Below, piece after piece: positions 1 to 64,000 of a DNA stretch of 64,000 nucleotides. Below the pieces are notes generated by a model. The model saw only the letters and a program-made list of their open reading frames with translations. It was not told where the DNA came from and searched no databases. The translations under genes and the position numbers were made by a program. Location of the stretch: assembly GCA_046563655.1 (NCBI GenBank), contig CM102289.1:6882001-6946000 (forward strand), in the 5' to 3' direction. This DNA comes from Yuukianura sp. NJ FZ-2021. Its lineage: Eukaryota. How positions within the stretch are numbered: the first letter of the stretch is position 1; every line of letters begins with the position of its first letter.

Positions 1-343
1 ACGCTATGTTATTTGCAATGGCAGCTTTGTTTCCAAGTTTTCTGCTTTCCGGACTTCTTTGGCCACTTGAAAGTAACATTCTTAACATAACTTCTTAACG
101 CTTAAAAATTGTAATTCAGTTTACGTTTTACATGTTAACAATTTTTCCCTAGGCGTCCCATACCCACTACGGTATGTCAGTTACTTTCTGCCTGCAACAA
201 TGCCAGGAGAAAGCATCCGTGCAATTCTGTTCCGCGGATGGGGACTGTCCTACTTTGCAGTTTACATGGGATTTGTCTCTCAAGTGGCCTTCGTCATGTT
301 CTTTATTGCTTTGACATTTGCCGTCCATAAGATTAGGAAGTAG
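1..343 (+). CDS. ABC transporter, ABCH/ABC-2-type permease, 3' end only
   Basis: Splicing across intron 73-152 gives ...AMAALFPSFLLSGLLWPLE/SVPYPLRYVSYFLPATMPGESIRAILFRGWGL...VHKIRK*, with TAG at 341-343. SGxxWPxE..P..LR is typical of arthropod ABCH C-termini. Confidence 0.8.
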
Positions 344-1079
344 CAAATAACTTTTTTAAAAAAAGCACCTCTAAGCAACTCTAATGTCGCCAGTCTGCGA
401 CATTAATGTTAGCTAACTCACCAAACTTTAACCAAGAACTGAACTTTTAATACAATATGAAAATAAATACTTAAAAATTATAACATGTAACAAGTTTAGC
501 CTGAATTTGCTTTATAATTTGATTAATTGGGTAATGGTACATTTAAGATTAATTGTGATACTATAACAATTACTGAAATTGAGAACATATACTATAGCCT
601 TTGTTCTCTAACACACTCACAGTTATAGGGAACATGGCCTCCGGGCAATTTTTGTTTTGAAGGCGGGAAACATGTTCCTATTTCAGACTTTACTTTCACA
701 GGGAGACCAAGAAACATAAATTAATTACTTTTAGAGAAATTAAAAACTAAAATTTTAATCTCGTACCTAATTTCATCTTGAACGGAGTCTTTTGACTGTG
801 TAAGGAAGCTATGGGTGCGAAGTCTGTGTGTAGTAAACAATACTTTGCTCCCATATTTTTGGAAAAGTTTGATGAAGGTTGTGTCGCATTTCAACGGTGG
901 ATTCGTGACCTTTCTGCTAAAAAAGAAAATGAAAATAAGAAACAAATTCAAAAACGAATTTCAATTGCAGCTGAAGTGCAGGTAAATGTAAAATTTTCAT
1001 ATTTGATTCCTTACTTCAGCCTGGTTGAGCCAAAATCAATGTCGCATAATGTCTGATTTGACCTTGCCGCCAATTATTT

Positions 1080-3080
1080 TCACACCCTCGATCTATCCAC
1101 GTATGGTTCAGTATACAACTTCAATGGATTACTAAAAAGTTCCCAAAATCCACTGTACGGAGGTGTTACTGGCAAATTGCATGCGCACCACTGCTTAGGT
1201 ATCCCAGCATCATCACAACTTCGACTCTCGGGAAGCAATTGCAAAAGATTTCGCCCGAATTTAGATGTCTTCATTTTCAATTTTGCAATTTCATCTTGGT
1301 TAGTTTCTTTTCGTCCCAGTTGAGATAAGGCTAGGAGTGTTTGGAACACGTCGTAATGGCTGACAACTTGTTTAGAATTTTGGTCTATGATGGACTCCAC
1401 TTCTGGGATGAATGTAGTAAGGCGTTGTGGGATTCGGATAAGCAAAAGTGGCAGCCGACGTTCTATTAAACCTGCGTTAGATTTTGCGTATCCACCTTGG
1501 TAGAAACCATGGTCTCCCATTACAAAAATCACAGTATTTTCCAGTAAATCCTTTGAATCTGCTATCGACTGAAAGAATTCCAGTGTCGCATTTTCGATTG
1601 TGCCCAACGTGTTGAAATAATCGTGAAAAGGCCAACATAACCAAGGCATCGTGAATGAAGGAATCAAGTTGTTCAGTTTCCTCAGAATCTTCAGTTCATA
1701 GTCGAAAAGGTATTTCCAGAATGGAGTATTCCCCAGACAACGGTCCTTTATGAAAAGAACAAAAAATTGACGAAACGGATAGACAAGGAATATCGTGTTA
1801 TAACGTACCTCGGTATTTCCGCTGAGTGCTTCCCAAGCAGTGAATAAAGGACGTGGATAAAAATCGGTCGGCGGGCGCATGAAACCCTTTTGAATATCAT
1901 AATTGAATGTTCCAATAATTGGATCGTCTTCCATGAAGGCTGTTGCGAAATTAGATCGGTGAAAATATTTCCAAATGAACTCTGTGTCATCCCAATAGTC
2001 GATCCATTTCTTTTCATCGAATAAGGTTTTAGTAGGAACTCCAACAAGAAGAGGAATAGCATTTAAAAACGTTGGTTCCCCCAGAGCGTGGTGTTTACTG
2101 AAGTAGGTAAACTTCAAATCCTCCATTAAGAATTTCATTGTACGTGGAAGGTTACGAAAGGCATCTGTTGCCGAAGTAGAATCCAGTACCAGCACCATAA
2201 CATTTAAAGGTAATTCCGTTTTCGGTACAGCATCCCAGAACGCTTTTTTTGATTGTAGATTTATTTTGTTAATGGAGACATCGCTTTGGTACTCCAGTTT
2301 TGTTTCTGAACCGACATCACATGAGATTATTACATGCTCGGTCTCAATGGATTGAACTTTATTGGTTTCATCAAAGGCTTTTCTCGATTTCAGTACGAAT
2401 GTATCGTCAAGCAAGACTAATGGACGGTCAATTTCATGAACAGTGCACTTCCTTCTGTCGTATACGTTGGGATCCAGCAGTGTCAGGGTCTAAATACAGA
2501 CGCAAAGTTGACAGTGATTACATTGCTTTGCTTATATGTGATATATGCTTACTGTAGAGTTGATGAATTCCGTAAATTTAGTCGAATCACCGCATTGACT
2601 GATAGTAACATTCATCTTCTTGGTCGTAGCAACGTAGGCTTCCGATCGTAGCGGAATGTCTGCTATCCTACACTTTGAATTCGTGCCAACAATTCCATTG
2701 CCATTCTCACTTCCTTCTTGTCCAAATAATGACGGCGTTCTAGATGTAGTAGATAATTTCCAATGCCATGGAAGGAAGTAGAAAATCACAACCGATATGA
2801 CTAGAGCAGTGAATAACTTCAACAAACGAGAAGCATGTGATGTAAGGGACTTATGACCAAGATGATAATGATGTTGAGATCTTTGAGAAGGAGCTCGTGC
2901 CCCTGCGTATTCGTATTCTCTCTGTGCCACGCTAGGGTCAGCAGTGGGGTCAAACGGTTGGTGTTGACCATGATTCTTTAGAAGTGGTACTGATGACGAA
3001 GCGACATCGTTTTTGTCTCCGCTACCAAGTTCAAATTCCCAATCGTGCTCCCATCCTTTCTGATTATTCTGAACTTCCAT
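1080..3080 (-). CDS. DUF229 family protein (alkaline phosphatase/sulfatase superfamily, type II membrane)
   Basis: N-terminal TM segment (LFTALVISVVIFYFL). Motifs NVMVLVLDSTS, RNLPRT, GEPTFLN, GFMRPPTDFYPRP, NTVIFVMGDHG, ERRLPLL, SCDDAGIPKQWCAC. Introns at ~2490-2555 and 1746-1808. The true 3' end is uncertain. Confidence 0.85.
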
Positions 3081-3773
3081 GACTCTCTGTCGCTACCGAA
3101 ATACAATAGAAATACAAGTATTTAACAACGATCAAATATTATATAATTTATACTAAAAACACAGATGAAAAGTTAACTTTGTGGCTATACATACAGCACT
3201 ACAACTTATGAAAGAAAGTAAACTGTAGAAATCAACTTATGAGCACCTTTTGAAACGTGGACGGTGGACTATTCTTTTCGCTCTTTTAGACCCGTGTATC
3301 CACATAACATCCTACCGACGAAGAGGATATAAATAAACATTTTTTTTCTAAAACAAAGATCTTATCTTACCGTCGTTTTTTGTTTGTTAACAAATTTCTT
3401 ACCGATTTTACTGTTCAACAGAGATTTTCATCCAGATATTCTTGGATCTAATCAGCACGTCCGCCTTTTACACCATATGAGAAGTGAGGACTCGATGGAA
3501 AGTGCCAACAGCTGATCTCACAGAATATTATTTTCCAGTTTACCGCGCTAAAAAATTTAAATCGGCCAATCATAGTTGATTATTTCAAAAGTTACCGCAG
3601 TTTGATTTAGATTTACACTACCACAAGCCACAAGCCTTGTGAGGATGTAGAGTTGAATGCAAGTTCTTTTCATAAAACGTTCCTCAAATTTGAAATATGG
3701 CGGGAAAAGCTGGATGCGTTTTTGGCACATAACTTAGTGTAAATAACATTGTACTATGTATTTTAATTTTTAG

Positions 3774-6299
3774 GAACACATTCGTACTTCACAAATTCTG
3801 GAAATGAAATGGATAACATCAAACACTGCAAGATTAGTTTTATCAACTGGCATAATTATACTAGTTTTTGTTGACGAAGACAACGATGGTCGTGAAATAT
3901 CGTTTGCTGTCCATCAATTTCCAGTATTTGACGATATATGTCAAGGTCAGTTTAAACTCTTTGTAAGCATCAAAGTTCATAAGAACCTTTGTCAAATTTA
4001 TTCAAGGCCATAATCCATTTGATTTTTCAGTTGCATGGGAGAAGGAGACTGGGGTTTTGTTGTGTACCGACGGAAAAGTAGTCTTGTTCAAATGGGATTT
4101 GACGCAGGAACATGAAATTACACGATTCGAATCGTTTCCAAACGTTTTGCCTACGATAAATTCGAAAAGAGTGGAACGTCGCCTGACTTTGAATGAAAAC
4201 GGAACGGAAGTAAACGTTCCTGACTACCATCTATAGTTTTTAAAACTGAAACCTTTAAAATTGTAATAACAAAGTAATGTTATATTCTTTTATTAGTTTG
4301 CAATTTGGTGGTCCGGCGGAGGAGGCAGCGACGTTTTCCCGTGGAGTCCAAAACTTGAGCAACGGGCTAACGTCTTGGTCTACTCCACGGTTTCTGCGCA
4401 TGCGTATGATCAACGTTGTGCATTGTGTAACAACTTTTTAAGTTTTCATTACACATTACAAAATATCTTTTTCTTTTTTTACAGTGATGAACGACCGCAT
4501 TTAATCTTTCATAAGAAAACGGATGGAAATTTGTTCGCGGTTCAGTTTGCGCCAGCATCGGATGAAGGGGAAAGCACATTAATCACACTAGAAGACTTCA
4601 ATGCCAGTGATAAATCGGTATCCGCATATTGCAAATATGCATTACCATACGAATTACAAGAAGTTAATGTTAAAAGTGAAACAGGTAATTTCGGAAATCA
4701 AAGAAACCAAGTACAACTTGAAGTCAGCGGCAAGAACTTCCGAGACTTCAATTCCACTTCAGAGCCAACTGAAGTGTCATGCTTACGATCAATCGAAGAA
4801 AAAACTTTGCTTTGGACTCTGCAATTGTACCATTCTGATTTGTTCTGAAGATCACAAGTTGACACGTTCAACGAAGGCTGCATTTGTAAATTAAGAATTC
4901 AAAATTCACAAAATTTTATATGTGATTTTTAGTAAAGAAGGAATTTTTTTTAGGTTCCGTGTCACCTTGCATGGCATGAAAATTCTTTGGCAGTTCTCGC
5001 AGTGGGTCCAATCGGTCAAATACAATTGTTTGATATTGCTCTGAATCCGTTGTTTTTCAAAGACCATATCGACAGATACACTCCGACTTTGACTACCCAA
5101 CTGGAGTAATCAAAGAAAAGCTGAAACTTACCTTCACTTGAGAGTCCGAATTCAAATGCTGGGAACTTAATCTCAAAATTCTGTTTGTGTAGACCTCACG
5201 GACCAATTTTGCATGCGCACTGGGGTCACTCCGAGGGCCAGGCGAGTAAGGCTTTTGTCCTGCTAGGATTTGAATCGTAAGATGGCGAGCCAGTTTTCTG
5301 TATTTTCCATGTCCTAGAAAAATATTGATTTTGGTTGCGTAGTGGAAATATCAGCGTTCTGGACCTCTGCACTGGACGGATGAAATTGACGGATTTGGTT
5401 TCCAGGCATTTAGAAGCCTCACCGTCAGCGTATGCCGAGGCAATCAGAATTCTGCGAGCAGTACAATGGAATGCTGATATTTGCAGAACAGCATTTCACT
5501 TAATCTTTTCTGCTCTCAGGGTTGAAGAGTACTCGGAAGAAATTGAACGTAAATCTAAAACTAAAATACAAGACTTGAAGCTCAAAGATCTAACGTTAGC
5601 CTTGGTATATGTTTAGAACATTTTGAAAATTTGTTCGAGTCATACTTTATCCCGACGATTGAGCCATTTGACCCTGTCTGGGCAGAGCATCGAGAAAGAA
5701 TCCAAGTTCGAGCTCAAAGTTACCATCACTGGCTGTTCTTAGCTGGAAAATACAAACGGTCGTTAGAGGTATGGTTTCAACACCGCCAACTTCGATTTTA
5801 GTTAATACGAACTTGTTTGAAATCCTTATCTTTAGGTGGCAACGATGATTGACGACGAAGGATGTATCCGAAAAGTTTACTTTGGAGCTCTTCGTAACGG
5901 TGCTGTTGAAGTGGCGAACGAGGCAGAACGGATTCTGAATGAAAGGAAGATGAGTTTGGGCAACCGGAAGCACTCGGGTTCCAGAAAGAAGCGCATCTCG
6001 TCCGGTAAAATTTTGAAGCAAACGAAATTACTATAAAATTTCCAATGAAGCATTACAGCCTTTCGATTCCAGATTCGTCAAGTACAGCCAAAGACATTTC
6101 TTGGTGTTCCACATGTAATAGTTCATCTGAAAGTTATGAATCAGAACATGATGATGAAAAGATAAATTCAAAACAAAATGAACGTTATACTCACGAGCGT
6201 TCTCCAAGTTCAGCAGTATCCTTGGAACCAATTGCGCAGAATTCGAGTTATGAAGTCGATTCGTCCAAAATCACAATAGTGCCGCTGGGAGACGTTTGA
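3774..6299 (+). CDS. WDPCP: Fritz / WD repeat-containing planar cell polarity effector (CPLANE subunit)
   Basis: Spliced peptides IWWSGGGGSDVFPWSPKLEQRANVLVY, EAIRILRAVQWN and FESYFIPTIEPFDPVWAEHRERIQVRAQSYHHWLFLAGKYKRSLE/VATMIDDEGCIRKVYFGALRNGAVEVA align with conserved Fritz blocks (WW...WPW.P...RAN; EAINIL..MNW; RFFHHLLRY..FEKAFLLAVD). Start codon not resolved (likely 3470-3800). Confidence 0.8.
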
Positions 6300-6556
6300 C
6301 CGAGACAGAAGTGTTACATGAGCACTAGCTGCACTGCTTACGCGCTTTCTTAGAAAATACAATATTTAATAACGTGTTTAATAATTTATAAGTATGCAAA
6401 ATAACACAGAATACTTATAAAATATTTTTCTCTATAGTTGTTGATTATGATTACATTTTGAATTGAATTCAATGTACAAGAAACAAATATTGAAAAGGTA
6501 GCAAGAAAAATACTGAATGTCAAACGGAGAGTATACTTAAAAATATTTCAATAGAA

Positions 6557-8401
6557 TCATGTGCTGTCAACATCTTCTAAATGTACGTAAGAAGTGCAAC
6601 TAGTATTGATATGCTGTCTTAGTCGTACAGCTCTACCACTAACCAAAGTTGAACAATAATTACATCTTGCCTTTGTGATTCCGTCCACTATAGTCTTTGT
6701 AAAAAGATCCCAGATTTCATCTTTATGACGTCCCAAACCAGTGCCACTTGATGAGAACATTACTTTCGATTGCCTTTTAACTTTGGCCTCCTCCGATTCA
6801 AATTCTACCGCGGTAGACTCATGGTCGAAGCCTGATGACGACAATCTGTTATGATCAAAAACAAACAAAGATATGCGTTCAATTTTCGGTGAACAATCAC
6901 ACTCAAATCATTCACTATGTGCTACACAAATTATACTTTGAAATTCCAAATTATTTTGCATACTCGGCAGTAGGATTTGGTGCTGAAGCGGAATTGGAAT
7001 TATCCGAATCGTCCTCTTCGTTCATTTCCTCTTGTACCTCAGAAGTATTTGCCTGATTTCCATGCTTCCTGCAATGCGGGTACAATTACAATCGATTAAT
7101 ATAACATTGAAACATATTTGAAACACAATAGTCAAAATTTTTTTTGCTTTACTGTACTTACCTGTACTTCTTGCAAGCCTTCAAGTGTTGATGCATTCGA
7201 TATGGCCTCGCACTAACCCTCTGTTTACACACCTTGCAAATGCTGGCAATAATTTTCCCGTTGTCGTCCCGTTTAGTCAAAAAATCCTCCCAGATCCCAG
7301 AAGGTTTCCTTCCAGTTGTAGAAATCCGTTTAAAATCCTCACAGGAAGTGTCTTCACTTCCTGTGAGGATTTTGCGTTCTGACAAAGGACGATTGTTTGG
7401 TGATGGTGTTTCGTTCTCTACGCAAGTTAGCAGTAGAAATCAATTGATGTATTGATGAAAGGTAAAACCAAAATAACAAACTTCTACTAAAGTGACGGTT
7501 TCCCTTTCAAATTAAATCTTCAGAAAATATCTTACTCAAAATTCCTGACCCTGATACCTCTCCCTTTGGCTTGACGTTAGAGTCCGACTGGTGTTTCTCT
7601 GAAAATTGACGTTTTCCAGGTTTGGATTGATAGTTTTCTTCATCGTTGAGTTCATCTTCTAAGTAAAAAATGCAAAAACGAATGTAAAATTCTACTTCAC
7701 ATGATAAGGTTACAGCATTATTTATAACCTGGATTGACATTTTGCTCTTCGTTTTCGTTATCTGATTCCTTATATTTTCGTTTCTGGCGATGGTCAGGTT
7801 TCGGGAATTGCTGGCGAGAAACCGTCGTGATCGAACTGCTGCCGGCCTTCGGATTCGGAAACACCTTTCGTTTGGTATATAAAAGTTTATGCCGATGTTT
7901 CATTCCATGCTTCCTTTGCAGAAACGACTCTGCAAAACGACATTAGTTTGCTTAGTCCACAACAATATCAGCGACCCAGAGTCAAATTCAATGTACTTCC
8001 ACTGTCCACTTAGTATGTATACCTTCTTCGTCATCAGATGAAAACGATCTTCTGGACTTGTTACGGCTGATATTCCATGAGTTATCATTGAGAACACGTT
8101 GTACCGTTTCAGTAATAATATCGTAGCCATATCGTGAAACATCCATTGCCCTAACTTTCCTCCGAACCATACGCAGTTCGCTCTCCAAAGTATCCACTTT
8201 GCGTTCCAGGTCAAACACTCTTGAGTTCAATTTAGTAACCAAATCATCTTCGAGGTCTCCTGTTATGCTTTCCTCAGTGTCAACATTGAATTGGGGCATG
8301 TCGCCTTCAATAACTTCGCCAAATACTTGTTCCGGTGAGAAACAGCGAAATGGAGCGCCACCAGTGGCACCTTCCTTCTTTAACACACTGTCATCCTCCA
8401 T
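6557..8401 (-). CDS. Multi-exon protein with N-terminal coiled coil and two BED zinc fingers
   Basis: Two W..F...CxxC...RxxxH...C motifs (IWEDF..ICKVCKQRVSARPYRMHQHLKAC and IWDLF..RCNYCSTLVSGRAVRLRQHINTSC). Heptad region LNSRVFDLERKVDTLESELRMVRRKV. GT-AG introns link the ORFs. Confidence 0.7.
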
Positions 8402-9108
8402 CCTGATGCAGGAACAATTTTAACGTGGATTCGTTAGACCTTGATTTACGTCAGCACTGAAAACCACAAAACAAACACAAGTGTTTATTTTAGTAAGTAT
8501 CAACTACAAGTTTAATTAAATCATACTAGCAAAATTCTATTCAGTTCAGTAGTTAGTAAGTACCTGTTATGTAATTGGTGAAATCAAATACCTCTACAGT
8601 TGGTTATAGCCCACGTAAGGAGGTATAAATACGAGTCAAGAGTTTAATGAATTAGTGCGGTATTAATTCCAATAAATTAACTCTGTTTTGTTTTTGTGTA
8701 GTTATTACAAATTTTGAAACATCTCAAAATCGTTCAATTTTTTTTACTCTGTTTACAGTTTCTACCGGCACCACGCACCACCCTGACCCCACTTTCACTA
8801 GACATGGACAAATCAATTTATTCTCGGGCAAACTAGAATTAAAAAATTTTCAAATTTTTCAAAATTTTATTCAGCTTTCTTTTTTTCAAATTTAACATTC
8901 AAATTTGTAACTTTTCAAAAACAGAATGCGAATCATCTACAAAGGTCAATGTCTACTTGAATTAAAACCAATCGAACTGAAACCAAGTAAAACATTATGG
9001 AGTGAAGCCTACGGAATTGGGGTTATAAAAATAGTGTTTAAGAAATTAAATTAAGGAAATACGTAAAAGAGAAAGACTATTATCCAATATGGCCGTTTTC
9101 AGACTGTT

Positions 9109-9823
9109 TTAAAATCTGTTGGCGTACGGTCGCGGTGTTTGGTATCCACCTTCTGGACGATACCGGTTGTTTTGAGCGTTTTGGTAGTAGTCATACTCTG
9201 CTTGTTGTCGGTAAGAATTCGATTTCTGTTTTTCAATGTTAGCGTAGATAATATCTAATGATTTTTGAATTGCCTCTGGAATTGGTGGAGGTACTGGAAG
9301 ATGGTCTCCTAAAAACGAAGGGAAATCTATTTTAAACTCTAATTTCTCAATTTTTGATTTGCAAAATTCGTACCTCTAGGTTGGAATCCATTTTCGTCAG
9401 CAATGTAGTCGACTCGGATGAGTTGTCCATCGGGAGCATAATATTGGTAGAATCCTTCAGCAGCATTTCCTTGAGCAACGGATCCATCACCAGATCGCAG
9501 TGTTTTTGGAAATCCGCGCTGAGAAGCTACTGTTCCATCATCGTTTTCATAAAAGTATTTGTACGTTCCATCTCCATTGTTTTCATTTTCTGTTCTCAAG
9601 TTGCGGATATTTTGGTATCGAAGGTCAGGTCGATTGTAGTTCTGGTTGTACTGACCCTGAATGTATTTGTCATTTCGAATGTTTGAATCGTAACCTTGCG
9701 GTAGCGACAAAGCATAGGTCACCAGAGCACAAAATGACACCAAGTACTAAAAAAATTTCAAAAAAAAGTTATGAAAATTCCAGATTTTCAAAAACTCAAC
9801 CTTCTAATACATACCCGAAACAT
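9109..9823 (-). CDS. Cuticular protein, RR-1 chitin-binding type
   Basis: 9-nt first exon (MFR, 9815-9823), then a signal peptide and the R&R consensus GTYKYFYENDDG...[44 protein letters not shown]. TAA at 9109-9111. Confidence 0.95.
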
Positions 9824-9923
9824 TTTATTGTTTTCAAAGTAAAGATTTCCAAGATTTCCAAAATTTGGGATCTCAAATTTTTTTTCCACTCGAACTGATC
9901 GATTGTTAAAACTTGATGGCTAG

Positions 9924-9959
9924 ACTGATTTGGATCTTGGAAGATGCGATGCTTTTATA
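9924..9959 (-). promoter_or_regulatory. TATA box plus arthropod initiator of the cuticular protein gene
   Basis: TATAAAA (9953-9959, minus strand) lies ~30 nt upstream of TCAGT (9924-9928) and ~100 nt before the ATG. Confidence 0.7.
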
Positions 9960-11493
9960 CTAAAGTAGAAGAAGATTCTGTAGTTGGTCACATTTAAATT
10001 ACATGATGTAACTTACATCACAATTTTGGAGGACTAATCCGCTCTGAACCCAACAATTAACTTTGGTAGTGAATCCTATTGATTTTATATCGATAAGATG
10101 GGCCAAGGGGAACAATAGAAACAATTTCAAATTATACACCAACTTAAATTCACTGTTAAGCATCTCCTACGACTCTAATTAGACACTAAATTACTAAGAC
10201 ACTAATTTGGAGAAGCCAAAAATCATTTACACCAAAAACTTCGTAAAGGCTAACCAGCATCTTCATCACTGACTACATCTCGTCGTCACGTAGGGCCAAA
10301 GGCCAATTGTCCATTTTTCAATCACCAATTAGCACCAAGTACAAAATTAGCACATGAATTACATTATTTCTCAAAATTAATTTTAAGTTTTCCTTAAAAA
10401 TGGATTTTATTACTGCGATTTTATACGAAAACGAATAAATTTTATTTTATTTGAAAATGTGAGATACTGAAAGTTATGTTTATCCATGCGATCCGGTCAC
10501 GATAGTTCATGATCCGCGTGTCATGGAATGAATTGTTATGGTTTGAAAGTCATGGTCCAAATAGACGCACGAAAACTAGGTTGGTTTAGAACAATTTGAA
10601 AATGATGGTTTTAAGTTACGCAGAGTTATGGTTTAGTTAATTGTTATATTTTGGAGATGGATGAGCAAGAACGATGGACAGATTGCGAAAAATATGCGAT
10701 TTGAATTGGAATTTAGGGAAATTTTATTACAAAATCAAAGATTTTAACAAGTATGAAGTTGTGTTCCCTTAAGGGCTATTTCGTCTTCAGGATGAACATG
10801 ATCTGTGTGACCTTCGTTTTGATCTCCGCAATAAGTCAGATATGGTGAACTTGGAAGACATTACTAATTTTAATTGTCACGGTAGAAATCTGTACAGAAT
10901 TCACTTTGTACTCGTGACCTGATTTGCCATATCTGCGGGAAAAAGCAAACGTAAGTTACGATTGGTAACTTCGATATGTTTCACTGAAACGAATCTTTAA
11001 ACTGAGCAATTGGTGTAACTTATTACAGTTCATGTTCTTCCGTGTGTGTCAATAGTGTCAAATCTCTATGTCGTCGAGTTGCAATGCAACCCCGTAACTG
11101 TGGAATAATGTTAATTACGGACAATGCAGTTTAAATTTAAAAAACAAAAAATTATACTTATACGATTGTGATTTACATTTTTACTGTTTTTCCAAAAGAA
11201 ATTTTTCATTGCGATAAGGAGAACGACGCTTTCCGAATCAGCTGCTTTTGTTTATGCCGCGAAATTTTTTAAATGTTTTTTTTTTACTTTCAGCAAACTC
11301 AATTTTGATTTTGATTTTTTTTTTGCTGAAGCAGCTGATTGAGAATTTTGATGTTTAGCTTCTAATTACTAATCTATAATATTAATTCGTTATTATAATT
11401 TATAATTCGTTAGTTGTCGATTAGCTTTAGTTAATTAAGTGGTTCGCATCTTTTAGGCGGTGGGAATCGGCAAATCAAGACGCATGCTTTAAA

Positions 11494-14400
11494 ATGGCCA
11501 TGGCTTTGGCCCCGCCGGGACGTTACTGTTTCCATTCCATTTGCGGCACTCGGGTTGAACTGTCAAATGGAAATCGAAGAGCCGAACGCGTACTGGCCAA
11601 GTCGGACTTCAACAATGGACTCACCTTTAGTCACAAACCACTGGAAACAAATGCGATCTTTCAAGTTAAACTGGATAAGAAGGTTGAGCTAACGTTAATT
11701 TTTACTAATTATGATCCGATTTGGATCGTCATGTACTATAATTTGGCTTTGGATTGATTTAGTAAACTACAACCTCAGTGTGCGATTTTGATGGTTTTTA
11801 AGGTTGGACTATGGAGCGGTAGTATTGAACTGGGTGTTACAACGATGAATCCTGATGCGATGACCAGGGAACAACTGCCGCAAAATGCAATCGAGTTACG
11901 AGGTGAAACCTGGGTAATTAACAAAACCATTGAAACTAAACTTCTGAATGTGAATTGTTCAATTAACATGAACTTTTGTTTCTGCAGTTAATGTCCAGCC
12001 GAACCATAATCAAGGATGGAGAATCACTGGTTGAAAATTACGGATTCGATTTGGAAAGCTTAGCTGAAGGAGACACTGTCGGTCTAATGCGTACAGCACA
12101 AGGCGGTCTCGTTTTCTTTGTCAACGGTACGTCGCAAGGCGTTGCTGCCGAATTCATTCCCACTGATGTGTACGTCATATGCAACCTCTACGGAAAATGT
12201 GCTCAAGTATCTCTGGTTGACGTTGAACTGTCTGAACAGCGTACAAACACAATCGAGTATGTTGTTCATGAAGAAGTGAGTCCAGTGTTAGTGGAACCTT
12301 GCGGAGACAACAACAACGAATCTGACAAGTTAAGATTTCACGACAAATGTGGACCTCTAGTGAAACTTTCCAGCAACAACAAAGTTGCAGAACGTCGAAG
12401 ACCTATGGAGGAATTCAACAACGCTGTAGTACTTACCCATCGACCTTTGCGTGAAAACGAACTTTTCCAGATTCGTATCGATGTGCTAATTAGGAAATGG
12501 TCCGGAAGCATTGAGTTTGGTCTGATTACTCAGAATCCAGAAATGTTCGAGTTTCCAGCTACAATGACAGTAATGCGAAGTGGGACGGTTGTTATGTCTG
12601 GAAATGGAATTCTTCACGATGGAAAGGCAGCGAATTCACCTTACACACATTTCAATTTGGATCAGCTGGACGAGGGAGACAGAATTGGAATACTGAAAAA
12701 ACCGGATGGAGAAATTCATTACTTCGTCAATGGAGCCGATCAAGGCATTGCTACAACAGGACTCACGCGACCCGTCTGGGGTGCAATCAACCTGTACGGA
12801 ATGGCAGCTAAAGTTACCATTGTAGAGCGAAACGAAAGGGAAGAACACAATCTTCGTGTCAATGTTCGAAGCTACGACTTCGGCAGTATCTCGGACTCAG
12901 ATGACGTTCTTCTGTTTCATCAGAATTGCGGATTCCATGCAGCTGTAATTAACAACGGGAGAACAGCACATCGTCCGAATGCAAGCGAAGACTTTAACCA
13001 TGGTGTTGTTTTGACCAATCGAAGACTGAGGGCTAATGAATTGTTTGAAGTTGTGCTGGACAGAGTTATTCCAAAATGGGCAGGTAAATTGACATGAACT
13101 GTTGATCAGCTGAGTTGAAAATTGTTATGCAATTTCATGTGAATTTAGGTTCAATTGAAATTGGTGTGACAACTCACATGCCAACACAGTTGGACTACCC
13201 TTGTACAATGACTAATCTCCGCAGTGGTACTTGGATGATGACTGGAAACGGTAAGTTGTTGGTCCATTCTCTATTAACGTAAACAAAACAGTTGCAAACT
13301 ATTTAACTTTTCATCTTTGAACTTAGGAATCATGCACAATGGAACTTCAGTTGTAGACGATTATGGAGAATCTCTTGATCGTCTCAAAGTCGGCGATCGT
13401 GTTGGAGTGATGAGGAAGGAATCTGGCAGTCTACACTTCTTTGTCAACGGTGAAGATCAAGGACCAGCAAGTACTGGAGTTCCTCCTAACATTTACGGAG
13501 TCATTGATGTAAGCTAAACTTCCTATCATCCCGTCTTCAATATAACTTCATGCATCATGTGTATAAAAGTTTATTATGCTTCTTATCTAGCTCTACGGAC
13601 AAGCAGCTCAAGCAACAATAGTTTTCCCTACAGCGTTGAATGAAACCGGATATTACGAAGCTGGTGTTTCAGTTCCACCGGAGAATAAAGCTACCGTGGT
13701 CGTTACCGAGTGTGGACCTCAAGGATCCGATGGAAGCGGGACTTTCCTTCCACTAGCAATGGCCGAATCATACTTTTACGACGGTGACGGCAGTGACATT
13801 CGGTTTCATTCTCTGTGTGGTAAGAATGCACGAGTGAGCAACAATGGATTAACTGGATCAAGGCCAAATGCTTTGGGAGAATTCAATGCTGCAATTGTAC
13901 TTAGCAATCGACCGCTTAGAGATAATGAACTATTCGAAGTTGTCATTGAGAGAATGGTGGATCGATGGTCTGGGAAGTAAGAATTCAATAATTACAAACG
14001 ATACCAGACGTTCCGTTTTTAATTTTATCTAAGAATGATTTGTGTTGCAGTATTGAAGCGGGATTGACAGCAATTCGTCCAGAGGATTTGGTTTTTCCAA
14101 ATACCATGACTGACATGGAGCATGACACTTACATGCTCAGCGGAGCTTCCATTCATATCGTGAGTTGCTAGTTACGGTATTATGACATGAAGCACTAATT
14201 ATTCAATACTAAGCCAAAATTACCTGTTTGATAAGGGAGGAGAAACGGTGACGAATCGTTACAACTGTAACCTGGACACACTGACTTGTGGCTCAAGAGT
14301 TGGCATGATGCGCAAATCAGATGGCAGTTTACATTACTTTGTCAATGGAGAAGATCAAGGCGTGGCAGCACTTGACGTTCCTTCAAGTAAGACCAACCAC

Positions 14401-17001
14401 ACTGATAACACAATTTAAATGGAAAAGGTAATGTGTATTGATGGCTCTACAGATATGTACGCTGTTGTCGACCTCTACGGACAGTGCGCTCAAGTTACCA
14501 TTACGAGATTTGGAGAAATGTCTATGATTTCATCGCAGTTGATTGAATCCTTGTCCATGCCAATTTCTCCTCACTTATCACACAAGTAATAAGGTTAAGA
14601 TTAACCATTAAGTGGCTGTGATGTGATATTCGAGCTTCTTTCTTTGCAGGTTTTCAAATACTACGGGTAAAAACATTCTGTTAAAAAACAACAACTTCGT
14701 GGCTACCAGAATTCGTCACTACACTCACGGACTTGTGTTCAGTTCAATGCCGCTGGAACTGGATGAGACATTTGAGGTATAAAACAAGTCAGCTTCTACT
14801 CGACGAGATGAATTGTGATTTCTATTTTCAGGTGAGAATAGAGGAATTGCGACCGAAATGGGCTGGCTCCATCATGATAGGCGTAACAACCATGGCAGTA
14901 GGAACTGACGACACGACAGTCAGTGTCGCAGTACCTCACACAATGAGTGCCATTTCGGATGAAGTTTGGTTTTTTGCTGGAAGTGGTGTGTGGACAAACA
15001 AAGCTATTCTGAAGGAAAATTATTCCATTCATCTTAGCCGGCTAAGCACTGGAGATCGTTTAGGAGTTCGCGTAACGTCGGATAGAAGTCTTAAACTTTA
15101 CATCAATGGAGAAGACATGGGAACAGCAGTTCAAAATTTACCGATCACAAAAGTAACATCGTGACAGAACTCCTATAATCGATGATGGATTTAATATTGG
15201 TTGTGTGTTTGTGTTTGCAGAAATTGTGGGCAGTCGTGGACTTATTCGGAAGTGTGGAAACCATATCTGTGAGTAGCAGAAAAAAGACTGTGGAAGCAAA
15301 TCTGGGGAAATGCAGGGAAGAAGCGATGCCCGAGGCGGATATGGAGAAGAATGGAATTTCACCAGAAATTGCGTTTGATGAAAGGCATGGCAAAGCGATT
15401 GAGTTGACTGAACGTAACAAAAGAGCAAGGAGGACAGTAGGATACAACAATGGAATTGTACTTTCCAGCCAGACGCTGATGCCTGAACACCTATTTCAGG
15501 TATGATTAACTCTATATTTAAGTTTAACGTAACTACTGAAAATTAAAATTCGTAATTATCGAACTTGATTGATTACAATTGATGTAGGTGAAATTGGGGC
15601 CCTTGAATCCAAAATGGTCGTTTTCGCTATCCATTGGAGTTGTTCAGATACCGAATATGGAGCAATTTACAGTGCCGGCGTCAGCGGTGGAGCTAAGAAA
15701 GTCGTCATGGGTGATTTACGGAGATTCAGTTTTGGAGAATGGAATTAAAGTAAGAGTTATTTGACGTAAATTCAAACTATTGATATTGAAGTTTATCGGA
15801 ATTGAAACATTTACGCTTTTTTTTATACAGAGAAAGTCAAAATATGGTCCGAACTTGAGTTGCTTATCGGAAGGTTACTTGGTGGGCGTTTTAGTTGACA
15901 AAGACTCAAATCTTCATCTGTACATCAATGGCGTTGACCAAGGAATCGCCTCTAGCAATGTCCCATTTGATGTTAGGGCATTAGTAGATGTCTATGGAGC
16001 TTGTGATGACGTATGTTTATGTTGGAAGATTTTACTATGCATTTTGAGTTTATGATTATTATTTTTAGTTATTACTGTAGGTTACCATCATCAGTACTCA
16101 AGAAGCCAGTAGCTACAGCCTCAAACGTTCTGTGGACCAGAACTTGCAGCGTTCATACGAAAAGAGACCAAGCTTCCTGGACATTAATCCGGTCATGATG
16201 AAGTGTGACTACTTTAATGCTTGTGTCCGGTTCAAGAATACTTTATGTCTGCCTGGTAAGCTGTTAGGGTCAAAAGAATTCGACTTTAAGGGACTTGATT
16301 TTTCTTGATTTACAGAACCATACTTTGTGGCAACCGAGAGTACGACGTGTTATTGCATGAATTGTCACAAAATGAGAGCCGAATCAACAATTCAACGACA
16401 CGGTGATCCGCCGTCAGCTTATGCCCTTCCTCTGGGTTGGGTCCGCTTTCCAGTTAATTTCACACATGAAGCCTTTTCGTCTGGAAATGCTATGATGAGC
16501 AGCTCAACATCAAGTTTAAACAACGTTCTCACCACATGGCACGTAGCGTATCATGGACTAAAAATTCCAGAAATTCGACGCTCAATGGATGCTGGAGTAC
16601 TTTTAGGCGAGTCTGAGTTTGGAGAATTCGGATACGAATCGTATCCAGCACGAAGAACTAAAGAAAAAGGCGAAAAGGGAGACGGACCACTGCTTGTGTT
16701 TTCTCCAAGCGTTGAGTATGCCTCTATTCCAGAATTTTCGAAGCGATACGACTACACGGACCGGGTATCCAAGAAGAAACTTTCAGCCCGCGTCTGCTTC
16801 CAAGTACTTGTTCAACCCGGGTCATACATGTTTGGCCCTCCTTCGTATCCAAATCCTATTACCACGGCTGGATTTTGTTCAGAGGGTGGACAGACGTCGT
16901 CACCAGTTCCAGCACTTGACCTAGAGTCACTGGAATGGGAAACGAAAGAGCAGGGAGCAACGCATGTGTCGGCACTGCTTGTTTGCCTCGATTCGTTTTA
17001 A
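11494..17001 (+). CDS. NEURL4: Neuralized-like protein 4 (multiple NHR repeats plus C-terminal ADP-ribosyltransferase-like domain)
   Basis: About six NHR repeats (FH..CG..V.LS..N..A.R....EFN..VV.S.RPL..NELF...WSGSIE.G...GDRVG....G.LHFFVNG.DQG). C-terminus CYCMNCH...RHGDPP..YALPLGW..WHVAYHG..FSPSVEY..LEWETKE. Confidence 0.95.
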
Positions 17002-17220
17002 GCCGAGTGACAATGCACAAACGTTTTTTTAGCTCTTTTACTTTTTTTTAGTTTACTGCAGTAAGTGCATTCCAAATATTTCCGGAAATACTCAGTCACT
17101 GACTAGTCTAAATTTTCTTAGCCAAAATGGAAAAGCTATTTTTATTTTAACCTCTTTCAAAATACTTCGATGTTTTAGTAATAAAGTTTTAAAAGCTGTT
17201 TGAATTTAAAAAAAAAACAG

Positions 17221-17333
17221 AAGTAAACTTTAAAATGTCAAGTGAAGTCATGTCAGTTCAGTACTTTCCTCGTTTGTAATTTACGAAGGACGAAAGTACT
17301 GAGCTGACACGACTTGACATTTTAAGTTTACTT
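17221..17333. repeat. Imperfect palindrome (foldback), MITE-like
   Basis: The left arm AAGTAAACTTTAAAATGTCAAGT..GTCATGTCAGTTCAGTACTTTC pairs with the right arm GAAAGTACTGAGCTGACACGACTTGACATTTTAAGTTTACTT. Confidence 0.75.
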
Positions 17334-17362
17334 GTGAATTACGTAAATTACTTGTGATTCAT

Positions 17363-17546
17363 AGGTAGATAATTCACGTAAATCATCATAAAGTTATGAT
17401 TTATGGATTACTTCACTGAATCGTAAAATTCATAACTTTGTGATGACTGCGCCATCTAGACGTGATTTCTTGTCATCATGACTGTATTTGCCTGGTCCAG
17501 TGTTCTGTGCCCTGTGCCACTGTATCTTTACGTGACGTATCTACCT
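17363..17546. repeat. Inverted-repeat-bounded segment with an internal hairpin (possible MITE)
   Basis: AGGTAGATAATTCACGTAAA (17363) matches the reverse complement of TTTACGTGACGTATCTACCT (17527-17546) at 18/20. An internal inverted pair CATCATAAAGTTATGA / TCATAACTTTGTGATG is also present. Confidence 0.55.
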
Positions 17547-18341
17547 GAAAAAAAAAACATTAATTTTCAGGATTAATTGGTTCAAATATTATTGATTGCT
17601 TGTAGCTCACAGTATGCGAAATTATTTTCTATGGTTAAATCATAATTTCAATAAATTTTAATTTTTGTATGAAAATAGTAATTTCAATAACTTCTGTAAC
17701 TTATTACAGTAAACAACAAGTAACGAAATTTTGCAAGGCGCCGCGCATAACGTTTTGTGTTTTTCGTAGGAAATAGAACACAAAACACAAAATTATTTTT
17801 AGAAAACCGAGAAGAAAAAAATTGGATGGTGGAAAAGCTTTTCAGTATCATCCTTTGCTAAAACGAGCGAAGAAAGCCGGAAAACAATCAACTAATCAAG
17901 GTTTGCAAAAGCTTTGTTAAATTCTCAAATTAATTAAGGTCGTTGATCGGCAGTAAACCTTGTAAAGTAAATATTGACATCGACACAGGTCACAGTGGTT
18001 CCCAGTTTGGAAGACGATTGATTGACGATTCCCGATTTCATTCATAATATCCTAAGTCAGCTACTGGTAAGACCATGGGAATTGGAATCAAAGATCCGAA
18101 ACATAATTCTTTGAATTGATTGATTAGGTGTCTATTAATTTGGTAGTCGCTAATTATAGGAAATGTGTTCCAAATGAATGTAGGCAAAGGTAATAACTGC
18201 TCACTGACATTGTATATTTGGAATTTTAGATCGCAGGATCCTTCTCATTTGCGCAGAAGTGGATAGTGACATTAGGCTCTACCGGATTCTAACCAGATTT
18301 TAATTGGCAAACGGACAAAGGTTAAGGGCACCCCTCTAGCA

Positions 18342-21300
18342 ATGGATCCTGGAATATTTCGAGAAAATGGGAAGCTGAAATGGAAGAGAATCAATGACAC
18401 ATTGGGCGTTCAGCCCCGCCCAAGACATGGACACAGAGCAGTGGCCGTGAAGGAGTTGATGGTGATTTTTGGTGGAGGAAACGAAGGAATTGTGGACGAG
18501 CTTCATGTTTATAATACTCGTGAGTGTTACGGAACATTAGTTGTAGTTAGTGTTGAGATGTATGAATTATCGGAAATGTTTGAAAATTCCAGTGACCAAC
18601 CAATGGTTTCAACCGACCGTCAAGGGAGATGTTCCACCTGGATGTGCTGCTTACGGATTTGCTGTTGATGGAACTCGGTGTCTTGTGTTTGGAGGAATGG
18701 TGGAATTTGGAAGATACTCAAATGACTTATATGAACTACAAGTACGTTTTTTTTCAGTCTTTTAGTATATCTTGCTTTTGGTTTTCACTGATGCTGATTT
18801 TTGTAATTGATTTGATTCTTACTCATTTAGGTGGGGAAGTGGGAATGGAGACGATTGAAGCCTAAACCTCCTCGACAAGGAGATCCTCCGTGTCCAAGGC
18901 TAGGACATAGCTTTACCTTGATCAAGAATCATGTCTACCTATTCGGCGGATTGGCCAATGTAAGACTTCATTTTTTTTTGGCCGTCTTTCGCTTGAAGTC
19001 TTATTAGTTGTTCTTATTTTACGATTTTAGGACAGCGATGACATCAAGTGTAATATTCCAAGATACCTCAACGATTTATACACTTTGGAACTTAAACCGA
19101 ACGGATCAGTGGTTTGGGATATTCCTATAACCTTTGGCCAAGCCCCTTCCCCGCGGGAATCTCACTCTGCTACTGCCTACACCGATAAGGAAACTGGAAA
19201 GTCCCGGCTGATTATTTACGGGGGAATGAGCGGATGCCGGTTAGGAGATCTGTGGATGCTTGAACTTGGTAAAACTCGCGAATTATTTTTTCTCGTTATG
19301 AAGGGTCAATAAACATCGGCATCCTGAATGATGTTTTTTGTTTTTAGATACGATGACCTGGACTAGGCCTTGTGTCAACGGACCATCACCGTTACCACGC
19401 TCTCTTCATTCGGCTACTTTAGTTGGGAACAAGATTTACATGTTTGGAGGATGGGTTCCACTTGTTGTGGATGACTTGAAGAGTACCAATCATGAGAAGG
19501 AATGGAAGTGTACCAATTCTGTGGCTTGTCTCAACATTGAAAACATGACTTGGGAGAATTTGCAAACGGAGGAAGAGTCACAGTCACAGTCGTTGGCAAT
19601 TGACGAAACGATTCCCAGGGCAAGAGCGGGACATTGTGCCATCGCCATACACTCAAGACTTTACATTTGGTCAGGTCGAGATGGATACAGAAAAGCTTGG
19701 AATAATCAGGTAAAATCAAGTGGAAATGCGAAAATAATACTGCTGTTTGTTTCATATTGTGACATTGCTTCATATTACTAATCAGCGATTTTCTTTTGCT
19801 AAAATATGATAGGTGTGCTGTAAGGATTTATGGCAGTTGGACGTTGAGAAACCAATGGAAAGCACTCGCGTCCAATTGGTCAAGGCTTCTACCGGCTCGT
19901 TGGAAATTGCTTGGGCTGCTGTGCCTTCAGCAGACTCTTATGTTATCCAAGTAAAGAAAATGGAGGGACCAGTCAAGGATACGGTGACACCACTCGCTAA
20001 ACCTACTCCTGCTGCTCTCCAACCTGGTATGCCTCTGGCAGTACCGGGAGCTCTTCCTGGAAGCAGCCCAATCCTGCTTCACAATGCCACTGGACTTACA
20101 CCTCCTCGAGGTTAGTAATTAACTATCAGAAACCAATCAACTTTATCTTACTCCATTTTGAATCTCGTTAACTTTAGCCACGATTAATATGCCGGCTAAC
20201 GCGAGTCCTGCAAACTTGCCAACAGCGTCCAGTTTTGTTCAACAAGCGCAAGTACACATGACGCCTGCTGCCAGTCGTCCAGTTTCTGCTGGATTTTCAG
20301 TCCGACCAACAACACCAAGAGCTGCCGGACGAGGTACTTTTCACGATCTAAATAATTAATTAGTAAAAATAATAATGCTTCATTTCTTATGCAGGGATTG
20401 TCCGATACCGAACTCCAATTCAAGTTGGAGCGGGTGGAGCTCGAGCTACGACGCCAACTTTACTCAAATCTCCCTCCGCCGGCCAAGCCAAAACGACTAT
20501 TACAGTTCAACAGCAACTCCAACAACAACAGCAATTGCAGCAGCAACAACAATTACAACAACAACAACTTCAGCAGCAGCAGCCACAACCAGCATCTACT
20601 GTTAGTGCTGCAACTCCAGCCACTGGATTAGGAGCTATGCACGTAAGATTTGTTTAAATCCAAACAAGACTTACTGAGGGAATTAAGTCCGTGTAACCTA
20701 TTTTTTTATGCCTAGTTGCTTGCCAATACGGCTGCATCTGCTTCACATATCCCACAGACACAAGCAGCCGCAACACCTCAAATTGTTCCCCAGCAACAGA
20801 TTCGATTAGTAACTTCTAATGTACAGCAAGTTCCAGTAGGAGGAGCTCCAGCAGTGGCCCCACCAGTGGGAGCGACTCTTGCAACTGTACGACCACCACC
20901 AACTGTTACTGTGGTGTCCAGTGCTGGTCCACCCACTCTCCGACCAACGACACTGACGCAACCAGCAACCGTTCGAACTGTTACACCAGTACAACGTCAC
21001 ATGATTATTCAGAGACCCGCTGGACAGGTTATTTCTGGACAGCAAGTTTTAGCTGGCCAGCAAGTACTGACAGGGCAACAAGTTCTCGTGAAGACAAGTC
21101 AAGGCATGACGCTTGCTACGGTTCGTTTACTTTTTATATGTTAAAAATTATTTTCGTATTGAGAAGCTGGAGTAGAATTTATGGTTTCATGATTCTGTTT
21201 TTGTATTTTTAGTTGCCGCCGCATATCCAAGGTGGAGTCGGTTTGCAAGGAAAGGCAGTAAGTACTTCTACAATTGCTCAGGGTGGACAACCGGTCACTG

Positions 21301-24300
21301 GAAATACAGTTTTAAAGTTACTTACTACCAGTGCTGCTGGAGGAGGAAAACCAGCTCAGATTGTAAGTACTAACGCTGCAGGACAGCCGATTATCCAACT
21401 CGCTTCAGGACAACGAGGTAAGTTTTTGTTCAAATGTCTAGTCTTTGCTTCATTTTTATAGTAGTTAGTACCTAAAACACTTTTTTGCTGGATTTATAGC
21501 AGTTGTTCCAGCAAACATGCTGACGATAAGTTCAGCCGGTGGTACCGTCATTGGACAGGCTCCAAGACCAACCTATGTTTTGACGAAGCCATCAGCCACG
21601 GTTGGCAGGCCTGCAATTTCAGTGGAGGGTACCGTACGTCCTCAACTCGTACCAGTATCCCAAGGTTTGTAGCCAGAAATCCTGTTAGAACAACATTTTA
21701 GCAGTAAAAATTCTCACTAAAGGTAATTCCAATCTAAATTTTAACTGAAAATTACTAGTTTCAGGTGTTGCCACGCCTACATCAGCAGTACGGATGGTAA
21801 TGGTTTCTTCGGCTGGACCTGGAACGAGAGCAGCTCTTCCTGGGACTGTAATAGGTCAACCTGGTAGTACAGTGGCTGTGAGACAAAGGGCCCCTGTTGC
21901 TGCGAATGCTACCGGTCAAATCTTCCGAACAAATACTGGACAATTGATTAGCTTTCCAAATGGAAGACTTCCACCGCCTCTTCCCGGAACAACAGTTAGT
22001 ATTTGCTAATAGTTTAGCGGCATTTTACGAAAGATAGGATTAATGTTTCTTTGCTTTTTCAGAATACTTTCACAATTGGAGGACAACCGGTTACTCTTAC
22101 TCCAGTGACAACCAAGCCCAAAACTACTGTCGTAGTTAATCCACCTGCTGGAGGAATTGTAAGCTGTTGGGCCGAATTAAAAGTTTTGAGGTAAAATGTT
22201 TGTGAAGTCTGACTTTGTTTCGTGTGTTTACAGCAAGTGCAGAGGACAGTTATTCCAGTGAGCTCTGTTGCTCCTACTGGAAGCAATATTGTCATGGTTG
22301 GAAATACTCGGGTAGGAACAACAGTAGTTGGAGCTCCGGCGGTCCAAACCGTTGCAGGAAACGTTGTTGCTGGAAGTCCCGGTGGTGTTGGGGGCTCTGT
22401 TCCAGTCAAAAAAGTTGTCATTGTTGGCAGAGACACGAGATTGCCACTCCAGACAGTGACGACTGTTCCAACTGTCGTCCAACTCCCGCGTAAGAATGTT
22501 AATTGCCGTAATCTTACAGGAATCGCTGAACCGTAAGTTATCTTTACATTTTTAGAACCAGTTATAACCAAAGTAGTTCAGCAACCACAACCAGCAGCAG
22601 AGGAAGAAAGTAACGTAAGTGAAATTGACCAACAAGAAGCAGACGCACTGGGAGTGAATCTCGGAAGTTTTGGAGATGCATTCACTGCTGAGGAACTCAT
22701 GTCTGGAGAAACCGGAGTTTTGTTGACAGAATCCGAAACTGGTAAGTACTAAATACTTATTTGTTGCACTTTTTTTTTGTTTATGGTGGGATAAAGTAAG
22801 TTTGTATATTTCAGATGCAACTAAACTCGGTTTGAAAGGCGGCGGTGTTTCATTGTCCGACCTGAAGTTCAGCTTCCGCAATCCGCCTGGAATGGGTCTT
22901 AAAGGTGGAGCTCCATATCCTATGGAGGAAGACATTCCAAAAGTTGATGACGGTAACGAACCAGTATTGGAGGGTGATGTACAACCGGAAGCAGTAAACA
23001 CGCAACAGTCAGAAGAAAATCCAGAAGTCGACTTCTCTCAAATGGATACTCAAGTTTTGGACATTGGGTTGGCATTTCCAGATCCGCCTGTTGTAACCAA
23101 TGCACCAGAAGGAGAAACAACATCGGCCGAAGCCATCTCAGCTCAGGCTCTTTTGGATTTTGATCTGTCTCTTCCAGAAGAAAGTGAACAACAGCCTATT
23201 GAAAATCCAGCGGAGCCGGAAGATGCTGCTGCTGTTGGTGATGCAACTGACGGATCAACCTTGCAGAACACTCCTACTGATCCATCTATGCCGTCGTTGG
23301 ATTTCTTCGCAGAGGGAAGCCAATTGGAAGATGTGAAACCGTCACCAGTCGTTCCAGATTCTGTGCCCGTCACGGTTGCCGTCACTAATTCTACGAACTT
23401 GGACTTGATCATGCCAACACCAGAGGCTGCTGTTGTTAGTACTGCTGCATTACCAGTCGCTGCAGTTATTCCACCCAAAATTGTTACCGCCACTCCAAAC
23501 AATACAACTGTTGTCTCTCAAATTCCACAAACTCCACTTGCTCCTGTTGTCGTATCTCCGCCAAAGACGGATGATCAGTGGTATGATGTAGCTCATACCA
23601 AAGAGAAGAGTTTGGTCATACGTTCGTACTATGACACAACGGATACGGTATCTTATTACCCACCAGGCGATATTGCGTCCATGCAAATTTTCAAGCAAAT
23701 TGATCTGGTTCCAGGATGTTCTTACAAGTTCCGTCTCGCAGCGTAAGTTAATAAGCTTAATTTGGGTCATTATTTGCAAAAAAGAAAAAACAAATTAAAT
23801 GTCGCAACTTTTTGTTTTTACCATTTACAGAGTGAACGAGTGTGGACGTGGCCCTTGGTGTGAATCTGTGGCGTTCAAGACATGTTTGCCAGGTAAGTCG
23901 TTTGTACTTGAATGCAGAAGGAAAATATTTTGTAGGGAAATTCATACTTTCGTTTGATATAAAGGCTATCCTGGAGCTCCTTGTTCGATTAAGATCTCTA
24001 AAGCGTCAGATGGAGCCCTGATCTCTTGGGAACCACCAATCAATTCATCGCATGATATCAGTGAATACTCGGTGTACCTTGCAGTCAAACCAAATTCTCC
24101 TCAGGCCATTGTAAGTTACCCTAGGATAAGTTAATTTCAAGCTATAACTTTAAGCGAGTTATACTTAATTGTTCGTCGGGTGTTGTCTCACAGATGGACG
24201 CTGGCAAGGGTCTTCAAATCGGGCCGAATTTGTCTTTCCACCGTGTCTACTGTGGTCCTTCCAACCAGTGCATCGTACCTAATGCCTCACTGCAAAGTGC

Positions 24301-24612
24301 TCAAATCGACAACATCAGTAAACCAGCCATTATTTTCCGTATTGCAGCCAAGAATGACAAGGGTTATGGACCTGCCACTCAAATTAGGTGGCTACAAGGT
24401 TAGACATTTGATATCTTTTGATTTACTGACCTCTAGTTTGTGTAACTTGTTGTATCAATTTTTTTACTGCCATTTTGACATATCATGTTCCTTGATTTGC
24501 AGACACCTCAGCCCCAGCATTTGCTGCTGGAAGACAAGTACTGAAATTGCCAGCGGAAGCTCCAATTGCGCAAGTAGGCGGAAAGAAGGCAAGATTTGAC
24601 AACGGAGTGTGA
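18342..24612 (+). CDS. Hcf: Host cell factor (kelch domain, FN3, low-complexity basic and acidic regions, C-terminal FN3 repeats, NLS)
   Basis: [93 protein letters not shown]-terminal [45 protein letters not shown] at 24610-24612. Confidence 0.97.
20507..20590 (+). repeat. CAA/CAG polyglutamine-encoding tract within HCF
   Basis: CAACAGCAACTCCAACAACAACAGCAATTGCAGCAGCAACAACAATTACAACAACAACAACTTCAGCAGCAGCAG, read as Q-rich in the HCF frame. Confidence 0.7.
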
Positions 24613-24952
24613 GAGATATAATTTCCAGACTATTCTTTTTATTTTCCCGAATTCTTTGCTTCGTTTTTACTTTTCCTTGAACTAGAATTTATGCTAACAG
24701 ACTTTACTGCTTATGCTAATACTAAAATGTATGATTAATATTGAATGGATTGATTCTTATGGGTTCAGAATTTTATTGCTTCTGTGCAAGTGATGCATAA
24801 TTTTCAGAGTGAGTTCAATTTACAGATTACAAATTAGCCTTAAGTTGTTCAGAGTTATTAAAGGCTTCAATAATTATTGTTAACATATCGCTGGCAAAAA
24901 ACGGGGTTATTTGTAATTCTTGGCCTAAAGTTGGTTATGAAGATTTTGGAAA

Positions 24953-27057
24953 TTACAATGGAAGTGGTTTTCTCTCCTTAACAAACACTGAATATGGAAG
25001 TGGCAATTGTGTGTTTGTATTTGGTCTGGAGATGACCTGTGTTGGAGTTTGACCTGGAATGGCGCTCAATTCAAAGTATCGCAGAATGGAGGTGAAGTAC
25101 ATGAAAAATGCATTTCGCGCTAAAGACTCTCCAGGGCAAATCCGTTTTCCTGGAAGCGAATATCAGAAGAGGGTATTCGTTATGTTAAAATTGGAAATTC
25201 TAAAAAATTAAATTTTAGAAATAGTCTTAAACTTAATTTTCTTTACCAAATCCAAACAGTGGAACTCTGTCGTCGTTGACAATAGTTAGACTTGGAGTGA
25301 GGAAGCGGTCCGGTCTAAATACTTCTGGATCTTTCCAGAACTCTGGGTCCATTTGAGCAGAATGTAAGTTATATGATACCATGGTTCCCTATAAGAACGT
25401 TAGAGGTCAAAGGTCAAACACAATTTATGAGTGTAAAAATTACGGAAATCTATTTGTTTTTGTACTTTTGAAATATGGTAACCATTGATTTCAAAATCTG
25501 CGGTTGCTTCTCTTCCAAATGCAATAGGGATGATCAGGGCCATTCGAAATATTTCCAGAATTGTTGCTTGGGTATATGGCATTCTAAATTGAATGATTAA
25601 TTTGAAAATAACTAATTAATTTTACATAATTAAAGTTGGAAACTAACCTTTTAATGTCATCTAAAGACAAAGTCGCTTGACCAATCATTTCATCTATTTC
25701 GTCTTGGACTCGTTTTTGAACTTCTGGATTCAGCGTCATGTACAACATTGCGTAAGAGAGCATGTTGGATGTCGTTTCAGAACCACCCAGAAACAAATCC
25801 ATCAAAATCACCATTAGTTCGTCTTCTAAAAACACAATTACAAAATGTTTTAGAAAATTATAGAAAGTAGGATTCTAGAGTTTTGACATTTCCCAAACTT
25901 ATGCTGCACGGCTGCACCGTTAAATGCTGGATGCTCCTTCTTTTCAATTTGATGCAAAAATGAATCGATGAAATTTTTCGGTTTTTCGTCTGGTGAAAAT
26001 GTCGACTTCGCTTCAGCTATCATTTCCTACAAAAATCCATAGAGCTAATTTTTTTAAATGAGTTTGAAAATATTTTTAGTTTTTACCTTTGTAAAATCTT
26101 GAAGCCCTTTGATCACTTCTCTATGGCGCTTGACTCCAGTCATTCCAGGAAAAATCTTTCCAAGAAATGGCAATAAAATGGAAACTCGATCAATGGAATT
26201 GTCAAGTGAATGCTGTGCATTCAACTCGAGCATGCGCCGTGCCCTCTTGTCAGTTGACGAAAAACGTTGACCCGTGACAGAAACCCAAAGCAAGTTAATT
26301 ACGCTAATCCCAAAGTAATCACGGAAGGTCAAAATTCCATTGTTTTCTTCTATTTCTTGCTTCATTGTTTTCAAAAGGTCGCCTACTTCTAGAATCATCG
26401 AAGTTTCCATTGCTGATTTTTTGGCAAATCCGAACTCCCTAAGCGAAGCTACGGTGAAACGTCTTAAAACACTCCAATTCTCACCAGATCCAAATATTAT
26501 TCCTGCATTTCAAAATTTCATTTTAAACATTGAAAGATTCGTAAGGTTAAAATTTTGAAATTTTACCTAGGGCATTTCCGTGACCGCGATCAAATGCAAT
26601 CGGGAGTCCATACCTCGCTGCCATTTCGGGTAATTTCATAACTCTCCGCATCAGGTCGAATGATGAAATCATAACTGCATCAATTAGTGTCTGATTAGTG
26701 TAAAATTTACTAAAAAGTATTTTCTAAAAAGTGTTTTTTTAATACCCATTTTGTGAATTCCAAGGTTTATGCTCATCACCTCGCCATATTTGTCTGCCAA
26801 TTTTTGAAATGCCAAGTGGGGATAACTGGAATCGGCGAAATAAATTTCGAAAATGTTGCCAATTAGAGGCCATTTTGTGGGGCCTTCGTCCAAAAACGAA
26901 AAGAAAACATTAATTTTCTGCTTGAAACTTTTGATTTTTGATTTTTTTTTTGAAAATCTTTTTAAAAAAACTTACCGGGTGGAGCCTTACTTGCTTTAGT
27001 GAAACACAAATAATACAAAATTGTTACCCCTAAAACTGCTGCTAGTAGCCAAATCAT
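24953..27057 (-). CDS. Cytochrome P450, CYP2 clan (CYP15/303/305-like group)
   Basis: N-terminal anchor MIWLLAAVLGV, PPGPTKWPLIGN, I-helix DLFLGGSETTS, K-helix EIFR, RPDRF, and heme motif FGFG/KRICPGE split by an intron. TAA at 24953-24955. Confidence 0.93.
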
Positions 27058-27744
27058 GATGACTGTGTTGCTGTTTGCTCGATTTTTGTTTCAAAAAAAA
27101 ATGTTGTAAAGTTTTGTATGCGTTGCAACTAAAAATGTTGGATGCTGTTGTGGTGGGTAGTCGATATAGTTTATATCATGTTAATTGCAGAACTACTTGA
27201 GAACTCCCGGAATTAGTTAAGATTAAGTTAAAAGTAATCATATAGCTAACTACTAACTACATAATAAGTACGTAATATTTAGAAGATCCACCTCAGTGGT
27301 TTAACCACTCCCTTTGCTAAAAGAACTAATTTTTTATGCAGTGTTGACCAAAATCTAAGTACTTGAAAGGCAAAGGTTATCTGAAATTGAAATTTGTTTA
27401 GGCTAGGTTAAAATTATAACATGATTGCAAAATAGAAAATAGACAGCAGATTTCCACACCAGTAGACAGTGCAAGGTCAACATATATTTCTAATTTTTTA
27501 AAATTTTGTAAAATTCTGAACAACTATACGCAGAAAAGTCAGTACTTTTCAGCCTTCATTCAAATCCGACATTATTAATTTTCTTGATTAAACTAAAGAG
27601 ATTATGAGATTTATGTCTTAAGAGATTATGTTTTCTGGGTTATTTCAAAAATCAGAGTTTTTTTTAATCTGAAGGTCATTCCAACTTTCATTTGGAGTGT
27701 TTGAGAATTGGAGGTGTAACTTTTTTGGAAACATGAAAGCTGCT

Positions 27745-30700
27745 TCAGTTAGAAGTTTTTGGGAGTCCTCTTGCTTTGCCATCGTAGTCGATGTAGCTGA
27801 ATGGTGAATCCATTTTCTAAGAAAACCAAAATTTTCAAATTACGAAACTTTTTTAAATCTTGGAGGTGACTCACCATGCCTCGCGGGGGTGGAGGTGGTG
27901 CTAATGTGGCTGAAGGGAACGGTTTTCCTGTTTCCGATGGATTTGGATCTACATTTACTGCTTGACATTCCAATTCAACCGCCGGAACCGGAACTGAAGG
28001 TTTCTTGATTGACAAAATTGGTGGACGGTCATGGAATGCCGGCGGCGCATGTTCGGCAGTTACTGATGGTTTTTTTGGAGGACGCAGCGGCGGTACAGTT
28101 GGAACTTCTTCACTGGTGGAAACCGATTCCGGTACGGGCATGTTGGATGGTGGAACGTACGAACCAGTATCGATTCTACCTTTGTCCGAATCCGGATCCG
28201 AAACTCCACTGTCCGGTACTGACAGTTCACTCACTGTGCTTCTATCGGAGGTAGAAGTTTCGGAAACTGAAAAAACAATATAAAAAAATGAATTTCAAAA
28301 AAAAAATGCAATGTAAAAGTGTATTAGAATTTCACCCTTTCTTTCCAGATCCTCCGCTATAGGTGGCGTTGATGGCCCTGCAGCCACACTGTCGTCTCTT
28401 GTACCCTGATCGAGTCCACCCAGCGACAACTTTTTCTTTCCTAAAAATGTACCTTCAAGCATCAAATACCCATGAAAAATACCACGCACTATGCAGAATA
28501 TGAGTTTAAAAAATTCGATCATTTACCTCCTGGAATCAGTTTAAGAATTTTCGAAATTGGTCCAGGTTTCTTCGTCTCCCTACGAATTCTGTCCTGGATT
28601 TTCTGATATTCCTTTTGAATTTCTTTCAATTCCTTTTGTCTTGCTTTAAAATCTCTCTGAACATCATTTCGTTGTTTCCAATTTTCATAAAGCAGTTCCA
28701 GTTCTCTGAGATTGTACACATTATTTTTAAAGTCGTTCATCAGTTCCAGTAACTCTTCTTGTGTCGAATCCAGTGAAAACTGTTTCGTAAGTGGATTTGC
28801 ACCGGTTTTTTCAGTGTTCAGAAACCCATCTTTTGAGAAGCCACCAAGTTTACCAATGGGAGGAGGCTGGACGACGGGATAGATCAACTTGGAATTGATT
28901 TCCTGTAATGTTATTTTTCTAATCCGTTTTGGCTTGTCTGGTGACTTGTCATTGGTTCCTGTACCTTCGACTGTAGGAGTAAGCGGTGGTCCCATATGTA
29001 GGTAACCGTCTACTGTTTGAAAAGGCGCCACATCCGACTTAACCGTAAAAACAGGCTTCGTAGGTTGTAGAGCTTTTGAAACATTGGCAGGCTTGGCCGG
29101 CAACACGGGCCCATTATGAGGAATGACGCAGTAGTGACTTTGACGCGGAACGTCGTATGCGTTGTTCTGAACTGTTCCGGGTTTTCTTGGCGGTTTTTGA
29201 ATTGCAATTGGTGGGGGTGGAACGTCGTAACTTGGAAGAATTTGAGCCTTGGCGCCGTTGTTTTCTGCTTGATCTTCCTGTGGATTAACTAATACTGACC
29301 GCGGAACTTGCAAATTTTCAGTTTCTGACGTTCTAATATCCGAAGAAGTTTCGGGGTCGTTGAACTCTATCGGATGTTCATCGTCGTCTACCGGAGTTTG
29401 AACTAGAATTGTTACAACTCCGTCGGGAACGACTGTTGATCTATCGTCACCCATACCCATGTACTCTAAATTTTCTGTTTCGGTGGGATTTGGTCCTTTA
29501 AAATTTTCGTACACTGGTGGAAAAACTTTGCGAACTGCTATAACTTCCCTATTGGATGAACCTGCTCCGGCGAAAAGTTCAAGTTCTGTACTATGTCGGT
29601 CACACAAGTCTTTGATGTACTGAAGAGCTCCAAATGTATTGGTCATTTCGTAGAACTCTCTTATGGTTTGACCGACACTGGCAAACCCTCTTTCCATTGC
29701 AATGTCGACTGCAGTTTCGCCGACATCATTTTTAATCATGGCTAATTTGACTCCATCGAATTCATACAAAAGAATGCAAACTGTTTGCTCCAGGCCATAA
29801 TTTGCGGCAAAGTGCATCACCGTAGGAAAATCATCACCTAAGTTTTTCCAAACATAAAAAAATAGTTGTTAAAATCTTTTAACTTAGAAAGTTTTGATTT
29901 TGAAAATTTTTAACGCAAAATTACTTCTTTGGGATAAAGCTTCATTCATAATTTCCAGACTGGAATCTTGACTGAAGTCTTCGCACGATCTGAAATTTTT
30001 GGAAAGTTGTTGCGATACATGATCGTCCAAGGCTTTTCTGAATCCTGGAACTAGCTGTAACAAAAAAGAAAATCAAATTTGCATAACTTTTCAAAATTTT
30101 TAAAGAAACAAGTCTGATTTTGAAAATTCTAAATTTTACCGAACTCATCCTGTCAATCACATCTTCGTCAGCTACTTTCAAATTGTGCTCGTATTTGACT
30201 TGTTTTGTTCCTAAAGTTTTACCTTGGACGTAAACTGTGATTTCAATCAAAGAAGTTCCGTCTTCAAGCAAGGAGGCTTTACGAAAGAAACATTACAAAA
30301 TTTAAAGATTTCGAAATTTATAAAATTTCAAACATATTTTCTAAAAATTGTTGGAATTTGAATCGTTTTGTGGATTACATGGAATTCGAAAAAGTCCTGC
30401 TTGTGAATTGGTCATCATGACCTCGTTGATTCTCTCTCGTTGTCTTCCTCGTGCGAGGTCAAGTTGAACTTTGTCTTTGACTTCAAGTGGGGCTTTGAAA
30501 AGAATTGCAACTTTGGACTGGTCTTTTGTAATTTTTTTCGGGAACAATGAAAAGCTAATGGTACTGCTCAGCTCGAAATTGTAAATTTTCAGAACTTGTT
30601 CTGAAAACTTTTTGTAAAATTCTGGATCCAGTTTGTTTGAAGATTTGAGTTCGATTGAATGCCATTCAGGAAACTGGTCAATATCTTCAAATTCAGGATA

Positions 30701-31192
30701 ATTACAATTAAATATAAAAATCAAAGTAATTACAAATTGCAATTTCCATTCTTACATTCCTGAAATCCCTCCAATATTTCATCCGCCGTAACACTCAGCA
30801 ATATTGCAATTACACGCTTTGGTCTCAAAATTCTGTTAATTGGAGACTGTTTTTTCTTAGTATTAGTGTCATGTTTGAGGCGTTCCAGGAAGTGGTGTGA
30901 CACAATCAAAATTTGTGTTTTGGCTCGATGCAACTGTGTTGCCTTTGAATGACTTTCAATTTCTTTGATGTCGAATGTGTGTAAACTTAAAATTTTGATC
31001 AAAATCATACTTTACTTAGATGAAAACGTCGAAATTTTGATTTCAATTTGGTTTGGCTCATTCAATTTTTGCTTACCTTAAATTCAATTTTTGACGATCA
31101 ACTCCAAGCATCGTATCCAGAGCTTTGCTCAACTGAGCATGAGCTCTCTGTGAAAAGAAGCAATCATGGCAGTACAAAATTGCTACCTCCAT
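27745..31192 (-). CDS. Dof/stumps-BCAP-BANK family signalling adaptor (TIR-like N-terminus, DBB, ankyrin, coiled coil)
   Basis: MEVAILYCH start, ILIVSHHFLERL..RVIAILLSV (TIR-like), DBB-like exons, ankyrin PTVMHFAANYGLEQ..KNDVGETAVDIA, YxxM motifs (YMGM, YLHM), YDVP motifs, coiled coil QEELLELMNDFKNNVYNLRELELLYENWK, Pro-rich tail. Confidence 0.82.
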
Positions 31193-32697
31193 TTTCCAAA
31201 AAAGAGAAAAGTTGAACACGATTTTCCAAATTTTCGCTTTAAGTTTTCCAAATTGTCATTTTTGCGGAGTCAACTAAAACCGAAAAGTGCAAAATCCAGA
31301 CTACGGAAAAAAAGCAAAATCGCAGAAAAATAAAGGCCTGTCTGAAATGTTCCAAGAAGGAAAACCGCAGAAATATGAACCATAAATTCCAAAATATTAA
31401 AATTCTACAAGTTGCTGATGCGGGTTGGATGACACACATGTGAATGGACGGTTTAAGTGACGCCTTAAATCGGACTTTGTATTTTTTTGACGTTGTTTGT
31501 ATTTTTGCATGTGAAGTTGAAACGAATTGTAAAAAGTAATGAATCATCAAGTGCAGAAAAAAACTACTTTTCGGTGGAGCTTCTCCTTGACGTGTAACAT
31601 TAGTTGAGTAGAAACTGAAACAAAATCGTAAATTTTCCCACGGTTCTTCATCAACAGAATTCATTGTCCTCCGTAACACTTAATTTCAAAATGAATAAAA
31701 ATTTGATTTTTTTTAGAAAATGAAAGCATGTATTCAAAAAATTTGAGGTCAAACGATGTTTGAGTTTCTTTGATTCAAAACCCAAACATTTGAAAAGCTT
31801 TATTAGAAAATATCTGTGACTGCACAAACATCACGTATGATTGCTGATCACAACTTCTGTCGCAGTTAGCAAATTTTCAGCGCAGTTTCCGCTTATCGTT
31901 GGTCAAAACAAGTTGTTTGTATCGGACATGCGATACTTGCTTTCTTACGTCATACTGCCACACGAGTTACTGCAAAATCGTTACTAAAGTCTTAACTCGA
32001 CTGGATTAAACTAGGCTTCCATTGACCTAAGAGGTTAAACAAACAAGAATTACGTCATGTTCAAACACAAAAATTGGTTGAAGATGGAATCGAAGAAAAT
32101 CACACAAGACCTCAAAGTTCGAAAGCTCTCAAGATATTGCTTTGTAATCACCTTTTTTATCACTTTAATGGATTTGTTTATAGACGTTTATAGGTTCTGT
32201 TTAACATTGAGTTCAAGTTCCATTTCGAACTGGAACGTGTCTTGTTCCCAACATTTAGTCCTTGGATGCAAGTATCCTTGAAGCGACTTGGCAATTCACC
32301 AACATTTTTGAAGCGCGTGCAACATTTCAGCGATTCTTTCATCACGTCTCACTTTTAACTTGTCCCTCATACTGTACATTTCTAATTGAAAATACGCTAG
32401 CGTTGTTGTTTTAAATGCGTCCTATTTAGATCAAAAGTTTAGACATCGCAGAATGAAAAGTTGAAATCATAGCAATTGAAATCAAGTGCCAAGCATTTGT
32501 AAAAAGAGACTCTTAAAAGAGAGACTTTGGACAACAATTTTTAAGTGGACGTTGGATTTTAATGCACTTGACAACTTGAGATTCAAAGTGACCCCAGAAA
32601 GAAATAATTTGAGCTTAAACTAAAGGAAGCACGAGGAAATCGCTCAATTGATTCAACTGCGACACAAGTACTATAAAAACTAAAGCTGGTCAACATC

Positions 32698-34715
32698 ATG
32701 CTAAATCAGAGTTCCAAGGACAACGTTTCAGAAGAAACGATAAACATGAACGGAATAGTGCGACGGAGATCGTCAGCAGGCGTACTACCACCGTTTGGCA
32801 GAAAATCGTCTACTGGTGCGTCCTTTTCTGACATAATGGATCACCTCGCTAGTAGTGAGTACGTTAAAGCCGAATTTACAGTTGACGAGCCACCGACTAT
32901 TGAAAAATGGAAACTATGGCCGCAAGTAAATTTTTTCAAAATTTTGAACTTCAAAATTTTGAAATACTTAGCACATCAGTTTTCATAATTTTGTGTTAGG
33001 TGTTAGTTGCCTTCTCCATATCGTTTGGAAACATGATTATCGGACTAGTGTCAGCGTATTCAGCAACTGCACTTGCGTCTTTGAATCATCCCAATTCCAC
33101 AGTTCTCATTGACATTGATGGGCCAGAGGTGAAATTTTATTTTATATTTTATTTATATTATATTATATATTTTAAAATTATGCCATTAGGCAACATGGAT
33201 CGGAAGTTTGATGCCACTGGCGGCATTGCTTGGAGGAATCCTTGGTGGCTCAATGACAGAGTTCATGGGGAGGAAAGGCGTGTCACTGCTAATGGCCCTG
33301 CCAATGTTTCTCTGTATGCAAATTATTTTTATTCATTTTAATAAAATATACAAATAGATTAATATATTTTATTATCTGAATAGCATGGATCATGATAGCC
33401 CTTGCTCCAAACGTTCTTATCATTTGCATAGGAAGAACAATTGGAGGATTTTGTGTTGGAGTGGCGTCGTTGTCGCTGCCTTTGCTTATGGCTGAAAATG
33501 TTCGACCAGAAGTTCGTGGAAGTAAGTGAATTTTTTAAAAAGCTGACAAATTTTGAAAAAAAAAATTAACAATTTTTTTCAGTGTTGGGACTTTTGCCCA
33601 CTACAATCGGAAATGGCGGAATTCTAGTTTGTTACGTAGCAGGAATGTACATGGACTGGTCTCAATTGGCTTATTTTTGTGGCATTCTTTCGCTTCCATA
33701 TTTACTTACAATTGTTTTTGTTCCTGAATCGCCACGATGGCTGCTAGCTAAAGGTATAGCATTTTATAATTTAAGAAGATAATGTATAAATTTAAACATA
33801 AATATTATTTAATGTTCCCTGTTTGTTTTATACAGGACGAGATGAAGATGCAAAATGCTCTTTATATCGCCTCCGCCTGTGCAAATCTACTGTGGACAAA
33901 GAATTTTCGGAGATCAAACAAATCTGTTTGAACATCCAAACCCAGAAGGAAGTGGATATCAAAATTTCAGATTTCGGATTTTCCGGGCTTTACTACAAAC
34001 CGATGATGGTTGCACTTGGACTTATGGCACTCCAACAACTTTGTGGAATCAATCCAGTAAAAAATTAATACAAAATTATATAATTTTTACCTAAAATAAC
34101 TTTTTGTTTTCACTTTAGGTAATCTTTTACACCGTCTACATCTTTCAAGTCTCCGGATCCAACCTCAACCCACATCTCTGCACAATCATCATCGGAATTG
34201 CCAATTTTATTGCCACGCTCGTCGCCAATATCTTCGTGGACAAAGTAGGACGAAAGGTGCTTCTCATCATTTCAGACATCGTGATGCTCCTAAGCTTACT
34301 GACCTTAGGAACCTACTTTTTCTTGCGTGACCTTGACCCGACCTTGGTAGAGCCCTTCAAATGGGTCCCCCTGGGCAGCTTTACAATCTTTGTGGTAGCA
34401 TTTTCACTAGGTCTTGGACCAATTCCATGGATTGTGCTTGCTGAAATATTTCCACTGAGGATACGAGCAATGGCAGGGTCAGTAGTGACAGCTTTTCACT
34501 GGATCTTGACATTTGGAATAGTTAAGGCCTTCCCATACCTCGTGACAAAGTTTGGTCCACAGACAGCATTTTACCTGTTTGCAGTGATTTGTCTCCTTGG
34601 AGTATACTTTATCATTAGGAAAGTACCGGAAACGAGAGGGCGCAGCTTGGAACAAATCGAACGGAAACTAATTAAGTCCAAAAGTCAAGGGACCTTGGGT
34701 GTGAGCAGTGCTTAA
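32698..34715 (+). CDS. Tret1: Facilitated trehalose transporter Tret1-like (sugar porter, MFS)
   Basis: WIGSLMPLAALLGG, GRK, PEVRG.LGLLPT.IGNGGILVCYVAG.YMDW..LA, PESPRWL, QQLCGIN, DKVGRK, GLGPIPW...EIFP, PETRG. Confidence 0.9.
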
Positions 34716-35685
34716 GCATTTACCAGGGAAAAACTAGTACGTACTGCTTAAATGCTTGAAATGGTGTCTTTCTATTACTGGGAAAAATATTTTATATTAG
34801 TACATGATTAATTAATTAATGATATTAAACCACTAATGACAAAGCGTGTTCAAACGTTGGAAGTATTTAGGATAAATTAAGTTGTCATTTTCTGCTGGGT
34901 TTCCATTTGTTCAATGTTTAACCTTTGAGAAAAGAAGCTTTTATATTTAAGTTACTTGTAAGTAAGTAAGCTTGTTAAGTTTTTACTTACTTTAAAATTA
35001 AATTAAAATTCATTGTTGCACCGAATTTTGACGTAACACGGAAGTTTTTTGTAAATAGAAGTAAAATAAATTTTTGTGGCCATCTATTGCCTGGAATGAA
35101 ATTTAGGAATATCCAAACTCCGGAGAGCGCCAAATCAAATTCTTATCTTCTTTATCCTGTTGTTTTTCCTTTTTTTTCTTTTTTTACACTCTTATTCTTC
35201 TTTATCCCACCACTCTGTAAGTATCATTTTGTCGTAAATAACGTTTGACTTGATCTGTAAATTCATAAACACTTATTACTTTTTGGTTACCGTTTCACCA
35301 ATTTGCCAACGATTTCGTATTCTTACTAGTGATCAGCCAGTAGACGTCCTTTTCATCGTCAACGAAGTTTTAATTAACGCCTTGATCTTCAAAAACCCGA
35401 GTAAATTCGAATTCGAAGAGAACCAACGAATCAAGTACATATGATACAACTTATTCAGTTAGTAATACATTACAGGGACAACAATGACTCTGCCCGTATA
35501 TCCCGACGAACTTATACCTGAACTTGTGTAATGACTTTCTAACATTGAATTCTGATTTACTAGGGTGTGAGGTGTGACGTTAGTAGGACCGAGCGAACTG
35601 AGGACTACGTAACTGAAAGAAGATTTGACCGGCGAAGCGGATTCGGTCACAAAAGTGTTTGATTTGAAGCGAATCATCTAGTACC

Positions 35686-36354
35686 ATGACGTCTTCTAGA
35701 ACCTTTAATGAAGCAGCGACAATCGTTTTTAGTGAGTCCGACTCGGAAGATGAAACAGAGGTAAGGTTGGGGATATAAACATGTAAACAACGGCATATCT
35801 TGTACGTACAAGAGCTTATTCTAACTTCCTTTGAATTTATCTTCTAGAGTGGATCCCTTTCTTACACTACAACGCCTCTTTTGGTCAGTTCGGGATCCGG
35901 AGACGGCGACGGTGGCCTGGAAGCAGAAGACGAGTTTGTCACTCCATCTTCTTCGGTTGAATCTTCATCTCATTCTGCTAGTGGAGCAGGAGATATTGCC
36001 GCTGTTTCTTCAACGTTCGACCAGCTGGATGCAGAAGTTGAAGATCTGCAAAAATTCGCGAAGGCACTCGAAGAAAAATCTTTGGAGCTAGATAAGGGAC
36101 GTGCTCTTCTGGCCAAGATGGAACAGCAACAAGCAGATGCCTTACAGCGTATTAACGACAAGATTGCTTCACTTCAATCAGCGCTTACTCGTTTTCGTAT
36201 TGCTGGGAGCGATTTTTTCTCGGATGTAGCGATTCCTAGCCCGCTTCGGGACAGTGGTGGTAATAGCGGTAAGCTTCTGTATTTTTCATGGGTTTCTAAA
36301 GTATTTATACTTTTGTTTTATGTATTCGCAGATTCGGAGAACATTGAGCCTTGA
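35686..36354 (+). CDS. Uncharacterised acidic/Ser-rich coiled-coil protein (3 exons)
   Basis: ATG at 35686 and in-frame GT-AG introns (35761-~35848 and ~36269-36331). Heptads FDQLDAEVEDLQKFAKALEEKSLELDKGRALLAKMEQQQADALQRINDKIASLQSAL. No recognisable domain. Confidence 0.55.
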
Positions 36355-37957
36355 TCAAAATTCAAAATTATGAAAGAGTTACCAGTAACAATGCGAATTA
36401 CCTAGCCCAAATGCATTGGGTATAATAATGAACTGTATTTAATTTCAAACGTAAGTTGAGAAATTTCCTTTCTTTCAACATCATTTTTGAATTTTATAAC
36501 AAGCCTAACCTTCTAAAATCTTGCCAAATTTTTCAAATGACAATACCTTAATAAATTCATATTCAATTGATACACAAAAAATTCCTAATTTCAGCCTCAA
36601 AACTCATTACTTATGGGACGGTAATATTAGGAAACTGTCATCCCATTGCGTAATCTAATGTTGGGGTCATAGACGACATACTTATAGTGTAGTTAAATTT
36701 AATACATACTGGAAATTAGTACGTCGTAACTACGGAATTTAATAAGTTTACGTTTAAATGCTAAAGTGTAAATGTTAATTGTTATCTTATTATTTCCAGA
36801 TGAACCTCTTCACTACGTGTTTCAGGAAAGCCAAAGGTCACCAACCCCATTGAAGTGTATCACGTTGATCTCTTAGGAATTTTGCCAATTTGAGTAGATT
36901 TGGCTAAGTGCACGGATGGGCTTGATGTACTACCTCATTTCGGTTCTTTTGATCAACAAACAGCTTATGAGACCGGGCGTTTCGCCTGACAAAAACAACT
37001 TCCAAAAGTTTATTCGCATTGACTTTGGAAAACATTTTACCACTAATTGACTATTTACTATTAAGTATTCACCTCCAGCATCAACATCCCAAGAGTTCAA
37101 TTTTTTGAAAGGAAAGATGCGTTGCATTTTTTTTAAAGAAGAATTGTTATGTCTGAACGGAATCTTTTTTGTATTAAGTGTAATCTGAAGATACCGGTTT
37201 AGCTACAAAGTTTAGTACAAAAAGTGGTAGAATCACGCCTTCACAGCACCATCGTGTCAGATTTCGCATTTTGGTTCTTTCATCTTGACTTGACTGTTTT
37301 GTTTTTTGTTTTCAGAGTGACTTTTGGTGATGAGGAGGGAAAATGATGCCGGCCGGCATATTTGCCATTGTAAAACCTTAAATCTTTCCGGAGAATGCAA
37401 TTGACAAGTGAAGTTGAACAAGAGAAAGGTATTAAATTGCCTAAAATTTTAATTATCTTGTACTTTTTTTTGAAATCCTGAATTTCTTCTTTGGACATGG
37501 TTATAGGACTGGTTTTTTGTTTCGGATTTCAACGAAACAAGCTGGATGGTTGGACGAACCGGCGGGAGACGCTGATAACTTGGACTTACCTTGAACCTTG
37601 ATGCGGTCAAAAAGATGAGGTCGTTCTGGTTCTGGTTTCAACTTTTTTTGACTTTTGCATCTTCAAGATTTTGACTTCAGTGTGGAAAGAAAATGGTGCT
37701 CAAGACATGCAATTTGGCAAGAAAACTGTGGAAGGAAGGAGATGTGTATAGTAGCGTGACGTGGCAAGACATGACTCTCTGCATTATGTTTCACTGACTA
37801 TTATGGTCATTGGATTTTTGGCACAAGTGAGTTAACGTCAAAGTTTCCGTTTAATTCAATGCAAATATATAATGTGTGTAGGATAGGTTCAGCTTTTTTA
37901 GTTAACAATTATTTTTAGGTTTTCCCTCTTATGGCACCCCGACGCTCCCTGGGCTGA

Positions 37958-39941
37958 CTACTTGTTCCGCTTGTAAATCGTGTTGAGGAGGTAGAAGAAC
38001 GGCTTTTGTGGAATATCCGCTCGCAAATTTTTGATCATATTGACAATGTTTCGGTGCACATTGATTTCTTCTTCTTCGCAGTGGGCTTTGACGTTGAGCT
38101 CATCGTACAGACGCTTCACTTCAGCCTCGTCCATGTCATTCTTGTGACCATAGCATTTCTATTTAAAAATGGAAATTAAGTTTAGTCTATAATTATATTT
38201 TGACTAATCATAACTTGACGGTGAGTGAACTAAGCTTAAGGTTTTTCTTATGATTAACCATAGTTTGAACTTACTTCGAGCAATCGTCGTTCCTCTTCTG
38301 AAGCAAGTTCCAGAGCTTTGACAATGAGCCAACTGCACTTTCCGTCAATAATGTCCGTACCAATTTTTCCCGTTACTTTGGGGTTACCAAAACAGTCCAA
38401 AAAGTCATCTTGGACTTGAAATAAATAGCCAAGGGCGAGGACCAATTTTTCCACAGCTTTAAAAACTGCCTCATCTTCAATTCCAGCCTGAGAAATGAAA
38501 AAAAAAATGAAATTTTGAAAAAAAAAACAGTTTATGAGATGTTTTGGGGATTGGCAATTTCGGTCCGTTTGGCAGAGACTGCCTTACCAAAATCATGGAA
38601 CAAGAAACTGGGGAGTAGAAAGTGTAGTAAGAGGTTTTGTACTTGACAAGAACTTCGTAGTTCTTCTGCGTAAAGCTACAATTTAAGAAAAAAAAAATTA
38701 ATGAAAATTAAATTTTATTGGTATTTAGTTTTAAAAAATGTATTTTGAAAAAAAAAATCATACTCATTCATATCTCGTTTGAGTGAGAATCGAGAGTCTA
38801 AACTTTGCCCAAAGATCGTTCTGAGACCGGTTCTCTGCATTTCCTTCACGAGGCGACTGTACTGAGGGTCACTTCCGAGGTATTTGTTCAAAATGTAGTA
38901 CGCAAAGTTCTCCAACATAAATGCATCTGAAAAAATAAAGCAAAAAATACATTATAACTGCAAAAAGAAAAAAAAACTTGATGAAAAATGCAATAAACTA
39001 CTTGGGAACTGCAAAAAATTGCATGAGAATTGCAAAAAACTGCAAAGGGTTCATGAGAAATCGCGTATCATTAGCAACTTTTTCTTGTTCAGAAAAAAGT
39101 TAACCGTTATTCGCCGGGCTTTAGGGTAGTTTAGTATTTAATTTAATAAGTTCAAGCGTACCATTAACAGCGTTGAGCCCAACTTCCGTCAGTGTATGCC
39201 AACACGGTTTCCCACGCCTTGTCTCAGAACCATCCATTATATCATCAGCAATTAGAGCGCATGCTTGCATCTAAACAATCAATCACCAATCTTAATCATG
39301 CAACAGGAACAACAGACATAGGTGAGCAACCACTTTTTTATACTTGGAGCAATAAGTGGTCAAAAGTGGTTGAAGAAAACAATGGGTGAATGACCTCTCT
39401 TGGTGCATGAGAAGTCCAAAACCATTAGCTAAGAAAGTGAAACTCACAATTTCTGCACACCATCCCAAAACGTATGACTTGAAATCATCTTCGGCCGTAC
39501 GTTTCTTTTTTACTTGACGGTAGACATGAATTCCTAGCATTGCCCTGTAATTAAACAAATCATTCAAGAAAGCATTTAGTTTTCAGAAATTTTAGGCAAA
39601 AGTCTTCAGTCTCAAAAGTCTAAAAAATTTAATTGTGGGAGTACCAAAGTAGCGCGTCCATGAAAATTTAAGAGGGACAACTTTTTTTGAAAAACAGAAA
39701 AGCAAACAATTTTTTGAAGAGAAAGTAGGACATGTTTGACGCATTTTGAAAAATACCGGATACCGTACCTGATTTGTTTGCCAAACGGTACCGTTTTCTG
39801 CAGTACTTCTTGCAACCAAGTTAGACTGGGCTTGATGTCTTGGTAATCTGGATCAGCCATTGCGTCCGCCACAATTTTTGTCCAAGCATTGTCAAATCCT
39901 TTTCTCACGGCCAGATTGAGTACTTTCTCATGGAACTTCAT
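37958..39941 (-). CDS. Farnesyl diphosphate synthase-like trans-isoprenyl diphosphate synthase
   Basis: [39 protein letters not shown] (FARM), [49 protein letters not shown] (SARM), C-terminal IYKRNK* with TAG at 37958-37960. Confidence 0.92.
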
Positions 39942-39949
39942 GATGTCGC

Positions 39950-39962
39950 TGACCTTTGACCT
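39950..39962 (-). promoter_or_regulatory. Perfect DR1 nuclear-receptor element AGGTCAAAGGTCA just upstream of the FPPS-like ATG
   Basis: Exact match. Identical copies occur at 25404-25416, 50289-50301 and 62631-62643. Confidence 0.55.
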
Positions 39963-41556
39963 TACTGCACTGTCTTCTTAATAAATTAATGCTGTCAGCA
40001 CTCTTGGGACCAGTTGACCGTCCACCCGTCCTCCCTGGTGTCGGATCTTTGAGCAAGTGGAATATCTTAAGGAATACGAAGATTCAATTGTCTTGGTGGT
40101 CAGACAGCCTCAGGATTCAACTAAAATCTTTTTCTTCCCCTTTCAATCATCCAAACAGGTTTCGTTCCTGCCAATTGACAAGATCCCCAACAAAATGGGT
40201 GTTTGCAGAACCCAACAAACGAATAAGCTTACAATACGATGCTGATGCTGCAGAGTCCTTTCATCCCTGGTTCAAACCTAGCAAGTGACCTAGTCTTCGG
40301 GTAGTGTTAAAAGAAGGGAGGCTCTTTCAGATTCTTCTGGGGCTGCAGAAGATCAAGGTAAAGATTTAAATTGTCGAATGGTTTGAATCAAACCCCCGCG
40401 CCCTGTTTGCTTTTCGCTTTACGTGCATGTTACTACAGGATAAGTCCATTTACCTCTGATTTCAATTCTATTGCATGATTTTTGTAAGAAAGTAAAAAAT
40501 TTTTAGTAAAGGTGGTTGGTTGGTTAAGAAAATTAGCCAAATGGAACGAGAAAGTCAAGTCAGATTTCAAAATACAACTCTAGACAATAATAATTGCACA
40601 AAAAATATAGGAAAGGAGGGCGTTTGACCTTTGACGTTGTCCAAAACTGACCTAAAAGTTCATTTGCCCGCGTAATTGAAGTGTTCAGACAAAAACAAGA
40701 CGCTGGTAACAACCTAACCTCAAAACCTAAGCGTCGATGTCACATAATGTAAAAAAAAATATTATGATGTTAGTGTCAATTCATATTTCGTGCATGTCTT
40801 GTTACTATAAACAATGAACAATGATGAAGTTCAGGCTTACTGAAATGTCCATAATGAGCTTAAAGCCTACTTACCATCAGATTTGTGAGGTAATTCTTTT
40901 ACATAAGCATGGTAATCCCCCCAAAGCCAGCGATGTTGACGATTAATTTGAATTGCTAAAATCATCAATGAGAGCATCACAAGAATTGAATTGGCCAATT
41001 GACACTTAATCATTCCATAACCTTTGGAATGGAATTGAAATTTTGGTGTTGTTCGTTTTTTGTCCTTGAAAGTGGAAAATAAAAGTTGGTCATAAAACAA
41101 ATGAAAAAATTTCCGTCTTTTTTGTGAAGGTTAGTTGATTGGAAATTCGGAAATTACGTCTTTCCTTAAAAAGTTTTACGTCTATTTTTACTTTGCAAAT
41201 TACATGCTTTAAAAGACAAATCAAAAACTGAATACTCATTTGTGTCTATAAGCTCTTTTACACCTTTGTATTAGGATTTTTGGTATTTCCAACTCCCTAA
41301 GCACGTAAGCTCTAAAACCCAGAATTTTTAAATGAAAAGAGTAAAAAAGTTGAAGGTTGAAGTCATTGGTAGAAAAAAAAATGGCGCGTAATTAATCCGA
41401 CTAATAACGCCAAGTATTTCAATAAAATTTGTGTTCATTTCTTAAAATCATAGATTTTAACAAATTCCAAAAAAAAAAAGTATTACTAAAATGTAAATGA
41501 GGAACGACTGCATTCTGAATTGATAATTTATCACCCCGAAACAAAAATTTTGTGTT

Positions 41557-43117
41557 TTAGACGTTGTTTTCTTTCAATTGATTCATTTGTAAGTTGTAGG
41601 CAATTATTGAGCGAGCTAGTGCTGTAACATTCCCGACACCAAATCCACGAGCGCCTTTTCGTTGAATTACTTCAAAGAAAAACGTATCCTTGTCAAAAAT
41701 CGGATGAGTAAAGATCTGCATCAGGTAACTAATAAAAAAAATATTCTATTCAAAAAATGAATCGAATTTGAAATGTTAGTTTTCAAAAATTCCCACCGTT
41801 CATTATGATTCTCATCCTCTTCGGTATCAAAAGTGTCAGCTTCATTGTCCAGCAGAATACCGCACTTCCTCAAAAGTTCAACATCCTCTCCCACTGACTT
41901 TATCACTTCAAGTTGACCAACCTATAAGAATATTCGCATTAATTAATAATCGTACAATTAACCCCAAAACTACTGGAATGATTACCTCACTGTAGTAAGT
42001 TGGAGGAGGTTGACGGAACAAAACGCCATTGCTGCGCATGCGCTCAACAGTTTTTACCATGTTTGAGGTATGAAGTCCAACGTGCTGTAAACCCGGACCA
42101 TTGTGGTCATGGATAAATCCTTCAATTTGTACATTTTCTAAAAAAAATACATAGATTATAGATTTTCGTGATTAGTTTGTCCATAAAAATTGAAGTTGAG
42201 GTAAACGTACTTATGTTCGGTAATGATTCGGCAACGACAAGCTTAAAAATCCTGTTCTCATCATTGTCAGGACTGGAGGACAAGCCAGTTTCGGAACACT
42301 TCCAGAATTCCATGGCTTTTAGTCGCAGTCCGGCGTCTCCGTCTATCACAAGTCCGTTCTCAAGGTCATCGTTTCTGAAACCAAAATTAATTTTTAAAAA
42401 TTTTCTAAAACTTTTGAAAATAAGTTCAATTTATTTAGAAATAACTCCTATTTTCTTGGCTTGCTAAGCATGTCCTTACCTGTTTGTCAGAAATCTCTTC
42501 ATGCCAAATGCTTTTTCGTACCATTCCAGGATTCCCGCACTTTCTCCCACTCTACACGCCACAGCGACATGATCTAAATGTGTGGTTGCATCATCATCCT
42601 CTGTTTCTGGAATGGAATTTAACCTCGTGAATCCAGGAATGAACCAGTCATCCCAACCTTTCTTCTCTATCAGCGTATGAACCATGTTGCCGCAAATGGA
42701 CGTAACAATGGCGTAGCGGAGTCCATCAATTTCCACAGGTTTCTGGACGACACGATGCTGCACTGAAGAAAGTCTGTCCATGGCTTCAGCCAAATTCTCT
42801 ACGCATAGAGCGACGTTGAATACTGAATCAATGTGCTGAGTGGATTTATGCAATTCTCCAGGCGCATGATCGCAGCAGAATGTAGTCCACGGTTCTCCAT
42901 GAATGAATTCGTTGTTGGATTCGTCATTTGCTTGAAAATCAATAATTTTTCTATAGGTGACGATGAATACTGTTTTACCACTTTGAAGAACAGTTTGCGA
43001 GCACTTCGGCGTTTCACGGTAACCGACCCTTTGAAACCGGAACTGATCTTCCAGCAATTTGACAATTTTTCCAGGAAGTCTTGTACACATTTCAATGTGA
43101 TTCAATTGGAGCTTCAT
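41557..43117 (-). CDS. HPDL: 4-hydroxyphenylpyruvate dioxygenase-like protein
   Basis: DSVFNVALCV, HLDHVAVACRVGES, GLRLKAMEFWKC, KLVVAESLP, GPGLQHVGL, PPPTYY, QIFTHPIFDKDTFFFEVIQRKGARGFGVGN. These segments resemble HPDL more than HPD. The start may lie in an upstream exon. Confidence 0.85.
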
Positions 43118-44388
43118 CTTGGCGTCCACTAAGGTTAGTTTCGACAGAGAATCTGAAAATGCGAAACTTCTGTATTAATTTGGTTTTATTCCTACGTTTA
43201 CTGTTTATATAGTACCTGGAGTATCCCGATTTGATTACCAGTCACAAGTCGCAATTAACTCTAATTCAGCAAATTATAACTTGTTCTTGGGAAAAGTTTC
43301 CTGTATAGGTACCAATTCCAACAAGCTGAAACAGGAACACGTCATTTTATTAACGTAATTCCTCAACTCTTCTTTTTTTTTAATGAAACCTAACCTAGTA
43401 TAATATAAACTATCAAGGGTAAAAGGTCAAATCAATTAAGATTGCCTTTGAGATTTATGCTGCTTTGTGCGTCAATCCCAACCCAGCAAAATCTCGGGTT
43501 GTATGGGTAAACAAAAATGAAAGTGAAATCGTTAAAGAAGTTAATATATTTTAGTTCTCTTGCATTTGTTTTGTAGTAATCTGTAGGTTTAAGCATTTGA
43601 TTCTTTGTTCCTTAACACTGTCATGTGCCCCAAACTCAGCCATACCTAGTTTCCCGCCACGAAATTTTAATTTGAGGCAAACGGTTAGGAGCGTAAGCCA
43701 ATGACCTTGCGGTGAAAAATCTATTTTACAGATGCTGACTGACACATGTCAACGTCTATAGACTACAAAACTGTAGTTTGCGAGTAGTCTAAAGTACATA
43801 GGTAACCTGATTGGCAGATTAATGATGTCAGATTCAGAATCGACAGCAGAAGTTTATTTTTTAAAATACATAACAACTCTTGTTGATTTGAATGGGAAAC
43901 GGATGCACGATCTCTTTTTATGTGTAGAAATGATGATGATTTCGACTCGAGTTAAAATGAAGTGGCGGGAAGCGGAAGTGGAGATTGAGGAACACAGTGA
44001 CAGTACAGGTAGCATTAGATTGACGAAAGTTTAGTTTAATACACACAGCCATTAATTAAAAAACAGAAAGTAATTAAAACTTGACAACGTTACCGTCACT
44101 TCTCACTGTCACTTCTCTGGAATTTCTACTTGAAAGGTAATCATTCGCTATTGAAAAGAAGCACTTATAGTGTGTAATTAAAGTTAATAACTTACTTGAC
44201 TAGCAGTGATGCTGATGATGAATTTTTGTTGACAGAGCCGAATCCTATCAAATACGAGACGTGGAATAGGATTAAACAAGAGCCAGAAAGTGAAAGAAGT
44301 GACTAGACTACTACAAGAAGGAGATTCTGGGAAGATTGTGGCCTCGTTTTTAACCGGAACAACAGACTTTGGTCTTTTCTATTTTTAG

Positions 44389-45671
44389 CCTGATGTACAT
44401 TGTAGAGAAAACGGCAAAGGCAATAGAAGTTCAAGAAACTTATGGCGGACGCAACCAAATCTATACCGGCATGGACACTGGTAATCGATACTTGAATGAT
44501 ACACATGACGCTAACATTATTCGAGTGAGAGGGAGACTAGTAAGGTCATTTAGCAAGGTTAAACAGTGTATACATTGAAGATGAAGATGATAACTGCTAT
44601 GGATGTTTGTTTAAATAGTGGACAATTTTTGACACGAAGGAGGGCTACGGTGTGCACCCGCAACCGGAAGACGTTTTGAGACGTCGGAAGCTGTGGGAAT
44701 ATTTGCAAGAGGTGATACCCTCGGTTCCAGGAGATGTCACGAAGGAGTCAGGAGTTCCGGCAAAATTATATGTGGTATTATCAAAATACCGGATCATAAT
44801 TATAGCCATTGGCAAGGCTAAATACTTTTCTTTATGTCACTAGGTAACATTGAAGCGGAAAATCCAAACTTACCCATTCCTTCGCTTCGAAACGAACTTA
44901 ACAGATTTCACATGTATGACGTTTAGCTCCAGCAAAAAGACTTGGTACTTGGATGTACCCGCAGATCTTGGCAATTTTTTAAAGCCCGTTCTTGTTCCCG
45001 ATGAACAGTTTGTTATTCTTGGTGGAGGTCTAGACGTTGATACTAAGACTTTGCGATTGCGTCGATCGCTTCATCGTGACGATAACTTTGAAGATGTGAC
45101 AATTTTTCACTTTGTTATTAACGTAAGGACTTTATTTACTCACTTACATCATGAAATTCAAAATTGAAACAATTACAATTACATTAATCTCTTTTCATTG
45201 TATTTTTAGGCCAATGGGAAACCAGAAAGTACTGAGAGACCTTATGGTCAGCCTATTGATAGAATACGATACACCTCCTTCTGTTATGACGCCAACCCCG
45301 CTTGTCTAAAAGTGATTCCTCGGATCTCGAGCTCGACACAAGAAAACGGGAAATCAGATTCAAGCAATTCCGAATCCAGTGTAACTCACTCCGTGCAACA
45401 ACGTGCGTCAACGCCTCCAATTCCAAATGGAAGATCTGCCACGACGAGTAGTAGTTCTGGGTCGTACAAGACTGCAAGTCCAAACCTAAGTCAAACTTGG
45501 CTCCATGATGATGCTGGTGATGAGCTTTTGGGGTCAGTGAGCTCTCAACATGCAATTTTTGGCAGCACTATTCGTAGTCTTCCGACGCTTAAAGGTTCCA
45601 CCTCCGGTGATTCCGTTCATGGAAAACCTGTTAGATACTTCGAAATCATAAATATCTCGGATTCTGACTAA
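44389..45671 (+). CDS. Uncharacterised multi-exon protein with Ser-rich C-terminus
   Basis: Consecutive ORFs joined in frame by GT-AG introns, e.g. ...IRVRGRL/WTIFDTKEGYGVHP..., ...HFVIN/ANGKPESTERPY/VIPRISS.... The 5' end probably extends towards 43822 but was not resolved. Confidence 0.5.
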
Positions 45672-46270
45672 AAATTAGTTTAAGCATAGATTTGATACAT
45701 TTTTTTAAAAGTATTTGTAAAGAATTGTAAGTTACGATTCGTAACGTGAAACAACAATAAGTCTAAGACGGCGTCTTCTCTTGGATGACGATTCACGTGA
45801 TATTTAGCATAAGATTTAATTTCAAATTAATATTAATCTTTCCCACCTAAGCTTGTCAGATATTCACAGCCAAGGACATTCATGTCTACATTTAATTAAA
45901 TTTGATTAAATTTGCATTATTTTTTGGATAATCTTTTGAATATTTCGACTGGATCTTCCAGTTTTTTTGTGACCTTGGTGACTTGAAGTACACATGTACA
46001 CGAAACATTCCAGACAGCAAAAGAGTCATAAATTAAAAACCTGTTCCATCATATTCTGTACTTTTGGTTTGCATGTTAAAGATCGTATGCATTTTACCTT
46101 AGAGCATTGAAAAACTATTAGTTTGTTTTATTCCCTGCAGTTCTAGTTAACACTACAAAAGCATCCTGTTCTGGACGTTTCGGCTTCAGTTTCCTTTTGA
46201 CTGTCTTTAGGAGAATAACAACCAAGGTCATTTGTGGTCAGTGCCAAGTTGTCAACTCACGCAAAACACA

Positions 46271-48840
46271 ATGGGGATTGATCGTAACCCAGAAATCAAG
46301 TACACAAAGGTGAGATTTTGAATTTTCAGTTTTTTCAACTTAAAATGACGTGAATTGAAACGTATTTTTAACGTTTTCCAGCTCTTCATTAACAATGAGT
46401 GGGTCGATGCTGTCAGTGGAAAGACTTTTCCTACCCTGAACCCGTGTACTGGAGCCAAACTTGTTGATGTCGCCGAAGGTGACAAGGTACAAAATTATGA
46501 CCTTGAAATTCAGAATGTTTGATTTTAGTACGCCAAATTCACATTCTCGTCTTAGGCTGACATTGATGCTGCCGTTGCCGCTGCTAGAAAAGCATTCCAT
46601 CCCTCAAGTCCATGGAGAACGATGGACGCTTCTGCTAGAGGCCATTTAATCAACAAGGTCAGAAAGCCGTGACCTCAAAACAAAATTTTAGTCCAAAAAC
46701 TTTTGTTTTGCTATTGTTTCTTCTTTTTTTGCTTTGATGTGAATTCCGGTTTTAATTTGTCCTTGAAATTTCAGTTTGCTGATTTATTGGAGCGTGATTT
46801 GAATTACTTATCTTCCCTGGAGACACTGGACAACGGAAAGCCCTGGAATGACTCAATGATGACAATTGTCTTGTCCATTAGAAACATCCGCTATTTCGTA
46901 ATGACTAAAACTTCTAACTGCACGATAACCCCATTGACCCTGCCATGTTATTCTCATGTTATTTTCCTTATCATACAGGCTGGCTGGGCAGACAAAATTC
47001 ATGGAGATACAATTCCAGTCGGTAATAGCAAACAAATTGAATAATTAACATAATAGTTTACATGAGCAGTCGGGAATTAGACTGCGAATGTCATATAATG
47101 GTAATTTAACCCTTGACAATGCGCATGCGCTTACTGAAATTGCATTGATTCTTTACATTAGATGGACCTTTCATGACCTTCACTCGGAAAGAACCGGTAG
47201 GAGTAGTAGGTGGAATCATCGCATGGAACTTTCCAGTATTGTTGGCAGCATGGAAGTTGGGTGAGTTTGCTAATTAATTGTTTTTCACTGAAGAAAAACA
47301 ATTTTTTTCTAATTTATGTTGGCATGTTTTAGGACCGGCTCTGGCCACTGGTTGTACCATCGTTTTGAAACCGGCTGAACAAACACCGCTGACTGCTCTG
47401 TACATGGCCAGCTTGGCCAAAGAAGCTGGATTTCCACCAGGAGTCATCAACGTTGTACCAGGTTTACATTTCTTCACAACCAAAATGTTTTTTAATGCTG
47501 AAATTCTGAAATTCACAACAATTTTGAAAATTTGACATTTTCAGGATATGGTCCAACTGCTGGAGCATCGTTGACAGCTCACAAAGACGTGGACAAAATT
47601 GCATTTACTGGCTCAACTGAAGTAGGGCGCCTCGTTTTCCAGGAAGCTGCTGTCAGTAATTTGAAGCGAGTCACGTTGGAACTTGGTGGAAAGAGTCCAA
47701 TCATTATTTGTGCAGATGCTGATGGTAATTTAAGTTTGACGGAAAGTATTCTATAAAAAAGTACTAAAAACTGTTTTTGATTATGTCAATAGTGGAGGAG
47801 GCTGCAAACATTGCACACCATGCTCTGTTCATCAACCAAGGTCAATGCTGCTGTGCCGGCAGTCGAACTTACGTTGAAGCTCCAATTTACGACAAGTTTA
47901 TTGAGAAGGCCAAGGAACTTGCAGTGAAACGAACTGTCGGAGATCCATATCTTCTGGAAACTGCTCAAGGACCACAAGTTAGTCCTAAAACCGGCCAATA
48001 TGATACACAAACAACAAGGCTATAAAAATTAAGTGGTTTAATTAATGATATATTTTAATCACAGATTGATCAAGATCAATTAGACAAGATCAAAGAATTG
48101 GTTGCATCAGGTCAGAAAGAAGGAGCCAAACTCGTTTGCGGTGGATCCCAAATCGGAACTGCTGGATACTACTTCCAGCCAACAGTTTTTGCTGATGTTG
48201 AAGACAACATGCGCATTGCCACGGAGGAAATTTTTGGACCAGTTCAACAAATTCTGAAATTCAATTCTCTGGATGAAGTTATCGAACGTGCAAATGCAAC
48301 TCGATATGGCCTTGCAGCAGGAATCGTCACCAAGGACCTCAATAAGGCTTTGAAATTCATTACAAAAGTGGAAGGTAAACATTATGTACTAAACAATTTT
48401 TTCAAGAAAAACAAAGTTTTTCTAAAATGCTGAAGTTAACAATTGCGGTTTTTCTTGAAGCCGGAACTGTCTGGGTGAACACATTCAATGCCTTTACGTC
48501 ACAGAGTCCCTTCGGAGGCTACAAAGAATCTGGACAAGGAAGAGAATTGTAAGTGATTAACATAGTGCGCAAATGCACATAAAATTGTAGAAACTTCTGC
48601 AGGTTTTGAAAACGTGATGGAATTCCCATGAATTGAATTTGCTTAGTTTTTGGTCCAAACGTGTTCATAATTTCACCTGTTGCTCAAAACCTCTTCAGTT
48701 TTTAGACAATCGCCACTTCATTTTTGACTGATAAATTTTTTAAACGAAATCCTATTTTTTTTAAATCTCGAAACAGGGGACAAGAAGCTCTGCATGAATA
48801 CTTGGAGACCAAAACTGTTACGATTGGACTACCACACTAA
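46271..48840 (+). CDS. Aldehyde dehydrogenase, ALDH1/2 family (apparently cytosolic)
   Basis: [88 protein letters not shown]. No N-terminal transit peptide evident. Confidence 0.96.
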
Positions 48841-49512
48841 AATCCTGTCAGTTTCAGTTGAACATCGTATGAATCAAGTTCAACAGCTTTATTATACACA
48901 AAAAAGTCTAAAAATTTAATTCGTAATTAACGTAATTAGTATGTTAGTTACTTATAGAAGTTAGTTTTTTTTTCGATTTTTTTTTTCCTTCCAGTGTCTC
49001 TTATCAAACAGTTTTTCAATTCGTATGATCAACAGAATCCAAAAATTCCATGTGTAGTAAAAAGAAAAGTTTGTCTCTAGCTAGCATTGCGTAATTTTTT
49101 ATTTACTTCGAGGTTTAAATTTTATCTCGACTTTTAAATGTAATAACGTATTAACTTATTTCGTCATTATGATTACGAAAGAACAAAGAAATCGATTCAT
49201 GTTGCAGTAGGCGTCGCTCTCTCGTAAAAACGAGTTTTAGTTTTCAAAGAACTTTCTGAAGTCAGCGGCATTAAGAATCAAGTTTTTGTTAAGTTTAATA
49301 CGAGAGTGTGGAATTCATATTTCTTATGCTACTTAAAACAGTGACTCTTGAGTAGTATTTAGAAGTGGGAGATTATACTGTCGAGTTGTAATTTTATCTT
49401 GGGAATTTTGTTCTTGTGATGGTTTGACCGTGGTTGATTCACTTTAGTTCAAGTTCAGTGTCATTGAAGAGTGGTGGTGTTATAATTTTTGATGAAGGTA
49501 AACTTTTTAAAA

Positions 49513-51879
49513 ATGGTTGAGCAAAAAACGACGTTTTCAGACACTGCCAACGGCAATGGTCATCCAAGTGTGAAATACGTCAAAGGAAAAAACGGGTTTG
49601 CAAATGCATCAAAATCCACAACGTTAAAGAACCAGGTAAATTTTCGATTAAATTAAGGACATTTGTTGCATGCGTTTTAAACAAAATTGCTTGGTGTTGC
49701 CAAATTTTGAAATTTTGATTTAAGAAATTCTTTTGTTCTCTATTTTTTGTAGGGTGAAATGAACGGAAAACCAAAGTCGAAGAAATTGACAGTACCGCCA
49801 AAAATATTTGTGGAGCGGGAATCTTTATTAACTCAAATGTTTAAAATCCAGGAATTTCGCGGGCTTTACAATATCTTCCTCGTCGTATTCCTTAACATAG
49901 TTATCTACGTGGGTATTTCGGAATATCTACGAGATGGAAAGTAAGTGTGCTTGTGTGAAGTTTAGACATTGACGCATGAAATTTCATCTTTCTGTTTTTT
50001 CTTCATGCTTTCGATAGAATTTCCCTGGGTTGGTCGAATTTCGAGCATTGTTTTGGAAAACTGTGGCAAGCGATTATGGTCGTCACCGGTCTTCATTTAA
50101 TTTCTATCTTCAGTTACTTGCCATTTGCACTTTGGCGGCTGGGGCGTTCGAAATTTGTTGGCGCCGACGTGATATTCGTGGTGTACAAATTAACTTTAAT
50201 TTGTGTACTGACGTATGTGCCAATACATATTCACACAACGATTGACTTTCCCATTGCGTCTGCCATTATGGTTGCATTGGAACAGGTCTGACCTTTGACC
50301 TAACTAAAATAATTCATATTACTTCAGAATATAATATGTTTTAAAGTTTTTTGTTGTTGATTGTTATTAGGTGCGACTGATAATGAAACTGTACGCTTTC
50401 TACCGTGTGAACATTTCGCGCGGGGTGAAAGCCGAATCCGGCGGAACTTTCACTCAATTTCTCTACTTTCTCTATGCCCCAACCCTTATATACAGAGATG
50501 CTTACCCACGGTAGGGTAGAATCTTGAAGAAATTTAAAGAAACTTGAAAAGATTTTAAAATATTTTACATCCGATTAAAATGCAACCTAATATTTTACGG
50601 ACTTTTTTAGAACAAAAAATATTCGATGGGACTTTGTGATTCAAAATTTTGTAGAACTATTGGGTTGCGTTTGGTTTTACAACTTACTCCATTCAATATG
50701 TGGCGTCGTTCTTCTGGAAAAATTTGGATTGGAACCAATAAGTCTTTCAAAGTTACTGGACATCATGTTCTTCCAAATGATTCCCGGTGGAGGTTAGTTT
50801 TCATACACTTTCAAATTATTGTTGACCTCGGATGACCTAGCGTCTCATCACTTGTTTGTTACAACTTATCTGCAAGCGAGTGTCAAATTTTAACATACAC
50901 TTGTTTACTTTATTGTTTCAGTTGGGTTTCTGCTAGGATTCTTTGTTATACTTCATACATCGCAAAATATTGCAGCAGAAATTCTTCGGTTTGGTGACAG
51001 GGAGTTTTACAAGGTTAAAAAAACTGAAAATTCCGATGCACACAGACAATTTTCAAAATTTGAATATTTTTTCAGGATTGGTGGAACTCGGAAAGTTTTG
51101 CTGAGTTTTACAGAAACTGGAATCGCCCAGTTCATGGATTCCTTCACACCTACATATACAAAGTTAGGACATATGAACAGATTCTAATATTTCTATGTTG
51201 CATATACTTGCGCAGCATTCACTGGCGCAGCACATACTTCCGTAGTTTGGACACAGTGCGCTTTCGAATTGTTTAACACTGCTTTTGTGTTTCAGGAAAC
51301 GGTGGATCTGGGTTTCCGTTCAAAATTCGTGCCAGCAATTTGCGTCTTTTTGGTATCAGCAGTTGTACATGAATACATTATGGCATTCGTCCTCGGCTTC
51401 TTTTTTCCTGCACTATTTGTCTTCTTCGTTGGCTTCGGAGGTAATGCCCACTTTTCCAATAACAAAGAAATGGATTTTGAAAACATCTTTTTAAAATTTA
51501 AAACTTTCTTTCTTTTAGTCACTCTAAGTTTTTGTCAGCCACCAAAATTTGGCGGGAATCCGTTTATATGGTGGTCTCTAATAACCGGAAACGGCTTACT
51601 TCTGTTTTTATACTCGTTGGAGTACTTTGCTCGTTTGAACAACTGTCCACACGCCTTACATAAGGTTAGTAAGTTCCAAAAATCATGCAATCGGCGGCGT
51701 TTCCCGAATGTTACACCTTTGGGTTTCCTTTTCTGTAAAACAAGAAAATTTCATGGTTCAGTTTTTTTAAAGTCTGTTTTTTGTTTGATTTCCAGGACGA
51801 GCGGAACCCCTTCTGGGACTTTGTTCAACCAAGGAGCCTAGGCTGCTTGATTCAATCTTCAACAACCACTTATTCATAG
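49513..51879 (+). CDS. SOAT1: Sterol O-acyltransferase (ACAT, MBOAT family)
   Basis: KIFVERESLLT, EQVRLIMK, FLYAPTLIYRDAYPR, AEILRFGDREFYKDWWN, YRNWNRPVH, VSAVVHEY (catalytic His), LEYFAR..CP. Confidence 0.93.
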
Positions 51880-52682
51880 GTAGACACAACAATTGAATAA
51901 AAAATAAAACCGGTGAACTAGAATGTTAGAAAGTAGCGAAAGAAGAAAGGCAGTCACCGCTTTGAACCACAGTGCAATGGATTTCGCGGTGCACAGTAGC
52001 GAAACTGCCGCGAAAGAACTTTGAACTTGAACTGTGGCGTGGCTGGAGGTCACATAATTTGCATAAGCGTTTCTCGGTCTCTACAGGATAGCAGACTTAT
52101 TTTCCATCGTCGTTTTTATGTTACCGGGGATACCCGTTTTGACAGTGGCCTTTGACCCGGATGCAGTTGACTCACCGGAATGACATTTAATAGCGAACAA
52201 CCCATATCAATTGATGCTAAACGGTGCAAATAGATCCTGAATCAGATAACTGCCGCTGACGAACTTTCAGACCGACAGACCGACAGTCATGTTCGACCCA
52301 TAAAGTAGGTTTCGCTTATAATAAATGCTATCCAGAGATACGGCTTCCACGAAATTTCCAACCTTTTGAATGATTTCTCTTGACACTGTCTGAGTCAGTA
52401 GTGGAGAATTCCGGAAGTCCCTCCTCTTGCATCCGCTTCCTCCTTCCGCTGCTTCATTATTAACAAAAACTAGCTTTAGTTAGGTTTTGGCTTACCTCTG
52501 GTTTTTGTTTAAAAAAAAACCTAACGTTCCATTCTTTGAGCAATTCAGCCCAATTCATGCTCCATTTCCTTTTTCCTTCTTTCAGTCTTTTGTAGTTTGT
52601 CAAACGAAGTAGACGTGTCCAGGGTGACCAATCAGAAGGCAGCATTTGCCTAAGCTGTAAATCTGGAACAATTGGCTCCAAC

Positions 52683-53948
52683 ATGGTAATGAGCCTAGTG
52701 CTCGACTACTGGGAGACGCTGTCACTTTCAGCAGGTTGTAACCTCTTCGCACCAAGATTTCATCTGTGTGTGTCCAATGTCCAAAGAGCTCATTCAATAA
52801 CACTGGACGCCAAAGCAGCTCAAATGAGATTCGCCGAACAGGAAAAGACGCTCGTTCCCTTAGAAACAGTTCTGACAACAGCACTCCCAAAACTACTGTT
52901 GTCCATGACCATTCTTTGTCTCAATGGTCTTCTACTACTTCTTCGGCGTGACATGCAGCAGCTCCCTCTGACGACGCGTTCTCTGCTCAGATCGCTTCTG
53001 GCTATCTACGCAGCCATTGCGCTTTTGACACTCTACTCTGAAATTTCAGTGACGCTGTTCCTGTTCTGGGAAATTCGGATTGTGGAAGAACAAGGTCAGG
53101 AGTGCTTCATAGTCAATTCGTTACTGATTGGTCTGTCCGTTGGCGTATCGCTGCATGCCTTATCACTGGCGCTGGACTGGAGTTTCCTACCACTAAGCCA
53201 ATACAAACGCTTGTCTCGTGGTACTGTCCCGCTATGGCTGCTGGCTTGCTGGACTCCAGCGGTCATCACGGCAGCGCTGCCTCTGGGTGGCTGGAGAACG
53301 GACTTCAGTTTCTGCCTGTTTTTACTTCAGTTCAAGCGGAATTACTTGCGTTTCATTGGTGGAATTCACATGGTGTGTCTCGTGTTGTCACTTTTTCTTC
53401 CTTTGTTCCTAAGACTGATTCTCCGACCTTCCAGACATGATCCAGTAGTTCATAGTCGCTGGAAACGAAAACTTTTAAAACAGCAGCGATTGACAATTTT
53501 TCTAGTTGTTTCCTTCAGTGCCATTTGTTCTACTCCGTTCAACGCCTTTCTTCTGTTTTTACCCGTCGAAGTTCCTGGTCCACTGACGCTTCACTTCTTG
53601 TTCATCCCAACACTAATTCCAGCCCTAATTGTTCCACTTCTTCTGGCTATTCGAGCTACTCCGCCGTTACCAATGAATCAAATTCCAAACAAAAATCCGT
53701 TGTCTCTTCCGCCGCCATTTGCATTCGATTCTTCCCGGATCAACTCCACAAAACTTCCGGGACAGCCTGCCCACTTCTTTTCAAAACATTATCTGCCCAA
53801 TGACTACTCCAGAGGTCCATCTTCTGTCCATTCCTACCAAACAGCAACAGTTTCCAGCAGTGACAGCAAATATGGATTCCCAATTCGGAAAACACTTATT
53901 GGCAGTGGTGACAGACGGGGTGGCAGTGGAGGTGGCAAGAGAAGATGA
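52683..53948 (+). CDS. Intronless, divergent rhodopsin-like (class A) 7TM receptor
   Basis: 421-aa ORF with seven hydrophobic segments. TM1 Asn, ECL1 Cys, SLALD at the TM3 end, TM4 W..A...LPLGGW, ECL2 C.F, TM6 F..C..P. Confidence 0.72.
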   Translation: MVMSLVLDYWETLSLSAGCNLFAPRFHLCVSNVQRAHSITLDAKAAQMRFAEQEKTLVPLETVLTTALPKLLLSMTILCLNGLLLLLRRDMQQLPLTTRSLLRSLLAIYAAIALLTLYSEISVTLFLFWEIRIVEEQGQECFIVNSLLIGLSVGVSLHALSLALDWSFLPLSQYKRLSRGTVPLWLLACWTPAVITAALPLGGWRTDFSFCLFLLQFKRNYLRFIGGIHMVCLVLSLFLPLFLRLILRPSRHDPVVHSRWKRKLLKQQRLTIFLVVSFSAICSTPFNAFLLFLPVEVPGPLTLHFLFIPTLIPALIVPLLLAIRATPPLPMNQIPNKNPLSLPPPFAFDSSRINSTKLPGQPAHFFSKHYLPNDYSRGPSSVHSYQTATVSSSDSKYGFPIRKTLIGSGDRRGGSGGGKRR

Positions 53949-54305
53949 ATACATTAGTATAATTTAACATGATCTGTGATGGGGGGCGTGAGTGTGAGTG
54001 GGGAAAAACAATAAGGATGTGGGGCACAGGTAGGAATTGATCTTGTGGAATGCACTCTTCATCCTCCCCCTTATGAAGTAAGTGGTGTAAATTGTTTGTA
54101 ATGTAAAACGGGTATATAGTCTTCATCAGAGTGGATTCAAGATGACAGCAAGAGAGAAATTCTTGATCTGAAGTGTCGAATATTGAGTGAGTAAAAGTGG
54201 ACCAGCGTCTCGAGGGAGCTGAAAATGCCAATTGATTTGGCTTGTCTCAGGTTCTGGAAATTTTGGAATGTCAAGTGAATTTGATCGAATTTTGGAAATT
54301 TTGGA

Positions 54306-57300
54306 ATGTCAAGTGAATTTGAACGAATTCGGACACTTTGCCTGGAGAGAGGAGAGGTCTGGGAAGATCCGGATTTTTCTCCAACACAGTCTTCAGTGTT
54401 CTATTATCAAACGCCACCGTTTGAATTCTCCTGGAAAAGACCAAAGGTTACTTTTTTAGAAAAAAAAAAGCAAAATTTTCAGAGAAAAAATTCAAAATTC
54501 TTATTATACTTGGAAGTTTTTGTAATAACGATAGTTTACTCTAATGTTTGTAGGAACTAACAAGTTCACCTACGTTTTTAAAAAATTCGTCCCATTTTGA
54601 TGTCGTGTCCGGAAAACTTGGTAAGTTTTCGTGTCGAGTGTCATGTCATGGTCCATTAATAACTTTTTGCTGTCATTTATAACATGCCCTCGTTATATTA
54701 GGTGACCGATGGCTTGTGTCGTGTCTTGGATGCTTGTGGTTGTGTCGTGAGCTGTTCTTCAGAGTAGTTCCGGCTGATCAGCGATTAAGTGGGCCTGGAT
54801 ATGCTGGAGTCTTTAGGTTCCGCCTTTGGTGGTGTGGAGAATGGCGGGAAGTTTTGGTTGACGATAGACTGCCAACTGTTGATGGTCGGCTGGTCTTTGT
54901 ACACTCAGCAGGCCTCGAGGAATACTGGGCGTCGCTTCTAGAAAAAGCATATGCAAAGTGAGTCCAAAATTTTCAATAATTTTCATAATATTTTTAAAAC
55001 AAATTATTTATTATTCACTTAAAATCGATTTCAGACTGCACGGTTCCTACGAAGCTCTGAAATACGGTTCTACTCTGGACGGATTTTCGGATCTGACTGG
55101 AGGAATCACCGAAGTAATTCGCATGCGCGAAGACCCCACTTCGTCCGGCCGAATCCTCAAAAAGCTTCTGCAGATGACCTCGCTCATTACGGTCACAGTG
55201 CACCAGGAATCCAAAAGTGCAAAACTGGCCAATGGGATTCAAGTTAAGACCAATTACAGAGTTACGGCATTGCACAAGGTAAGAGCTAAGATTCAAACTA
55301 AGTTCTGCTTGATTGACCTTGCAAACTTATTGTTATGCTGGGCAGGTGGAAACCTATGGAGGTGAACCAGTTCAGCTCGTGCGCCTGCGTGCTGTTGGTG
55401 TTAGTTCTGAATACGTTGGGTCATGGTCCAACTCTTCCTTGGAATGGGAAGAAGTTCCAGCAGGAGAAGTCCAGAAACTGAGGGATTTAAATGAAGGTGA
55501 ATTTTGGTAAGGATCTTAGCGACAGCACTGATATTTCCGCTTGAAATCTTGGTTTAAGTGGAAGTCGAGTGATACAAAAGTGAGAACTTTTGTTCCACGC
55601 GACTGCGTAACCAGCGGTGCTGTTTGTTTCACTTTCGTAATTTTGACATAACCTTAACGATCTTATAATTGGTTGAATACTGGTGTAGCATTTTTTAAAA
55701 TGTTGTTCTTATTTTTTTTAAATTTTCGAACTTTTCCTGCTCTCAGGATGCCTTATGGAGATTTCCTCAAGACGTTTAGTCAAATGGAAGTTGTACATTT
55801 AGACGGTGAAACGAGTAGAGAGGAAGTGAGTTTGCGCGGGAAAACTCCGTGGGACGTACGCCAGTACCAAGGAGGCTGGATTCGCGGCGTCAATGCTGGA
55901 GGCTGCAGAAACAATGCCGGTAAGTCCTTTAGTAAGATAATAACAAATAATTACTTTAATTTTAATTAATTAAATTTTTTCGTTTTAATAATTTACTTAC
56001 AATTATTTGATTAACTGTCACGGTTCCATGTGATTTGGTCAGAAAGTGAAAAGATCAAAAGTGAAATGATCAGAAAAAAAAGGTCAGAAAGGGAAGGAAC
56101 GTAACCAAACCTAACCTGAGATCTTTTGAATTCTGACCTTTTCACTTCTGATCATTTCACTTCTGACCAAATATTTCTGATCATTTCACCTGCTACGAAC
56201 TGTCACGTACTAGAAACCTTCCACATCAATCCACAACTCCAACTGCTGCTTTCCGAGAGTGAAGAAGTAGTGCTTTCTCTTAACCAACACGCTGTCATGG
56301 ATCCTAAGGTAAATTAATTATTCTCATTAATTAAGTTCGTTTTTTTCAATTAATTGAGGTTAAAAATTATTTCAGGTAGTGGGATTTAGTGTTTACCCAC
56401 TTGAAAAAGGCTCACCAATTTCTCTGCGAAAGTCATTTTTTAAAAAGACGAAAAGTTTGGCAAATTCCCAGTACACAAATAGTCGCCAAGTGAGTTTGCG
56501 CTGGGGGTTGGAAGAGGGCGCGTTTCTGCTGATTCCAACGACGTTTGAGCCTGGCCAAGAAGTGTCATTTACGTTCCGAGTGTTGTCGACTTCAACTAAG
56601 CTGAGTCTGCGCCTCATGGACTTGACTCCTGCGTTACTCAAAGCTCCTTTCATAAAAGTAAAAAACATTAGTTTCAAAAAATAATTTCTTTCGAAAAAAA
56701 ATGTAATAATTTAACTCTATTTCTGTACTTACAGGGTCCATCAGTTGGTGAAACGAAAGCATTTGCCCAGTATGAAGGCGTGTTTCTCCAATTGGCTGAC
56801 GAACATCGGAGGATTTCGGCGTTCGAACTCCAGGAACTTCTAGAAGCGTCGCTTCCAAACGACTATATAAAAAGTTGTGCCACTCTGGACGTCGCGAGGC
56901 AAATTGTGATTGCGATGGATGTAAGTACAACTAAAAAGAGAGTAAAAATCTGTATTTAACTATTAAAGTTGATTAACTAATGATTAATTAATTTAGGTGA
57001 GCGGATTAGGACGAATTAGTTTCTCACAATTTAAAGACTTGATGTGGAGTCTCAAAAGTTGGCAAGGAGCTTTCAAGAACCAAACCAAAGAAAAGACGGG
57101 TATCCTAAAAGCCGAAAGAGTTCGAGATGCTTTAAGGGAAGTCGGTAAGTTTAATCGATCAAAAAAGTGTAATTTATGAAATTTCAGTTTCACTTTAAAA
57201 CAAAAATTTCAAACAGGGTTCGAAGTGAATCAAGAAATACTAGCACTTCTAATTCTACGATTTATGAAAAAAGATGGAACACTTCGATTCGGTGACTTTG

Positions 57301-57563
57301 TAGCCGCAGTACTACATTTGACCGTGGCATTCCGTAAGAAACGAAAATCAATCTTCCAAATGACTAAAAGATGAAATTGTTTTCAAAAATACTGGATTGT
57401 TGCAGGAACTTTCGAAAAGAAAGATCCACTGCTGAGTGGATGGGTCAAGGTGGGACTTGCTGAGGTACGTAAAGATGCTGCGGAGCTTCTAATTTGTATT
57501 CTGAGATTAATGTAATAGAAAACGTTTTGGTTGCAGTGGGTAAAACTTTCTCTGATGTCTTGA
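54306..57563 (+). CDS. CalpC: Calpain-C-like catalytically inactive calpain (CysPc, domain III, penta-EF hand)
   Basis: WEDPDF, WKRP, GKLGDRWLVSCL, RVVPADQ, YAGVFRFRLW..GEW.EV.VDDRLP, LLEKAYAKLHGSYEAL, GEFWM, AGGCRN, PTTFEP, EF-hand C-terminus. TGA at 57561-57563. Confidence 0.92.
56022..56197. mobile_element. Non-autonomous Mutator-like MITE in a calpain intron
   Basis: Flanked by direct repeats AACTGTCAC (56013-56021 and 56198-56206). Imperfect TIRs GGTTCCATGTGATTTGGTCAGAAA / CGTAGCAGGTGAAATGATCAGAAA. Arms are built from AAGTGAAATGATCAG-like subrepeats around an AACCT core. Confidence 0.75.
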
Positions 57564-57807
57564 AACCGTTGCGCAGAGGAGATTTCAGATTTGCCCAGAA
57601 CAGAATGGTTCTCGCTGTCCAGTTTTAATCGTCAAACAAATCATTGCAACTGAAACAAATTAACAATTACAATGTCCATATAACAGTAAATTTTTTGTAC
57701 ATTTCTAACTAAATGGCACTATCGCGTTTGCAACTAGCAAGTTAGCTGGCTTTAGTCCGATGAGGAGATTAAGCGTACGTACTACTGCGGATTGAGGTAC
57801 AACAGTT

Positions 57808-59118
57808 TCAAGATATCGCTGATTTCATCTGCGGAAGTTGTGATTGAGACGCTGAGTACAAATCGTCAGCAATTTTAAGAATTGAGTCTGACTTTTCGCA
57901 ATGGCGAAGTAACTGCTTTGGTATCACATCATGCCCAAAATGGGCTCCACAGATGGCTCCAGCCATTGAAGCAATCGTATCAGTATCTCCACCAAGTGAA
58001 ATACTGTAGGCAATACACCGCACCAAAGAATTATCCGCCTTTGCCACAAAGAATAGACAATGAGCTATAAATCATGAATCATGAGTTAATTAACTTATAA
58101 GGGAGCTGTAAAATACTTACTTCAAGTCCAGGTATTGGTTTGGTGCTAAGCAGAAAAGCGTAAATTGCTGTTGGAACAGAATGTATAGCAGCGACACCAA
58201 CTCCTAACTCTTCTCCGACTTCTTCGGCACTTGGTAATACTTTTCTTCCTAAGAATTCCTTGACTTTGTTCAATTTTGACGTAAAAGTGGTCTGATCTTC
58301 CACTTCATGTTCCGGCGGAGGACAGGAGTCAACTTGATTCACTTCTTTTTCAACCCTTTCCATATGATGGAGTAGTGTATCCAGGAAGGCCGTGGTGTCC
58401 AGCTCTTTTGAAGAATCTAAATGTAGCGCCTCTCTCACCGCTAGAGCTTGTAGAATGGCTCCTTGAATTGCGTTGGCATGTGCATGTGTGATTCTTGAAA
58501 CTGACGAAGTCATGGATAGAAGCTGATCCACTCCTTCACCAGCGTGACAGAAGAGGCCCACGGGGGCTGCTCGCATAGCTGCTCCGTTTCCGAAGGATCC
58601 TTGACCACTATATTGTTTGCGTGCAGCGTAGAAGGGATCTTCGACACCATTCCGTCGGAAATCCATAAAGACATCGTGAACACCAGATCCATAGCCTCTT
58701 TTCGGTTCAGCGAAGTAGTCTCTCATAAACCTGAAAGAAAAATTCGTTAGTTATTTGGCATTGGCGAAGCATTTTGAAGTTTGAGTCACCTTTCTGCTAA
58801 ATGTTGCGGGTTGAGTCCTTTATGCTGAATTAACGATTCGGTTACCCCTTTTGTCATCACTGTGTCGTCAGTATACGATTTGTAAGGGACTAAAAAATAA
58901 AGGGATCGTATCATTTCATTCAGCTCAGCATCCTTGTTAACAGTTCAAAATTTTTCCAAATTACCTTTAGTTTTAGGATCAAATAATTGAGCAAAGTAAG
59001 TATTGACCTGTCCAAACGTTCTGGAAGTACACGTTTCAAACGGACTTGCAAGACAGTCGCCCATCAACGCTCCCAGTAATGCTCCGCGGAACTTCGACAG
59101 TACACCTACAGCAGCCAT
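57808..59118 (-). CDS. ADPRS: ADP-ribosylhydrolase ARH3
   Basis: KFRGALLGALMGDCL, YTDDTVMT, RGYGSG, GSFGNGAAMRAAP, SVPTAIYAFL, GGDTDTIASMAGAI.GA. Confidence 0.93.
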
Positions 59119-60732
59119 ACTTGCATTAATCAAAACTTCGAATTGGCACTTTCTCTAATTAGTTAAACAACTTAACAAACCAAAAATTAACAACCAGTAA
59201 ACACAATGTTTACATTTTTTTTGGTAAGTCTAAATTCTCCTTTCACTCTGCCATTTCTCCCGGTTTGTAATATCGTGATATATGGACGTATTTCAGAATT
59301 ATTTTTAATAGTATATTTTTCAAAATAAAAATAATCATTGTACACTACTCAAATTGCAACACTGTGTGATTGGTTGGTTTGATTGGCGATTACCGTAAAC
59401 GTTCTGATTACATGTCATCGCATCGCAGGAGTTGGACACCGACGACAGTGTCAACAGTTGTTTTGTTTTTCTTTTGAACTGTTAAAAAACTTTTGTTTTT
59501 ATGTTGTTCCAATTAGAAAAAAAATGTGTTGCAAGTTGAGAGAGTCTGCTGTAAGCGTAAATTAGGATTCATCTTCTAACTGCTTTGTTTATAAAAATTG
59601 ACTTTTTTTTAAAAATGTTAGTAAACTTTTGAAACGGAGTAGCTAAAAATGCGTTTTGGTTGACGCGAGCAAGTCGTTTGCAAAAACAGACTATATCAAA
59701 ATTAGATTTTACTACACTACTCATGACATCAGCGTTCCAAGAATAATTTGTGACCTTTTAATTCTTTCTATGTAAATTGAAAATTTTGAATTTACTGTCA
59801 ACATCATCCATCTTCCTCTAATAATATTTTGATCACTCAAAAGTCAATGTAAAGATGACACTTTTTCGAAAAAAAATTTTTTTTTATTGTAAACTTGAAA
59901 TTGAACTTAAAGTGAACTTATTGTTCAAACAAGTTTTAAGTAAAAAATAAAAACAATGGCCTGAATAATTTTCGACAGTTTACAGCTTTAGTTTATTTGC
60001 CTTTTGCCCATTACGTTATCGCTATCGATTGTCCCGTTAGGAACATATCACATAACGATAAGTTTATCAAGTTTCGAAATTTCGAATATTACATTTTAGC
60101 TTTTCACTACACAATTGTCAAATTTGGAACCAAAATACTCGTATAATTTTTTCAAGTGCTTTTTGTCAATAGTACCACCCGCGTCACATTTTGAGTTTCA
60201 GAAAGACCTCCATGAATGCAATAGCGCCATTTTCAAGTATAAATAGGTTTACACTTATATTTTTTCTATTGACAACTTATTATTGACTTTCGTTATCACT
60301 AAACTCTCCATCCATAATCTTTTCAACTGTCAAAATTTAACGGCTAAACTTAAGATTTGACCTAACATTGAGACCACCAACTAAGGATGAGTAACAAAAA
60401 TATTTCTACAGTAGTTCTAACTTTCAACGGTAAAGTTTAGCATTACATCATTTTCATTGGTACAAAAAACTTAATTGGCTATAACCTTTTGCATCTTTGC
60501 AAATTTTTAACGAAGTTAATTACAAACAAGTTTGAGCAGATAATTACGACTATTTTTCTAGCAGCTTCTCAAAGACATCCAGTATTTTTTTTTGACTTGA
60601 CAACTTTCTCATTCTTGATTTTTTTTTCTTTTTAATTGGTTTGATTAACTTAGTTAATCAAAACCAAAGTCAGAATACTGACTGTAAGTGTAACTTATCA
60701 TCCAGTTTACTTTAGTTTTTCGATTAAGTTAA

Positions 60733-61630
60733 TCACAATTGGACGTAGGTTTTGATTCCAGGTTTCTGGAGGAGATGTGTCAGAATGATCAGTAGAGACA
60801 GGATGCGATAGAGAATCCATACAAATGCTATCATCACCTGGATACCGCCATGAATCAAAATGTTTGACCTTTGAATTGAGGTCATCAGTGCGTACTGGTA
60901 CAGCAGGGGGAGGCATATGACGCATGTCAACATAACATGTACGGCCATCCAGATCTTGTACATTTCTCTCGAATTCTGAAATTTCAAATCAAACTGTTAA
61001 GATTTACCAAAACGAAATTCAAAATTTGGCTAATTTGTTCAAACTAAAACTGAAGCGAGAAAATCGGTGTGGTGACGCTTACTTTTTTCACTGCGGAAAG
61101 CAGGAGAAGTGAAAGTGCCAACTGAGCAAACACCAGCACTGAAAAATTACGAGAATCCTGAATTAGACTCATTGAACTAAAATTTTCAAAATTTCCAAAA
61201 ATTTCAAACGCTAAATCCAAAATTTTTGTTGCTTACAAATGATTTCCAAATTCAGGATCAAGTTGGTAAAGTATTCGTCGTCTGACGGAATATGCGATTC
61301 GTCATTCGGTAACTCTCCTGGAAATGATACGCTTGACATGGCATTCTGGAGATGCTGGATGTCAAGGACACCACAGAACGAAAGCACCACGACTACGTTG
61401 AGGCACAATGCTAGCACCTACAATTACCAAAAAGTCATTAACCTTTGACCTCATAAGGTAAGCTCATCAGTAAGCGTCAGCTTAGACTAACCGAACGTGC
61501 TAATTGTCCTAAAAGTAATGAATAAGCAATTAGTCCAGAATAGTTAAGCAGCACTTACCCATTCCAGGACACAAACAACTTTGTTTTGAAGTGGGGCAGG
61601 AGTAGTGGGACGAGCACCATGAGATTCCAT
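60733..61630 (-). CDS. Small 4-TM membrane protein (arthropod tetraspan family, function unknown)
   Basis: Four exons join in frame: MESHG..VLEW/VLALCLNVVVVLSFCG..LEII/LLVFAQLALSLLLLSAVKK/NSREMYKIWMAVHVML..IAFVWILYRILSLLII..QL*. Confidence 0.65.
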
Positions 61631-62681
61631 TGTCAAAGCCAAATGATTTAACTAATGTTGATTCTAAATTTTTGTTAACTATTGTTTGTTAGTTTCACAA
61701 CTAGCTTTTGGAAGAGAAAGTTGTTTCAAGTCGGCAGTCCAAAGTCAAATGAAACACAATGCAAACACACAAATGTGTTTGTGGTCTGAAATTGACTTTG
61801 AACAGTAAAATTTTCTGGATCGATGCGGGCGGTGGTGCTGGAAGTCGTTAGCGTTCGACCGTCGACGACTGACTGACTCCTGTGCATCCAAAATTTTATG
61901 GTTGTTTCGTGACTTTTTTGATTTGGTCAAACTGATTGTTTTTGAGTTTTGAAAACGTTGGTACTAACTAATGTTTTCTTTGAAGTATGAATTCAAACTG
62001 GCTTCATGTTGAAAAGATGTGTCACTCCCTAGAAAGCAAAGGAAAACTCTCAAGGGAATCAGCGCATGTCGTTGAAGCGTCGTTGGAGATGAGGGGAATT
62101 ATTACTGCTTCAGAGATTTTTAGTTCAATTGGGTGAGATCAGTGTTTATGTTTTGGCAACAACATGAAACCAGCACGAAAAAAATCAAAATGCGTCAAAG
62201 TTGAGATGCGATGGAACAAAATCGTTATTTGAAACTAAACAAGTTTTTCGGGAAAATTTTTTAGGTACATTGCGTATGAGCCTACGTTCTGCTAGGGATC
62301 AGTCACACTATTGAGAGCATGACTAAATGGCTCATGCACGTTTGCATGTTTGCCAAAAAATTAGCAAGCTACTGTTTCTTCCCAGTAAAAAAAATTTGCA
62401 ACGATTTTTGCGGCTTTCCTCGACATGACGTTTTATTGAATCGTAAAGTTTGTTGACAATTTGTCAAATTTATGTAAGAGGCATTAAAGTTAATGGAAGT
62501 TTTTTCTCCTATAGTTATTGGAATGATGATATTTTACAATAGAAATGGGTTTGACGCATTGGCCTTGACAGAAATTCAGATGGGGATATTTGATACATTT
62601 GGTTCAGTTCTCTAGAGAGATTTGGAGATTTGACCTTTGACCTTCTTTATAGATGAGCCGAAATTCTTGGAAATTTGAATC

Positions 62682-63136
62682 CTAGTACCAGCAGTAAGCT
62701 TCGTCCAAATGACATTCTCCGGAACGGTATCCATGAGCACGACAGCATTGTGCTTGTTCGCGTGAAATTCGATCACAGTCCAGGCTACATGGTGCCACGA
62801 GAACGCCTTCTTCAATGTTATCAGCCAGAATTTCTGAAAGAAAAAAACGAATCATAAAAATAGTTTTGAAAATATTTGCACAAATTCTTTGCTAAGAGTT
62901 TCGTAGAATCCTGGCGTTTATCGAGGTAGAAGAGCCGCAGTTTAAAAATGGGAAATTTTGATACGGAATCTTGCGGTTTCTTGCTTACCATGGAATGACG
63001 CAGGTCGGTTTCGGTTTTGTATCAGCTCGGGTTCTAAAAAAATCAATTCATTTTCCGCTGCTGCTGGAAAACCTACAGCGATTTGCGAATTCAACAACGT
63101 CAAAACAATTTGGAAAAATAATAGTTTTTCCACCAT
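62682..63136 (-). CDS. Diapausin (diapause-specific peptide)-family antifungal peptide precursor, 99 aa
   Basis: Exon 1 (63136-62989) encodes a signal peptide and acidic pro-region. Exon 2 (62833-62682) reads EILADNIEEGVLVAPCSLDCDRISREQAQCCRAHGYRSGECHLDEAYCWY*. The six-Cys spacing and CCRAHG match the diapausin family. Confidence 0.88.
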
Positions 63137-63524
63137 GTTGTTGTGTATTTTAGAAAATCTGAATCTTCAGACTGATTATTTTGTCAATTTGGCTACGTAG
63201 AAGCAAGCGTGAAACACAGAACAAAATAAAAATAAAAATTGTTGAAACAGGTATTTTTTCCTACTCGAAATACTTTTTGACCAAGTTTTTTTTTTTACTT
63301 TTTTTTTTCGAAAACATACCAGCCAGCACTACATGTAGAAAGAGCAAAGCAAACAGACCTCCTTGAGCTAAATTCTAAATTTGGAACAAGATTCTTGGAA
63401 AAAGAGATTTCTTGCGAAAATTCTACGCCCCGAATTCAATGAAATTCAAACAAGATTCCTAATAGCGAAATTATCTGCTTGAGCAAATAAACTTTGCACA
63501 CATTTCCTGTTCCCTTGCCTGCTG

Positions 63525-63907
63525 GGTTACATGCCATTTCGCCGAATGGTTTACCACGAACCGGATTTGGACGAATGAATTTCGTCGAAACGAATTACCT
63601 CGAAGGGTCATTTACTGCGAAAGGTTACTTCGAAATCCAACTACAACGAAAGGAATTACTGCGAAAGTCGATTTACCACGAAAGTTGAATTTACAACGAA
63701 AGAGATACAGGCAAAACCTAAATCTAACAAAAACCTGTTACGTGTAGTTTCTATTACCCAGTTAATAACTTAACACATGATAACACATAACATAAATACT
63801 ACAAGTACATTGAGTGAATGAAAGAGTACAATTTACCTTTCGAAGTAATTCGTTTCGTCGAAATGCGCTTCGTAGTAAATCATTCCCTCAACCAATGGCG
63901 TGCTACC
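63525..63907. mobile_element. Non-autonomous foldback DNA element (Mutator-like MITE)
   Basis: Termini GGTTACATGCCATT / GGTAGCACGCCATT (reverse complement). Arrays of ~15-17 nt TTTACxxCGAA subrepeats are inverted between the arms, with an AACCT-like core. Flanks GCCTGCTG and GCCTGGTT may be a degenerate TSD. Confidence 0.65.
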
Positions 63908-64000
63908 GCCTGGTTGCATAGTTTGCCAATTTTGTCGGGTGATACATATTGACATGATTCACAATATTATAAAACTACACAAATTTTTTGGTTACTTTGC

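What the first reader, a model, noticed from the sequence alone, without database searches (positions are those of the whole stretch)
39232..39270. FPPS homolog with both chain-length 'floor' aromatics replaced ([12 protein letters not shown]): candidate long-chain polyprenyl or terpene synthase
Seen: the exon reads [20 protein letters not shown], so positions -5 and -4 before the first DDxxD are Cys and Ala. FARM, SARM, the RRG loop, KT and the C-terminal basic tail are intact, and GKxNR is altered to GKQIR. Established: eukaryotic FPPS has aromatic residues here (e.g. QAFFLVADD) that stop elongation at C15. Replacing both with small residues in avian FPPS yields much longer products, and several insect terpene synthases evolved from FPPS-type enzymes. 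Springtails are known for unusual higher terpenes in their epicuticle whose enzymes I am not aware of being identified. Inference: this paralog may make C20+ head-to-tail prenyl chains or terpene hydrocarbons rather than FPP.
Basis: partly seen in the sequence, partly recalled or inferred. Interest (0 to 1): 0.8.

Follow-up and report, generated by a model that had tools for sequence, protein, structure and literature searches.

The report
Prenyl-chain enzyme copy with opened pocket
An arthropod (probably springtail) gene encodes an extra copy of the enzyme that builds the 15-carbon terpene precursor, with the two bulky residues that normally stop chain growth replaced by small ones, so it may build longer chains for the unusual waxy terpenes of springtails, but this has not been tested.

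Summary
Window 39232-39270 (minus strand) encodes [13 protein letters not shown], in exon 3 of a clean 7-exon, 347-aa FPPS-family gene (37958-39941). Cys94/Ala95 align to avian FPPS Phe112/Phe113. Both Asp-rich motifs and all but one IPP-contact residue are intact (Ser to Thr at the remaining one). Three intronless transcript-like relatives (83-93% aa identity) keep Cys-Ala, with pN 0.048 against pS 0.76, which indicates strong purifying selection.

In a careful tree the gene sits in a divergent clade with Orchesella and Folsomia paralogs that all lack the Phe-Phe floor. This clade is separate from the canonical springtail FPPS clade.

The strongest new point is a precedent. Eucommia EuTPT1/3/5 are FPS-family paralogs with the same Cys-Ala pair and make ultralong trans-polyisoprene. 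Mutating the pair to Tyr-Phe restores FPP synthesis. EuTPT3 (7BUU) is the best solved match to the exon-3 peptide.

Best reading (about 0.55): a condensing prenyl diphosphate synthase whose products exceed C15. A terpene-synthase reading is disfavoured because the IPP site is intact.

Not shown: the product, expression in this organism, and a canonical FPPS in this genome, which is not held.

The parts
37958..39941 (-). FPPS-family gene, CDS from ATG to stop: 7 exons, 347 aa
   Evidence: ORFs and splice sites. Collinear with the intronless contig L001, which starts at the same Met.
39769..39941 (-). Exon 1 (aa 1-58, split codon). Holds GKQI(R), the IPP-diphosphate motif with Ile57 where canonical enzymes have Asn.
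39448..39544 (-). Exon 2 (aa 58-90)
39162..39270 (-). Exon 3 (aa 91-127). Holds the floor residues, FARM and RRG. The finding lies in this exon.
   Evidence: The best solved match to this peptide is 7buu_A, EuTPT3.
39256..39261 (-). Codons for Cys94-Ala95, positions -5/-4 before FARM. They are equivalent to avian Phe112/Phe113 and EuTPT3 Cys94/Ala95.
39232..39246 (-). FARM, DDIMD (aa 99-103)
39211..39219 (-). RRG (aa 108-110), IPP-binding motif 3
38764..38926 (-). Exon 4 (aa 127-181)
38588..38675 (-). Exon 5 (aa 181-210). Holds KTSYYT at 38621-38638, with Thr199 where canonical enzymes have Ser (human S219 in 1zw5 numbering).
38275..38487 (-). Exon 6 (aa 211-281). Holds FQVQDDFLD (SARM, 38395-38421) and GKIGTD (38353-38370).
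   Evidence: Pfam PF00348, E 2e-21
37958..38158 (-). Exon 7 (aa 282-347 plus stop). Holds the C-terminal IYKRNK (37961-37978), with Thr341 where canonical enzymes have Lys.

Best explanation
The locus encodes a functional paralog of farnesyl diphosphate synthase, a trans-isoprenyl diphosphate synthase of the type-I eukaryotic FPPS fold. It still binds an allylic diphosphate and IPP and condenses them head-to-tail.

The two aromatic residues on helix D that form the floor of the elongation pocket in canonical FPPS are Cys94 and Ala95 here. The growing chain is therefore not stopped at C15. The predicted products are C20 or longer prenyl diphosphates: GGPP or GFPP, or long all-trans polyprenyl diphosphates. 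These would be available as precursors for the higher terpenes typical of springtails.

Shown:
- the gene structure
- intact catalytic and IPP-contact residues
- the equivalence of the floor residues
- purifying selection
- a distinct paralog clade

Inferred:
- the longer product
- its metabolic use
- that the organism is a springtail
For: 1. The gene is clean: 7 exons, all introns GT-AG, 347 aa. The intronless contig L001 is collinear across all six junctions and starts at the same Met.

2. Selection is strongly purifying. Window against L001 gives 92.5% aa identity and 80.3% nt identity, with pN 0.048 and pS 0.76 (saturated). 4 of 4 orthologs keep QACAL.

3. The condensing machinery is intact. 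The published regular expressions for FARM, SARM, IBM-3, IBM-5 and IBM-6 match. In IBM-1, -2 and -4 every listed contact residue is kept except S219, which is Thr.

4. Cys94/Ala95 align to avian F112/F113. The best full-length solved match is 1ubx_A, whose chain reads A-S at those positions. It scores 4.4e-78 against 1.9e-77 for wild-type 1fps.

5. There are precedents from passages I read.
- EuTPT1/3/5 carry Cys-Ala and make ultrahigh-molecular-weight trans-polyisoprene.
- EuTPT3 C94Y/A95F loses that activity.
- The Tyr-Phe replacement in other EuTPTs gives FPP.
- The reverse replacement in EuFPS1/2 gives products longer than FPP.
- Avian F112A/F113S lengthens chains.
- MhFPPS changed from FF to MS becomes a GGPPS.

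6. The exon-3 peptide's best solved match, of 54, is EuTPT3 7buu_A (IQACAL..DDIMD, 1.8e-10).

7. In the careful tree of 58 rows the ortholog group has 100/100 support. An 8-row set with floors CA, AC and AA has 98/97. A 13-row clade that includes three Orchesella paralogs and one from Folsomia has 85/96, and 0 of its 13 members is FF. Canonical springtail FPPS (Orchesella, Allacma) forms a separate 100/100 clade in which 10 of 12 are FF, 1 is YF and 1 is CL.

8. There is a demand for such products. A springtail terpene synthase accepts only GFPP, and linear [7]-[9]-terpenes occur in 16 of 23 species. No chain-forming enzyme is named in either paper.
Against: - No assay has been done. No RNA run is available for this organism, so expression is shown only for relatives.
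- Small floor residues do not fix a chain length. MhFPPS changed from FF to MS stopped at GGPP, and other residues could cap the pocket.
- The protein lacks the 6-residue insertion shared by EuTPT1/3/5.
- The AlphaFold model of its ortholog superposes best on ordinary FPPS and PcIDS1 (Z 44, rmsd 1.4-1.8 A). EuFPS1 is at Foldseek rank 12 and EuTPT3 is not among the 50 rows shown.
- The only Folsomia candida FPPS-family protein in my lists (P0022, floor Cys-Phe) falls in the divergent clade. An AU test does not reject placing it with canonical springtail FPPS (p 0.161), so some clade members may be housekeeping FPPS.
- The 13-row clade is not strongly supported, and the timing of the duplication is unresolved (p-AU 0.291).
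- Whether this genome has a canonical FPPS is unknown.
- The published proposal for linear [7]-[9]-terpenes is the ubiquinone (PDSS) route.
Confidence: 0.55

Rival explanations
1. It is still a short-chain (FPP or GPP/FPP) synthase: a second isozyme, tissue-specific or differently regulated. Other pocket residues would cap the chain despite the Cys-Ala floor.
For: - The whole active site apart from the floor is canonical, and the modelled subunit is FPPS-like.
- Clade relative P0022 of Folsomia (floor Cys-Phe) is the only F. candida FPPS-family hit in the lists, and may be that species' working FPPS.
- Residues that contact allosterically bound FPP in human FPPS, Asn59 and Lys347, are Ile57 and Thr341 here. 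This fits a difference in regulation rather than in product.
Against: - In every case in the passages I read where both floor aromatics were removed from an FPPS scaffold, the product lengthened.
- The Cys-Ala pair is conserved under saturated synonymous divergence.
- Orchesella genomes carry canonical FF copies beside the divergent ones.
Confidence: 0.2
2. It is an IDS-derived terpene synthase, like those of flea beetles and stink bugs. It would ionise FPP or GGPP and release or cyclise a terpene rather than elongate the chain.
For: Non-aromatic residues at positions -4/-5 are a stated hallmark of insect IDS-type TPSs, and restoring aromatics abolishes MhTPS activity.
Against: - Characterised IDS-type TPSs have lost IPP-diphosphate-binding residues: K71/R74 substitutions or an insertion, R127Y, and KKxR changed to SDAW. 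This protein keeps K55, R58, Q92, R108/R109, FQ-DD, K251 and the basic C-terminus.
- Springtails have microbial-type TPSs that already account for cyclic terpenes.
Confidence: 0.07
3. It is a prenyltransferase with unusual substrates or unusual coupling. The enlarged pocket would accept branched or homologous allylic substrates, or support the prenyl-branching seen in nitidane and viaticene.
For: Springtail lipids include prenylated, branched higher terpenes. A larger pocket could accommodate bulkier substrates. My recollection that lepidopteran type-II FPPS is a precedent comes from memory and was not read; CfFPPS2 6b02 reads G-F at the two positions.
Against: The SARM is a canonical DDFLD. 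In passages of the mealybug study, FPPS-like candidates carry NDxxD, and replacing the first SARM Asp with Asn was proposed as important for irregular coupling. The IPP site is fully conventional.
Confidence: 0.1
4. It is a decaying or non-functional duplicate.
For: The branch leading to the clade is long.
Against: The reading frame is intact and all splice sites are canonical. pN/pS is about 0.06 with pS saturated, and transcript-like intronless relatives exist.
Confidence: 0.02

Closest known systems
Eucommia ulmoides trans-prenyltransferases EuTPT1/3/5 (EuTPT3 structure 7BUU; Kajiura et al. 2021, PMC7887238, passages and sections 6 and 9 read)
   Same: It is an FPS-family paralog beside canonical FPS copies. 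It has the identical Gln-Ala-Cys-Ala-Leu stretch before DDIMD, and both DDxxD motifs and the basic IPP-binding residues are kept. EuTPT3 is the best solved match to the exon-3 peptide.
   Different: - The origin is independent: this protein scores higher against animal FPPS (1fps 1.9e-77) than against 7buu (4e-64).
- It lacks the 6-residue insertion.
- The TPT-type dimer is not shown, and the modelled subunit is FPPS-like.
- The product is unknown, and no ultrahigh-molecular-weight polyisoprene from springtails appears in what I read.
Avian FPPS F112A/F113S chain-length mutant (1UBX) and MhFPPS FF to MS mutant
   Same: The scaffold is the same (38-40% identity) and the same two positions lack aromatics. 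1ubx_A is the top full-length solved match. The mutants make longer chains.
   Different: Those are laboratory mutants. This is a natural gene conserved across orthologs, with further clade-typical changes: Asn to Ile in GKxNR, Ser to Thr after KT..Y, and Lys to Thr before IYKR.
Canonical pancrustacean FPPS, including the springtail copies of Orchesella and Allacma
   Same: The fold, length, motifs and IPP site are the same, at about 40-44% identity.
   Different: Canonical copies have FF or YF at the floor and GKxNRG, and they form a separate clade at 100/99 support.
Insect IDS-type terpene synthases (MhTPS, PsTPS1 and others)
   Same: They derive from FPPS-like genes by duplication and have non-aromatic residues at -4/-5.
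   Different: They have lost IPP-binding residues and condensing activity. Here those residues are intact.

Membership tests
FPPS-type trans-isoprenyl diphosphate synthases (Pfam PF00348, eukaryotic type-I FPPS fold) | Sequence match to the polyprenyl synthetase family and to solved FPPS structures | tested here: met
   Exon 6 matches PF00348 at E 2e-21. P0001 (92% identical) matches avian and human FPPS at 1e-72 to 1e-78 over its full length.
FPPS-type trans-isoprenyl diphosphate synthases (Pfam PF00348, eukaryotic type-I FPPS fold) | Two Asp-rich motifs (FARM DDxxD, SARM DDxxD) | tested here: met
   DDIMD and FQVQDDFLD both match the published regular expressions.
FPPS-type trans-isoprenyl diphosphate synthases (Pfam PF00348, eukaryotic type-I FPPS fold) | IPP-contact residues (G70/K71/R74, E107/Q110/L114, R126/R127, T215/Y218/S219, F253/Q254/D257, K271, R365/K367 in 1zw5 numbering) | tested here: met
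   All are retained except S219, which is Thr199. The strict regular expressions fail for IBM-1, -2 and -4, but canonical FPPSs also fail IBM-2 (16 of 27), IBM-4 (15 of 27) and IBM-6 (21 of 27), so those failures do not discriminate.
FPPS-type trans-isoprenyl diphosphate synthases (Pfam PF00348, eukaryotic type-I FPPS fold) | All-helical FPPS fold | tested here: met
   The AlphaFold2 model of the L001 ortholog has pLDDT 93.1. VIA-align gives Z 44, rmsd 1.4-1.8 A over about 340 residues to human FPPS and PcIDS1.
FPP-specific eukaryotic FPPS (C15 product) | Aromatic residues at -5 and -4 before FARM that stop elongation at C15 | tested here: not met
   The residues are Cys94 and Ala95.
FPP-specific eukaryotic FPPS (C15 product) | FPP as the end product | not testable with these tools
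   This needs an enzyme assay.
IDS-derived insect terpene synthases | Non-aromatic residues at -4/-5 | tested here: met
IDS-derived insect terpene synthases | Loss or disruption of IPP-diphosphate-binding residues (IBM-1 K/R, IBM-3 R) | tested here: not met
   K55, R58 and R108/R109 are retained.
Eucommia-type ultralong-chain trans-prenyltransferases (EuTPT1/3/5) | Cys-Ala at the chain-length positions | tested here: met
   QACAL in both proteins.
Eucommia-type ultralong-chain trans-prenyltransferases (EuTPT1/3/5) | Shared six-residue insertion relative to FPS | tested here: not met
   7buu is offset by +6 against 7bux upstream of the motif. The window protein has no extra residues there relative to canonical FPPS.
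Eucommia-type ultralong-chain trans-prenyltransferases (EuTPT1/3/5) | TPT-type dimer with a tunnel through the interface | tested here: inconclusive
   Only a monomer was modelled. It resembles FPS-type subunits, and 7buu is not among the rows shown.
Eucommia-type ultralong-chain trans-prenyltransferases (EuTPT1/3/5) | Common descent with the plant TPT clade | tested here: not met
   It scores higher against animal FPPS than against 7buu and nests among metazoan sequences. The resemblance is convergent.
Irregular-coupling IDS (chrysanthemyl/lavandulyl-type) | Altered SARM (first Asp replaced by Asn) | tested here: not met
   The SARM is DDFLD.

The most novel reading that the evidence does not exclude
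This is an animal long-chain (C30 or longer) all-trans polyprenyl diphosphate synthase derived from FPPS. It would have converged on exactly the Cys-Ala floor of the Eucommia gutta-percha enzymes. It would supply the linear [7]-[9] cuticular terpenes of springtails (or GFPP for their sesterterpene synthases) independently of the ubiquinone PDSS route that has been proposed.
Probability: 0.2. Interest if true: 0.8.

Novelty: new member of a known kind. Interest (0 to 1): 0.6.

Why it matters
Springtails cover themselves with higher terpenes that are rare elsewhere. Linear, prenylated or head-cyclised [7]-[9]-terpenes occur in 16 of 23 species. One of their recently characterised terpene synthases accepts only the C25 substrate GFPP.

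The papers I read name no enzyme that makes these chains. The only proposal is borrowing from the ubiquinone pathway.

This gene, with a small clade of relatives from Orchesella, Folsomia and unnamed transcript contigs, is a concrete and cheaply testable candidate. One expression-and-assay experiment plus a Cys-Ala to Phe-Phe reversal would settle it.

If confirmed, it would be a natural animal counterpart of the classic avian FPPS chain-length mutants. It would also be a case of residue-level convergence with the plant trans-polyisoprene synthases.

Tried and rejected
- **Whole-genome check for a canonical FPPS.** No genome is held for this window, so this could not be done.
- **Earlier scan findings.** Look-ups by place, by sequence and by words returned nothing.
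- **Sequencing runs.** Five DNA-type holders in 2 studies were listed and no RNA holder. Read laying was not run because DNA contigs would not add anything on expression or splicing.
- **Strict published IBM regular expressions as an IDS/TPS classifier.** Canonical FPPSs fail three of them in most cases, so I used contact residues instead.
- **AlphaFold model plus Foldseek and VIA-align, to ask whether the subunit looks TPT-like.** The best matches are ordinary FPPSs and 7buu is not among the 50 rows shown. The tools return no coordinates, so pocket depth could not be measured.
- **Atlas look-up on the neighbouring Neuralized ORF, to fix the taxon.** It resolves only to 'Arthropoda commonest'.
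- **Profile search for more clade members.** Among 1.84 billion representatives, only 3 (P0122, P0124, P0135) score 535-566 bits, and the next scores 414. The word-indexed search added none beyond the 8 profile members. Two double-length beetle proteins score high.
- **Timing of the duplication.** AU tests reject neither Folsomia P0022 with the canonical springtail clade (p 0.161) nor all springtail sequences as one clade (p 0.291).
- **Not used.** Complex prediction was not run, because no binding claim is made.
- **Supplements.** Those of PMC7887238, PMC6140472 and PMC10108439 (alignments, product TLCs) were not opened. They may bear on where exactly the EuTPT insertion lies and on product lengths.
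Full report
**Observation**

Window 39232-39270, read on the minus strand, encodes [13 protein letters not shown]. It opens exon 3 of a seven-exon gene. The exons are 39941-39769, 39544-39448, 39270-39162, 38926-38764, 38675-38588, 38487-38275 and 38158-37958. All six introns are GT-AG, and the CDS is 1044 nt, giving 347 aa. A tblastn of the spliced product against the window finds only this locus; all other hits have E of 1 or more.

Position -5 before the first DDxxD is Cys94 and position -4 is Ala95.
- GKQIR
- RRG
- KT
- FQVQDDFLD
- GKIGTD
- the C-terminal IYKRNK

**Is the gene real and in use?**

A search of metagenome contigs with the closest database protein (P0001, 338 aa, 92% identical over exon 6) returned 2 confirmed loci out of 44 pattern matches. 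L001 (1167 nt) is intronless, collinear with my exon model without gaps, and starts at the same Met. L002 is a second ortholog with a frame break inside an A-rich Lys run.

Window against L001 gives 92.5% aa identity but only 80.3% nt identity, with pN 0.048 and pS 0.76. Synonymous sites are saturated, so dS cannot be computed, and the pN/pS ratio of about 0.06 indicates strong purifying selection. All four members of the ortholog group keep [12 protein letters not shown].

No RNA run was listed for the window's own organism. Expression is therefore shown only through transcript-like relatives.

**What family is it?**

Exon 6 matches Pfam polyprenyl_synt at 2e-21. P0001 matches avian and human FPPS over its full length at 1e-72 to 1e-78. 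GGPPS and long-chain synthases are not among the 51 sequences at E of 1e-20 or better.

An AlphaFold2 model of the L001 protein has pLDDT 93.1 and pTM 0.90. It superposes on human FPPS and the leaf-beetle PcIDS1 at Z 44 and rmsd 1.4-1.8 A.

In the alignment to avian FPPS the Cys-Ala pair lies opposite F-F of 1fps. The top hit, 1ubx, reads A-S there. That matches the F112A/F113S chain-length mutant described in passages of PMC7887238. I recalled the original Tarshis 1996 paper but did not read it.

**Elongating enzyme or terpene synthase?**

Lancaster et al. 2018 (PMC6140472, passages) state that insect IDS-type terpene synthases replace the aromatics at -4/-5. They also report that MhTPS has SDAW in place of the IPP-binding KKxR motif. 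In addition, changing the two Phe of MhFPPS to Met-Ser converts it to a GGPPS.

The Protein Science 2023 paper (PMC10108439, section 2.3 and passages) defines IPP-binding motifs. It shows that characterised TPSs have lost the basic diphosphate-binding residues.

I applied its regular expressions. The window protein matches FARM, SARM, IBM-3, IBM-5 and IBM-6. It fails the strict IBM-1, -2 and -4 patterns. However, 27 canonical FPPS controls also fail IBM-2 (16 of 27), IBM-4 (15 of 27) and IBM-6 (21 of 27), so I went by contact residues instead. All contact residues are kept except S219 (1zw5 numbering), which is Thr199. The SARM is DDFLD and not the NDxxD seen in mealybug FPPS-like proteins.

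This is the profile of a condensing enzyme. It does not fit a terpene synthase or an irregular coupler.

**A natural precedent with the same two residues**

A search for the avian mutants led to Kajiura et al. 2021 (PMC7887238; sections 6 and 9 and further passages read). Eucommia ulmoides has five FPS-family genes. EuTPT2 and EuTPT4 are FPSs with Tyr/Phe-Phe. EuTPT1, 3 and 5 have Cys-Ala (Cys94/Ala95 in EuTPT3). These three:
- fail to complement yeast lacking FPS

EuTPT3 C94Y/A95F loses that activity and switches to the FPS-type dimer. The equivalent replacement in other EuTPTs gives FPP. The reverse replacement in the FPSs gives products longer than FPP.

Independently, the window's 36-aa exon-3 peptide has EuTPT3 (7buu_A, IQACALVLDDIMD) as its best match of 54 solved sequences, at 1.8e-10.

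The resemblance is convergent:
- The full-length protein scores higher against animal FPPS than against 7buu.
- It lacks the six-residue insertion of EuTPT1/3/5.
- The modelled subunit looks like an ordinary FPPS.

**Relatives**

Searches with P0001 (1273 proteins at E of 0.001 or better among 2174 candidates) and with a clade profile (1440 among 5695) found springtail proteins of two kinds.

In a careful tree of 58 rows (LG+C20, ultrafast bootstrap/SH-aLRT):
- The window, L001, P0001 and L002 form a 100/100 group.
- With four unnamed contig proteins (floors AC, AC, AA, AA) they form a 98/97 set.
- With Orchesella cincta P0132 (AS), O. dallaii P0134 (AC) and P0233 (SS), Folsomia candida P0022 (CF, with an SDIID first motif) and unnamed P0058 (SF), they form a 13-row clade at 85/96, which is not starred.
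- None of the 13 is FF.

Canonical springtail FPPS from Orchesella, Allacma and unnamed contigs forms a separate 100/100 clade of 12 rows (10 FF, 1 YF, 1 CL). It sits inside a 100/99 pancrustacean FPPS clade. So at least the two Orchesella genomes hold canonical and divergent copies side by side.

The rows were chosen by me from 427 fetched proteins: the closest hits, the ten best additional representatives, and a spread of named animals, fungi and plants. The rest were left out.

Among 1.84 billion cluster representatives, only three score in the clade's range (535-566 bits), and the next scores 414. The clade is therefore small in public data.

AU tests reject neither Folsomia P0022 with the canonical clade (p 0.161) nor all springtail sequences as one clade (p 0.291). 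The age of the duplication and the status of P0022 remain open.

**What distinguishes the clade**

I looked for alignment columns where 27 canonical enzymes are at least 85% conserved and at least 10 of the 13 clade rows differ. There are ten such columns. They include:
- the two floor positions
- the Asn of GKxNR (Ile57 here)
- the Ser after KT..Y (Thr199)
- the Lys before IYKR (Thr341)

In human FPPS, Asn59 hydrogen-bonds the phosphate of allosterically bound FPP, and Lys347 shields its tail (PMC5253651, passages). Feedback by FPP may therefore be altered in this clade. This is an inference from two residues only.

**Biological context**

Passages of the 2026 Angewandte paper (PMC13638087, abstract, introduction and search hits) and of PNAS 2024 (PMC11665903) show that springtails have microbial-type terpene synthases. 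One of them, ScTC3, accepts only GFPP. The Angewandte text contains no occurrence of 'IDS', 'prenyltransferase' or 'isoprenyl'.

The 2024 iScience survey (PMC11321324, passages) finds [7]-[9]-terpenes in 16 of 23 species. It proposes that they are recruited from the ubiquinone pathway.

My searches for Collembola or Folsomia with FPPS or IDS terms found no description of these paralogs. That statement holds only for the held library.

**Verdict**

The best-supported reading is a functional, selectively maintained FPPS-derived prenyl diphosphate synthase whose open floor lets chains grow beyond C15. I put this at 0.55. Within it, I put about 0.2 on a genuinely long-chain (C30 or longer) enzyme.

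Against this reading:
- There is no assay.
- The EuTPT insertion is absent.
- The modelled subunit is FPPS-like.
- Some clade members may be housekeeping FPPS.
- There is a rival published route for the long terpenes.
- I could not check this genome for a canonical FPPS.

It is a new member of a known kind of enzyme, and it carries an unusually sharp, testable hypothesis.

Noticed in passing
window 41560-43174 (minus strand), about 1.6 kb upstream of the FPPS-like gene on the same strand: There is a multi-exon gene of the HPPD/hydroxymandelate-synthase family. Its 232-aa exon matches best to 2r5v_A (2.9e-07) and to bacterial HPPDs, and another exon hits Glyoxalase_4 (9.5e-06). No animal HPPD structure is among the 4 hits, so it may be HPDL-like. 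According to an abstract in a search listing (PMC12257120), HPDL makes 4-hydroxymandelate for the CoQ10 headgroup. A prenyl-chain enzyme next to a candidate CoQ-headgroup enzyme may be coincidence.
   Followed up: partly
window 39771-39773 (Ile57) and 37979-37981 (Thr341): The residues equivalent to human FPPS Asn59 and Lys347 contact allosterically bound FPP (PMC5253651). Both are replaced here and in most of the divergent clade. Product feedback may differ in this clade.
   Followed up: partly
P0022 (Folsomia candida, 350 aa): This is the only F. candida FPPS-family protein in the lists. Its first Asp-rich motif is SDIID, its floor is Cys-Phe, and it has GKQIR like the window gene. Its placement is unresolved (AU p 0.161).
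   Followed up: partly
P0127 (Orchesella cincta, 454 aa): This copy sits inside the canonical springtail FPPS clade but has a Cys-Leu floor and GKQIR. It suggests a second, recent loss of the aromatic floor.
   Followed up: no
L002:138-356 and 349-1182: The ortholog contig L002 changes reading frame inside an A-rich run that encodes the Lys stretch. This is probably a homopolymer error in the contig. It reads GKQMR where the window reads GKQIR.
   Followed up: partly
P0123 (Exocentrus adspersus, 581 aa) and P0231 (Molorchus minor, 625 aa): Two longhorn-beetle proteins of nearly double length top the profile search at 573-597 bits. They may be tandem or fused FPPS-like genes, or merged gene models.
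   Followed up: no
window 1083-2489 (-), 11967-13094 (+), 34119-34712 (+), 58082-58750 (-): Other coding ORFs identified by Pfam are DUF229 (2.4e-79), Neuralized (8.9e-68), a sugar transporter (1.1e-34) and an ADP-ribosylglycohydrolase (6e-28). This is an ordinary animal gene neighbourhood with no terpene-related genes.
   Followed up: no
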